A stretch of 64,000 nucleotides of DNA from assembly GCA_035636595.1 (NCBI GenBank), contig DASPYU010000023.1, positions 85,846-149,845 of the forward strand, read 5' to 3'. Positions within the stretch are counted from its first letter, which is position 1. Each line of letters begins with the position of its first letter. The translations under genes were made by a program, and so were the position numbers. The DNA comes from Thermoplasmata archaeon. GTDB lineage: Archaea > Thermoplasmatota > Thermoplasmata > RBG-16-68-12. Below are positions 1 to 64,000 of the stretch, in pieces. The notes beneath the pieces are model-generated. The model saw only the letters and a program-made list of their open reading frames with translations, had not been told where the DNA came from and did not search any database.

Positions 1-274
1 AGAATACGAACACGGTCCGGCCGTCGATGGCCCCATGGCCCGTGACGACGCCGTCCCCGGGGATTCGCTTCGCGTCCATTCCGAATTCCGTGGTCCGGTG
101 CTCGACGAATGCGTCCGTCTCGACGAACGACCCGGGATCGAGGAGGAGCTCGATCCGCTCCCGAGCCGTCAGCTTCCCCTTCGCGCGCTGCGCCTCGACC
201 CGATCTTTTCCCCCGCCCTGCTTCGCGAGGGCCTTCCGTCGGCGAAGCTCCTCGACGCGCTCGTCGACCGCCAT
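1..274 (-). CDS. Acyl-CoA carboxylase/decarboxylase carboxyltransferase beta subunit (propionyl-CoA carboxylase type), N-terminal part, truncated by window edge
   Basis: Manual translation from ATG at 274: [60 protein letters not shown]...[18 protein letters not shown], the typical PccB N-terminus; adjacent to BirA. Confidence 0.9.
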
Positions 275-335
275 GCCGCGCCGAACGCGCAGGCGCGTCA
301 TTAATCCTTCGCGGACTCCGGCATCGGGAGGCAAT

Positions 336-1100
336 CTACTTGAGAATCTCGAGGTTCCCTTCGACGAAGGTGTGCTTCGCTCCCGCCTCGTCCATGATCA
401 CGAGTGCCCCATCCGGCGCGATGTCGTAGGCCTTCCCGGTCACGATCGCCTTCCCGATGCGGGCGGATACGCGCTTGCCGATCGTGGTGCATTGGCCGCG
501 GTAGTCCTTGAGGAGGAAATCGAGGCGGGTGTTTCGGTAGCGGGAGTAGAGATCGTCCAATTGATTCAGCATGTAATCCAAGAATTCGTCGTTCGCGGTG
601 AACAAGTTCACTTCTCGTTTCATCGTCGTCGCCTTAGCACGTACGTCCTCCGGCAGCTTGTCGAGATCCACGTTCGTGTTCACGCCGATGCCGATCACGA
701 CGTGATAGCGATCGTGGCGGTAGACCCCTTCCGACAGGATCCCCGCAATCTTGCGATTCTGGTACATCGCGTCGTTCGGGTACTTCAGGCCGGCGAAGAC
801 GCCGAAGTGACGCAACGCCTTGACGACGGGCATGCCGGCCAGCAAGCCGAGGACCCAGGCGTGCGTTTCCTTGGGCTGCACGATCACCGAGGCATAGAGG
901 CCTCCAAGGGGAGACGCCCAAGCGCGCCCCTGCCGTCCCCGGCCGGCGACCTGCCGGTCCGCCCATACGGTAAGACCCTCCTCGATTTCCGTCTCGAGCA
1001 GTTCCTTCGCGGTCTCGTTCGTCGACTCGAGCACGTCATAGTGGAGGACCGTCCTCCCCACAGCCTTCCGCGATGGCTCGTGGAACTCCGCGAGCTTCAA
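336..1100 (-). CDS. birA: Biotin--protein ligase (BirA-type)
   Basis: Motifs [35 protein letters not shown]. Confidence 0.93.
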
Positions 1101-1141
1101 CGACCAATGGACCCGCGGGCCTCTATTTCAACGTTCCCGGG

Positions 1142-1819
1142 TCACGAGGGAATCTGCGCCGGTGCGGGAGCGCGGGCCTTCGCGATATCCTGGCTCGCGA
1201 GGAATCCCCAGAACATGACCGCGATCCCGAGGAACTCGCCGATGTAGAGGGCCCACGGCAGATTGTAGCGGGCGAGCGATCCGCCCGCGGCCACGATCAA
1301 GGCGCCGAGGCCGATCCAGAGATTGAACAGGAGCCGCGTCTTCCAATACGAGTACGCGGCGATCCCGATCAGGGCGATGCTCCCGGGAATCGTGAACAGC
1401 GGAGAGAAGATGCGCACGTTGTCGGGCAGCGCCGTGCCCGCCACCGGAATCGCGGAGGCGAACGCGGCGGTGTTCACGGGAGCCGCAAGGATCGCGAGCA
1501 AGAACCCGACGAAGAGGACGGCGGCGTAGAGCGAGAAGCCGATCCCGGCGCGACGGTGAACGAGGAAGGTCGACCCGATCCCGAGCACCGCGACGAGTGG
1601 CGCCGCGACCAAGTAGTAGAGTTTGTAGAGCGGAGCCGACCAACCGAACGCCTCCGCGAAAAACTGGGCGAAGGCCGCGAGGCCGTAGAGACCGAGGCCC
1701 ACGGACCACGCAAGCTGATACGGCCGGCGCTTCGCGAGCCACTGGCGCAAGACGAGGAACGCAAACGCAACGCTCAGGATCGTCGCACCGAGGGAGACCG
1801 CCGCGCCTTCGACGCTCAT
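1142..1819 (-). CDS. Multi-pass membrane protein of unknown function
   Basis: 225-aa ORF with about 7 hydrophobic segments; TATA-like TTTATCAAA upstream on the minus strand. Confidence 0.8.
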   Translation of the reverse strand: MSVEGAAVSLGATILSVAFAFLVLRQWLAKRRPYQLAWSVGLGLYGLAAFAQFFAEAFGWSAPLYKLYYLVAAPLVAVLGIGSTFLVHRRAGIGFSLYAAVLFVGFLLAILAAPVNTAAFASAIPVAGTALPDNVRIFSPLFTIPGSIALIGIAAYSYWKTRLLFNLWIGLGALIVAAGGSLARYNLPWALYIGEFLGIAVMFWGFLASQDIAKARAPAPAQIPS

Positions 1820-1870
1820 CTCCGCCGCACACCGAGGGCGCTTTGATAAACCTTCTCGGTGGAACTCAGG

Positions 1871-2293
1871 CTAATCCCGCTGAGACGCCTGTGACGGAGC
1901 CTCCTGGACGAATTCGAGGAGGACGCCGTGGGCCGAACGGGGATGTACGAACGCGACGAGACGCCCGTGCGCGCCTCGACGCGGGTTTTCGTCGACGAGC
2001 TCGAAGCCTTGCGCACGCGCCCCGCGGATCGTTGCGTGAATGTCGTCCGTCGCGAACGCGATGTGGTGCACGCCTTCGCCGTGGCGTTCGATGAAGCGGG
2101 CGATGACGCCGTCGGGTCGGATCGACTCGAGGAGCTCGATTTTGACGGGGCCCGCGGGGAGGAAAGCCGCCCGCACGCCCTCCGAAGGGATTTCTTCCAC
2201 GGACTCGGGCTCGAAGCCGAGAGCGCGATAGATGGCCAGCCCCTCGTCGAGCCGTTTCAGGGCGATGCCGACGTGATGCGCGGTCCGGATCAC
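1871..2293 (-). CDS. mce: Methylmalonyl-CoA epimerase (VOC family)
   Basis: From GTG at 2293: HHVGIA...KIELLE...[14 protein letters not shown]...[17 protein letters not shown]; overlaps the stop of the mutase gene. Confidence 0.92.
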
Positions 2294-3942
2294 ACTTCCT
2301 GCCTCTCGCGGTACGTGCCGAATGCGGATCGGAGAACATCGCTGATTTCCCCCAGCGTCGCGTTCGCTCGGACGGAGGCCAGGATGGCCGGCACCAGGTT
2401 CTCGCTTGAGCGTGCCGCCGCGTCGAGTCGATCCTGGGCGCGATGCACCGCCTTCGGATCCCGGTCGCGCCGGAACCCCTTGATCCGCCGGACCTGGGTC
2501 GCTTCGAGCTTCGGGTCCGGGGCGTGGATCGGCATGCGGTCGGCTCCTTCGACGAACGCATTCACGCCCACGACGGTCCGTTCTCCCTTCTCCAGTTCCA
2601 TCTGGAACCGGTAGGCGGAGTCGGCAATCTGCCGCTGCACCCAACCCGTTTCGATCACCTTGCGCATCCCGCCGCGGCGATCCACCTCCCGGATCAATTC
2701 GGAGGCCTGCGACTCGATACGGTCCGTGAGGGATTCGATCGCGAACGAGCCGGCGGTCGGGTCGACCGTGTTCGCGACGCCGCTCTCGCGGGCCAAGATC
2801 TGTTGCGTCCGGAGCGCGAGACGGACGGCCCGCTCCGAAGGGAGGGAAAGGGCTTCGTCCATGCTGTTCGTGTGGAGGGACTGCGCCCCGCCGAGGACGG
2901 CGGCGAGCGCCTGAATGGCCACCCGCACCGCATTGTTCTCCGGCTGCTGGGCCGTCAGAGCAACCCCCGCCGTCTGCGCGTGGAACCGCAACGCGAGGGA
3001 CTCCGGCTTCTTCGCGTGAAATCGCTCCGCCATGATCGAAGCCCATAGCCGCCGCGCGGCCCGGAACTTCGCGATTTCTTCCAACAGATCCATGTGCGCG
3101 TTGAAGAAGAAGGAAATCTGGGGCGCGATGACGTCGACGTCAAGGCCGCGATCGACGGCCGCTTCGGTGTACGCGATTCCGTTGGCGAGGGTGAAGCCGA
3201 GTTCCTGAACGGCGGTCGCGCCGGCTTCTCGGATATGGTATCCGCTCACGCTGATTGCGTTCCACTTCGGGACCTCGCGGGCACAGAAGTCGATGACGTC
3301 GATCGCGAGACGCATCGAAGGCTCCGGCGGATAGATGTACGTCGACCGCGCGATGTATTCCTTCAGGATGTCGTTCTGGACCGTCCCGCGAAGAGCCGCC
3401 CGAGGGATGCCGCGCCGCTCCGCGACCGCGATGTAGAGCGCCAAGAGAGTGGCCGCCGTCGCGTTGATCGTCATGCTCGTGCTGACACGGTCGAGCGGCA
3501 GACCGTCGAGGAGCATGCGCATGTCGTCGATGGTCGGGATCGAGACGCCGACGCGTCCGACCTCCCCGCGCGCCATCGGTGCGTCGCTGTCGTAGCCCAT
3601 CTGGGTCGGCAGGTCAAACGCGACGCTCAGGCCCTCATTTCCCTGCGATAACAGATAGCGGAATCGCCGGTTCGTTTCCTTGGCGGTGCCGAATCCCGCG
3701 TACTGGCGCATCGTCCAGAGCCGGCCTCGGTACATGGTTGCGCGAATGCCTCGGGTAAAGGGCGGCTCACCGGGGAACCCGATTCGGGACCGGAACTCAC
3801 CCGGCGGGAGATCGCGGGCCGAAACGACCACGGGAACCGATAGTCCGCCCTGGGTTTTGTCCGCCGCAACGGCACGTTCGACGGCTTCCGACTTGACGAC
3901 CTTGACTTTCCGAGGCTGCTTCGCCTTCGAGCGCGCCGCCAC
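2290..3942 (-). CDS. Methylmalonyl-CoA mutase, large (substrate-binding) subunit
   Basis: [62 protein letters not shown]; start estimated at GTG 3942. Confidence 0.92.
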
Positions 3943-3985
3943 ACGCGAAGGAAGCCGCGGGCCGCGCTTAAGGGTTCCGCGCGAT

Positions 3986-4636
3986 TCATTGTTCGAAGGA
4001 TTCGAGCACCTCGGGCAAGTCAGAGAAGTGGTGAATCGAGGCGTCCGGACGAGACTCCGCGACGGCCTTCGGATCGCCGTAGCCGTAGAGCGCGGCGACG
4101 GTTTTCGTCCCGGCGGCACGGCCTGCGAGGACGTCCACCGGACTGTCGCCGACCACGACGCACGCCTCCGGCGACACATGGAGCGAGCGAGCGCCGAACA
4201 ACGGCAAATCGGGATGCGGCTTCGGTTGCTTCACTTGATCGCCTCCGACGACCGTCGTGAAGAAAGCTCGCAGGCCCGTGACCTGCAACATGTGCTCCGC
4301 CTCGGAACGCCGCCGCGTGGACATCGTGGTCATCGCTCGTCCGCGCAACGTCGGAAATGTCTCCGCGACTCCGGGGTAGAGCCGAATCTCACGGTCGACC
4401 TCGAGCGCGAAGTGCGCATAGTAGCGGTCGGTGAATTCGTCGGCGCGCGGTCCCACCACGCCGCGCAGTTCTCTCAACTGGCGTTGAACCGGCATCCCGA
4501 TCATCGGCCGAAGTTCCTCGTGCCGGAACGGCGGAGACACGCCGAAGTCCGCACAGGCCGCGTTCATCGCCGCAACGATCGCGTCGAGCGTGTCCATCAG
4601 CGTGCCGTCGATGTCGAACAGCACGGCGAGCGGCAC
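3986..4636 (-). CDS. HAD-superfamily hydrolase (phosphoglycolate phosphatase-like)
   Basis: Motif [27 protein letters not shown]; GTG start at 4636 after GGAG. Confidence 0.9.
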
Positions 4637-4646
4637 AGGGCACTCC

Positions 4647-5840
4647 TCAGACGACCCCGTCCCGGCGCAACGCGGCGATCTTCGTGGCCGCGTACCCGAG
4701 GGACGTGAGGACTTCCTCCGTGTGCTGGCCAAGGATCGGCGGCGCGATCGACGCAAGGGCCGAGCTCTTCATCCGAAACGGAGGCCCAAACTGACGGATC
4801 GGACCGGCAGTGGGGTGTTGCATCTCGAGCACGAGACGTCGCGCCGCAATCTGGGGATCCTCGACGAGGTCGCGCAGGGAGTAGACGGGGCCACACGGCA
4901 CCTCGCCGGCGCGCAGCCGGCGAAGCCACTCCGCCGTCGACCCGGAGACGAAAATGTCCTCGAGGACCGGTTCCAGCGTTGCGCGGTTCTCGACGCGCGC
5001 GCGATTCGTCGCGAACCTCGGGTCGTCGGCGAGCTCGGGATGCCCGATCGACCGGACGAGCCGGCGAAAGATGGAATCATTCCCCGCCGCCACGTTGATG
5101 TGGCCGTCCCGGGTGACGAAGGTCTCGTAGGGGACGATCGTCGGGTGCTTCGAGCCGTTGCGTGGCGGCTCCTGGCCCGTCGCGAAAAAAATCCCTGCCA
5201 TGTAGGTCAGCCACGCGAGTTGGGAGTCCAGGAGCGAGACGTCGATGCACTCGCCGGTCCCGGTCCGTTCACGCCGCAAGAGTGCCGCTACGATCGCGAA
5301 CGCCGCGAACATGCCGCCGGCGATGTCCGCGACCGCGACGCCGATCCGGAGCGGTGGCCGGCCCGGTTCGCCCGTGATCCCCTGGAGGCCGCCCATTCCC
5401 TGGAGGATGAGGTCGTACGCCGGCCATTCCCGGTAGGGGCCGTCCTGGCCGTATCCGGAAATGGAACAATAGACGATCGCGCCGTTGGCGCGGGCGACGG
5501 CCTCGTAGCCGAGGCCAAGGCGGTCCGCCGTGCCGGGCGAGAAATTCTCCAGGAGGACGTCCGACTTGGCGGCGAGTTCCAGGGCGATCTCGCGTCCCTC
5601 ATCGCGGCCGAGGTCGACCGTCACGCTCTTCTTCGTCCGGTTGACGCTCAGGAAGTACGCGCTCTCGCCCCCGAGAAACGGCGGTCCCCAGGCGCGGGTG
5701 TCGTCCCCCTGGCCCGGCCGTTCGACCTTCACCACCTCGGCGCCGAGGTCCGCGAGCATCATCGAGCAATACGGGCCCGCCATCACCCGAGAGAGGTCGA
5801 GGACGCGGATTCCATCAAGCAGTCCGGACACGCGAATCAC
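4647..5840 (-). CDS. CoA-transferase family III (CaiB/BaiF)
   Basis: LDGIRVLDLSRVMAGPYCSMMLADLGAEVVKVERP, NRTKKS, ENFSPG, SISGYGQDGP; start approximate. Confidence 0.93.
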   Translation of the reverse strand: MIRVSGLLDGIRVLDLSRVMAGPYCSMMLADLGAEVVKVERPGQGDDTRAWGPPFLGGESAYFLSVNRTKKSVTVDLGRDEGREIALELAAKSDVLLENFSPGTADRLGLGYEAVARANGAIVYCSISGYGQDGPYREWPAYDLILQGMGGLQGITGEPGRPPLRIGVAVADIAGGMFAAFAIVAALLRRERTGTGECIDVSLLDSQLAWLTYMAGIFFATGQEPPRNGSKHPTIVPYETFVTRDGHINVAAGNDSIFRRLVRSIGHPELADDPRFATNRARVENRATLEPVLEDIFVSGSTAEWLRRLRAGEVPCGPVYSLRDLVEDPQIAARRLVLEMQHPTAGPIRQFGPPFRMKSSALASIAPPILGQHTEEVLTSLGYAATKIAALRRDGVV

Positions 5841-5890
5841 CCGGAGGCCGGGATGTCCCGATGGGATAAAGGCCCGACGCCGTTCGCAAG

Positions 5891-6913
5891 TCAGTACGAC
5901 TCCCATCGGAGCCCGAGGGGCTCATGGAACACCCCGCGACCGCGCGCGACCTCTCCGACAGTCTTTGCGGAAACGCCCGGCCGCAAGGCGCGAACGACGT
6001 CCTTCGCGACCGCGGCCGGCGCGACGATCGCGAAGCCCATCCCCATGTTGAACGTCTCATACATCTCCCGGTCCTCGATTCCTCCGAGCCGCTGAATTTC
6101 GCGGAACACGAGGGGCTGCTCGAGCGGGTCTGTGATTCGGAACTCGACATTGGCTTTGAGTCGGGCGAGGTTACGAAGGCCCCCACCCGTGATGTGCGCC
6201 ATCCCATGGAGCCGGGCCTTTCGGACCGCGCGGAGGACCGGCCGCACGTAAATCGCCGTTGGCTCCAGAAGTTCCTCGCCCCACGGCCGACCACTCCCGC
6301 TGACCGGATCGAAGACGGTCAGGGAGGCGTCGCGGAGGAGTCGGCGAGCGAGGGTGAGCCCGTTCGAGTGGATGCCGGTGCTCGGGAGGCCGATGATCAC
6401 GTCCCCGGGCCGGATCGCCCGGCCGTCGATCGCCTTCGTCTTGCGGACGACTCCGAAGCAGGTGCCGGCGAGGTCGAGCTCCCGCACGACATCCGGGACG
6501 ACCGCGATTTCGCCACCGATGATGGAGACGTTCGCCAGCTCGGCGCCCCGGTTCAGCCCGACGCCGATTTGCCGCGCGATCTCGCGGTCGTACTCGGAAA
6601 TTGCGACGTAGTCGACGAACGCAAGGGGTTCCGCGCCGATACAGATCATGTCGTTGACGTTCATCGCGACGCAGTCAATCCCGATCGTGTCCCAGCGCCG
6701 CATGTCCTTCGCCACGAGCGTCTTGGTGCCGACGCTATCCGTGCAGAGGGAGAGCGCGTACGCGCCGAACTCGACGAGGCCGGTGAAGTGCCCGATCTTG
6801 GTGAGGGGCCGCCCCATGCCCCTTCGCCGATAGGTCAGGGCGGCGACCAAGGCGGCGATGTGCGCCGCCTTCTCGTCCTGGCTGACGCCGGCCTCGGCGT
6901 AGGTCCGCACCAC
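5891..6913 (-). CDS. purM: Phosphoribosylformylglycinamidine cyclo-ligase (AIR synthase)
   Basis: TYAEAGV, TDSVGTK, GIDCVAMNVND, STGIHSNG, AHITGGG, TFNMGMG. Confidence 0.95.
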   Translation of the reverse strand: MVRTYAEAGVSQDEKAAHIAALVAALTYRRRGMGRPLTKIGHFTGLVEFGAYALSLCTDSVGTKTLVAKDMRRWDTIGIDCVAMNVNDMICIGAEPLAFVDYVAISEYDREIARQIGVGLNRGAELANVSIIGGEIAVVPDVVRELDLAGTCFGVVRKTKAIDGRAIRPGDVIIGLPSTGIHSNGLTLARRLLRDASLTVFDPVSGSGRPWGEELLEPTAIYVRPVLRAVRKARLHGMAHITGGGLRNLARLKANVEFRITDPLEQPLVFREIQRLGGIEDREMYETFNMGMGFAIVAPAAVAKDVVRALRPGVSAKTVGEVARGRGVFHEPLGLRWESY

Positions 6914-6995
6914 AAGGGCACGGAAGCGGGCGCGGATATTTCAAGGGTTCCGGACGCAAACCGTTATGCTCGGGCGCTGGCATCGTCGCGCTCGC

Positions 6996-7595
6996 ATGGG
7001 GAAGGCCTGGGTCAAGGCCCGGAAACACGACCGGTTCTACCGCGCCGCGAAACGTCAAGAGTATCGGAGCCGCGCGGCGATCAAACTGTCCCAGATCGAC
7101 ATCCGCTACGCCCTCTTCCGAGAAGGCGACGTGGTCGTGGACCTGGGTGCGTCGCCGGGCGGCTGGTCCCAGATCGCCACCGAACGGATCGGGCCGAAGG
7201 GGCGGGTCATCGCCGTGGACCTCGCCCCGATGAGTCCCCTCGAGGGCGTCGAGTTCGTCCGCGGCGATTTCACGGATCCCGGGGTTCGCTCGCGACTCTT
7301 CGAAGAACTTCGACGGCCCGCGGACGTGGTCCTGAGCGACATGGCGCCGCGAATCAGCGGCAACCGCTCGGTCGATGTCGCGCGAGCCCTCGACCTGGCC
7401 GACGCCGCATTGACGTTTTCCGTCCGCGCCCTCCGCCGAGACGGCTCGTTGCTCGTGAAGGTCTTTCAAGGAGCCGGATACCCGGCTTTCGTGCGACGGG
7501 TCGCGTCCTCGTTCGAGGCGGTGAAGGGCGTCAAACCCAGCGCGTCGTCGGGGCGCAGTTCGGAAATCTACGTCCTTGCGATCGGCCGCCGCTAG
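6996..7595 (+). CDS. rlmE: 23S rRNA Um2552 2'-O-methyltransferase (RrmJ/FtsJ)
   Basis: YRSRAAIKL, VVDLGASPGGWSQ, VVLSDMAP, LLVKVFQG, SSEIY. Confidence 0.95.
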   Translation: MGKAWVKARKHDRFYRAAKRQEYRSRAAIKLSQIDIRYALFREGDVVVDLGASPGGWSQIATERIGPKGRVIAVDLAPMSPLEGVEFVRGDFTDPGVRSRLFEELRRPADVVLSDMAPRISGNRSVDVARALDLADAALTFSVRALRRDGSLLVKVFQGAGYPAFVRRVASSFEAVKGVKPSASSGRSSEIYVLAIGRR

Positions 7596-8737
7596 GCGCG
7601 AGCGGCTTTGGAGATCGACCGCGCTCGCTCCAGGCACGCTTGGGCTTCGGCGCGCGACCCGAGGCGAGCCAGGACTTCGCCGCGGTTCAGCCAAGCCGCG
7701 ACGTACTCGGGCCGCAGCTTCGTGGCCTTTGCGTGGCATGTGTCCGCCTCCGCGAAGCGGTTCATCCGCGCGAGGACGACGCCCTTGTTGTTCCACGCGA
7801 TTGCGTACCTCGGCCGGATCCCGATCGCCTTGTCGTAGCACTCGAGCGCCTTGCCGAGCTCGCCCTTTCGGAAGTACACCGTCCCGAGGTTGCACCAGGC
7901 GACTTCGTTCTCCGCGTCCAGGCGAATCGCGTTCTCGTGACAGCGGAGCGCGTCGTCGAGCCGGCCCAGGTATTTCATCGCGACCCCGCGAGACGTCCAA
8001 GCGTACGAGGGCCGGCGTACGATGCGAATCGCCCGCTCGTAGTGGCCCAAGGCTTCCTCATACCGGCCGGCTTTCACGAGCCGGTCCCCGCGGGCCACCT
8101 CGCTGTTCGAGACGCGAAAGAGGACCGCCCCCGAGACCATGCCGGCCGCGGCGACCGCTGCGAAGAGCGCGATGGGCAACAGGTTCGACGGATCGAACGG
8201 GTTCGCATACATCCGGAAGAAGAGGAAGACGGCGAGCAGGCCGGCGATGCTGCCAAGGGTCACGAGATCGATCATCCGGCCAGAAATCCGGACCAGCTTC
8301 CGGCCTTCGGTGTCTGCGGGCGTCGCCAGGACGGGGACATGCTCGACGCCGCCGAGGTCCTCGGGGAGCGGCTCCGACCGGACCGAGACGGTCGAACGAG
8401 GGGCTGGACGCCCGGCATCGGAAGCGGACGGTTGGATCTCGACGAGCAGCGAATCGAACAGTTGCTCCGCGGCCTCTTCATCGACCTCCTCGCTCTCGGT
8501 CTCCGACGGCCCGACCGGTTCCTCCTGGGGCGGGGCCTTCGACAGATCCAGGATGTCCTCGAGGAGGGCATCGACGCGATCCGTGGCCCGGGAGGTCGCC
8601 AGGGCGAAGCCGCAGGCCCCGCACACGTCCAGGTCCGGCGGATTGGATGCGCCACAGACGGGGCACGAGACGTTGGCCTGATCCGGCAAAGAAATCCGGT
8701 CGCACGACGAGAGCATGCCCGATAAACGTATCGCCAT
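7592..8737 (-). CDS. Zinc-ribbon + two-TM + TPR-repeat membrane protein
   Basis: N-terminal CPVC...CGAC, acidic linker, two hydrophobic helices, about 4 TPR repeats (AWTSRG, AWCNLG, AWNNKG, AWLNRG); start uncertain (8716-8791). Confidence 0.85.
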   Translation of the reverse strand: MAIRLSGMLSSCDRISLPDQANVSCPVCGASNPPDLDVCGACGFALATSRATDRVDALLEDILDLSKAPPQEEPVGPSETESEEVDEEAAEQLFDSLLVEIQPSASDAGRPAPRSTVSVRSEPLPEDLGGVEHVPVLATPADTEGRKLVRISGRMIDLVTLGSIAGLLAVFLFFRMYANPFDPSNLLPIALFAAVAAAGMVSGAVLFRVSNSEVARGDRLVKAGRYEEALGHYERAIRIVRRPSYAWTSRGVAMKYLGRLDDALRCHENAIRLDAENEVAWCNLGTVYFRKGELGKALECYDKAIGIRPRYAIAWNNKGVVLARMNRFAEADTCHAKATKLRPEYVAAWLNRGEVLARLGSRAEAQACLERARSISKAARA

Positions 8738-8847
8738 GGGTTTCCGGCATGAGAGGATTGCATTGTCGACTCGGAGCAAAGACGGGCCCAAGATCGCCGC
8801 CTTGTCGCCAATTCGAAGGAGAGAAAAACGGGACCGGTCGGAGCAAG

Positions 8848-8857
8848 TATTATATAG
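8848..8857 (+). promoter_or_regulatory. TATA box (TATTATATAG) about 25 nt upstream of the structured RNA candidate; could also serve the divergent TPR gene
   Basis: AT-rich box preceded by purine-rich GAGCAAG (BRE-like) in a GC-rich background. Confidence 0.6.
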
Positions 8858-8875
8858 CGTTCAGATTCCTGGACG

Positions 8876-9046
8876 GTCGCTTCCGGAAGGCCCAATCAGG
8901 TTGCGGGGAGGCAATCGGGCCCGTTGACGGAACCCCTCGGGTCCGACGACCGCTCCCCACCACACACCCACACCGAGAGCCCGGCGGACGTCGCGGTCCT
9001 CCCGTCCCAACGGTCCGCTGGGCTCCCCGTTCTTTTCCGGAAGCAC
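8876..9046 (+). ncRNA. Unidentified structured RNA candidate (~170 nt)
   Basis: Terminal stem GCTTCCGGAA(8879-88)/TTCCGGAAGC(9035-44); 13-bp stem 8977-89/9013-25; additional stems; upstream TATA; no credible ORF. Confidence 0.6.
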
Positions 9047-9055
9047 TCGGCGGGT

Positions 9056-18362: not shown

Positions 18363-19220
18363 TTAAAGCGTTCGGCGCGAGGCCGACGCCGAGAAGGCCA
18401 TCTCGCGGTTGCATGCTTCGCCCCAGCCGCGCCTCCCGACGGCGATGATTCCAACGGGCACGTCCTTCGGAAAGAGCCGGAGTCCGCGATCCGCCGCCTT
18501 CTGCGCCGTCACACCCTCGGCGATCCGGTCGTACACGAACTTCGAGAGGACTCGCTTGATGATCTCCTCGCCGATGCCGGTCACGGACACCGCCGCCATG
18601 GGACCTGCGTACACGCCGGCGCCGACGATCGGAGAGTCGCCGACGCGGCCGGGGAGCATGAACGCGGTGCCTCCCGTCGAAGACCCCGATGCGAAGCGAC
18701 CGCGCCGATCCCGCGCGACCGCGCCGACCGTGTCGTGCAGTTCAATCCGCTTCCACTTCCGGGCGTATCGAGGCAGCTGGCCGTTCCGAATCCGAGCCAA
18801 GCTCTCTTCGAGATGCCTTCGCGAATCGGGAGTCGTCGGGTCGTAGGGCTCGTGCCCTTTGGTCCGGGCGAACACGGTTGCGTCACTCCCGACGAGGAGC
18901 ACGTGCGGCGTTGCGAGGACGTCCCGCGCCACCCGAATCGGGTTCCGGACGCCCTCGATAGCCGCGACCGCGCCGGCCTCGAGGTCCCCGTCCATCAGGG
19001 CCGCGTCCATCTGGATCCGTCCGTCGATGCGCATCCGAGATCCGGTCCCCGCGTTCAGACGGGGATCATCCTCGAGGACGACGATGGATTCGACCACCGC
19101 GTCGAGGGCCTTCCGGCCTCGATTCAGCATCGAGAGACCCCTTGCACATGCGGCCTCCGCGGCGTCCTGTGTGGACGCGTCGGAGCCGGCGCCGCAATGC
19201 GTCAGAAGGAGAGGCCGCAC
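18363..19220 (-). CDS. Isoaspartyl peptidase/L-asparaginase (Ntn hydrolase)
   Basis: HCGAG, LEDDPRLNAGTGS, MDAALM, catalytic DTVGAVA, STGG, GRVGDSP, TGIGE; GTG start at 19220. Confidence 0.92.
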   Translation of the reverse strand: MRPLLLTHCGAGSDASTQDAAEAACARGLSMLNRGRKALDAVVESIVVLEDDPRLNAGTGSRMRIDGRIQMDAALMDGDLEAGAVAAIEGVRNPIRVARDVLATPHVLLVGSDATVFARTKGHEPYDPTTPDSRRHLEESLARIRNGQLPRYARKWKRIELHDTVGAVARDRRGRFASGSSTGGTAFMLPGRVGDSPIVGAGVYAGPMAAVSVTGIGEEIIKRVLSKFVYDRIAEGVTAQKAADRGLRLFPKDVPVGIIAVGRRGWGEACNREMAFSASASRRTL

Positions 19221-19246
19221 AGAAGGCGGCAGGCGAAGAGGTCGTT

Positions 19247-19675
19247 TCAACCTTTCTTCGCGGGTTTCGCGCGAGGCGCTTCCATCGAAGGAAGACGCTT
19301 CGCAAGGTTCCCGACTCGACGCCGCAACTCGTCTCGGATCGCCTGCAGCTCGTCCATCGACTTGCCCGTCGCCCCAGGAATCGGCCAGTCTTCGGCCTTG
19401 TCCCTCGCGCCGATCGGGCATCGGTCCAGGCATCCGAACGTCACGACCCGGGACGCGCGGGCGATGAGATCCGGAGTCGCGAGCCGCGGCGTCTTCGGCC
19501 CCAACGGGATGCCGATCTCCCGGAGGAGTTCGACTACGACCGGGTTGATCGACGACGCGGCCTGCACCCCCGCGCTCTCCCCGGTCCAACCCGATGGCGC
19601 GACCCGGTTGAACATCGCTTCCGACAGGACGCTTCGGAACGTGTTCTCGACGCAGACGAAGAGGACCATCGGCAT
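19247..19675 (-). CDS. Arsenate reductase / low-molecular-weight phosphatase family protein
   Basis: P-loop LFVCVENTFRS (CX5R), ESAG, GCLDRCP, DWPIP. Confidence 0.85.
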   Translation of the reverse strand: MPMVLFVCVENTFRSVLSEAMFNRVAPSGWTGESAGVQAASSINPVVVELLREIGIPLGPKTPRLATPDLIARASRVVTFGCLDRCPIGARDKAEDWPIPGATGKSMDELQAIRDELRRRVGNLAKRLPSMEAPRAKPAKKG

Positions 19676-19773
19676 CGATCGGAACGAAGCGACCGCGGCG
19701 GATATAGGTTCGGCCCGCGGTCTCCGATAACCACGAGGCAACCCTCTTATAACGAGGCTTTCGTCCTCGCGCC

Positions 19774-20484
19774 GTGGCTGTGATCGAGGCCGTCCATCTC
19801 ACGAAACGCTTCGGCGATGTCGACGCCTTGCGAGGGATCGACCTCCGCGTCGAACGAGGCGAGTTCTTCGGATTGTTCGGCCCGAACGGCGCCGGCAAGA
19901 CGACGATGCTTCGCATCCTCACCGGTCAGCTGCGGCCGACTTCGGGCGAGGCGCGCGTCCTCGGGGTCGACGTCGTCCAGGAGCCGCTCCGGGTCAAGTC
20001 GATCGTTGGCATCGTCCCGGAGGTCGAGTCGCCCCCGTCGTACCTGACGGCGTACGAGTACCTCTTTTTCGTCGGCAAGATTCGGAAAGTCGATGGCCTG
20101 GAGGCGCGGATCGCTCGCTGGTTCGAGTTCTTCGACCTGGAAGGCATGCGGGGCAGCCTCTGCAAGGACCTCTCGAAGGGGACGCGGCAAAAACTGATGC
20201 TCGCCGCCGCGTTTCTGCACGATCCGCCGCTCGTCTTCCTGGATGAGCCGTTCATCAACCTGGACCCAATCTACCAACGGAAGCTGAAGGACTTTCTCGC
20301 GGGATACGTCAAGCAAGGCGGCACGGTCTTCATGGCGTCGCATCTCCTCGACATCGCGCAGAAGCTGTGCGACCGGGCCGGGGTGATCCGGGACGGGTCG
20401 CTCATCGCGACCGGCACCCTCGATGAGGTTCGCGGGGCGGAGACCGACTTGGAATCCGCGTTCCTTCGGCTCGTGGGGGCCTGA
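19774..20484 (+). CDS. ABC transporter ATP-binding protein
   Basis: Walker A GPNGAGKTT, signature LSKGTRQK, Walker B VFLDEP, ASH switch. Confidence 0.95.
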   Translation: MAVIEAVHLTKRFGDVDALRGIDLRVERGEFFGLFGPNGAGKTTMLRILTGQLRPTSGEARVLGVDVVQEPLRVKSIVGIVPEVESPPSYLTAYEYLFFVGKIRKVDGLEARIARWFEFFDLEGMRGSLCKDLSKGTRQKLMLAAAFLHDPPLVFLDEPFINLDPIYQRKLKDFLAGYVKQGGTVFMASHLLDIAQKLCDRAGVIRDGSLIATGTLDEVRGAETDLESAFLRLVGA

Positions 20485-20507
20485 CGCTGGACCATCTCCT
20501 CCGGCTG

Positions 20508-21950
20508 ATGCTCCTCGAGGAGTTCCGTCTCCACACGAGCTATTCCAGCCGAACGATGTTCCTGACCTTCCCGATCGCGATCAGCCTGTTCAGCTTCGCG
20601 ATCGCGGTCACGAGCGGACGACTCTTCGCGTACACGCCGATCGGCGATGCGATCTTGCTGCTGCACACGAGCGTGTTCCTCTACGGCCTGAGCGTCGGGG
20701 CGTTCGGGTTCCTCGGTCGGCAATATCTCGAGCGGACGAACGGCACGCGGAACTACATCGTTGCGATGCCGGGAATCCTCCCGATGCACTTGCGCCGGAC
20801 GTTCCTGGGGATGTATGTGCGGGACGCCATCTTCTACGTGGCGCTCCTGCTCGCGCCGGCAACCGTTGGCCTCATCGTGTCCGTGCCGATCACCCACTTC
20901 CGGATGACGAGCATCGGCGTCGTGTTCGGTACCGCGCTCGTGTCGTTCCTCCTGGGGATGTCGCTGAGCTTCTTCGTGTCCACCCTGTACATGCGAAGTC
21001 GTGCGGGTTTCGGGATCTCGCTGATCGGCGTGTCGGCCGTCTTTGCACTCGCGGGCGCAACACGGACCATCCCCATTCGGTGGGTGCTACCCGGGCTTGC
21101 GGCCAACCTGAGCCTTCCGCCGTTCGCACTCGACGCCTCGGCCGCGGCGGTCTCCGCGGCGATCGGGCTTTCGGTCATGGTGGCGCTCGTCGGTGCGGCC
21201 CTCGCCTTCGTGCCCGACCGATACGAGCCGCGGAGCGGATCCGTGACGGAGGAATTGCCCCGGATGGCGTCGCGCTTCGGTCGCTTCCCCCGGTACGGAA
21301 CCCTCCTCGCGAAGGAATTCGTGGACCTCCAGCGGAGTGGCACGTACGTGAAGATGTTCTTCTCGTTCGTCACACCGCTCCTCTTCCTGTCCTTTACATC
21401 CTGGTTCGTGCGGTACGGGCTCCAGGTGCCGGTCGGCTTCAATACGGTCTTCTATGCGGGAATGGTCGGCTTCTTCGGCGTCATCCTGTACAACTGGTTG
21501 AACAATGTGGACGCGACGGACTACCTATCGACCGTCCCCGTGTCCGTGCCTGAAATGATCCGAACCAAACTGATCGCCTTCCTGCTTCTCACGACGTGGA
21601 TCGGCGTATCGTTCGTCATCGCGATTTCCTGGCTCAACTCGGATACGCGACTCCTTTGGCTCGCGCTGCCGATCGTCGTGGTGACGTCGGTGTACATCGT
21701 CGTCGTCACGGCCTACCTCACAGGACTTCGGACGAACTCGTTCCTGTTCGATCCCGGCGTCCTGGCCCGGTTCAGCGTGATGTCCATGCTCCCGGACTTC
21801 GGGCTCACCATCCTGTCCTTCACAATCGACCGAGATCCGCGGTTCGCGGCGACCGGCATCGCGTTGGTCCTCGCCATCCTGGTCGCGACAACGTATATGC
21901 TGTTCAAGGGCATTGACGCGAAATGGCGCGGCGCGGAATTCGGCGAGTGA
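20508..21950 (+). CDS. ABC exporter membrane permease (about 12 TM)
   Basis: 480-aa highly hydrophobic ORF directly after the ABC ATPase. Confidence 0.8.
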   Translation: MLLEEFRLHTSYSSRTMFLTFPIAISLFSFAIAVTSGRLFAYTPIGDAILLLHTSVFLYGLSVGAFGFLGRQYLERTNGTRNYIVAMPGILPMHLRRTFLGMYVRDAIFYVALLLAPATVGLIVSVPITHFRMTSIGVVFGTALVSFLLGMSLSFFVSTLYMRSRAGFGISLIGVSAVFALAGATRTIPIRWVLPGLAANLSLPPFALDASAAAVSAAIGLSVMVALVGAALAFVPDRYEPRSGSVTEELPRMASRFGRFPRYGTLLAKEFVDLQRSGTYVKMFFSFVTPLLFLSFTSWFVRYGLQVPVGFNTVFYAGMVGFFGVILYNWLNNVDATDYLSTVPVSVPEMIRTKLIAFLLLTTWIGVSFVIAISWLNSDTRLLWLALPIVVVTSVYIVVVTAYLTGLRTNSFLFDPGVLARFSVMSMLPDFGLTILSFTIDRDPRFAATGIALVLAILVATTYMLFKGIDAKWRGAEFGE

Positions 21951-21966
21951 CCGCGCGGTCAGGACC

Positions 21967-22548
21967 ATGGACGGCAGCTCCGCGTTCCGTCGAGCGGTCC
22001 ACATTCTCTCGCCCGCCTTCTTGGTCTACTACCTGATCCCGGAATCCCTGCCCGGCGGCATCACCCGCACCGCCGTCACCTTGCTCTTCCTCGGGACCGC
22101 GGGTTGCATCGAGGTCGCCCGGATGGCGCTCGGGATCCAGCTCCTCGGGATGCGACCGTACGAAGGCCAGCGCGTCTCCGCCTACGCACAAGGGGCCCTC
22201 GGGCTTGCGGTTGGCCTGTTCCTCATCGGAGACCCGAATATCGTCGTGCCCGTGTTCCTCGGGATGGCATGGATCGATCCGTTGGCGGCCTACGTCCGCA
22301 AGAGGAAGGGGCCCCGGGCCATCGTGGTCGCCTCCTACTTCGGGCTCTTCCTCGCGGCGGAGTTCGCGTTGAACGGAATCCCATCGTGGTCGGTTCGGTT
22401 TCTCTACGCGCTGCTCGCGACGGCCGCCGCCATCCTGGTCGAAGGCCCGAAACACCCGCAAGCGGATGACGACTTGCTCATGCAAGTCGTCCCGATGGCC
22501 GTCCTCGCGCTCGTATCCGCCGTCATCCGGAGCGGCGTCTCACTTTAG
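21967..22548 (+). CDS. Polyprenol/dolichol kinase-like membrane protein (CTP-dependent family)
   Basis: RRAVHIL, RPYE, WIDPLAA, DDDLLM in a multi-TM protein. Confidence 0.65.
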   Translation: MDGSSAFRRAVHILSPAFLVYYLIPESLPGGITRTAVTLLFLGTAGCIEVARMALGIQLLGMRPYEGQRVSAYAQGALGLAVGLFLIGDPNIVVPVFLGMAWIDPLAAYVRKRKGPRAIVVASYFGLFLAAEFALNGIPSWSVRFLYALLATAAAILVEGPKHPQADDDLLMQVVPMAVLALVSAVIRSGVSL

Positions 22549-22833
22549 GACTTCGAGTTTTCCGTATTTGCCCGCGCTGACCTGCAGGTTGCCGCGCCAC
22601 TCCCGGGCCCATCCGTTCGTAATCCGGATGCGGTCGTTCGCTTGGACCCGCTCGATCTCGTCGTTCCACAAGCTGACGGAGACCTCGGTCCCTTCGTCGT
22701 CGACGGCCTTCGCGTCGCACACCTTGCCCGACGAGCCGGACCGGCTCGAGAACTCGCGGGCCGCCCCCTTCTCGCGGATCGTGAGGTCAATCGTATCGAC
22801 CTTGCTCTCGGGACGGAGGTCCTTCGCCTTCAT
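22540..22833 (-). CDS. Single OB-fold ssDNA-binding protein (SSB/RPA-like)
   Basis: VCDAKAVDDEGTEVSVSLWNDE...ITNGWAREWRGNLQVSAGKYG. Confidence 0.88.
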   Translation of the reverse strand: MKAKDLRPESKVDTIDLTIREKGAAREFSSRSGSSGKVCDAKAVDDEGTEVSVSLWNDEIERVQANDRIRITNGWAREWRGNLQVSAGKYGKLEVLK

Positions 22834-23033
22834 GACGCAGCCTCACGAACGTCCCAGTTTGGTTTAAACGTTTCCGATGCCGTGCGAGGGGGCCTTCGCA
22901 TGGAGAAACGCTAGGCTCCCCATCTAGAGGAAACGACGGTCGTTCCGCTGATGGACCGAACCGATTGACATTCTTTCGAGACACGAAATAAAACTTATAA
23001 CGGCTCAGCCGGATATCGCGCACGTCGGTTTCT

Positions 23034-23531
23034 TTGAATCGCATCAAGGTTGTGAGTGAGGTCGCGGAACTCGTCCCCATCCTCCGCGCGGTGGACAGCG
23101 ACGTGAAGAGCGAGGTGTTCCGGGAAGTCTCCAATGGATGGAAGACCACGCGAGAGATCGAGGAGAAGTTCGGGCCGACGGGCGCCGATGCGTTGCGGTT
23201 CTTCGAGAAGATGAAGCTCGTCGAGACGAAGTGGCAGACCGGACCGACGGCCTCGCCCGAGAAGGCGTACCACGCGTTCTACTCGTCGTTTCACATCAAC
23301 GCGACCGCGCCGGTGCAGGAAATCTCGGACGTCCTGCAGGTGGCCATGATGGCCGAGGAGGCGTACGGCGTCATCGAGAACCAGATCTTCGACATGATCG
23401 GACCCGAAGGGAAGTTCTCCGGGGACGTGGCGGATGCGCTGAAGGTGACGCAAACGAAGCTCAAGGCGCTCGTGAAACGCTCTCCGCGTCTCGATTTCCG
23501 CGGTCATCGGATCATTCGTTTTGAGGAATGA
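23034..23531 (+). CDS. Conserved archaeal ArsR-like HTH protein
   Basis: TTG start after a TTATAA box; GWKTTREIEEKFG...LRFFEKMKLVETKW. Confidence 0.7.
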   Translation: MNRIKVVSEVAELVPILRAVDSDVKSEVFREVSNGWKTTREIEEKFGPTGADALRFFEKMKLVETKWQTGPTASPEKAYHAFYSSFHINATAPVQEISDVLQVAMMAEEAYGVIENQIFDMIGPEGKFSGDVADALKVTQTKLKALVKRSPRLDFRGHRIIRFEE

Positions 23532-23532
23532 A

Positions 23533-24042
23533 GTGATCACGGTCCTCCGCTTGGGCCACCGGCCGAGCCGGGACAAGCGCGTGACGACCCACGTTGCACT
23601 GACGGCCCGCGCGCTCGGGGCGGACGCGATCCTCGTGTCAACCAAAGACGCGGTCCTGGAGAGGACGGTCCGCGACGTGGTCCGACGGTTCGGAGGCTCG
23701 TTTCGGATCGACACGGGCGTCGCATGGCGTCGCGCCTTGCGGGATTGGCCGGGCCCGAAGGTGCACCTCACGATGTACGGCCTTCCCCTCGATGCGAACG
23801 TGCCGAAGATCGGGACGGACGGACTCCTCGTTGTCGTCGGGGCGGAGAAGGTTCCGCGCGACGTGTACGACCTCGTGGACCTGAACGTGGCGGTTGGGAA
23901 CCAGCCCCACTCCGAAGTGGCGGCGCTGGCGGTATTCCTCGACCGCGTTCTCGCCGGAGAGGCACTGCGTCGCAATTTCGGCGGCCGGGTCCGGATTCGC
24001 CCGGGCTCGAAGGGACGGACCCGAAGCCCAAGAGACCGCTGA
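23533..24042 (+). CDS. trm56: tRNA (cytidine56-2'-O)-methyltransferase (SPOUT family)
   Basis: VLRLGHRPSRDKRVTTHVALTARA, VHLTMYG, VVGAEKVP, VGNQPHSEVAALAVFLD. Confidence 0.95.
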   Translation: MITVLRLGHRPSRDKRVTTHVALTARALGADAILVSTKDAVLERTVRDVVRRFGGSFRIDTGVAWRRALRDWPGPKVHLTMYGLPLDANVPKIGTDGLLVVVGAEKVPRDVYDLVDLNVAVGNQPHSEVAALAVFLDRVLAGEALRRNFGGRVRIRPGSKGRTRSPRDR

Positions 24043-24080
24043 ACCAACAACCTTAATCGAGCGCCGCCGAATGGTCACGC

Positions 24081-25037
24081 GTGCGTTCGGCTGCCCTCAT
24101 CGCGGTCCTCCTGGTCGCCCTCGCCGCGAGCCCCGTCGTCCCGCGGACCGCAAGCGTGTCCGCGCCGAGTCTCACCCCGGGCGACACGTGGACGTACCGC
24201 ACGAACACGAGCCTCGGGGCCGGCTTCTACCTCGATGGACACGTGACGCTCACGGTCGTCGAGCACGGCAATATCTCGGTCGAAGGCGCCGCGTACAATG
24301 CGTACCGAATGTCCGTTAGCGGCACGGGGACCGCAGCCGGAAACTTCTCGACCGACTTCGGAACGACGCCGGCTTCGGGGAGTTGGGTCCTGACCGGCCA
24401 GGAGGTGTTCGAGTCCGCGGGGCTCAAGACGATCATGACCGTCCTCGATCTCGAGGCCAACGGGACGCTCCACACGTCCCCGGTCCAGCTGCCGTTCCGG
24501 CTTAGCGTCCAGAACACGACGACGTATCGCATCGTCGAGGATGGATGGAGGTTCCCGCACGCGGTCGGCGATTCGGCGGTCGTGCGACTCGCCTTGAATT
24601 TCACCGAGGATTTCCGACTGTTTTATGGGCTTCCGACAACCCCGGTGCACACCGCCGGGATCGTGTGGTCGAACGTCACGTACACGCTCGAGACCGAGAC
24701 TACGGTCGATACGCCTGCGGGCACGTTCGATTCGTTCCGGATCTCGTCCTCGTATCCGGACGGGACGCGCGATCGGGCCTACTACGCCCCGGCGGCCGGG
24801 AGCGACGTCCGTCGCGAGTCGTACACCGGGAATGACACGAGTCCGGTTTCGACGACTGAGCTCGTGACGTACCGCTACCAGGCGCTCGAGCCCGCCCGGT
24901 TCTTCGGCCTGACCACGTCCGACTGGATCATCGTGGTTGCCCTCATCGCCGTCGCCAGTGTGCCGGTCATCGTCTTGTTTCGGTGGCAGACTCGCTCGAA
25001 ACCGCCACCAGGCCCACCGCCGCCTCCGAACCGCTAG
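24081..25037 (+). CDS. Exported beta-rich protein with C-terminal membrane anchor
   Basis: Signal peptide, GDTWTY, TVDTPAGTFDSFRI, C-terminal TM followed by a basic/Pro-rich tail. Confidence 0.8.
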   Translation: MRSAALIAVLLVALAASPVVPRTASVSAPSLTPGDTWTYRTNTSLGAGFYLDGHVTLTVVEHGNISVEGAAYNAYRMSVSGTGTAAGNFSTDFGTTPASGSWVLTGQEVFESAGLKTIMTVLDLEANGTLHTSPVQLPFRLSVQNTTTYRIVEDGWRFPHAVGDSAVVRLALNFTEDFRLFYGLPTTPVHTAGIVWSNVTYTLETETTVDTPAGTFDSFRISSSYPDGTRDRAYYAPAAGSDVRRESYTGNDTSPVSTTELVTYRYQALEPARFFGLTTSDWIIVVALIAVASVPVIVLFRWQTRSKPPPGPPPPPNR

Positions 25038-25508
25038 TCACCGGAGATCCTGCAAGTTCGTCGGGCGGTCTTTGAGTTCGATTGGGGTGCGATGGCGCGT
25101 CGTCTTCGGCGGGAATCGATCGCCCGTCACACCGCGCCGAATCACCTCCTCCTTCGTCACGGATGAGACGACCGCATCGGGCCAGGTCGTCAAGTCGACG
25201 AGGCGGGAGAAGTAATCCACGACGTAGGCGGGGATGCGGCGACAACCGAGCACCCGGAGCACCTCGAGTCGATGATGCCCGTCAAGCACGACGAACTCTC
25301 CGTCCGCCACGAGGATTGGTCGACGGATGTACCCGTCCCGTTGGATCACGGCCGTGAGCTCCTCGAGGAGCGCGGGTCGAATCTGCTCGTGCCCATGGAG
25401 CCGATCAATCTCGAGGACTTCGAATCGGATGGCAGGAGTAGTCCGGGTCGACGACCTTGCGCGGGACGTGGGGCGGGCAAGGAAGCCCGCCGAATAAGCG
25501 TATCGCAC
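25038..25508 (-). CDS. ParB/Srx-fold protein (short, SerK-like)
   Basis: HEQ, RPILV, VLDGHHR, DYF...TW, TKEEV, PPKTTRH; true start uncertain. Confidence 0.8.
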   Translation of the reverse strand: MRYAYSAGFLARPTSRARSSTRTTPAIRFEVLEIDRLHGHEQIRPALLEELTAVIQRDGYIRRPILVADGEFVVLDGHHRLEVLRVLGCRRIPAYVVDYFSRLVDLTTWPDAVVSSVTKEEVIRRGVTGDRFPPKTTRHRTPIELKDRPTNLQDLR

Positions 25509-25522
25509 TGCGGCGCGGAATT

Positions 25523-25813
25523 CTATTTCGCGACGGCGGGGATCGCCGGCGTCGCGCCCTTCCGCAGGGACACCCGCTTCGGGAAATACCGCAGCACGAC
25601 GATGTCCCCGACGCTCTGGACCCAGCGGTACGGCACGCTCACCGCACGACTCCCCTCGACGAGCAACGGGTTCGTCTCACCGACGAAGATTCCGTCGACC
25701 GAGCCGTTGTCCACGTCGACGACGAGGTTGTTCACGTTGCCCAGGAACACGCCGTTTTGGGTGTAGACCTGAAGCCCGATGATTTCGGAAATCTCTTCGA
25801 GCAAGAGCACCAT
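25523..25813 (-). CDS. PRC-barrel domain protein
   Basis: SEIIGLQVYTQNGVFLGNVNNLVVDV...VPYRWVQSVGDIVVL. Confidence 0.9.
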   Translation of the reverse strand: MVLLLEEISEIIGLQVYTQNGVFLGNVNNLVVDVDNGSVDGIFVGETNPLLVEGSRAVSVPYRWVQSVGDIVVLRYFPKRVSLRKGATPAIPAVAK

Positions 25814-25940
25814 CCCTTCTGCTCCGCGTATCCGGAGAGCCTCACTTAAAATCTTCGGTCCAATCGTAGAAGCCATCCTCGACTGACGGATTTCGCATCG
25901 GGGAAGGCCTGCGGCTCGGGGATTTCGGAGGCGATCTCTC

Positions 25941-27415
<1,475 letters not shown>

Positions 27416-27631
27416 TCACGGCTTCGGTTCCTTCCGCCCCAACTGAGTGACGTTCGAAGGCAGGATGACGATCCCGCCCTCCGCTTCCATGTACCGCTTC
27501 CACTCTTGCGTGTTCTTCTGGGCCTGCTTCGCGCGCTCGACGGAGATCGTCGCGACGACCTTCCTGACGACGTCGTCGACGTCGACGCCGAGGATCTCCT
27601 TGAACAGGTATTTCATGCGCTCCCGATCCAT
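27416..27631 (-). CDS. Hypothetical protein (71 aa)
   Basis: Protein-like composition and codon usage; no recognised motif. Confidence 0.6.
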   Translation of the reverse strand: MDRERMKYLFKEILGVDVDDVVRKVVATISVERAKQAQKNTQEWKRYMEAEGGIVILPSNVTQLGRKEPKP

Positions 27632-27796
27632 GGTGAAATGGCCGATTTCGGCGGGTCGTATATGAGAAAATTGTCAACCGTCTCAATCGTGAAACCGAAG
27701 GTTCCGCGTCGGACGCATGGGCCATGGGAGGCCTTTGTCAATGGGTTGGAAGAAGGTCCGGACGTCCATCGAACGCTGCCGCTTCCTGTGGTGACA

Positions 27797-27833
27797 ATAA
27801 AAGAGGCAGGACGAGGGGTTCTCGGTCCTGCCT
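27797..27833 (-). terminator. Hairpin terminator downstream of the wHTH gene
   Basis: 9-bp stem AGGCAGGAC(27804-12)/GTCCTGCCT(27825-33), followed on the minus strand by CTTTTATT. Confidence 0.6.
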
Positions 27834-27852
27834 GTGGGTTGTGGAGGAGGGG

Positions 27853-28221
27853 TTATAGGGTTGGGGTTGGGAGAATAGGCTCGACGACGTCGACCGCTTT
27901 CCAGTCGCCGCCGAAGTCCCTCGTGATGCCGGTCGCAAGCTGGAATCGCACCCGCAGGCGGCCGTTCTCGAAGAAGATGTACGCGTTCTTGAGTTGGGAC
28001 ATGTAGAGGGAGATGCGCTTGCCCTTTTGCGTCAGCGCGCGCTCCGTACAGCGGATCAGGCCCGCGCGTTCGAGCGCGTGGATGCGACGGTAGCACGCGG
28101 CAATCGGGATGCCGTACTCGCGGCTCAGGTCGATGGCCGACTTGGCCTTCTTGAACGTCGCAACAAGGATCTTGGCCGAGTACTCATCGGTCACAAGCCT
28201 CGACGCTTCAAGGGGGTCCAT
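27853..28221 (-). CDS. Winged-helix (ArsR-like) transcriptional regulator
   Basis: DEYSAKILVAT...SAIDLSREYGIPIAACYRRIHALERAGLI; GAGG RBS. Confidence 0.88.
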   Translation of the reverse strand: MDPLEASRLVTDEYSAKILVATFKKAKSAIDLSREYGIPIAACYRRIHALERAGLIRCTERALTQKGKRISLYMSQLKNAYIFFENGRLRVRFQLATGITRDFGGDWKAVDVVEPILPTPTL

Positions 28222-28331
28222 ATCGCTTCCTCCTCTTCTAGTGGAATCGACTGGGACTCGATGGTATATAACCGGGGCGGGACGATTATCCGCACTGATT
28301 CTCAAATGTCGGAACGCGTCGCGAGGACCGC

Positions 28332-28496
28332 TCAGCCGCCGCAGCAGCCACTTTCGGAGCCGCCATCCGCGCAGCCGCAGCTCTCGCCGCAGGAGCCTTC
28401 GTGTTCCTTGTGCAGGACCGGCAGAATCACGGTCGTCTCAGGGGCCGCGAGCGGGGCCTTCTTCTTGCTCGCCAGCATCTCGATCAGGCTGCCCAT
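28332..28496 (-). CDS. Small Cys/His-rich protein (54 aa), absent from the ORF track
   Basis: MGSLIEMLASKKKAPLAAPETTVILPVLHKEHEGSCGESCGCADGGSESGCCGG; GAGG RBS and TAAATATAT box about 27 nt upstream. Confidence 0.7.
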   Translation of the reverse strand: MGSLIEMLASKKKAPLAAPETTVILPVLHKEHEGSCGESCGCADGGSESGCCGG

Positions 28497-28539
28497 GGTC
28501 TCGTTCCTCGAAGGATGCCCAGGATATATTTATGTGTCG

Positions 28540-28881
28540 TCACACGAGGTGCTTTTTGACACGTTCCTCGAACGGCCCGCGAGGCATCGCGCCGACGACC
28601 TGGTCCACGAGCTTCCCGCCCTTGAAGAACAACAGGGTCGGAATGCCCATGACCATGTATTTCTGCGGAGTGCTCGGATTCTCATCCGTGTTCACCTTGA
28701 CGAACGTCACCTTGTCCGCATACTTCTTCGCGAGCTCTTCGACGATCGGCTCGATGGCGCGACACGGCGCGCACCATTCGGCCCAGAAATCGACGACCAC
28801 GTAGGGGTGGTCCCGGATCGCCTGGTCGAAATCGGCATCCGTGACGTGAATCGGATGGTCCACCATGAGGCTGGCTCCCAT
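28540..28881 (-). CDS. trxA: Thioredoxin
   Basis: [21 protein letters not shown]; start 28881 or 28866. Confidence 0.96.
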
Positions 28882-29085
28882 GCTGTGCGTACTGATTCGT
28901 CGGATTTAAACCTCGGCGCACAAGTGTTTCAAGCAGGGACGGAGAGAGATCGGCTCCGGGCAAGAGGGGCGGGCCGGGATTCGAAATTCGTCGAGGGGCC
29001 CATGGGCTGCCTTCAAGGCCCTCTCTCTCGTGTACCGTCCCGCTGCGCGAGGACAACGCTCATATAGAAGCCCTCGCATAGACCG

Positions 29086-30762
29086 ATGGGAATTCTCATG
29101 ATGGGCGGTCAGCCAATCATTATCCTGAAGGAAGGGACGGAGCGCGAGAAGGGCAAGGGCGCGGTGACGAACAACATCGCTGCGGCCCGCGCCGTGGCCG
29201 ATGCGGTCAAGTCGACGCTCGGCCCGAAGGGCATGGACAAGATGCTCGTCGACTCCCTCGGCGACGTGACGATCACGAACGACGGGGTCACGATCCTGAA
29301 AGAGATCGAGATCGAACACCCGACGGCCAAGATGCTTGTCGAGGTCGCGAAGACCCAGGACGACGAGGTCGGCGATGGCACAACGAGCGCGGTGATCCTC
29401 GCAGGGGAACTATTGAAGGAGGCCGAGGACCTCATCGAGCAGGAAGTCCACCCGACGATCATCGTCAACGGGTACCGAATGGCGGCCACGGAAGCGGTGC
29501 GGCGGCTCAATGCACTCGCCTTCGCGGTGAAGCGGGACGACAAGACGACCTTGCGCTCCATCGCCCGCACCGCGATGTCGGGCCGAAGCGTGGGGGCGGT
29601 AAACGCCGACTTCCTCGCGGACATCGCCGTGGATGCGGTCCAGTCGATCATCGAGGAGGTCGCCGGGGAGGTCCGCGCAGACGTCGACAACATTCTCGTC
29701 CAGAAGAAACATGGCGGATCCCTGACGGACACCACTCTGATCGATGGCGTCGTACTCGACAAGGAGCGCGTGCACCCGCGCATGCCGAAGTTCATCCGGG
29801 ACGCCAAGATCGCTCTCATCAACCGGGCGCTCGAGGTCAAGAAGACCGAGGTGAACGAGGAGATTCGAATCCGGGATCCGGCGAAGCTCCAGATGTTCTT
29901 GAACGAAGAGGAGAAGAGCCTCAAGACGATGGTCGACAAGATCAAGGCCTCCGGGGCGAACGTGGTCCTGTGCCAGAAGGGCATCGACGACGTCGCGCAG
30001 CATTACCTCGCGAAGGAAGGCATCTACGCGGTTCGGCGGGTCAAGGAGAGCGACATGAAGAAACTGGCGAAGGCGACGGGCGCACGCGCGGTCACGAACC
30101 TGGACGACCTCACGGCGAAGGAGCTGGGCAAGGCGGACCTCGTCGAAGAGCGAAAGGTCGGGACCGATGACATGACCTTCGTCACGGGAAACAAGAAGGC
30201 CCGGGCCGTGTCCATCCTGATCCGAGGCGGGACCGAGCACGTCGTCGATGAGGTCGAGCGGATCCTGCACGATGCGCTCCGCGTCGTCGCGGCGGCGATC
30301 GAAGACGGGAAGGCGATCACCGGCGGCGGCTCCGCCGAGATCGAGCTATCCCTCGCCCTGAAGGACTACGCGGCCACCGTCGGTGGACGGGAACAGCTCG
30401 CGATCGAGAAGTTTGCGCACGCGCTCGAGGTCATTCCACGGACGCTCGGGGAAAACGCGGGGCTCGATCCAATCGATGTGCTCATCAAACTCCGCGCCGA
30501 GCATGGAAAGAAGGGCGGGAAGTCGATGGGCGTGAACGTCATGTCGGGCGAGCCCCTCGACATGCTGAAGGCCAACGTGGTGGAGCCGCTCCGAGTGAAG
30601 ACGCAGGAAATCGAGTCCGCCGCGGAAGTCGCGAGCATGATCCTCCGGATCGACGACATCATCGCGTCGAAGAAGTCGCCTCCGCCACCGCCGGGAGGCG
30701 GCGAGCACGGCCACGGCGGCGGCATGGGTGGAATGGGCGGCATGCCCGGAATGGGGATGTGA
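29086..30762 (+). CDS. Thermosome subunit (group II chaperonin)
   Basis: [25 protein letters not shown]-terminal GGM repeats. Confidence 0.98.
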
Positions 30763-30768
30763 CGTCCC

Positions 30769-31299
30769 CTACTCCGTAGCGGTCCGCGCAGCGAGCCGCT
30801 CGGCGATCCGCGCGCGCAGGCGGGCGGCGTCCTCGTCCAACAACCCGACACTCTGGACGATCTCCGTCCACCCGTCGTCGTTCGGCATCCCCGGACCGAT
30901 GCGGGACCGCTCGATCCGGAACCGCGTCTTGATTCCCTCCGCGGTGACGACGCGGGGCGGATGATCCGACCGCGAGCGAACCACGTCCACTCGGGACCGC
31001 TTTCCTTCCGCTTCGATCGCCTCCACGACGGCCCTTTCCGCGTCCGCAAGGGATCGACTCGAAATCAGACTGAAGCTGACGGACCCCCGCTTGGCGAGGC
31101 GCGGGACGAAGACGAGGATCGTGAACACGAGGATGAACGAGGCGATCGCGAGGAGCGAGACGCCGGCAATCCCGGCGTTCTCACCGAACGAGGAGACGGC
31201 GAGGACTCCGATCCCCAGGAAAACGATCGCCAGGCCGAGGAACACCGCGGCGATCCGCCAGTTGTTCGCGTAGGCCCACCCCTCGGGCTGCGCATCCAT
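30769..31299 (-). CDS. Hypothetical membrane protein (2 TM)
   Basis: Two N-terminal hydrophobic helices plus a soluble domain. Confidence 0.7.
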   Translation of the reverse strand: MDAQPEGWAYANNWRIAAVFLGLAIVFLGIGVLAVSSFGENAGIAGVSLLAIASFILVFTILVFVPRLAKRGSVSFSLISSRSLADAERAVVEAIEAEGKRSRVDVVRSRSDHPPRVVTAEGIKTRFRIERSRIGPGMPNDDGWTEIVQSVGLLDEDAARLRARIAERLAARTATE

Positions 31300-31300
31300 T

Positions 31301-31765
31301 TCAATGTCCCTCCACGACGAGGGCGCCGAATTTCCCGCGCGACACGTCGAGGCCGAAGTTCGTCCGCTTCACGTAGCAATCGAGGGCCCGGACCGTCGCG
31401 CCGACCGCGACCTTGCCGCGCTCGACGAGGCCCACGTCCTCGTCCCACAGGGCGAAGCGGCAATAGCCGCTCTCGTCCCGCAAGTCCAGGTTCACGACGC
31501 GGCCCGGGGTGCCGTCCTGTCGGTTGAACGTCCGGATCGGCGAGATCGCGACGACGCTCGCCCGGAGGTTCGCCTCCATCCCTTCCTGCAAGTCCGCGAT
31601 CCGGGTGAAGGACGCGACGCTGCGGCCCATCCGCTCCACGAGGACCATCGCGGCGGAGTCGCGGTCGAGGAGACCCCCCCATTCCGCGACCACCCGGTCC
31701 GTCTCGGCGTCGAACGCCTCGGGCGTCAAGAGGTCCTGCACCTTTTCGTAGTGCGGGCGGCGCAC
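31301..31765 (-). CDS. RPA-like OB-fold protein with N-terminal helical domain
   Basis: TRIADLQEG...RTFNRQDGTPGRVVNLDLRDESGYCRFALWDE. Confidence 0.85.
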   Translation of the reverse strand: MRRPHYEKVQDLLTPEAFDAETDRVVAEWGGLLDRDSAAMVLVERMGRSVASFTRIADLQEGMEANLRASVVAISPIRTFNRQDGTPGRVVNLDLRDESGYCRFALWDEDVGLVERGKVAVGATVRALDCYVKRTNFGLDVSRGKFGALVVEGH

Positions 31766-31771
31766 GGCCGC

Positions 31772-32296
31772 TCATCGCAGAGGGCCGGAAAAGGTTTGCT
31801 CAGCCCTTCCCGAGGGAAGGCTTGCAACGATCGCCTGGCGCAAGGCGTCCATCGATTTTCGGTCGGAGGAACGAGGCAAGAGCAGAATCGTCGTCTCCGA
31901 ATCGGCACCGGATCGAAGGAGCCCAACCAAGGCCGACGGATCGTCGATGCGGAGCAGGATCTCGCAGCGCCGGAACAGGCCTTCGGGGCCATCCGCGGGC
32001 GAGAGTGGCGTCGGCGTCCGATCAACGAGCGCCTCGCGCAAGGACTCCGCGACCACCGCCGGATCACCGCGGACCGGGAGCGCCCAGAGCGGGCGACGTC
32101 GCAAGCGAATGCCCAGCCACACCGGAGGGCCGAAGGCGCTCGTTGCGAGCAAGGAGACGGAGACAAGACCGAAGCCGAGTTGCCAGGCCACGAGGCACGC
32201 CGTCCAGAGGGCGCCGATCAGGAACAGGAAGGTGAGGACGGTGCTCCCTCGCACCCAGCGTCTCCATACGAGGGCGGACGCCGCCGGACCCGACAC
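31772..32296 (-). CDS. Hypothetical membrane protein (2 TM)
   Basis: Two hydrophobic helices; fills the operon gap. Confidence 0.6.
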   Translation of the reverse strand: MSGPAASALVWRRWVRGSTVLTFLFLIGALWTACLVAWQLGFGLVSVSLLATSAFGPPVWLGIRLRRRPLWALPVRGDPAVVAESLREALVDRTPTPLSPADGPEGLFRRCEILLRIDDPSALVGLLRSGADSETTILLLPRSSDRKSMDALRQAIVASLPSGRAEQTFSGPLR

Positions 32297-32305
32297 GGAA
32301 GCGCC

Positions 32306-34213
32306 TCACTTCAGACGGATCGTCTCGAGGTTCATCGGGGCGCGCGTCTCGAGGCCGAACTTCTTGTACAGCCCCGAGGCCAGATCGGAGCACTTGAACT
32401 CCTCGCCGTGGTTCACGATGACGCGCTCGGGGCGCGGCTCCATCGTCCCGACGTAGTTCAGCAACTGCAAGCGATCCGAGTGACCGGAGAACCCGTCGAT
32501 CGTCTCGAGGTCCAGCTTGATCGGGAGCGTGAGCGGCTGGCCGCGGTCCGTGAGCGTGACTTCGCGAGCCTCGCGCTGGATGCGTCGGCCGAGGGATCCT
32601 TCGGACTGGAATCCGACGAACAGCAGGGCGTGAAGCGGGTTGTCGGCCCACGACTTGAAGTACTCCAGGACTGGCCCGCCGGACATCATGCCGGACGTCG
32701 CAAGGACGATGCACGGCTCGACGTCGTCGCAGATGTTCGACCGCATGTCCGATGTCTCGACGCGCTTGAACATCGGCGACAGGAACGGGTTCTCCCCGGT
32801 CTGGAAGATTTGCGTCCGGAGTTGGCTGTTCAGATATTCCGGATACGCGGTGTGGATCGCCGTCGCCTCCCAGATCATGCCGTCGAGGTAGATCGGGACC
32901 TCGGGGATCTGGTGGTTCCGCATCGCGTCCTCGAGGACGAGCATGACCTCCTGGGACCGTCCGACCGCGAACACGGGGATCAGGATCTTGCCGCCCCGAC
33001 TGAGGACCCGTTTCGCGACCTCCTTGAGCTGCTGCGCGGCCTCGTGGCGAGAGGGCTGGATGTCGTGATAGCCGCCGTACGTCGACTCGAGCACGAGCGT
33101 CTCGATCCTCGGGAACTTGTTCACGGCCGGGTTGAAGAGCCACGTCTTCTCGAACTTGATGTCCCCCGACATCGCGACGTTGTACAGCCCGTCCCCGATG
33201 TGGAAGTGCGCCACCGCCGAGCCGAGGATGTGCCCCGCATTCTGGAAGGTCAGGCGGACGTCGGGCGCGATGTCCGTCGTCTCGCCGTACTTCAGCGGAA
33301 TCGTGTTCGCGACCGCCTTGCGGATGTTGCTCGAGTCATACGGCGACTTGCGCGCCTCGCCCATCGCGACCTTGATGAAGTCGAGCTGGAGGAGGGACAT
33401 CAGGTCGCGCGTCGGCGGGGTCGTGTAGATCGGTCCGTCGTACCCGTACTTGTACAGGACCGGGACGAGCCCCGAGTGGTCCAGGTGGGCGTGCGTGATG
33501 ACGACCGCGTCGATCGCGCCGAGCGGGGTGACTTCGGGCGCGTTCAGGTACGGTGAGCCGTTGTCTTCCGAGATGAGGACGCCGCAGTCGATGAGCACCC
33601 TCGACTCCCGCGTCGAGATCAGGGCGGCGGACCGGCCGACTTGGCGGAAGCCTCCAAGGGCCGTGATCCGAACATAGTTCTCGCCCAGGGGGACCTCCCG
33701 CGCGAGCTTTCGGCCGACTTGCTTCAGGAACGCCTGCCGCTCGTCGTTGATCGTCCGGAGGTACTGGCGGATCTCCTCGACCGTCTTCGAGGGGATCGGC
33801 GGCGTGCGGACGACCTTCGGCGCCCAGCCGATCCGTTTCTTGATCTCGTTCAGCACGGATCCATGCCGGCCGATCACCATACCCGGGGACAGGGCTTCGA
33901 TCGTGACCTCGCCCGTCTCCGTCTCGAAGTAGATCCCGGTGATCTGCGCCTCCGCGGGGATCACCTCGCGGATGATCTTCTCCGCGTCCTCCTGGGATGC
34001 GAGGAGCGAGGGATCGGGCCGGACGACGATCCGGCGCCGCAGCTGCTGGGCAATCTGCCGCACCAGCTCGTTCGACTCCGCGAAGACCTCCATATTCTTC
34101 GTGTAGATCACGATGGTTGGTCCTTCGAAGTCGACCTGGGTGATTTCCACGTGGTCAGGGACCACTTTCTTCACGACGCTACGCGCGTCGCTCAGAATGT
34201 CCTCAATGGTCAT
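32306..34213 (-). CDS. KH-domain beta-CASP ribonuclease aCPSF1 (transcription termination factor FttA)
   Basis: N-terminal KH domains, LGGFRQVGRS, THAHLDHSG, AGHILGS, ESTYG, FSGHSD; next to proteasome beta. Confidence 0.96.
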   Translation of the reverse strand: MTIEDILSDARSVVKKVVPDHVEITQVDFEGPTIVIYTKNMEVFAESNELVRQIAQQLRRRIVVRPDPSLLASQEDAEKIIREVIPAEAQITGIYFETETGEVTIEALSPGMVIGRHGSVLNEIKKRIGWAPKVVRTPPIPSKTVEEIRQYLRTINDERQAFLKQVGRKLAREVPLGENYVRITALGGFRQVGRSAALISTRESRVLIDCGVLISEDNGSPYLNAPEVTPLGAIDAVVITHAHLDHSGLVPVLYKYGYDGPIYTTPPTRDLMSLLQLDFIKVAMGEARKSPYDSSNIRKAVANTIPLKYGETTDIAPDVRLTFQNAGHILGSAVAHFHIGDGLYNVAMSGDIKFEKTWLFNPAVNKFPRIETLVLESTYGGYHDIQPSRHEAAQQLKEVAKRVLSRGGKILIPVFAVGRSQEVMLVLEDAMRNHQIPEVPIYLDGMIWEATAIHTAYPEYLNSQLRTQIFQTGENPFLSPMFKRVETSDMRSNICDDVEPCIVLATSGMMSGGPVLEYFKSWADNPLHALLFVGFQSEGSLGRRIQREAREVTLTDRGQPLTLPIKLDLETIDGFSGHSDRLQLLNYVGTMEPRPERVIVNHGEEFKCSDLASGLYKKFGLETRAPMNLETIRLK

Positions 34214-34247
34214 CGGACATCACTTTGGCCGGACGTCGCTTGCGGAC

Positions 34248-34889
34248 TCAGGCCAGTTTCATGCTTGTCTTGCGCTTCTCGACTTCCTTGTCGTCGAGCA
34301 TCTTGAATCCGTCTTTCGTGATGATGGCGACGTCGATCCCTTCGCCGGAGACCGCATCGCGTTTCATCGCGGCGGTCACCGCGCGGACCGCGAGGTTCGC
34401 GCCTTCCTCGGTCGTCATGCCATCCGTGTAGTGGTCCTCGAGGACGCCGTAGACGTACGGGCTCCCGGAGCCGCTGGACACGAACTTGTCGGGGAGCGAG
34501 CCGCCAGCCGCATCGAGCGAGTAGACGTGTCCGCCCGAGCGGTCGACGCCGCCGATCACGAGCTGCACCCAGTACGGGAAGTACCGGCTGCCGCTCAGGA
34601 TGTTCGCGGTCAGGGTCGCACAGGCCTCGACGGGCATCGTGATGCCCCGCTTCAGTTTGTACAGCTCGACCTCCGCCGTGATATAGCGGGCGAGGACCTG
34701 CAGGTCGCCGACGAGTCCGGCGGTCGTCAGGCCCAGGTTGTCGTCGAGCTTGTACACTTTCTTCGTTCGCTTGTGGGCGATCAAAGTCCCGGCGGTCGCG
34801 CGTCGGTCCGCCGCGAGGACGACTCCGTCCTTGCAGACGAGCCCCAGCGTCGTGGTGCCGGTCTCGACCTCTCTCGTAATCGCTGACAT
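34248..34889 (-). CDS. psmB: Proteasome subunit beta
   Basis: Propeptide ending TG^TTTLGL, AADRRAT, SGSGSPY, RDAVSG. Confidence 0.97.
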   Translation of the reverse strand: MSAITREVETGTTTLGLVCKDGVVLAADRRATAGTLIAHKRTKKVYKLDDNLGLTTAGLVGDLQVLARYITAEVELYKLKRGITMPVEACATLTANILSGSRYFPYWVQLVIGGVDRSGGHVYSLDAAGGSLPDKFVSSGSGSPYVYGVLEDHYTDGMTTEEGANLAVRAVTAAMKRDAVSGEGIDVAIITKDGFKMLDDKEVEKRKTSMKLA

Positions 34890-35047
34890 CAGAACACTCC
34901 CGTTCAAAAGGGTGTCAAAAGACGCCCGAAGAATACGGGCGGCACTATTTAAGAATTACCCTTTCTATCTCGAATCCGAGATAAAACGGGACCGTGCCCT
35001 TTCGAGTTCTTCAGCCCCCGGGGGTCGCGTAGCGAGGCCGCGGAAGG

Positions 35048-35188
35048 TCACATGTGGAAGTAGGTCCACCAGACCCCGAAGGCGACGATGACGATGATGA
35101 CGACGGCGATTCCGACGTACATGTACATTTTCCGCCTGCCTTTCTTCTTCTCGCCGCTGAGCCCCAGACCCGCGACATCGTAGGACAT
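35048..35188 (-). CDS. Small single-TM protein (46 aa), absent from the ORF track
   Basis: MSYDVAGLGLSGEKKKGRRKMYMYVGIAVVIIVIVAFGVWWTYFHM; GAGGT RBS and CTTAAG box upstream. Confidence 0.65.
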   Translation of the reverse strand: MSYDVAGLGLSGEKKKGRRKMYMYVGIAVVIIVIVAFGVWWTYFHM

Positions 35189-35222
35189 GTCGGACCTCGA
35201 CGGGCCAAGTTGCGGGAGCGAC

Positions 35223-35798
35223 TTAAGGGTTTCGACCTCGAGCGGGTTTGGACACGAGGTCCACGAGGAGCGATGCCGCTCGCGACGCCGGTTTGAATTG
35301 CACCGCGTAGGCGATCTTTTCTTTCGGCAACGCCACGTTTGCGGCGCTCACGAAGACGGTGATTCCGCCGCCCTCCTCCGCGGTCCGGAGGATTTCGTCT
35401 TGAGGAATCGAGATGAGTTCGCGGCCTTCTTGGTCCTCGAAGAAGAACTTCACTGCGCTCGGCATCGCGCGCAGCTTCACGAGAAAATATCCAGGGTCTT
35501 CTGGGTCGCGCGTCGTCGGCGCGGCGAAGAAGATCACGCCTTTCTCATGACGGTACGCATGGCCGTCCACCGGTCGGAGGAGGGGCACGCGTTGGCCGTC
35601 GTGATCCATCGAAACTTCGGCGGTCGCGTCCGCTTCTCCGAGGATCCGATACGATGCGGCACCGCCGCCTGCGATCTGGGAGAATGCGATACGCGAGGGC
35701 TCGCCCTTTTCCCCCGCTTCGATGCGGACACGCAACCGGAGGGTCGCAAAGTTGAGGTCGTAGATTCGGTCGTCGGAATCGACGTAGCCGAGGATCAT
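35223..35798 (-). CDS. Hypothetical protein (191 aa)
   Basis: Typical codon usage; follows the AKR gene; no recognised motif. Confidence 0.7.
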   Translation of the reverse strand: MILGYVDSDDRIYDLNFATLRLRVRIEAGEKGEPSRIAFSQIAGGGAASYRILGEADATAEVSMDHDGQRVPLLRPVDGHAYRHEKGVIFFAAPTTRDPEDPGYFLVKLRAMPSAVKFFFEDQEGRELISIPQDEILRTAEEGGGITVFVSAANVALPKEKIAYAVQFKPASRAASLLVDLVSKPARGRNP

Positions 35799-35807
35799 CC
35801 GCGCGCC

Positions 35808-36746
35808 TCAGACGCCGAAGCCCTTCCGGAACTGTTCGGCGATCTCTCCGAGTTCGACCTGGGAAAAACTCTCGAAGTCGGACACGGCGCCATACTCCGC
35901 AAGGTCCTCTTCCCGATAGATGTTCGGAATTGCGGACGCAACGGTCTCCTCGGAGAGGATGAACTTCAGCGCGGCCTGGGAGAGGGTCATCCCCTTCCCG
36001 TCGTAGATCCATCGCAGATTCGCGGCCTGCTTACGGGCGCGGTCGATCCAGGCCGCGTCCTTTACCCCAAGGTCCCCGTCCGCAGGGAACTTGGCCGCTT
36101 CGGGATTCGATTCGAGTACACCCCCTGCGTGCGGGGCGCGAATCACCATCCCTTGCGCGATCTCGAGCGCCACAGGGAAGAACTTGCGGCCGGGCTCCTC
36201 TTCGAGGAGATTGTAATAGGTCTGGATGCAACCGAGGTCGTACTTCCGCATCGCGGCGCGGCCTTCCTCAAGGCCACCCGGGCCTGGGCCGAGGGCGATC
36301 CCGTAGTATCGGATCTTGCCTTCCGTCTTCAGATCCTCGAGAGTTTGCCACACGCCGGTGTTCGCGACGGTGGCGGCATCCGGGTAGTGGAGCTGCAGGA
36401 CGTCCACGTAGGACGAGGCGAGTCGCTCGAGGGACGCATCGAGGGACTTGCGGATCCCTTGCGGAGAGAAGTCGACGGCGCCTCCGGTGCGGCCGGCCTT
36501 CGTCGAGATGATGACGAGCTCGCGCTTGTCCTGGAAGGCTTTCCCGAGGAGGCGTTCCCCCCGGCCCGCTCCGTCCGTCGGTCCGACGTCGAAGTAGTTG
36601 ATCCCGGCGTCGTATGACTTTCGAAGCAAATCGATCGCTTGATCGTCCGTGAACGAACCCCACCGGTCCGAGGCGAGCGTCCACAGTCCGAAGCCGATTT
36701 CGGAGACCTCGAGCTCCGTCTTCCCCATAGGACGATAGTTCAGCAC
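35808..36746 (-). CDS. Aldo/keto reductase
   Basis: GKTELEVSEIGFG, NYFD, STK, SLERLASSYVDVLQLH, YNLL, SQAALKF. Confidence 0.92.
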   Translation of the reverse strand: MLNYRPMGKTELEVSEIGFGLWTLASDRWGSFTDDQAIDLLRKSYDAGINYFDVGPTDGAGRGERLLGKAFQDKRELVIISTKAGRTGGAVDFSPQGIRKSLDASLERLASSYVDVLQLHYPDAATVANTGVWQTLEDLKTEGKIRYYGIALGPGPGGLEEGRAAMRKYDLGCIQTYYNLLEEEPGRKFFPVALEIAQGMVIRAPHAGGVLESNPEAAKFPADGDLGVKDAAWIDRARKQAANLRWIYDGKGMTLSQAALKFILSEETVASAIPNIYREEDLAEYGAVSDFESFSQVELGEIAEQFRKGFGV

Positions 36747-36806
36747 GGGTCCCTCCCGACCGCAAAGGAGGCGGCCGTATTTGACCGCACCGCTTGCCGC
36801 CGGATG

Positions 36807-37097
36807 TCAGCGCCACGACACGATGAAGAGGGTCGCGAACCCGACCAACTCGGCGGCGTTCAGCGCGAGCATCGGCAGCGCGACGCCCGCCCCGTAGCTC
36901 TCGCTCAGGACGACGTAGAAGTACACCGCCGCGAGGTTCTCGAGGACGAACAGGCCGGCGAACACGATGAGGCCGAGCGAGAAGGCGGAGCGGAGATGGC
37001 GGAAATTCCCGACGTATACGTAGAGCAGGCCTGAAAGGACGGCGACGCTCGCGAGGGCGAGCCCGACATCGACCATCCAGAATGTACCGAGGGCCAC
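36807..37097 (-). CDS. Small 3-TM membrane protein
   Basis: 96-aa hydrophobic ORF directly downstream of the wHTH regulator. Confidence 0.75.
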   Translation of the reverse strand: MALGTFWMVDVGLALASVAVLSGLLYVYVGNFRHLRSAFSLGLIVFAGLFVLENLAAVYFYVVLSESYGAGVALPMLALNAAELVGFATLFIVSWR

Positions 37098-37130
37098 GTT
37101 ACCACCGACCCAGTCCGGTGCTCGGCATAT

Positions 37131-37427
37131 CTACTTTTCCCCAAGGCGCGGCCCGATCCGTTGCCAGATTTCGAGGAAGTCCTCGAAGTGCGTTTGCAGG
37201 CGCGGCGATAGCGAATACAGCGTGCCGTAGCCCTCGTTCCCCAGCGTCATGACGCAGTCGTTCTCTCGGAGCACGTCGAGGTGATGGCGAACCGTTTTGT
37301 AGTCGAGACGCAGATGGCTCGCGAGGTCGTTCGCGTTGTACGGCCGATCGTGGAGCGTCCTCAGAATCCGCGCGCGGTTGATGCCGCCGCGGGTCGCCGC
37401 GATGAGGTACCAAAGGCGCTTGTCCAT
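37131..37427 (-). CDS. Winged-helix ArsR-family regulator
   Basis: LWYLIAATRGGINRARIL...PYNANDLASHLRLDYKTVRHHLDVL. Confidence 0.9.
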   Translation of the reverse strand: MDKRLWYLIAATRGGINRARILRTLHDRPYNANDLASHLRLDYKTVRHHLDVLRENDCVMTLGNEGYGTLYSLSPRLQTHFEDFLEIWQRIGPRLGEK

Positions 37428-37509
37428 GAAGCCACGTGCCCATCCGTTCTTCGATAATGGAGCTTCCGGCACGGGCATCGAACACCCCATCCGCAAACGT
37501 TCTAATATT

Positions 37510-37523
37510 ACTATCCCAATAGT
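37510..37523. promoter_or_regulatory. Palindromic operator candidate ACTAT-N4-ATAGT
   Basis: Inverted repeat abutting TAATATTA, between the divergent regulator and prenyltransferase genes. Confidence 0.4.
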
Positions 37524-37527
37524 CAAA

Positions 37528-38589
37528 ATGGTGGCGTCCGTCCCGGGGGAGGGCGGCCTTCGGAGGAAGGCGATCGGGTGGTTCCTGGAGTTCCGGCTGA
37601 TCCCCGTCCTCCTGTGGTCGTACACCGCCGTCGTCCTCGGGACCGCCGTCGCGTTCGCCTCGGCCGGCGTCTTCGACCCCGGGTGGTTCGTCGTCGCCCT
37701 CGCGCTCGGTGGCCTGATCCAGGGCTGGGAGACGCACGCGATCAATGAGATCTACGACTGGCGTAGCGGCACGGATCGCATCGGCGCGGCCCGCGCGCTG
37801 TCCGGCGGAAGCAAGGTGCGCAACCTCGATCTTCTCGACGAACGTGATCTGTGGCGGATCTTCGTGTTCGCAACCATTGCGGTGGCGGCCCTCACCCTGT
37901 GGGTCTTCGTGGCGCGCGCGGCGTGGCTCGCGATCCTCATCGTGTCGGGATACATCCTGGGGCTCCTGTACACGCTCCCTCCCGTTGCGACGGCCTACCG
38001 CCCGTTCCTGGGCGAGTGGCTCGGCGGTTTCCCTGGCGTGCTGCTTTCGGGCCTCGGCGCATTTGCGATCCAGACGCTCACACTGTCTCCGGTGGCGGCG
38101 ATCGCAGTCGCCGCGCACGCCCTCGTGTGCACGAGCATGCTCGTCGTACACCACTACCTCGACGCACCGATGGACGCGGAAGCGCGGCCTACAAAGCGAA
38201 CCGCGGTGCTCGCCCTCGGCTTCCGATGGGCTCGGCGGTATGCGGCCGGGATGGCGATCGTCGCCGTGGGTCTGGACCTCGGTCTCGCGATCTGGTTCCA
38301 TCCGGCGTTCTTGCTCGGGGTGATCTTCACGGTCCCCGCGGTCTGGTACCATCTCCGCCTGAATCCACAAGACCTCGAGTCGACGACGCGGAACGAGTTG
38401 CGGATCATCCAGCTCGGAATCGCCGCAGGCCTTTCGACCGCGGTCGTCCTCGCGCCTCCGCTCTGGCCCGTTCTCCCGATCGCCGTACTTGGGTATCTGG
38501 CGCACCTCGTGGTCGTCTCGCCTCCCGCAGCGCTCGCACGCGCTTGGAGGCGGGCGCCTTCTCTCGAGTCGGATACGCACAACGGATGA
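37528..38589 (+). CDS. UbiA/MenA-family prenyltransferase
   Basis: HAINEIYDWRSGTD, YTLPP, HHYLDAPMD...KRT; multi-TM. Confidence 0.85.
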   Translation: MVASVPGEGGLRRKAIGWFLEFRLIPVLLWSYTAVVLGTAVAFASAGVFDPGWFVVALALGGLIQGWETHAINEIYDWRSGTDRIGAARALSGGSKVRNLDLLDERDLWRIFVFATIAVAALTLWVFVARAAWLAILIVSGYILGLLYTLPPVATAYRPFLGEWLGGFPGVLLSGLGAFAIQTLTLSPVAAIAVAAHALVCTSMLVVHHYLDAPMDAEARPTKRTAVLALGFRWARRYAAGMAIVAVGLDLGLAIWFHPAFLLGVIFTVPAVWYHLRLNPQDLESTTRNELRIIQLGIAAGLSTAVVLAPPLWPVLPIAVLGYLAHLVVVSPPAALARAWRRAPSLESDTHNG

Positions 38590-38633
38590 GGCGCCGCGGA
38601 AGCGGGAAATAGCACCGGACGCGTCTCCGCTCC

Positions 38634-39779
38634 GTGCGGCGGCTTGGTTTCGTCGTGAATCCTGTGGCGGGCTTGGGTGGGCGCGTCGGCCTGAAAGGGA
38701 CCGACGGCGTCGCGGACCAAGCGCGAGCCGCGGGCGCCCAACCGGTTTCCGAGCCCCGCGCGCGACAGTTCGCGGAGGCGTTCGTCGCCTCGTCCCGAAA
38801 TGATCCGGCCCTCGAGGTGCGCTGGCTGACCGCAGAGGGCGCAATGGGTTCCGACGTGCTGACCGCTAACGGGATCCGGAGAGATGCGCTCGAGATCATC
38901 GACCGTCCGCCGCCACAGACGACCGCCGAGGACACGCGTCGCGCCGTCGCGGCCTGCGTCGCGAGGGGCGCGGAGCTCCTTCTGTTCTGCGGCGGCGACG
39001 GGACCGCAAGAGACGTGGCCAAGGCGAGCGCCGACCGCATCCCGATCGTTGGGATCCCCGCCGGGGTGAAGATGCATTCCGGGATCTTTGCGGTCTCGCC
39101 CCGGGCCGCGGCGGACATCGCGATCGCATTCCTTCGGGGCGAATTGCGCATCGGCACCGCGGAAATCTTGGATTTGGACGAAGAGGCGTACCGCAAGGGC
39201 GAGTGGCGGGTCGCCCTCGTCGGGACGGCGAAGAGCCTCGTCGAGCCCAATCTTGTCCAGGCGGGCAAGCTGCAAGTCGCCGAGGTGAGCGAAGAATCGA
39301 CCCGAACGGAACTCGCCGAACATTTCCGCGAGTTGTTCGCCGACCACCCCGATACGTTGTTCCTGCTGGGTCCCGGCTCGACCGTGGCGGCGATCGCCGC
39401 GGACCTCAGCCTCGAGAAGACGCTGCTCGGCATCGATGCGGTCGCGGGGAACCGCACGATCGCGAAGGATCTGAACGAGCGGGACCTCCTCGCCCTCCTG
39501 GATCGTCATCCCGATGCCCGGCTGATCGTGAGCCCGATCGGAGCGCAGGGGTTCATCCTGGGCCGCGGGAATCTCGAGGTGAGCCCCGCCGTCCTGCGGC
39601 GCATCGGGACGAAGAACGTCCTCATCGTCGCAACGCCGGGCAAGCTCGCGATGACCCCGGTCCTGCGCGTGGACACCGGCGATGCAGCGCTCGATGAGGA
39701 TTTCTTCCGGCGGGAATACGCCTTCGTGATCGTCGGATACCGCACGTCGAAACTGCATCCGATCCAGCGGGCACCGTGA
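38634..39779 (+). CDS. ATP-NAD kinase family protein (polyphosphate/ATP-dependent kinase-like)
   Basis: GFVVNPVAGLGGRVGLKGTDG, CGGDGTARD, GIPAGVKMHSG, PIGAQGFILGRGN. Confidence 0.88.
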   Translation: MRRLGFVVNPVAGLGGRVGLKGTDGVADQARAAGAQPVSEPRARQFAEAFVASSRNDPALEVRWLTAEGAMGSDVLTANGIRRDALEIIDRPPPQTTAEDTRRAVAACVARGAELLLFCGGDGTARDVAKASADRIPIVGIPAGVKMHSGIFAVSPRAAADIAIAFLRGELRIGTAEILDLDEEAYRKGEWRVALVGTAKSLVEPNLVQAGKLQVAEVSEESTRTELAEHFRELFADHPDTLFLLGPGSTVAAIAADLSLEKTLLGIDAVAGNRTIAKDLNERDLLALLDRHPDARLIVSPIGAQGFILGRGNLEVSPAVLRRIGTKNVLIVATPGKLAMTPVLRVDTGDAALDEDFFRREYAFVIVGYRTSKLHPIQRAP

Positions 39780-39845
39780 CGCCTCGAGTAACAAGTTGAA
39801 ATACCCCCATCCCATGCGCACGTCCAGTCAGGGGGAAACGCGGGC

Positions 39846-40898
39846 ATGTCATCGACGATGCAAGCCGCGGTGAAACTCAAGCCCTCGCCAAGGAGCACGG
39901 AAGTCCGCAAGGTCCCGATTCCGGAACCCGGACCGTCGGAAGTCCTCATCCGAGTGAAGGTCGCCTCGATTTGTGGGACCGACGTCCACATTTACGATTG
40001 GGATGCCTGGGCCCAGGCCCGGATCAAGGTGCCGCTGATCCAAGGGCACGAGTTTTCCGGGACGATCGAGAAACTGGGGTCCGGTGTCACGGGCCTCGAG
40101 CGGGGCGCGTACGTCAGCGCCGAGGGCCACATCGCCTGCGGCCGCTGTTACATGTGCCGCACCGGGAACGCACACGTGTGCAAGACCGTCTCCATCCTCG
40201 GAATCGATCGGGCCGGATCCTTCGCGGAGTACCTGACCGTCCCCGCGACGAATGTGATTGTCAACGATCCCGATCTGCCTCCGGAACTCGCGACGATGCA
40301 GGACCCGCTCGGCAATGCCGTGTACACGGTCACGGATGCGAACGTGCCGGGAAAGACCGTGGCGATCTTCGGCCTCGGACCCATCGGGCTGATGGCGGTC
40401 GCCTTGTGCCGCGCCATGGCCGCGTCGCGGGTCATCGCGATCGGCCACACGAACCAGTATCGGATGGACCTCGCGAAGAAGGTCGGGGCCCACCACGTCC
40501 TCGCGTCGAAAGACTCCCTCCCCGATGACATCGACGATCTCACCGCGGGCGAAGGGGTCGACGAAGTCCTCGAAATGTCGGGGAGCGAGCAAGCGCTGCG
40601 CCAGGCAATCCGGATCGTCCGGCCGGCGGGCGGCATCCATATCCTCGGATTCTACACGAAGGACGTCACGATCCCGATGTCCGACCTCGTGACGAAGGGC
40701 GCGACGATCCACGGCATCCACGGGCGGCTCATGTATACGACCTGGATGCAGATGGGCGGGCTGCTGAAGAGTGGCAACGTCAATTTGCGGCCGCTCCTCA
40801 CGCACCGATTCCCGCTCGAAAAGTACGATGAGGCGATGAATGTGATGCGAAGCGGGAACTGCGGCAAGGTGGCATTCCCCATGGAGGGCGGACGATGA
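39846..40898 (+). CDS. tdh: L-threonine 3-dehydrogenase
   Basis: ICGTDVHI, GHEFSG, EGHIACGRCYMC, QDPLGNA, GLGPIG; upstream of kbl. Confidence 0.93.
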   Translation: MSSTMQAAVKLKPSPRSTEVRKVPIPEPGPSEVLIRVKVASICGTDVHIYDWDAWAQARIKVPLIQGHEFSGTIEKLGSGVTGLERGAYVSAEGHIACGRCYMCRTGNAHVCKTVSILGIDRAGSFAEYLTVPATNVIVNDPDLPPELATMQDPLGNAVYTVTDANVPGKTVAIFGLGPIGLMAVALCRAMAASRVIAIGHTNQYRMDLAKKVGAHHVLASKDSLPDDIDDLTAGEGVDEVLEMSGSEQALRQAIRIVRPAGGIHILGFYTKDVTIPMSDLVTKGATIHGIHGRLMYTTWMQMGGLLKSGNVNLRPLLTHRFPLEKYDEAMNVMRSGNCGKVAFPMEGGR

Positions 40899-42085
40899 CG
40901 AAGCGCGATCCGACCGGGTGGATGCGCACGGAGTACGAAGCGCTCGTGGCCCAGAGCCTCGACTGGAAACTCCGGGTGCTGCAAGGCCCGTCCGCTCCGC
41001 GGAGCGTCGTCGACGGCAAGAGCGTCATCATGCTCTGTTCGAACAACTACCTGAACCTCTCGAATCATCCGAAGGTGAAGCGCGCCGCACGCGAGGCCGT
41101 GAAGACGCACGGGGCCGGGAGCGGGAGCGTTCGGCCGATCGCGGGCAACTTGGACCTCCATGAAGAGCTCGAGCGGCGCATCGCGCGGTTCAAGCGACGG
41201 GAAGCGGCGCTGTTCTACATGAGCGGGTTCGCGGGCAACGCCGGTCTGATTCCGCAGCTCGTCGGGGAGGGCGACGCCCTGATCACGGACGAGTTGAACC
41301 ACGGGAGCATCATCGACGGCGTCCGGCTCACGAAGGCGCAGCGGATCATTTACCGCCACTGCGACGTCGGCGATCTGGAGCGCGCGCTGAAGGAGGCCGA
41401 CGCATTCGCGCGGCGCATCCTCGTCGTCAGCGACGGCGTGTTCTCGATGGACGGGGACATCGCGCCGGTCGGGGATATCGCGCGGCTCAGCGAAGAGTTC
41501 GGCGCGATGGTGTACATCGACGACGCGCACGGCGAGGGCGTACTCGGGGACGGTGGCCGCGGGGTCGCCTCGCACTTCCACGTTGAAGAGAAGATCCAGA
41601 TCGAACTCGGCACGTTCTCGAAAGCGCTCGGCGTCGTCGGCGGATACATCGCCGGGTCGAACGAGCTCCGCAACTATGCGCTGAACAAGTCGAGGACTTG
41701 GCTCTTGAGCGGCTCCCATCCGCCCGCCGTCGCGGCGGCATGCATCGCGGCGATTGACGTGCTCGAGACGGAACCGCGGCACGTCAAGAAACTGTGGTCG
41801 AACACGAAGTACTTCAAGAAACGCCTCAAGTCGATGGGGTTCGACATCGGGCGCAGCGAGACCCCGATCACGCCGGTGATGCTGGGGGAATCGGCGACGG
41901 CGAAGCGGTTCAGCGACCGACTTTTCGAGGAGGGCGTGTTCGCGCTGCCGATCGTGTATCCGATGGTCGCGAAGGACCAGGCCCGGATCCGCAACATCGT
42001 GAATGCGGGCCTGAAACGACAGGACCTCGACGACGCCTTGGCCGCCTACGAGAAGATCGGCAAAGAGCTGAAGGTAATCGCTTAG
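40895..42085 (+). CDS. kbl: Glycine C-acetyltransferase (2-amino-3-ketobutyrate CoA ligase)
   Basis: CSNNYLNL, LNHGSIIDG, DGVFSMDGD, DDAH, GTFSKALG; linked to tdh. Confidence 0.9.
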   Translation: MTKRDPTGWMRTEYEALVAQSLDWKLRVLQGPSAPRSVVDGKSVIMLCSNNYLNLSNHPKVKRAAREAVKTHGAGSGSVRPIAGNLDLHEELERRIARFKRREAALFYMSGFAGNAGLIPQLVGEGDALITDELNHGSIIDGVRLTKAQRIIYRHCDVGDLERALKEADAFARRILVVSDGVFSMDGDIAPVGDIARLSEEFGAMVYIDDAHGEGVLGDGGRGVASHFHVEEKIQIELGTFSKALGVVGGYIAGSNELRNYALNKSRTWLLSGSHPPAVAAACIAAIDVLETEPRHVKKLWSNTKYFKKRLKSMGFDIGRSETPITPVMLGESATAKRFSDRLFEEGVFALPIVYPMVAKDQARIRNIVNAGLKRQDLDDALAAYEKIGKELKVIA

Positions 42086-42516
42086 ACGTTACCACGCGCC
42101 TTGCGGCGGGCGTAGATCATCGGCAGGATCTCGTATCCAAGAGTCTCGAACACCGCTTTTGAGGAATCGTTGTCGGTCTCGATGAGGGCCGCGAACATCT
42201 CGATGCCTTCCCGTCTGAGCGCCTGCTCGCATGCCCGCACCAACCGGGAGGCGAGCCCCCGCCGCCGGCATGCTGGATGCACCGCGAGGCGGTTGATCCA
42301 TCCCTTCCGCGTGTCGTGTGTCCCGAGGACCGTGCCGACGAGGCGGGTCCCCTCGAACGCGCCGAGGTACTTCGCGCGGTTCGAACGGAGCTGCCGCGCG
42401 ATCGCCGCCTTCGCGTCTCGCCCTCGCGTCCTCGGATCGAGGCCGCAGATTCGGAAGAGCTCAATCATCGCATCGTAGTCGGAAAGCCGCAACGGATGGA
42501 TGCGAATCGCCATCAT
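42082..42516 (-). CDS. GNAT family N-acetyltransferase
   Basis: GWINRLAVHPACRRRGLASRL. Confidence 0.9.
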   Translation of the reverse strand: MMAIRIHPLRLSDYDAMIELFRICGLDPRTRGRDAKAAIARQLRSNRAKYLGAFEGTRLVGTVLGTHDTRKGWINRLAVHPACRRRGLASRLVRACEQALRREGIEMFAALIETDNDSSKAVFETLGYEILPMIYARRKARGNV

Positions 42517-43005
42517 TCACTCCCGCGAGATCAGGTGGCGGGTGGGCTGCGCGAACCGCTCGCGGACGTCGAGGGGAAGGCGATCCCGAAGGAACGAAGG
42601 CATCAATGCGAAGCGGGCAAGCGCCGCAACGGGGAGCAGCCGCATCCGGATATGGGACTCTCGGCTCGGGATGTAGCCCTCGGAATCCGGCGCTGGGAAC
42701 GCGGAATTCAGATCGACGAGGAAGTAGAATCCGATCTCGTGGGTGACGATTTTCTTCAGAGTGTAGAAGTTTTCGTGCACGTAAACGAGTTTCTCGGCCT
42801 CGACGTTCAGGCCGGTCTCCTCGTAGAACTCGCGGGACATACACATCGCGAGGGTCTCCCCGAACTCGAGGTGTCCCCCGGGCAGCGCGTAACTCCTCGA
42901 GCCTCGCCCGTCGTCGCCCTCCTGCGCGAGCACCGCATCGTCGTGGATCAGGATGCCGCACGACCGAGCGAGGAACTCGTGCCCCGCGTCACGCGATCCG
43001 AGCAC
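42517..43005 (-). CDS. NUDIX hydrolase
   Basis: LPGGHLEFGETLAMCMSREFYEETGL Nudix box. Confidence 0.88.
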   Translation of the reverse strand: MLGSRDAGHEFLARSCGILIHDDAVLAQEGDDGRGSRSYALPGGHLEFGETLAMCMSREFYEETGLNVEAEKLVYVHENFYTLKKIVTHEIGFYFLVDLNSAFPAPDSEGYIPSRESHIRMRLLPVAALARFALMPSFLRDRLPLDVRERFAQPTRHLISRE

Positions 43006-43324
43006 CCAGCTCTCCCTCCGCGTCCGGGCGGAGCAGAATCACCCGGCCGTCCGCTTGAACGGCGCCGAGGCAGAGGACCCCGGACAGGAACGGTCCGATC
43101 TGGCGCGGCGGGAAATTCGTCACAGCAACGACCGCGCGGCCCTCGAGGTCCTCCTTCGTGTACCACCGCTGGATCGCCGCGGAACTCCGCTTGACGCCGA
43201 ACCGTCCGAAGTCAATCCGCAGTTTGTACGACGGGTTCCGGGCCTCGGGAAAGTCTTGGACGTCGACGATCTTCCCGACCCGCATCTCGACCCGCTGAAA
43301 GTCCTCGATTGTGACGAGAGACAT
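42989..43324 (-). CDS. csaA: tRNA-binding/chaperone protein CsaA family
   Basis: EDFQRVEMRVGKI...ARNPSYKLRIDFG...VTNFPPRQI. Confidence 0.88.
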   Translation of the reverse strand: MSLVTIEDFQRVEMRVGKIVDVQDFPEARNPSYKLRIDFGRFGVKRSSAAIQRWYTKEDLEGRAVVAVTNFPPRQIGPFLSGVLCLGAVQADGRVILLRPDAEGELGARIA

Positions 43325-43370
43325 GCTCCCGGGCGCGCGGAACGGGCTCCGTCGATTTGAGGCCTTTGCC

Positions 43371-43898
43371 TCACACCGCCCGTGATTCGGGGCTTCGCAC
43401 CCCGAGATGCTTGCACAGACGCTCGTGCTCCTCGCGGCTCGTCCATTCGACCCGGAGGTAGTCGGCGATCTCCCGATCCCGCATGCCGAGCCGGCGCGCC
43501 TCATCGACTGCGACCTGATAAGCCTCGATCTCGGTTGGCCGGTCGACGTAGTCATATCGGCGGTCCCAAAGCTCCTTCCCCGCATGCCACTGGCGGATGT
43601 GCGTCAGCTCGTGGAGCACGTCGAGGTAGAGGATTTTCTCCTCGCCTTCTAGGAGGTAGCTGAGGCCCGCAACGACGTTCCCCGCCTTGTCGTCGATGTA
43701 CATGTACATGTCCTCGGGCACGGCATGGAGCTTGCAATCGCGCAAGACCTCCTCGCGAAGGCCGTCTGGAAAAATCGCGCGGAACGCGGCGCTCCCGTCA
43801 AGCCCGGGGAATACGTCGAGGATCGCGTGCTTGCCGGCTTTGACTTTCCGGTTCACGCGAACGGGCAGTGTCACCGTGCGAGAAACCGGCCGGCCCAT
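43371..43898 (-). CDS. Hypothetical protein with HExxH (zincin-like) motif
   Basis: VLHELTHIRQ...PTEIEAY. Confidence 0.7.
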   Translation of the reverse strand: MGRPVSRTVTLPVRVNRKVKAGKHAILDVFPGLDGSAAFRAIFPDGLREEVLRDCKLHAVPEDMYMYIDDKAGNVVAGLSYLLEGEEKILYLDVLHELTHIRQWHAGKELWDRRYDYVDRPTEIEAYQVAVDEARRLGMRDREIADYLRVEWTSREEHERLCKHLGVRSPESRAV

Positions 43899-43923
43899 GA
43901 AAAACCTTCGCTCCCGGAGTCGT

Positions 43924-46503
43924 TTAGGAGTGCGCCTTGCGCCGCTTCGTCATCGCATCGATGCGCGACTCGAGGGTCGCGAGCTTTCCGCGGAGCTCCT
44001 TGTTGTCATCTTTGAGCTTGTCAAGATCCTCTTGTTGTTCGACCTTCTTCGCGGACTCGGCGAGTTTCTCGCGCAGGTCCCGCAGGGCTTTACGCGCGGT
44101 CGAGCGGAGGTTCGACATCGGCTCCGCTTCCGCCATTTTCTCGAGTTCGTCCGCCGCCTTCCGATAGGCGAGCTCTTGCAGGCCGAAGGTCGCCCCGATC
44201 CGCGTGCGGTAGTTCCGGTCGCGCAACAGAGCAGACAGGTCCCCGAGGATATCGTCGCGACGCTTCTCGTGGTACGATCCGAGCTTTCCGAGCGCCCATG
44301 CGGCGCCATACCGCACCATCTCCGGACGGTCGTCCCCGGTCCGTTTCTCCAGCTCCTCGATGCCGCGCTCGTCCCGGAGATTCGCGAGGGCCATCGACGC
44401 GCCGCGCGACAGGATCTCCCCCTGGGAGGGGCGATCCATCCCCTTCACGATCGTCTCGAAGGCCCGCGTATGGCGCGTCTCCGCCAGGGCGAGGGCCGCG
44501 GCCTGCATCGGGTAATACCATCCGTCGTCGGCGTACGCCTTCGCGAGCGCCTTGAACGCAACCTCGTCCTTGCGGAACTTTCCGAGCGCGCGGTAGACGC
44601 CGCGACGTACACGGCTGTCCTTGTCCTTCGCGCCCGCGAGGAGCGCGTCGCGCGCAACGGTCGTGCCGATTTCCCCGAGGGTCGCCGCGGCCTCGCGCCG
44701 CACGGCCCAATAGGGATCCTTCGTCAGCGCCTTCGCGACCCCCTCGACCAGGGAGTCGTCGCCGATGAACTTCGCCAGATCCCGCGTGGCCTTGAGACGG
44801 GCTCGCGTGCCCTTCGCGTTCGCAAGCTGCCACTGGAGCTCATCCTTCGGCTTCTTGAACGTCAGCGTCTTCAGGAGCGCATCGTCGGGATCGAAGAGGA
44901 CCGTCCGCGGCCGGCGCGCGGCGTCGAATCGGAAGACCTCCTCGGCCTTCTCGACGCGGATCGACTCCCGCTGGGTGCGGTCGGGCCACAGGAGCTCGAG
45001 GTCCGTGCGGACCTTGAACAACGGGACGAGATCCTTCACCTCGTGCGTCTGCTTGACGCGCACCTCGACCTGCTCCGCGGCATCGTCCCAGGTCCACGAG
45101 ACCTCGAAGTCCGGATGGCCGGCGTGGTAGAGCCACTGGTCGAAGAACACGTCGAGGTTCCTGCCGGTGGCCTCGGCGATTGCCTCCTTGAAATCGTTCG
45201 TCTCGACGTTCGCCCCCGCGAACGTCTTGACGTAGTGGCGGATCGCCTTCCACCACAGGTCGTCCCCGAGCTCCGTGCGCATCATGTGGAGCACGCAGGC
45301 CCCCTTCTCGTATGTGTGCCGGTCGAACATGTCCGAGGGCTCGAGGAACTTCATCGTGACGATCGGCCGCTTGTACGATTTTCCCGCTTCCTCGAGGTAC
45401 GCGTCGCGGTCCGCCTCGAGTCGCATGAAGAAATCGTCTCGGCCGAACGAGTGCTCCCACCAGAGCGCGTCGAAGTACGTCGCGAACGTCTCGTTGAGCC
45501 AGATGTGCCCCCACGATTTGCACGTCAGGAGATCGCCGAACCACTGGTGCGCGAGTTCGTGGGCGAGGAGCGGCTCGGGACGGTAGTCGTCGTACGCCTT
45601 CTCGTCCGTCAGGCAGTACTCGAACAGGATCGTCATCGAGGTGTTCTCCATGCCGCCGACGATGAACTCGGGCACGCACACCTGCGCGTACCGCGGCCAG
45701 GCGTACCTCTGGCCCGTGGCCTCGCCGAAGAAGCGGACCATGTCCGGCACCATCGAGAAGCAGCGGTCGAGGTAGCCGCCCATCCCCTTCGGGACGTGCG
45801 CGAGGACCGGGATGCCGTCCGCGTCCCATTCCTTCGAGTCGAACTCGCCGACCGCGAGGGCGATGAGGTAGTTCGAGTGCGGCTGCTCGAGGGACCAGTG
45901 GAACGTCTTCGTCTTCCGTTTCTTGTCCTGCGTCACGCCGATGAGCCGGCCGTTGCTCAGGGCTTCGTAGCGCTCGTCGACCGTCGCGAGGACCTCCGAC
46001 GTGAAGCGCTGGTTCGGGAAATCGTACGAGGGGAACCAGCTACGGTTGTCCATGTCCTCCCCTTGCGTCCACGCGATCCGCGGGCGCTTGGGGTTCGCCT
46101 TGTCCGGCTCGGTGAAGAACAACCCCTTCCGCGGCTTTGCGTCGTAGTGGACGGAGATCTCGAACGATTCCCCGGCCTTCCGGGCTCGTGGGAGTTGGAT
46201 CGAGAGGGATTCTCCGTTGAGTTCCCATTCGAGCTCGTGCCCCGCGTCGTCCGCGACCTCGTGGATGTTCAGGTCCGCGGCGTCGAGGACGATCTCCTTC
46301 AGGCCGTCGTTGATCGGCGCGAGTCGGAGGACCGAGGTCCCCGAAATCGTCTTCGCGCGGTCGTCGAGAGACACCTCGAGTCGGAGGTGGAGGAGTCGGA
46401 ACGTCCGGTCCCGCGGCGGCTGGTCCGGCGCATCGGGAGGCGCGAAGACCTTCTCGCCGTTTCCGAGGCTGTGGCCGCGGCAGGTCTCCGAGAAATCGGT
46501 CAC
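43924..46503 (-). CDS. M1-family aminopeptidase with C-terminal HEAT repeats
   Basis: GGMEN, AHELAHQWFG, LNETFATY, YEKG; HEAT repeats and coiled-coil tail. Confidence 0.93.
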   Translation of the reverse strand: MTDFSETCRGHSLGNGEKVFAPPDAPDQPPRDRTFRLLHLRLEVSLDDRAKTISGTSVLRLAPINDGLKEIVLDAADLNIHEVADDAGHELEWELNGESLSIQLPRARKAGESFEISVHYDAKPRKGLFFTEPDKANPKRPRIAWTQGEDMDNRSWFPSYDFPNQRFTSEVLATVDERYEALSNGRLIGVTQDKKRKTKTFHWSLEQPHSNYLIALAVGEFDSKEWDADGIPVLAHVPKGMGGYLDRCFSMVPDMVRFFGEATGQRYAWPRYAQVCVPEFIVGGMENTSMTILFEYCLTDEKAYDDYRPEPLLAHELAHQWFGDLLTCKSWGHIWLNETFATYFDALWWEHSFGRDDFFMRLEADRDAYLEEAGKSYKRPIVTMKFLEPSDMFDRHTYEKGACVLHMMRTELGDDLWWKAIRHYVKTFAGANVETNDFKEAIAEATGRNLDVFFDQWLYHAGHPDFEVSWTWDDAAEQVEVRVKQTHEVKDLVPLFKVRTDLELLWPDRTQRESIRVEKAEEVFRFDAARRPRTVLFDPDDALLKTLTFKKPKDELQWQLANAKGTRARLKATRDLAKFIGDDSLVEGVAKALTKDPYWAVRREAAATLGEIGTTVARDALLAGAKDKDSRVRRGVYRALGKFRKDEVAFKALAKAYADDGWYYPMQAAALALAETRHTRAFETIVKGMDRPSQGEILSRGASMALANLRDERGIEELEKRTGDDRPEMVRYGAAWALGKLGSYHEKRRDDILGDLSALLRDRNYRTRIGATFGLQELAYRKAADELEKMAEAEPMSNLRSTARKALRDLREKLAESAKKVEQQEDLDKLKDDNKELRGKLATLESRIDAMTKRRKAHS

Positions 46504-46604
46504 GGAAGGGCCCCGTCCATCCGGCCGCGCGGAACGGGCGGCGGCTCTTTAGGTTTGCCCCGGCGCCGCGAGGCTTATGGCCCGGGACCCGCTCCCCGCC
46601 TCGA

Positions 46605-47114
46605 ATGACGACGGACTCCGGAGTTCCGATCCGCGAGACGTTCGATCGCGTCCGCCGTCCGCTGCAGTGGCCGATGGAGAATTTCCGGAGGAGGAAGGTC
46701 TCGAACCGCGGATTCTCCGGATACATATTCTCGCGCGTGCGGCGGTCCGGCGTGGCGGGCTTCGCGTTCGGGTTCGCGCTCCGGGACGACGTGCTGCCCG
46801 ACGTGGTGGACCCACCGGAGATCGTCGCCTACGCATTCGTCCGGCCGCCCGCCGGCGCGCTCCACGAGGCCCTCGTCCACCGGTCGAACAGCCCGGTGCG
46901 CCGGCTCGTCGCATCGAGCCGAAAGATGGGGTTCCCGTTCGAGTTCCGGCCCGACGGTGAGACCGTCGCCGTCCGCCACCGGTCGATGCGGACCGTGCCC
47001 CGCGAGATCTTCGTGCTCGTCGCGTCGGACTTCCTGATGTTGAGCTACCAGCCGCTCCGCTCCTCGGGATTCCTGGAGCGTCTACGGAAGGCGACGACGC
47101 GGCCGGGCCCGTAG
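46605..47114 (+). CDS. Hypothetical protein (169 aa)
   Basis: Best ORF for the gap; no recognised motif. Confidence 0.6.
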   Translation: MTTDSGVPIRETFDRVRRPLQWPMENFRRRKVSNRGFSGYIFSRVRRSGVAGFAFGFALRDDVLPDVVDPPEIVAYAFVRPPAGALHEALVHRSNSPVRRLVASSRKMGFPFEFRPDGETVAVRHRSMRTVPREIFVLVASDFLMLSYQPLRSSGFLERLRKATTRPGP

Positions 47115-47117
47115 GGG

Positions 47118-47432
47118 TCAGGCCCCGAGCTCGAGGGCGAGGGCCGCGGGCACATGCGGACGATCGAGGACCTCGTAGATCTTCGTCCAATTGTCCGCGA
47201 GGTCGCGGGAGCATCGCAGGATGCCCATGTCCACGAGGGACGCAAGCCGCCTCCGGGTGCGTGAGCCGGGCCAGCGGAACCGGATCGCCATGAACTCCAC
47301 GACGGCCCGCTCCCGCGTCACCCGGTTCGCGAAATGCACCTGGATCGCGGTCGCGATGAGCGCGAGATCTTCTCGGAGTGCCGCATCGTCGACGTCGAGG
47401 AGGACCGACCACAACCCTCTGCGCTGCGCCAT
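47118..47432 (-). CDS. Hypothetical protein (104 aa), possibly winged-helix
   Basis: RRRLASLVDMGILRCSRD...KIYEV resembles a wing motif. Confidence 0.5.
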   Translation of the reverse strand: MAQRRGLWSVLLDVDDAALREDLALIATAIQVHFANRVTRERAVVEFMAIRFRWPGSRTRRRLASLVDMGILRCSRDLADNWTKIYEVLDRPHVPAALALELGA

Positions 47433-47538
47433 GCGCGACGCACCGGACGGCGAGTCCCTCTGCCTTCCGGATGCAGGTAACGTACGTCTCGAGAGGCGCG
47501 CAACAAGACTTTAATCGGCCTCGGTCGATACATCGACG

Positions 47539-48030
47539 ATGGCGGTGGACACGGAGCTCGTCCCGATCGACAACCCGGACGGCCTCAACGTGATCCTGGG
47601 CCAGACGCACTTCATCAAGACGGCGGAGGACGTACACGAGGCGCTCGTCGGGTCCGTGCCGGGCATCCTCTTTGGCGTCGCATTCTGCGAGGCATCGGGC
47701 CCCTGCCTGGTCCGCGTCGAAGGGAACGATCCGGGCCTGCGGGACCTGGCGGCGAAGAACGCGATGGCGGTCGGCGCGGGCCACTTCTTCGTGATCTTTC
47801 TCAAAGAGGCCTTCCCGATCAACGTGCTCCGCGCGCTGCGGGAGGTCCCGGAGATCCTCACGATCTTCGCCGCCACCGCGAACCCGGTCGACGTGATCGT
47901 CGCGAAGTCGTCGCGTGGCCGCGGGGTCCTCGGGGTCGTGGACGGCGAGCGGACGAAAGGCGTGGAGACGGAGAAGGACCGGGCGGAGCGGATCGCGTTC
48001 CTCCGCAAGATCGGCTACAAGCTGGGCTGA
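47539..48030 (+). CDS. Adenosine-specific kinase family protein (DUF355)
   Basis: [41 protein letters not shown]. Confidence 0.9.
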
Positions 48031-48032
48031 CG

Positions 48033-48770
48033 ATGTGCCGGATGCTCGCGATCGTGAGCCGGAAACCCGCGCCGGCGGACACCCTCCTCGCGTTCGGACA
48101 GCTCGCGGAGACGGGCCGCAACTTCCGGGACTTCGGGTGCCCGCAGCTCAATCCGAAGACGGGCCACCCGGATGGCTGGGGGATCGCGTGCCTCGCCCAG
48201 GAGGGCGAATTCTACGTTCGCGGGGCCGCGAAGGCCAGCTCGGATCCGAAGTACGAGGACGCGGTGCGGCGGCTCGTCCGGGTGTGCAGCCCGCCGCTCG
48301 TGCTCGTCGCCCACGTCCGGTTCGCGTCGAAGAAAGACACGATCCAGGAGAAGTACAGTCATCCATTCCGACGCGAGGTCGACGGTCGGACCGTGTTCTT
48401 CGCCCACAACGGCGAGATCACGGATTTCGGCGTACGGGACGGCAAGATCGACACGCAGTTCATCTTCGACCGGTTCGTCGAGTCGATGGGCACGGAACTC
48501 CACCCGCTCCCGGACCTCAAGCAGGCGATTGCGAAGGCGAAGGCCTCGATCGACGGGGAGTTCCCGCGAAAGGTCGAGTCGTACACCTTCCTGATGCTCG
48601 ACGGGGATCGGCTCATTGCGCACCGAGACGCGCGGACCTGTGTGCCCTACTACACCCTGCACGAGACGGGGACGGAGGACATGCGCGTGGTCTGCTCGGA
48701 AGTCCTGCCGACCCTGCCGGGTCGGTGGCGGATGCTCCGAAACGGCGAGTTCGTCGAGCTCATGCCGTGA
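48033..48770 (+). CDS. Class II glutamine amidotransferase family protein
   Basis: N-terminal MCRM, HPDGWG, AHVR, HPF, HNG, DT. Confidence 0.88.
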
Positions 48771-48871
48771 ACTGTCGATGCACCGCCCCGCGAGACGATG
48801 GCTACCCGCCGCGAAGGCGTCGGATTCCCCGCATGAAAATGTCAAACGGACGTGCGGTTCGGAAGGAAGGG

Positions 48872-48880
48872 TTATATAAA
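48872..48880 (+). promoter_or_regulatory. TATA box of tfb (TTATATAAA) with purine-rich BRE
   Basis: GGAAGGAAGGG-TTATATAAA upstream of tfb. Confidence 0.7.
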
Positions 48881-48931
48881 TCCTGTCGCGTAGAGGACTT
48901 AGTATTTCTTCCTGGGGGAGGACTTGATAGA

Positions 48932-49846
48932 GTGAGAGAAGTCGAGATCACGACCACGTGTCCGGAGTGCCACGGGGAACACCTCGTTCGGGACTACGAG
49001 CGGGCGGAGATCGTCTGCGAGGATTGCGGCTTGGTCCTCGACGACATGATCATCGACGAAGGCCCCGAATGGCGGGCGTTCGACTCGGAGCAACGCGAGT
49101 CGCGGGAGCGCGCCGGGCCCCCGAGCACGATCATGGCCCACGACAAGGGCCTCTCCACGTCGATCGGCTGGCGGAACAAGGACGCGTACGGGCGGCAGAT
49201 CCCCCACAAGTCGCGCGCCCAGATCTACCGCCTCCGGAAGTGGCAGCACCGCATCCGCACGTCGAAGAGCGGCGAGCGGTCCCTGGCTCAGGGCTTGACG
49301 GAAATCAATACGATGGCCTCCAAGATGGGATTGCCGCGGCACGTACGCGAGAGCGCGGCCGTCCTGTATCGGCGGGCCTCGACGAAGAATCTCGTCCGCG
49401 GGCGGTCGATCGACGAGGTCGTCGCCGCCACGCTATACGCGTCCTGCAGGCAATGCAGCGTCCCCAGGACCCTCGACGAGATCGCGTCGAAGTCGAGCGT
49501 GGACCGCAAGTCGATCGGACGGACGTACCGGACCCTCGTTCGCGAACTCGGCCTGAAGCTCCTGCCGCAGAGCCCTCGGGATTACATCGCCCGGTTCTGC
49601 AACCGGCTCGAGCTCGACATGGACGTCCAGCGGAAGGCGAAGGAGATCCTCGACAAGGTCGAGAAGGACGAACTCGCGTCCGGCGTCGCGCCGAGCGGCG
49701 TGGCGGCCGCGACGATCTACATCGCCGCGATCCTGTCGAACAAGCCGTGCACCCAGAAAGAGGTCGCCGAGGTCGCCGGAGTCACGGAAGTCACGATCCG
49801 GAATCGGTACAAGCGCATCTCCGTCGCCATCGGAATGAACAAGTGA
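48932..49846 (+). CDS. tfb: Transcription initiation factor IIB
   Basis: Zn ribbon CPEC...CEDC, GPEWRAF, two cyclin folds, [12 protein letters not shown]; GTG start after GGAGG. Confidence 0.97.
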
Positions 49847-49918
49847 GACGCCTCCGGTGCGACCCTCCCGTAAGGTTTAAGGGAGTGCGACCCTTCCGAA
49901 CGTCCTCGCGGTGAGCCG

Positions 49919-50788
49919 TTGGTCTCGGATTCCGTCCAGAAAGGCGACATCGTCTGGCTCGAGTACGACGCCTGGACGGTGAACCCGAACGGCACCCGGA
50001 CCCTCTTCGACACGACCCACGACGAGGTCGCGAAGAAGGAGGCCAAGTTCGACGAGAAGAAGGTGTACATCGAGGTCCCCGTCGTCGTCGGCCGCGGTCG
50101 ACTGTTCGAGGGACTCGAGGCCGCGCTCGTGGAGTCGAAGCTCGGCGAGCAAAAAGAGGTGCTGATCCCTCCTGAGAAAGGCGCGGGGGCCCGGGATCCA
50201 CGTCTCGTCGAACTCCGGACCGAACGAGAGTTCCTGAAGCAGGAGATCAACCCCGACGTCGGGATGGAAGTCTCGATCAGCGGGAAACACGGTGTCGTCA
50301 CGGCCGTGAGCGCGGGCCGCGTCCGCGTGGACTTCAACAACCCGCTCGCCGGCAAGACACTGAAGTATGTTTTCCAAGTGACACGAAAGGCGAAGACCCC
50401 GGAGGAGCGGGTCCGTGCGATCATCGACATGGACTACGGCCTCGGAGAGCAGTTCAAGATCCACCTGAAGGAGGGCGTCGCGGAGGTGCAGCTCCCGGAC
50501 GTCTGCAAGACGGACGAGAAGTGGTTCGTCTCGAAGTTCCGCGTGGTCGCGGATCTGCGCGAGCTCTCCGAGCTGAAGACGATCCGGTTCCTCGAAGAGT
50601 ACGAGAAGAAGGAACCCAAGGCGGAGCCGACGACCGAGGCGAAGGCCGCCGAACCGAAACCGGAACCCGCGGCGGAAACGCCTCCCGAGAAAAAGCCGAG
50701 GCGGAAGGCCACGGCGACGAAAGCCAAGGCGAAGGCCGAGCCGACGAAGGAGACGCGGGCCCGAGAGAAGGAGCCCGAAGAGCTGTAG
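49919..50788 (+). CDS. FKBP-type peptidyl-prolyl isomerase (long archaeal SlyD-like)
   Basis: GDIVWLEY, FDTT, PPEKGAG, VDFNNPLAGKTL; charged tail. Confidence 0.92.
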   Translation: MVSDSVQKGDIVWLEYDAWTVNPNGTRTLFDTTHDEVAKKEAKFDEKKVYIEVPVVVGRGRLFEGLEAALVESKLGEQKEVLIPPEKGAGARDPRLVELRTEREFLKQEINPDVGMEVSISGKHGVVTAVSAGRVRVDFNNPLAGKTLKYVFQVTRKAKTPEERVRAIIDMDYGLGEQFKIHLKEGVAEVQLPDVCKTDEKWFVSKFRVVADLRELSELKTIRFLEEYEKKEPKAEPTTEAKAAEPKPEPAAETPPEKKPRRKATATKAKAKAEPTKETRAREKEPEEL

Positions 50789-50879
50789 ACTCGACAAGGG
50801 CTCTGGCATCGAAGCAAATTCGTATCCGTTTTTCCGCAAGCGCCGAAGGCTTAATGGTCGGTCAAGCCGTCGTCGCCGC

Positions 50880-50954
50880 GCTCGGGTGGCCCAGCATGGA
50901 CAAGGCAGCGACCTCCTAAGTCGCGGATCGTGGGTTCAAATCCCACCCCGAGCG
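50880..50954 (+). tRNA. tRNA-Arg (CCT)
   Basis: Acceptor GCTCGGG/CCCGAGC+G, anticodon arm GCGAC-CTCCTAA-GTCGC, T arm GTGGG-TTCAAAT-CCCAC. Confidence 0.96.
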
Positions 50955-51036
50955 ATCTCTTGTGACCCCATTGCGGCCATTGCAATCAACAAGTATCGTG
51001 GCCGCAATCCGGTCGTGAGACCGGGAGCAGGATCGC

Positions 51037-51906
51037 ATGGCGGAAACGAAGACGATTCTCGTGGCAGGCGTGACGGGACAGCAGGGCGGCTCGGTCGCCA
51101 AGAGCCTGCTCAAGCGGGGCCACCGGGTCGTGGGGCTCACGCGAAATCCTTCGAATTTCCCGGACCTCGAGGCGAAGGGCATCCGGGCCGTCCAGGGCGA
51201 CCTGACCGATGCGGCGTCCCTGGCGGCAGCCCTCCGAGGAGTCGACGGTTTCTTCTTGATGACAACTCCGTTCGGGCCGTACTTCTCCGTCGACACCGAA
51301 ATGGAGATCCGCCAAGGGACGACGGGGATCGATGCGGCGCGGGCCGCGCGCACTCCCCATCTCATCCTCGCTTCCGTTGGTTCCGCGGACGAAGGGACCG
51401 GCATCCCGCATTTCGAATCAAAGGCGAAGGTCGAGCAATATCTGAAGGGGACTGACTTGCGGTACACGATCACGCGCCCCGTGGCGTTCATGGACTCGCT
51501 CATGAGCCCCTGGATGGCGGACGCGATTCGTTCGGGGATCCTGGCGAGGCCGATGCCGCCAACGACGCGCCAGCAGCTCGTGGCCGTGAAGGACATCGGG
51601 GAGATCGTCGCCCGGGCGTTCGATCGACCAGACAAGGCGTCGGGGAAGACCGTCGATCTGGCCGGCGACGAAGTCACGGTGGAAGAACAGGCCCGCAAAC
51701 TCGGCGAACGGCTTGGACACCCGATCCGCTACGTCGAAATTCCGGATGGGCAAGCGATGCAGCAGATGGGCGAAGATCCGATCCGGATGTTCCGTTGGTT
51801 CCGGACGGTCGGATACCACGTGGACATCCCGGCCCTTGAGACGGAGTGGGGATACCGCATGACGCGATTCGACGAATATCTCTCCGCCGCCACCTGGGAA
51901 GGCTGA
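51037..51906 (+). CDS. NmrA/HSCARG-family NAD(P)-binding protein
   Basis: ILVAGVTGQQGGSV, IPHFESK, TITRPVAFM. Confidence 0.92.
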   Translation: MAETKTILVAGVTGQQGGSVAKSLLKRGHRVVGLTRNPSNFPDLEAKGIRAVQGDLTDAASLAAALRGVDGFFLMTTPFGPYFSVDTEMEIRQGTTGIDAARAARTPHLILASVGSADEGTGIPHFESKAKVEQYLKGTDLRYTITRPVAFMDSLMSPWMADAIRSGILARPMPPTTRQQLVAVKDIGEIVARAFDRPDKASGKTVDLAGDEVTVEEQARKLGERLGHPIRYVEIPDGQAMQQMGEDPIRMFRWFRTVGYHVDIPALETEWGYRMTRFDEYLSAATWEG

Positions 51907-51915
51907 GGTCGCGAG

Positions 51916-52917
51916 TCAGCGGCTCGCACCTGATCGATCCGCGTTGCGCTTCAGAAGACGTAGCGCCGCGGTGTGCGGATCCACACGGCGGTCCGCGACC
52001 TCGTCCGCGAGTCGATCGAAGGTGGCTCCCGCGCCCGAGCCCTCGACCTCGCGAGCCAGAAGCCGTTGCGCGTTTTCAAGGATCTCGAGCCGGGCCCGCG
52101 CGACCTCCCGCTTCCGCCGAAGGCCCGACCGATCGAGGAACTCCGCGTGGCGTTGGAGCGCATCCGCGAGCTCATCGATTCCCCGACCCTCGATCGCGGC
52201 CGTCCGGATGATCGGCGGGGTCCATCCGTCCCGTGCTTGCAGCTGGAACTTCAGGTTCGCGACGAGGACGTCATCGTTTCCGAGGTCGACCTTGTTCACC
52301 ACGTACACGTCGCCGATCTCCAAGATTCCAGCCTTCATTGTCTGCACCGCGTCCCCGGTCAGCGGCATCTCGACGACGACGGTCGTGTGCGCGCGGGTTG
52401 CAATCTCGACCTCGCTCTGGCCGGCCCCGACTGTCTCGACGAGGACGTAGTCCATCCCGAGCGCGTCGAGGACCCGCACCGCGTCGAAGGTCGCGAGGGC
52501 GAGGCCGCCGGCGTGGCCGCGCGTCGCCATCGAGCGGATGAACACGCCCGGATCGATCCCGGTGTCCGCCATCCGGATGCGATCGCCCAGGACCGCGCCT
52601 CCCGTGTACGGCGAGGTCGGATCGACCGCGACGACGCCGACCGTCTTCCCCCGGCTCCGGAACGTCCGCACGAGGCGGTTGATGAGGGAGCTTTTCCCGA
52701 CCCCGGGAGGACCCGTGAATCCGACGATGTGCCCCCGACCCGTGTGCGGATGGATCCGTGCGAGGGCCTCCGTCGCCTCCGGCTCGTCGTCCTCGATCAG
52801 CGAGATGAGTTTCCCGGCGGCTCGTTTGTCCCCTTCGAGGAGCGAGTCCACGAGCCCGCGGACCGAACCACGCGGCTTCGCGGCCGACGCTTTCCGCGCC
52901 GCCACGGCCTCACGCAC
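51916..52917 (-). CDS. meaB: MeaB/ArgK GTPase chaperone of B12-dependent mutases
   Basis: [47 protein letters not shown]. Confidence 0.95.
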
Positions 52918-53308
52918 CCTTGCCCGCCTTCTCGAAGAACGCGACGATGTCGCGGAGCGGCGTCCCGGGCCCGAAGATCATCCGGATGCCCGCCTTCTTG
53001 AGTTTCGGCACGTCGTCCTCGGGGATGATGCCGCCGCCCGCGACGACGATGTCCCCCGACTTCCGCTTCCGGAGGAGGCGGACAACCTCGGGGAAGAGCG
53101 TCATGTGCGCGCCGCTGAGGCACGAGAGCCCGATTGCGTCGACGTCCTCCTGGATCGCGGCCTCGACGATGTCCTCTGGCGTCTGCCGCAACCCGGTGTA
53201 GATGACCTCCATCCCCGCGTCGCGCAACGCGCGGGCGACGACCTTCGCGCCGCGGTCGTGGCCGTCGAGGCCCGGCTTCGCGATGAGGACGCGGATCTTC
53301 TTCGGCAT
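52910..53308 (-). CDS. Cobalamin-binding small subunit of acyl-CoA mutase
   Basis: [10 protein letters not shown] (DxHxxG), [14 protein letters not shown]. Confidence 0.96.
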
Positions 53309-53314
53309 GGGCCC

Positions 53315-54991
<1,677 letters not shown>

Positions 54992-55043
54992 GAAACCCTC
55001 GGGTGGTTTCAAACGGCGGTGCCTATATGATGGTTCCGTCCGT

Positions 55044-55610
55044 CTACTCGGTGACGGTCGACTCGACGATCGTCTTCGCGAGGCCTTGGAACGCGCCCTC
55101 GACGTTCTCGCCCGACTTCGCGGACGTGTAGAGGATCGGACATTCGTACGACCTCAGGATGGAGGACGCCTCCTCGGGCGTGGCCTCCCGCCGGTGCGTG
55201 AGGTCGGTCTTGTTGCCGAGCGCGTAGACCGGAATGGGCCCGACGGAGTCCCGGACGCCGTCGATCCACTTCGTGACGTCGCGGAGGGACGCGACCCGCG
55301 TGACGTCGAATACCGCGAGGACGCCCTTCGCCCCGTGGAAGTACGCATCCTTGAAAAGTTGCAGGAACGTGCGCTTGCCCATGATGTCCAGGATCATCAT
55401 GTCGACCTGGACGGGCCGGCCGCCCATCGATCCAAGTGCGACCGTCTTCTTCGAGACGACCGCACCGAGGGTGCGGATGTAGGACTCGTCGAAGGCCCCG
55501 GACACGAAGCGGTGGATGAGGCTCGTCTTGCCGACGCCCTCTTCCCCGACGAGGCAGATCTTGAACTTGTAGGTCTTCGACTCCGGGTCCACCGAAGGCC
55601 TTCGCAGCAT
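55044..55610 (-). CDS. Rab-like small GTPase
   Basis: [15 protein letters not shown] (G1), T (G2), DIMG (G3), GNKTD (G4), TSAK (G5). Confidence 0.93.
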
Positions 55611-55664
55611 CGTGGGCGGAATAGCCGGGAGGGGGGTTATCAAGCCGTCGGGCTGGTTTTCATT

Positions 55665-56138
55665 TTATGAACGGACGGGCTCGAAGCCCTCGACGTCCGC
55701 GATCGTCCCGGCGCGGGATTCACGCGGTCCGAGTCGCGGCCGGACCCGCATGCCCGGGCGCACCGCATCAGGCGGAACGAGGAGCCGGTGCACGAAACCC
55801 CCGCGGATTCCCGGAAACGTCACGAGGGCCCAGACTTGTGGCCGGTCCAGCCTCGAGCCGCCTCGGTCGACGTGGCTGATCGTCGACGCGGCAACCCGGC
55901 CTTCCTTCGGTGCGTCGACGTATTCGGTGATCTCCGAGAAGCAGTCCTCACAAAACATGCGGGGTGGGAGGCAAGTCAACCCGCACGCCGAACACCGCGA
56001 CGCGAGAATCCGGCCCTCGTCGCGCAGCGCGACGAAGAACCGCTCCCCGGCGATGCCGGAGGTGTAGATGTAGTCCGCCTCCATCGTGCCCTCCCACGCG
56101 CGGTACCGCCGAGGGTCCGTCGTGCGCTCGATCGTCAT
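55665..56138 (-). CDS. DUF35 Zn-ribbon/OB-fold protein
   Basis: CSAC...PPRMFCEDC, OB domain, VRPGMRV. Confidence 0.9.
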   Translation of the reverse strand: MTIERTTDPRRYRAWEGTMEADYIYTSGIAGERFFVALRDEGRILASRCSACGLTCLPPRMFCEDCFSEITEYVDAPKEGRVAASTISHVDRGGSRLDRPQVWALVTFPGIRGGFVHRLLVPPDAVRPGMRVRPRLGPRESRAGTIADVEGFEPVRS

Positions 56139-56656
56139 CGCTCCTCCTCCCGGAGCGGGCGGAAGTAGCGGATGTCGAGGACGCTCCCCTTGCGTTCCTC
56201 CGGAGGCTTCCATGCCGCGCGGACACGCATTCCGATGCGGATCTCGTCCTTCGTCATCTCGCCGAAGTAGTGCATCATCCCCATCTTCGGCGACGCGCCG
56301 TCGAGGCTGACGACGCCGACGAGGATCGGGTCTGCGATCCGCTTCGCGTCCGTGTCGAGGTACGAGATCGAGAAGGTCTCGATCGTCCCCGTGTCCCGGA
56401 TGTACGTCCACTCGTCGGTCGGGCGGAAGCAGTCCTCGCAGAACATCCGCGGCGGGAACAGGATCCGATTGCATCCGTGGCACGTACGGGCGATGAGGCG
56501 GCCCGCCCGCAGCTCATCGAGGAATCGCGACATCGCCTCGCCCGCGGACCACGCGTACTTCGCTTCGGGGCGGTAGCGGGTCTGCGTGACCTTGCCCTCG
56601 TACAGGTCGGCGGCACTCAGCTCGACCCCGGGCCACTTCACGATGCGCGCTGTCAT
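56135..56656 (-). CDS. DUF35 Zn-ribbon/OB-fold protein
   Basis: CHGC...PPRMFCEDC, IRIGMRVRAAW. Confidence 0.9.
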   Translation of the reverse strand: MTARIVKWPGVELSAADLYEGKVTQTRYRPEAKYAWSAGEAMSRFLDELRAGRLIARTCHGCNRILFPPRMFCEDCFRPTDEWTYIRDTGTIETFSISYLDTDAKRIADPILVGVVSLDGASPKMGMMHYFGEMTKDEIRIGMRVRAAWKPPEERKGSVLDIRYFRPLREEER

Positions 56657-57816
56657 GCCTTCATCACCACCACGCAGCCGTATTGCATGAGGTCGCCCCA
56701 GGCCTGCGACACCCCGGTGTGGACCTCGTGCGGGATCTGCCGCTTCCCCGCCTGGCCGGTGAGCTGCCAGAAGAGCTCGCCGATCTTCATCCCCATCGTC
56801 GCGGCGATCGGATTGCCGACGCCCATCAAGCCGCCGGAGGGGCACACGGGCAGGGAGCCGTCGCGTTGCGTCACACCCTCGCGGGTGAGGATCGGCGCCT
56901 CGCCTTTCTTCGCGAGCAGCAGGCCCTCCAGGTGATGGAGCTCCTTGTAATCGAACGGATCGTACGGCTCCGCGAAGTCGATCTGGCGGCGCGGCGCGTC
57001 GATCTTCGCCATCTTGTACGCCATCTTCGCGGCGCGCGCGACGTACTCCGGGAAGACGAGGTCGCGGTCCGTCCACATCGTCGAGTCGATGCACCAGCCG
57101 ACGCCGGAGATCCACGCGCGGTCCTTGATCCGCCGCCTGCGAATCGCGTCTTCCGACGCGAGGACGACCGCGCTCGCCCCGTCGCTCGGCGGACTGATGT
57201 CGAGGCGCTGCACGGGCCACGCCATGACCTCGCTCGCGAGGACGTCGTCCACCGTGATGTTCGCGTCCGCGAGCTGCGCGCACGGATGCCCGACGGCGTT
57301 GCGCTTGTTCTTCACCGCGACGCGCGCGATGTCCTCCTTCTTGACGTGATAGACCGTCATGTAGCGGTTCATCTCCATCGCGAAGATCCAGACGAGGTTC
57401 GGCCGCAACGGCCGGTCGAGGATCGGATCCCAGATGTGGCCGAAGACGGACTGGGGATGCGGCTGGCACGAGGACATCTTTTCTTCGTTCACGACCAGCA
57501 CGACGTCCGCGAGGCCCGACGCCACATGCCACCATCCCGCGATCGTGCTGAACACGCCCGTGCCGCCGCCGGTGAAGACGCGGGTGAAGGGCTTGCGATA
57601 CCCGCCACATCCGTCGAGCAGATACTCGCCCTTCATGTGCACGCCATCGAAGGCGTCCGGGGCGGTCCCGTTCACGACCATGTCGACGTCGGCGAGGGTG
57701 AGGCCCGCGGAATCGAGGGCCATCTTCGTGGCTTCGTAGCACATCTCCTTGCCCGTCTCCTGGAGCCGGCGGCGGAAGATCGTCATCCCCGCGCCGATGA
57801 CGCCGACCTTCCTCAT
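56653..57816 (-). CDS. Thiolase-fold protein (SCP2-thiolase-like) lacking the nucleophilic Cys
   Basis: VGVIGAGMT, EKMS, SDGASAVVL, EPYDPF, PSGGLMGVGNP. Confidence 0.88.
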   Translation of the reverse strand: MRKVGVIGAGMTIFRRRLQETGKEMCYEATKMALDSAGLTLADVDMVVNGTAPDAFDGVHMKGEYLLDGCGGYRKPFTRVFTGGGTGVFSTIAGWWHVASGLADVVLVVNEEKMSSCQPHPQSVFGHIWDPILDRPLRPNLVWIFAMEMNRYMTVYHVKKEDIARVAVKNKRNAVGHPCAQLADANITVDDVLASEVMAWPVQRLDISPPSDGASAVVLASEDAIRRRRIKDRAWISGVGWCIDSTMWTDRDLVFPEYVARAAKMAYKMAKIDAPRRQIDFAEPYDPFDYKELHHLEGLLLAKKGEAPILTREGVTQRDGSLPVCPSGGLMGVGNPIAATMGMKIGELFWQLTGQAGKRQIPHEVHTGVSQAWGDLMQYGCVVVMKA

Positions 57817-58964
57817 GCGCCGACCCCCAGGACCGCGACCGCGCCGGTCGCACTCGGGATGAAGCGCCACGCTTGCGCGACGCCGACCCTCGCTCCGTCC
57901 ACTTGGCGGGGCCCGGCATCGCCGCGCAGTTGCAAGGCCGTCTCGGCGGCGCGGTGGAGTCCGGTCGCTTCGAACACGTTGCCGCATCCGAGCGATCCGC
58001 CGGAGACGTTCACGGGGATTTTTCCGTCGGCGGCGTAATCGCCGCGCAGCGTCTTTCGTCCCGCCTCGCCGGACTTCGCGAGCCCGAGCGCCTCGAGGTG
58101 TTGGAGCTCCTTGTACGAAAACCGGTCGTCCACCTCCGCGAGGTCGACCTCGGTCGCGGGCCGCCGCACCTTCGCGAGGCGGTATGCCATCTGGCCCGCG
58201 AGCCGCGCGTACGTCGCCTCGGCCCAATCCCGCGTCTCCAGCGATGGGGAGTCGCTCGCCCACCCGACGCCTCGCACCCAGACGGGATTCGCGTGGAGTC
58301 GCCGCGCCGCGCGATCCGATGCGAGGACGAGGACGACCGAGCCGTCCGCGAAGGGGCTCAGGTCTAGGAATCGGAGCGGATCGAACTGCATCTCCGAGGC
58401 ACTCACGGCGTCGGGTTCGATGTCGGCTCCGTACGCCGCGATCGGATTCTTGAGTGCGTTCCCGCGGTTCTTCGCGACGACCGCGGAAAGCGCCTTTCGC
58501 GTGGTGCGAGTCGCGCGCAGGTACGCGTCCGCCTCCAGGCCCGCAACGACGTAGGGATGCAAACCAAGCGGCTTGTTCCAAATCGGATCGAGGCCATGCT
58601 CGACGATGCCCATCGGTGTGAGGACGTCGGAAATCTTGCTGTGCGCCTCGACGACCGCGACGTCGATCAGCCCCGTGCGAATCTGCATGAACGCGTTCGC
58701 CAGTCCTTGGAGCCCATCGCCGCTGACCGTGCACGTCGGCCGGAGGGCCGCGCCGAGCTGGTCCGGGACGAACTCGTCGAAGATGCCGAATCCTTCGTAG
58801 TAGTCCTCGGCGCACGTCACGAACGAGCCGACGTCGGTGCGAGGATCGATGCCCGCGTCCGCGTAGGCCCGGGTCGCCGCCTCGAACATGAGCTCCTTCC
58901 AGTTGTACTCCGGCGTCGAAGGCCGGAACGCCGTCATGCCGACGCCGATGATCCCCACCCGCAA
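57813..58964 (-). CDS. Thiolase-fold protein, second paralogue
   Basis: TTG start after GGAG; VGIIGVGMT, ADGSVVLVL, EVDDRF, NVSGGSLG. Confidence 0.85.
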   Translation of the reverse strand: MRVGIIGVGMTAFRPSTPEYNWKELMFEAATRAYADAGIDPRTDVGSFVTCAEDYYEGFGIFDEFVPDQLGAALRPTCTVSGDGLQGLANAFMQIRTGLIDVAVVEAHSKISDVLTPMGIVEHGLDPIWNKPLGLHPYVVAGLEADAYLRATRTTRKALSAVVAKNRGNALKNPIAAYGADIEPDAVSASEMQFDPLRFLDLSPFADGSVVLVLASDRAARRLHANPVWVRGVGWASDSPSLETRDWAEATYARLAGQMAYRLAKVRRPATEVDLAEVDDRFSYKELQHLEALGLAKSGEAGRKTLRGDYAADGKIPVNVSGGSLGCGNVFEATGLHRAAETALQLRGDAGPRQVDGARVGVAQAWRFIPSATGAVAVLGVGA

Positions 58965-59078
58965 GGCTCCCGCCGTCCGCCGCGGCAATGGGGCGTCCGG
59001 AGAAAAGACTGTCGGGCCGCGCCCCTCCGGGCAAGGCTTAAGGCCCGCCGCGAGCCTTCGCAGGACGAAGGGTTCCTT

Positions 59079-59654
59079 CTGCCCCTGTACTACTTCGACA
59101 TGGAGACCACGGGCGACGATCCGGGCCAAGACCGGATCGTGACGGTCCAGTACCAAGCCCTCGCGGACGATCTCACGCCCGCCGGCGCGTTCCAGGTGAT
59201 GGCGGAATGGGAGTGGGGCGAGAAGCAGGTCCTCGCGATGGTCCTCGAGAAGGGGATCCTCGAGCCGACGTGGGACTTCGTGCCCGTCGGGAACCGTCTG
59301 CGGTTCGACATCACCTTCCTCATCGAGCGGGCGACCAAGTGGAAACTCATCGAATGGGACCTGGCGAAGCTCAAGTATTACTGGTTCACGAAGCCGTACA
59401 TCGACCTCGCGCCGATCCTGGTCTTCCTGAACCGCGGCGCCCTCGCGGGCTCGAGCCTCCACAACTTTGCGGACAAGGAGAGCGGCGCGCGCATCCCGAA
59501 GATGCACCGCCAAGGCAAGTACGCCGAGATCATCGACTACGTGACGCGGGAGCGGGATGCGGCGGTCGACCTGCTGCGCGAGAGCCGAGAGATCCTCGGT
59601 GCGCTCGGGGACGGCCGCCGGCGCGTCCCGAAAGAAAGCGAGGCGAAGCCCTAA
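59079..59654 (+). CDS. RNase H-like (DEDD-type) 3'-5' exonuclease-fold protein
   Basis: YYFDMETTG, VGNRLRFD, YIDL, YVTRE; no in-frame ATG/GTG/TTG between the promoter and the motif, so CTG at 59079 is assumed. Confidence 0.7.
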   Translation: MPLYYFDMETTGDDPGQDRIVTVQYQALADDLTPAGAFQVMAEWEWGEKQVLAMVLEKGILEPTWDFVPVGNRLRFDITFLIERATKWKLIEWDLAKLKYYWFTKPYIDLAPILVFLNRGALAGSSLHNFADKESGARIPKMHRQGKYAEIIDYVTRERDAAVDLLRESREILGALGDGRRRVPKESEAKP

Positions 59655-59684
59655 GACCGGGGCCGCGTTTCCGAAGGCGGGCAC

Positions 59685-60827
59685 ATGGACTTCGAGATGA
59701 AGCCGGAACACGAGCTGATCCGGCAGACCGTCCGGGACTTCGCCGAGAAGGAGGTCCGCCCCGTCGCGGCGCACGTCGACAAGACCGGCGAATTTCCGAA
59801 GGCGACCGTCGCGAAGATGGCGGGCCTCGGACTCCTCGGCGTCGCGATCCCGGCGGAATACGAGGGCGCGGGCCTCGATGCGCTCGCCCTCGTCATCGGC
59901 ATCGAGGAGATTGCTCGGGTGTGCGGCTCGCATGCGTTGATCATGGCGGCCCACAACTCCCTGTGCACCGGGACGATCTGGCTCGCCGGGACCGAAGAGC
60001 AGAAGCGCAAGTATGTCCCCGACCTCGCGAGCGGACGGAAGATCGGCGCGTGGGCCCTGACGGAACCGACGAGCGGATCCGATGCCGCAGCCATGCGAAC
60101 CGCGGCGAAGCGTACGAAAGATGGATGGGTGCTCAACGGAACGAAGACGTTCTGCACGAACGCGCCCGTCGCAGGGACGTTCGTCATTCACGTGGTCACC
60201 GACGCGGCAAAGGGAAGCCGCGGGATCAGCGCGTTCATCGTCGAGCGAGGGAACCGCGGGCTCTCCATCGGGAAGGTCGAGGACAAACTCGGCGTCCGCG
60301 GAAGCGCGACCTCGCAAGTCATCTTGACGGACTGCCGCGTGCCGAAGGATGCGCTTCTGGGAGAGGAGAACAAGGGATTCGTGAATGCCCTGAGGATCCT
60401 CGACAGCGGACGGATCGGAATCGGATCGATGGCGGTCGGCATCTCACAGGGAGCGTTCGAGGAGTCCGTGAAGTACGCGAAGGACCGCGTGCAGTTCAGC
60501 AGGCCAATCGCGGAACATCAAGCGGTCCAGTTCATGCTCGCGGACATGGCGATGCGGATCGATGCCGCGCGGATTCTGGTGCGGCGGGCTGCGTGGCTTA
60601 AGGACCGAGGGCTTCCGTTCAAGAAAGAGGCCGCTATGGCGAAACTGTACGCGAGCGAGATGTCCTCGTTCGTGACGAACAAAGCGGTCCAGATCCATGG
60701 CGGCTACGGATACATTTCCGACTATCCCGTGGAGCGGATGCTGCGAGACGCGAAGCTCACTGAAATCGGCGAGGGAACGAGCGAAATCCAGCGGATCGTC
60801 ATCGCCCGGGAGCTCCTCGGCAGCTGA
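59685..60827 (+). CDS. Acyl-CoA dehydrogenase (short/branched-chain type)
   Basis: [48 protein letters not shown]. Confidence 0.96.
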
Positions 60828-60834
60828 CAGCCAC

Positions 60835-61437
60835 TTTCGCAGGATCCTACAAAAAGAGTGACTGGCGCATTTCGCCCTTTTGCAATATACTTCAAAAACG
60901 CCTCCACACGAGGCCATGCCCTCATGGTCTCGATTGCCCGCCGGGTGGGTAGGCTTTTCGAAGAACCTTCAAAACCACCGGCGGGAGCACACCACATTTC
61001 GAAGAATCCTACAAAACCGGTACTTTCGCTCATCTCCCCCTGGAGCGTTCATAGGTCCGAAAGTCCTACTTCTTTCAATGCGCGGAATGCGGTCCCATCT
61101 GGTGCGCGATCGCCTCCAGTCTTTCGCGCGCGCTCAACGAAGTCGATCGCTAGAGATCGTTTCGTACGACATTCCGGGACACGACAAAGCGCTGTCGGTG
61201 CAGATTGCACGTTTCGTCTTCGGCTCTCGAACGAAAGCGCGAGTTCGCGGTGGACTCAAGGAGTACCACTATCCAGGGTTCATCGAGAAAGAGGGAGTGG
61301 TTTGGCTAGGGCAATCCGTTTTTCTGTTGACGCCGCATCGATCCCGAGAGCTGCGCGACTTTCTCGGCGCCGGCAGCGTCGCATACGGCCATCTCAACGT
61401 CCGAGTCGACAAGGGGCTTTTGAAGAATCCTACAAGA
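60835..61437 (+). repeat. Five degenerate ~20-bp direct repeats, consensus TTT(C/T)GAAGAATCCTACAAAA
   Basis: Copies at 60835-54, 60878-97, 60956-74, 60997-61016 and 61418-37; each has TTT(T)G...CAAAA self-complementary ends. Confidence 0.75.
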
Positions 61438-61536
61438 GACTCAGGCGCGGTCCGCGACTCCAGTGATGGGTCTGGATTTATTCGAAGGCTGATACATCTT
61501 TATATCGCGCGCGTTCATCCAGCCGCGAATGCCTGA
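61078..61536 (+). CDS. Cas2/VapD-like small protein (ferredoxin-like fold predicted)
   Basis: IVSYDIP...YPGFIEKEGVVWLGQSVFLL matches the Cas2/VapD YD(I)...(Q)SVF pattern; the C-terminal ~40 aa look like read-through. Confidence 0.55.
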   Translation: MRGMRSHLVRDRLQSFARAQRSRSLEIVSYDIPGHDKALSVQIARFVFGSRTKARVRGGLKEYHYPGFIEKEGVVWLGQSVFLLTPHRSRELRDFLGAGSVAYGHLNVRVDKGLLKNPTRDSGAVRDSSDGSGFIRRLIHLYIARVHPAANA

Positions 61537-64000
61537 GAGCGAATACGAAGTCGAGCTTTTCCGGAAGCAAGGATTCTCTCGGCAAACGTGTTCGAAGTGC
61601 GGGAAAGCGTTCTGGTCCCTCGGGCAGCACGACACGTGTGGCGAGGCACCGTGCCAGGAGTACGACTTCATCGGCAACTCGCCATTCAAGAAGAAACTCA
61701 CGTACCGCGCGATGCGCGAGGACTTCCTGTCGTACCTCGAGCAGAACGGCCACACGCGAATCAAACGCTATCCGATCGTGGCGCGCTGGCGCGAGGACGT
61801 CTTCTTCGTGCAGGCCAGCGTCTATCCGTTCCAGCCGTGGGTCATCAGCGGCGAGGCGAGCCCGCCGGCGAACCCGCTCGCGATCAGCCAGCCCTGCGTG
61901 CGCTTCCTCGACGTCGACAACGTCGGCAAAACGGGCCAGCACTTCACGATGTTCGAGATGATGGCCCACCACGCATTCAACTTCCCCGGCAAGTTCGTGT
62001 ACTTCAAGGATCACACGGTCGAACTGTGCCATGGTTTCCTGACGGAGCGGCTGGGCCTCGCGCCGGAGACCGCGCGGTACAAGGAGTCATGGTGGGAGGG
62101 GGGCGGGAACAGCGGGCCCTGCTTCGAGGTCGTCTTTGGCGGCGCCGAGCCCGCGACACTCGTGTTCATGATGAACCGAGAGGTCAACGGACACCGCGTG
62201 CCGATGGACACCACGGTCGTCGACACGGGCTACGGACTCGAGCGCCTGACGTGGCTCTCCCAAGCGACGACGTCCGCCTACGAGGCCGTGTTCGGGGAGG
62301 CGCTCGCCTACCTGAAGCGCGCGACCGGCGCGAAGCGCGTGGATGAGCGCGTCCTGAGAGAGTACTCGAAGGTCGCGGGGATGCTGAAGGTCGAGGACCT
62401 TGGGGACATCCGGGAGATCCGGCGGCAGACCGCGGAGCGCGTCGGGATCTCCGTCGACGAGCTCGTCGCGCAGGTCTCGCCGCTCGAATCGCTGTACACG
62501 GTGTGCGACCACTCGCGCGCCTTGATCTTCCTCCTTGGAGATGGCGTCGTCCCGTCGAACAGCCGCGAGGGCTACTTCGCGCGCCTCCTGATCCGACGCG
62601 GGCTGCTCGCGCTGAAAGATCTGAACATCACGTACAGCCTCGCCGACACGGTCAGCTTCATGATCGACCAGATCCGCGAGGACTATCCGGAGTTCTTCTT
62701 CAACAAGGGGGACATCCTCAAACTCCTGAAGGTCGAGGAGGCGCGGTTCAAGGAGACGCTGGAAAAGGGCCGCGCGACCGTTGGGAAGATCGCGGACGAA
62801 CTGAAGGCGGCCAACAAGCCGTTCGACGTCGACACCCTGATCCAGCTGTATGATAGCCACGGGCTGAACCCCGACGTCGTGCAGGAGTTCACGGACTTGC
62901 CCGTCGAAGTGCCGGACGACTTCTATGCGCGCGTGGCGGCGCGCCACGATCGTCCGACCGCGGCCGAGCCCGCGAAGAAGGTGGCGGTCACCCGCGACCT
63001 GCCTCCGACGAAGCTCCGCGTCTACGAGGACCGCCGCAAGCGGACGTTCCGGGCGAAGGTCACCGCGGTCGAGGGAGACGTCGTCGTGCTGGACCAGACG
63101 TACTTCTATCCGGAAGGCGGCGGTCAAGAGGCGGACCACGGAACCATCGCGGACCACGAGGTCTACGACGTGCAACGCGTGGGTCCGTCCGTCCTTCACT
63201 TCGTCCGGGGCGACGCGAAGCCCCTCCTCGGGAAACGGGTGGCGTGCGCGATCGACGGCGAGCGTCGCGAGGCGCTGATGCGGAATCACACGGCCACGCA
63301 CATCGTCCTCGGCGCCGCGCGCAAGGCCCTCGGGAACCACGTCTGGCAGGCGGGGGCTCACAAGGCCGCGGACATGGCGCGCCTCGACATCACGCACTTT
63401 GACGCCCTCACCGATGCCGAGTTGGCGAAGATCGAGCAGCTCGCGAACGACGAGGTCCTCGACGGACGCCAGGTGCGAGCGAAGTTCATGGCCCGCGATC
63501 TCGCGGAGCGGAAGTTCGGGTTCCGACTGTACCAGGGGGGTTCCGTACCGGGTGGGGAGCTGCGCGTCGTCGAGATCCCAAAGTGGGATGTGGAGGCGTG
63601 CGGCGGGACGCACGTCGCGCGGACGAGCGATGTCTCGCTGATCAAGATCCTCCGTTCCACGCGGATCCAGGATGGCGTCGTGCGCCTCGAGTACGTCGCG
63701 GGCAAGGGCGCTTACCAGGCCGCGCGAAAGCAGGCCGAGGAACTCGGCCGCGTCGCGGACATCCTCTCCGTGCCGCGGGACCAGATCGTCCCCGCGACGG
63801 AGCGCCTCGTGGCGGAGTGGAAGGAATACCGCAAGGTCGCGCATCAGGCGACGGACGAGCGCGCGACGGCGAAGGCCCGCGCGGAGATCGACACCGCGAA
63901 AGGGACGTGGCCGATCCTCCGGGACGAGGTCTCGCAAGGCGTCGGCTTCATGCTCTCCATGTCGAAGGCGACCGCCTCCGAGCCGCGGGCGACGGGCATC
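61529..64000 (+). CDS. alaS: Alanine--tRNA ligase (archaeal type), truncated by window end
   Basis: Manual translation from ATG 61529 (TTTATA box upstream): CSKCG...CGEAPC, QPCVRF, FEMMAHHAF, VDTGYGLER, DHSR, YPEGGGQEAD, NHTATH, CGGTH. Confidence 0.97.
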   Translation, partial: MPESEYEVELFRKQGFSRQTCSKCGKAFWSLGQHDTCGEAPCQEYDFIGNSPFKKKLTYRAMREDFLSYLEQNGHTRIKRYPIVARWREDVFFVQASVYPFQPWVISGEASPPANPLAISQPCVRFLDVDNVGKTGQHFTMFEMMAHHAFNFPGKFVYFKDHTVELCHGFLTERLGLAPETARYKESWWEGGGNSGPCFEVVFGGAEPATLVFMMNREVNGHRVPMDTTVVDTGYGLERLTWLSQATTSAYEAVFGEALAYLKRATGAKRVDERVLREYSKVAGMLKVEDLGDIREIRRQTAERVGISVDELVAQVSPLESLYTVCDHSRALIFLLGDGVVPSNSREGYFARLLIRRGLLALKDLNITYSLADTVSFMIDQIREDYPEFFFNKGDILKLLKVEEARFKETLEKGRATVGKIADELKAANKPFDVDTLIQLYDSHGLNPDVVQEFTDLPVEVPDDFYARVAARHDRPTAAEPAKKVAVTRDLPPTKLRVYEDRRKRTFRAKVTAVEGDVVVLDQTYFYPEGGGQEADHGTIADHEVYDVQRVGPSVLHFVRGDAKPLLGKRVACAIDGERREALMRNHTATHIVLGAARKALGNHVWQAGAHKAADMARLDITHFDALTDAELAKIEQLANDEVLDGRQVRAKFMARDLAERKFGFRLYQGGSVPGGELRVVEIPKWDVEACGGTHVARTSDVSLIKILRSTRIQDGVVRLEYVAGKGAYQAARKQAEELGRVADILSVPRDQIVPATERLVAEWKEYRKVAHQATDERATAKARAEIDTAKGTWPILRDEVSQGVGFMLSMSKATASEPRATGI

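What the first reader, a model, noticed from the sequence alone, without database searches (positions are those of the whole stretch)
8876..9046. Unidentified ~170-nt structured RNA with its own TATA box and a probable pseudoknot or switch
Seen in sequence: this intergenic stretch between the TPR gene and the convergent lhr stop is closed by a long-range stem (8879-88/9035-44). It also holds GGCCC/GGGCC (8889-93/8917-21) enclosing a TTGC/GCAA hairpin, an ACCC/GGGT hairpin (8932-42), and a 13-bp helix GAGCCCGGCGGAC/GTCCGCTGGGCTC (8977-89/9013-25). GACCGC(8948-53)/GCGGTC(8993-98) crosses that helix, giving H-type pseudoknot topology. CCGTTG(8921-26)/CAACGG(9008-13) is a competing pairing. G-U wobbles work on the + strand, and TATTATATAG lies about 25 nt upstream of the first paired base. 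Knowledge: it lacks the RNase P GAGGAAAGUCC box, the SRP helix-8 loop, tRNA arms and C/D boxes. Inference: an independently transcribed, possibly undescribed archaeal ncRNA.
Basis: partly seen in the sequence, partly recalled or inferred. Interest (0 to 1): 0.8.

Follow-up and report, generated by a model that had tools for sequence, protein, structure and literature searches.

The report
Genus-specific small RNA gene beside lhr
This is very probably a real, previously undescribed small non-coding RNA gene of about 157 nt. It has its own promoter and terminator, is found in only one genus of uncultured soil Thermoplasmata archaea, and carries an invariant C/U-rich loop that resembles the ribosome's anti-Shine-Dalgarno sequence; its function is untested.

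Summary
Comparison with 33 distinct homologues supports a real RNA gene on the + strand.

**Shared features**
- An A-rich BRE plus TATA box lies a fixed 20-23 nt before a conserved GCUUCCGGAA start.
- A variable hairpin follows, then a G-rich/C-rich stem (SL2) and a conserved unpaired CCCACAC.
- A T-run ends the gene.

- The proposed pseudoknot, the TTGC/GCAA hairpin and the CCGTTG/CAACGG pairing are not conserved.
- The 10-bp closing stem exists only in the window's own sub-clade.

**Identity and distribution**
- No Rfam family matches. RNase P RNA and SRP RNA are found elsewhere in the genome.
- The gene is single-copy and always converges on the lhr stop codon.
- It is present in 18 of 38 genomes of its genus and absent from 103 other Thermoplasmata genera sampled.
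- Two same-genus genomes have an empty site.

**Function**
The most likely role (inferred) is a base-pairing regulatory sRNA whose C-rich unpaired motifs mask G-rich ribosome-binding sites. An antisense effect on the lhr 3' end is the main rival.

The parts
8843..8857 (+). Promoter: A-rich BRE-like stretch followed by the TATA box (TTATATA at 8850-8856)
   Evidence: In 29 distinct homologous promoters a TTAAATA/TTATATA box ends 20-23 nt before the conserved GCTTCC. The SRP RNA gene of the same genome has ATTAAATA followed by 21 nt. The box is missing together with the RNA gene in the empty-site genomes, which still keep the TPR gene.
8879..9036 (+). Predicted RNA, about 157 nt. The predicted start is G8879, and the predicted 3' end falls in the T-run at 9030-9036.
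   Evidence: The ends are inferred from promoter spacing and T-run position in 32-33 distinct homologues. Neither end was mapped experimentally.
8879..8889 (+). Conserved 5' motif GCUUCCGGAAG, containing the palindrome UUCCGGAA
   Evidence: The motif is nearly invariant at the 5' end of almost all homologues. It has a consistent pairing partner only in clade A.
8905..8959 (+). SL2. The base helix is GGGGAG 8905-10 / CUCCCC 8954-59. The upper helix is GGGCCCG 8917-23 / CGGGUCC 8938-44.
   Evidence: The G-rich motif pairs with the C-rich strand before the linker with mean probability 0.63 over 32 sequences. The 7-bp core is 70-100% paired, with G-C / A-U / U-A alternation at one position. The upper helix is 100% paired in clade A, with a G-U to A-U change.
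8967..8973 (+). Conserved unpaired linker CCCACAC
   Evidence: These columns are invariant or nearly invariant in A3. The segment is unpaired in the MFE folds.
8977..9025 (+). Its apical mini-hairpin is GCGG 8993-96 / CCGU 9002-05, closing the loop UCCUC at 8997-9001.
   Evidence: - 88% of cells are paired over 33 distinct sequences.
- Five pairs change on both sides.
- The covariation score exceeds all 500 shuffles.
- The inner stem differs by clade while remaining paired.
- GUCCUCC is invariant in all 32 sequences of A3.
- G-U outnumbers A-C by 27 to 6.
9026..9036 (+). C-rich tail followed by the T-run CCCCGTTCTTTT, a probable archaeal oligo-T terminator
   Evidence: CCCCUUUCUUU(U) directly follows SL3 in clades B, C and D. 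In the other clade-A members the T-run instead follows the 3' palindrome copy.
9035..9044 (+).
   Evidence: It is 100% paired with 8879-88 in the 9 clade-A sequences, at about -20 kcal/mol, matched by at most 3% of shuffles. In the window it overlaps and follows the T-run, so it enters the RNA only on read-through.
9056..11800 (-). lhr (large helicase-related) gene, converging on the RNA gene. The stop codon is at 9056-58.
   Evidence: Pfam matches to DEAD, Helicase_C, WH_Lhr and DEAD_assoc. The lhr 3' end lies next to the RNA in 48 fetched loci.
7592..8689 (-). TPR/zinc-ribbon protein gene, divergent from the RNA promoter. The probable start is TTG at 8689, with its own TATA-like GTTTAT at 8727-8722.
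   Evidence: Pfam TPR_1 at 6e-32. The N-terminus and the leader CGATAAACGTATCG are conserved, including in genomes that lack the RNA gene.

Best explanation
The window carries a single-copy, independently transcribed small non-coding RNA gene on the + strand, roughly 8879-9036 and about 157 nt.

**Architecture**
- A strong archaeal BRE/TATA promoter places the start at the G of a conserved GCUUCCGGAA motif.
- A variable first hairpin follows.
- A long hairpin (SL2) pairs a Shine-Dalgarno-like G-rich strand (GGGGAGG) with a C/U-rich strand.
- A conserved single-stranded CCCACAC comes next.
- A terminal hairpin (SL3) has a variable stem and presents an invariant GUCCUCC at its tip.
- An oligo-U terminator tail ends the RNA.

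**Distribution**
- The gene is a recent invention of one genus of soil and groundwater Thermoplasmata. The order is probably RBG-16-68-12, also called Ca. Angelarchaeales.
- It always sits tail-to-tail with lhr.

**Mechanism (inferred, not shown)**
- It acts in trans as a base-pairing regulator.
- Its exposed C-rich segments, the UCCUC(C) loop and CCCACAC, pair with G-rich ribosome-binding regions of Shine-Dalgarno-led mRNAs and block translation initiation.
- This is how Methanosarcina sRNA41 and sRNA154 and the bacterial RsaE/RoxS are reported to work.

**Confidence by part**
- Real structured RNA gene: about 0.8.
- The stated mechanism: about 0.35-0.4.
For: **Promoter**
- TATA plus an A-rich BRE ends a fixed 20-23 nt before the 5' motif in 29 distinct promoters.
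- The promoter has the same form as the SRP RNA promoter of this genome.

**Terminator**
- A T-run directly follows SL3, or follows the closing stem in clade A.

**Structure**
- SL3 is 88% paired over 33 distinct sequences, has 5 doubly changed pairs, and its covariation score exceeds all 500 shuffles.
- The inner stem sequences differ between clades but stay paired.
- The SL2 core is 70-100% paired, with G-C / A-U / U-A alternation, and mean pairing probability is 0.63.

**Strand**
- G-U pairs outnumber A-C pairs 27 to 6.
- The mean MFE z-score is -1.76 on the + strand against -0.88 on the - strand.

**Non-coding**
- Hairpin and total lengths vary by numbers that are not multiples of 3.
- No conserved start codon or open frame is seen.

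**Conserved unpaired sequence**
- GUCCUCC and CCCA..C are invariant while the stems vary.

**Unit behaviour**
- Promoter, RNA and terminator are absent together in same-genus genomes G019 and G054, which keep both lhr and the TPR gene.

**Not a known RNA**
- No Rfam hit.
- RNase P RNA and SRP RNA are found elsewhere in the genome.

**Plausibility of the mechanism**
- Shine-Dalgarno-like motifs peak at -13 to -9 of candidate starts in this genome.
- Archaeal sRNAs that mask ribosome-binding sites are documented (PMC5867862).
Against:
- Thermodynamic stability is only modestly above shuffled controls.
- RNAduplex target prediction against about 7,700 candidate start regions was no better than with shuffled loop sequences, so no target is identified.
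- The UCCUC loop is only 5-8 nt long, and its flanks are paired.
- Strict linkage to the lhr 3' end in all 48 loci, and the survival of SL3 alone beside lhr in G012, could instead indicate a local cis function.
- The conserved palindromic 5' motif is not explained by the trans-acting model.
Confidence: 0.55

Rival explanations
1. The RNA acts in cis, as an antisense or convergent-transcription element for lhr. It is transcribed head-on against lhr. The lhr mRNA would read through the whole RNA gene before reaching the first minus-strand T-run. The two transcripts would then form a duplex of about 150 bp, or the polymerases would collide. Either would set lhr 3'-end formation and stability and would insulate the downstream TPR gene from read-through.
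For: - The RNA gene lies 10-35 nt from the lhr stop, in convergent orientation, in all 48 loci where flanks are available.
- In the window, the first T-run of at least 4 on the minus strand after the lhr stop is TTTTT at 8830-8826, beyond the RNA promoter.
- A-rich stretches, which read as T-rich on the minus strand, precede the TATA in clades A and B.
- In G012 the SL3 and T-run module survives beside the lhr stop even though the 5' half was replaced.
- In the window the T-run is weak (TTCTTTT) and no further T-run follows, so read-through into lhr antisense is possible.
Against: - lhr exists without the element in same-genus genomes and in every other genus examined.
- An antisense role needs no conserved secondary structure, compensatory changes or invariant loop.
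- The RNA does not overlap the lhr coding sequence.
- Some clade-C loci have no minus-strand T-run near the promoter.
Confidence: 0.2
2. The RNA binds protein, as a scaffold or decoy. The invariant GUCCUCC loop, the conserved SL3 outer stem, the palindromic 5' motif (which can form a duplex or a dimer) and the U-rich tail would be recognition sites for a protein, for example an Sm-like protein on the U-tail or a lineage-specific RNA-binding protein, rather than seeds for mRNA pairing.
For: - The SL3 outer stem GAGCCC/GGGCUC and the 5' motif are conserved in sequence, not only in pairing.
- The 5' motif has no conserved RNA partner in clades B, C and D.
- No target signal rises above background.
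Against: - No candidate protein gene is linked to the element. The upstream neighbour differs between clades.
- The genus-restricted, dispensable distribution fits a regulator better than a core RNP.
Confidence: 0.15
3. There is no functional RNA. The conservation would reflect DNA-level signals (a promoter or operator with a TTCCGGAA palindrome, and terminators for the neighbouring genes), recent common ancestry and GC-driven pairing.
For: - Homologues come from a single genus.
- MFE z-scores are modest.
- Slide controls for SL2 discriminate only weakly, 0.63 against about 0.5.
- TTCCGGAA is a DNA palindrome located at the predicted start.
Against: - SL3 stems differ in sequence between clades yet remain paired, while the loop stays invariant.
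- The G-U to A-C asymmetry is strand-specific.
- No other TTCCGGAA site in the genome lies behind a TATA box.
- A perfect promoter with nothing to transcribe is unlikely.
Confidence: 0.08

Closest known systems
Methanosarcina mazei sRNA41 and sRNA154 (intergenic archaeal sRNAs that mask ribosome-binding sites)
   Same: - It is an independently transcribed intergenic archaeal sRNA made of stem-loops.
- C/U-rich anti-RBS sequence is exposed in a loop.
- The proposed action is occlusion of Shine-Dalgarno sites, including sites inside polycistronic mRNAs (PMC5867862, read).
   Different: - No sequence relationship was tested; their sequences were not at hand.
- The lineage differs: aerobic soil Thermoplasmata rather than a methanogen.
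- No target, regulation or expression is known here.
- This RNA adds a conserved palindromic 5' motif and fixed linkage to lhr.
RsaE/RoxS of Firmicutes, and the C-rich hairpin loops of S. aureus RNAIII
   Same: Several unpaired C-rich motifs, in a loop and in a linker, sit ahead of a terminator hairpin and U-tail. Such motifs pair with G-rich Shine-Dalgarno regions (established knowledge of these families).
   Different: - Those are bacterial families, and there is no Rfam match here.
- The motif here is UCCUCC/CCCACAC rather than UCCC/CCCC.
- This is an analogy of design, not homology.
Archaeal stable RNAs (SRP RNA, RNase P RNA, C/D and H/ACA guide RNAs)
   Same: - The promoter is of the same type as the SRP RNA gene of this genome.
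- The RNA is GC-rich, structured and non-coding.
   Different: - SRP RNA and RNase P RNA are found elsewhere in the genome at scores above their Rfam cut-offs.
- There are no C/D boxes conserved across clades and no ACA box after the hairpin.
- The gene is dispensable within its genus.

Membership tests
Any Rfam 15 family | A covariance-model match at or near the gathering score | tested here: not met
   The window at gathering threshold gave only 3 tRNAs elsewhere. The region 8650-9150 at E<=10 gave only a meaningless lncRNA match at 11.6 bits. Six homologous loci at E<=1 gave nothing.
Archaeal RNase P RNA (RF00373) | A match to the RNase P model (P4 helix and conserved regions), normally one gene per genome | tested here: not met
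   The genome's RNase P RNA is at G000 C13:29347-29627, at 189.8 bits. The element gives no hit.
Archaeal SRP RNA (RF01857) | A match to the SRP model, including helix 8 | tested here: not met
   The genome's SRP RNA is at C12:41-353, at 177.8 bits. The element gives no hit.
C/D box sRNA | A C box (RUGAUGA) near the 5' end and a D box (CUGA) near the 3' end, forming a K-turn | tested here: not met
   Only clade B has CGAUGA, in the linker. Clades A, C, D and the window have other sequence there. No CUGA lies next to the 3' end.
H/ACA sRNA | A hairpin with a pseudouridylation pocket and K-turn or K-loop, followed by an ACA box | tested here: not met
   SL3 is followed by CCCCUUUCUUU(U) in clades B-D, by CCCCGUUCUUUU in the window, and by CCGYCC...UUCCGGAAG in the other clade-A members. 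None has ACA/ANA.
Trans-acting, RBS-masking archaeal sRNA (functional class of sRNA41/sRNA154) | Own promoter and terminator in an intergenic region | tested here: met
   A conserved BRE/TATA at fixed spacing and a T-run are present. This is sequence evidence only; no transcript data were available.
Trans-acting, RBS-masking archaeal sRNA (functional class of sRNA41/sRNA154) | An exposed sequence complementary to the Shine-Dalgarno motif | tested here: met
   The invariant GUCCUCC lies in the SL3 apical loop. SD-like GGAGG-type motifs peak at -13 to -9 of candidate starts.
Trans-acting, RBS-masking archaeal sRNA (functional class of sRNA41/sRNA154) | Specific complementarity to the RBS of identifiable target mRNAs, with an effect on their translation | tested here: inconclusive
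   An RNAduplex scan of 7,715 candidate start regions gave a distribution no different from 10 shuffled loop sequences. The effect on translation cannot be tested with these tools.
Riboswitch or cis-regulatory leader | Location in the 5' UTR of a same-strand downstream gene | tested here: not met
   The only thing downstream on the + strand is the antisense of lhr. The flanking genes are both on the minus strand.
MITE or other mobile element | Multiple copies per genome, terminal inverted repeats with a target-site duplication, or occurrence on viruses or plasmids | tested here: not met
   There is a single copy in the genome, always at the same locus. No duplication is visible when filled and empty sites are compared. 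No match was found in phage, plasmid or viral collections.
Small protein gene | A conserved open frame with a start codon, and indels in multiples of three | tested here: not met
   SL3 lengths are 45-50 nt and total lengths 158-182 nt, differing by non-multiples of 3. There is no conserved start after the SD-like motif. Pfam finds nothing in the two local ORFs.

The most novel reading that the evidence does not exclude
The RNA could be a self-masking mimic of the translation-initiation duplex. It carries one Shine-Dalgarno-like strand (GGGGAGG) and up to three competing anti-SD-like C/U-rich strands: the 5' CUUCC, the pre-linker CUCCCC and the invariant SL3 loop UCCUCC. Alternative conformers would then expose or hide the loop. 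This would make a conformational riboregulator that tunes translation of the SD-led minority of genes in a largely leaderless archaeon, possibly coupled to the Lhr helicase encoded tail-to-tail with it, with Lhr as remodeller or the lhr 3' UTR as the perfectly complementary partner.
Probability: 0.12. Interest if true: 0.65.

Novelty: new member of a known kind. Interest (0 to 1): 0.4.

Why it matters
- Very few regulatory RNAs are known from Thermoplasmata, and none from the uncultured soil order RBG-16-68-12 (Ca. Angelarchaeales). That order is abundant in some soils and carries unusual copper monooxygenases (PMC9038741).
- This would be a cleanly delimited, comparatively supported sRNA family for that lineage, with promoter, terminator, covarying stems and an invariant loop.
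- Filled and empty sites within one genus show that it arose recently, so it is a natural case for studying how new archaeal sRNA genes originate.
- If the anti-Shine-Dalgarno-like loop does mask ribosome-binding sites, that mechanism would extend beyond methanogens.
- In kind, however, it remains one more lineage-specific intergenic sRNA, and its function is unproven.

Tried and rejected
**Known families**
1. Rfam at gathering and at permissive thresholds, on the window and on six homologues, found nothing.
2. RNase P RNA and SRP RNA were rejected because both are found elsewhere in the genome. tRNA, C/D and H/ACA RNAs were rejected by reading the sequences.

3. The pseudoknot, TTGC/GCAA and CCGTTG/CAACGG are not conserved in the closest homologues.
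4. The closing stem as a family feature fails: only clade A has it. In clades B, C and D the 5' motif has no partner better than shuffles.

**Alternative readings of the locus**
5. The long + ORF 5924-8725 as the upstream gene is spurious. The real genes, TPR and an AIR-synthase-like gene, are on the minus strand.
6. The TATA box as the TPR promoter fails. The TPR gene keeps its own conserved GTTTAT leader in genomes that lack this TATA.
7. TTCCGGAA as a general operator fails. There are 76 sites in the genome against about 23 expected from composition. Only this locus has a TATA in front among the 17 GCTTCCGGAA sites whose context was printed.
8. A mobile element or viral origin fails: the element is single-copy and has no phage, plasmid or viral match.

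**Searches that gave nothing**
9. More distant homologues: the CM of the 3' domain found none in 9 other genera of the order. It also found none in 103 other genera of the class; two hits near E=1e-3 are at chance level.
10. Target prediction with RNAduplex was no better than with shuffled loops.
12. Earlier scan notes hold nothing on this element.
13. RNAalifold on MAFFT alignments of the 5' half failed, because the variable hairpin tips do not align.

Full report
**Observation**

The longest helix in 8876-9046 is the 13-bp stem 8977-89/9013-25, which contains one G-U pair. The longest Watson-Crick helix is the 10-bp pairing 8879-88/9035-44. Helices of these lengths arise in 11/300 and 12/300 dinucleotide shuffles respectively. 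The whole region folds with a z-score of about -2 on either strand. In a 65% GC genome the single sequence is therefore suggestive and no more, and the case has to rest on comparison with relatives.

**Context, corrected**

- The right-hand neighbour is lhr on the minus strand (9056-11800; Pfam DEAD, Helicase_C, WH_Lhr, DEAD_assoc).
- The long + strand ORF 5924-8725 has no Pfam match. It is the antisense shadow of two real minus-strand genes: a zinc-ribbon/TPR protein (7592-8791 stop-to-stop; TPR_1 6e-32) and an AIR-synthase-like protein (5891-6913).
- The order is therefore lhr (-), the element, then TPR (-). The element's + strand converges on the lhr stop and diverges from the TPR start.
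- Comparison of N-termini places the TPR start at TTG 8689. A conserved TATA-like GTTTAT lies at 8727-8722.
- lhr itself is leaderless, with ACTTTTAG about 26 nt before its ATG.

**Relatives**

- The element is single-copy in its own genome of 2.2 Mb in 26 contigs.
- BLAST in same-genus genomes found one full-length relative at 75% identity. It also found many hits to a 70-nt core at 8966-9037.
- A covariance model of that core (R1) found it in 18 of 38 genomes of the genus. It found none in the sister genus.
- No credible hit appeared in the other 9 genera of the order or in 103 other genera of the class; two hits near E=1e-3 among 401 genomes are at chance level.
- An exact-pattern scan of all GTDB species genomes and of JGI/ENA metagenomes added more copies. 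These came from records titled Thermoplasmata, Methanomassiliicoccales, Methanobacteriota or 'Euryarchaeota archaeon RBG_19FT_COMBO_69_17'. The contigs are apparently from soil, sediment and groundwater samples.
- In 48 fetched loci the lhr 3' end lies 10-35 nt downstream in convergent orientation.
- After removing duplicates there are 33 distinct full-length sequences.
- The MAG names suggest the order RBG-16-68-12, also called Ca. Angelarchaeales (PMC9038741). This lineage assignment is an inference.

**Anatomy shared by the homologues**

1. Promoter.
   - A TTAAATA/TTATATA box preceded by an A-rich stretch ends 20-23 nt before a conserved GCTTCCGGAA.
   - The SRP RNA gene of the same genome has ATTAAATA followed by 21 nt.
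   - In the window TTATATA is at 8850-56, and the G of GCUUCC is at 8879.
2. A variable first hairpin.
3. SL2.
   - A G-rich strand (GGGGAGG, GAGGGAG and similar) pairs with a C/U-rich strand just before the linker, around a tip of variable length and sequence.
   - The G-rich motif pairs there with mean probability 0.63.
   - With a single A-U pair used as anchor, the seven surrounding positions are 70-100% paired, and one of them alternates G-C / A-U / U-A.
   - Slid registers also pair about 50% of the time, because G-runs face C/U-runs.
   - Clade-specific extensions such as GUGCG...CGCAC or CAG...CUG lengthen the stem.
4. An unpaired, almost invariant CCCACAC.
   - The outer stem GAGCCC/GGGCUC is conserved.
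   - The inner stem differs between clades but stays paired. Examples are GCGGAC/GUCCGC, GAGGC/GCCUU, GCGGG/CCCGC, GGGGG/CCCCU and GGGCGU/ACGCCC.
   - A CGG/CCG mini-helix closes a loop of UCCUC or UCCUCCUC.
   - On the model-guided alignment of 33 distinct sequences, 88% of cells pair, 5 of 13 pairs change on both sides, and the covariation score exceeds all 500 shuffles.
   - GUCCUCC is invariant in all 32 sequences of A3.
6. A tail of CCCCUUUCUUU(U), read as an archaeal oligo-T terminator.

**Strand and coding potential**

- G-U pairs outnumber A-C pairs 27 to 6 in SL3.
- The mean MFE z-score is -1.76 on the + strand against -0.88 on the - strand.
- The T-run is on the + strand.
- Lengths differ by non-multiples of three (45-50 nt for SL3, 158-182 nt overall), and no start codon or frame is conserved. 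It is not a small protein gene.

| Pairing | Result |
|---|---|
| Closing stem 8879-88/9035-44 | 100% paired |
| SL3 | 90% paired |
| GGCCC/GGGCC | 84% paired, but excluded by GGGCCCG 8917-23 / CGGGUCC 8938-44 (100% paired; gains an A-U where one homologue changed) |
| ACCC/GGGT | invariant, and conflicts with the same helix |
| TTGC/GCAA | 32% paired |
| Pseudoknot GACCGC/GCGGUC | broken at two of six positions in 8 of 9 sequences |
| CCGTTG/CAACGG | broken at two of five tested positions in 8 of 9 sequences |

- The closing stem is not a family feature. In clades B, C and D there is no 3' copy of the palindrome, and the 5' motif finds no partner better than shuffled sequence.
- In the other clade-A members a TTTT follows the closing stem.
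- In the window the T-run (9030-36) overlaps the start of the 3' strand and nothing T-rich follows. The window's RNA therefore either ends at about 9036 without the stem or reads through into lhr antisense.

**Presence and absence**

- Two same-genus genomes that lack the RNA (G019, G054) have the lhr stop followed within about 50-75 nt by the conserved TPR leader. They have no TATA box, no RNA and no T-run.
- G004 has an FtsJ-like gene there.
- G012 keeps only SL3 and the T-run behind such a gene.
- Other genera have a winged-helix protein gene ending at the lhr stop.
- Promoter, RNA and terminator therefore behave as one unit that was gained, or lost, within the genus. This also shows that the TATA belongs to the RNA and not to the TPR gene.
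- Nothing links the element to mobile DNA.

**What it is not**

- There is no Rfam match for the window or for six homologous loci.
- RNase P RNA and SRP RNA are found elsewhere in the genome.
- C/D and ACA boxes are absent or not conserved.
- No same-strand gene lies downstream, so it is not a riboswitch or leader.

**Mechanism**

What is shown is the gene anatomy. Everything about function is inferred.
- The features conserved in sequence rather than only in pairing are the unpaired C-rich segments, namely the UCCUC(C) loop and CCCACAC. The G-rich SD-like strand and the 5' palindrome are also conserved in sequence.
- SD-like motifs are enriched at -13 to -9 of candidate starts in this genome.
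- Archaeal sRNAs that mask ribosome-binding sites with loop sequences are documented for Methanosarcina (PMC5867862). The bacterial RsaE/RoxS family uses the same design.
- I therefore favour a trans-acting, RBS-masking sRNA, at about 0.35-0.4.
- My attempt to find targets failed. Duplex energies against 7,715 candidate start regions were indistinguishable from those of shuffled loops.
- The strict tail-to-tail linkage with lhr keeps a cis-antisense or transcription-interference role alive, at about 0.2. The first minus-strand T-run after the lhr stop lies beyond the RNA promoter.
- A protein-binding role (about 0.15) would best explain the unexplained 5' palindrome.
- Pure DNA-level conservation is unlikely (about 0.08).

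**Verdict**

This is a real, new RNA family of a familiar kind: a lineage-specific intergenic archaeal sRNA. It is well delimited by comparative evidence.

Noticed in passing
window 5924-8725 (+): A 933-aa open frame with no Pfam match is the antisense shadow of two real minus-strand genes, TPR/zinc-ribbon at 7592-8791 and AIR-synthase-like at 5891-6913. It still gives 35-60% tblastn identity in relatives, which shows how misleading long ORFs are in this 65% GC genome.
   Followed up: yes
window 8715-8740; L183 and L184 next to the lhr stop: The sequence CGATAAACGTATCG upstream of the TPR gene is conserved even in genomes that lack the RNA gene. It probably holds the TPR promoter (GTTTAT on the minus strand), about 30-36 nt before a TTG start.
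   Followed up: partly
L033 (G012:C158), around 1440-1570: In one same-genus genome only the SL3 and T-run module survives. It sits about 50 nt after the stop of an FtsJ/RlmE-like gene and just before the lhr stop. It is either a decaying remnant or a module re-used as a 3' UTR or terminator.
   Followed up: partly
L186-L190 (sister genus and other families): Outside the genus, the position convergent to lhr is occupied by a small protein gene that appears, from reading its translated sequence, to encode a winged-helix transcription factor. Its stop abuts or overlaps the lhr stop codon.
   Followed up: no
window 11800-11850 (-): lhr appears to be leaderless. A TATA-like ACTTTTAG lies about 26 nt upstream of its ATG, with no Shine-Dalgarno motif.
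   Followed up: no
whole genome G000: The palindrome TTCCGGAA occurs at 76 sites against about 23 expected from base composition. Most printed GCTTCCGGAA contexts look like ordinary genic sequence with no TATA nearby, so the excess may be a codon-usage effect. Of the 17 GCTTCCGGAA sites whose context was printed, only the one at the RNA gene follows a TATA box.
   Followed up: partly
window 16144-16214 (-): A tRNA match sits exactly at Rfam's gathering score (29.3 bits, model positions 7-64 only). An earlier scan note describes an intron-containing CAU tRNA at this place.
   Followed up: no
clade B loci, e.g. L041 around 2000-3090: In clade B the TPR gene is missing. About 1.1 kb of unassigned sequence separates the RNA promoter from the AIR-synthase-like gene.
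   Followed up: no
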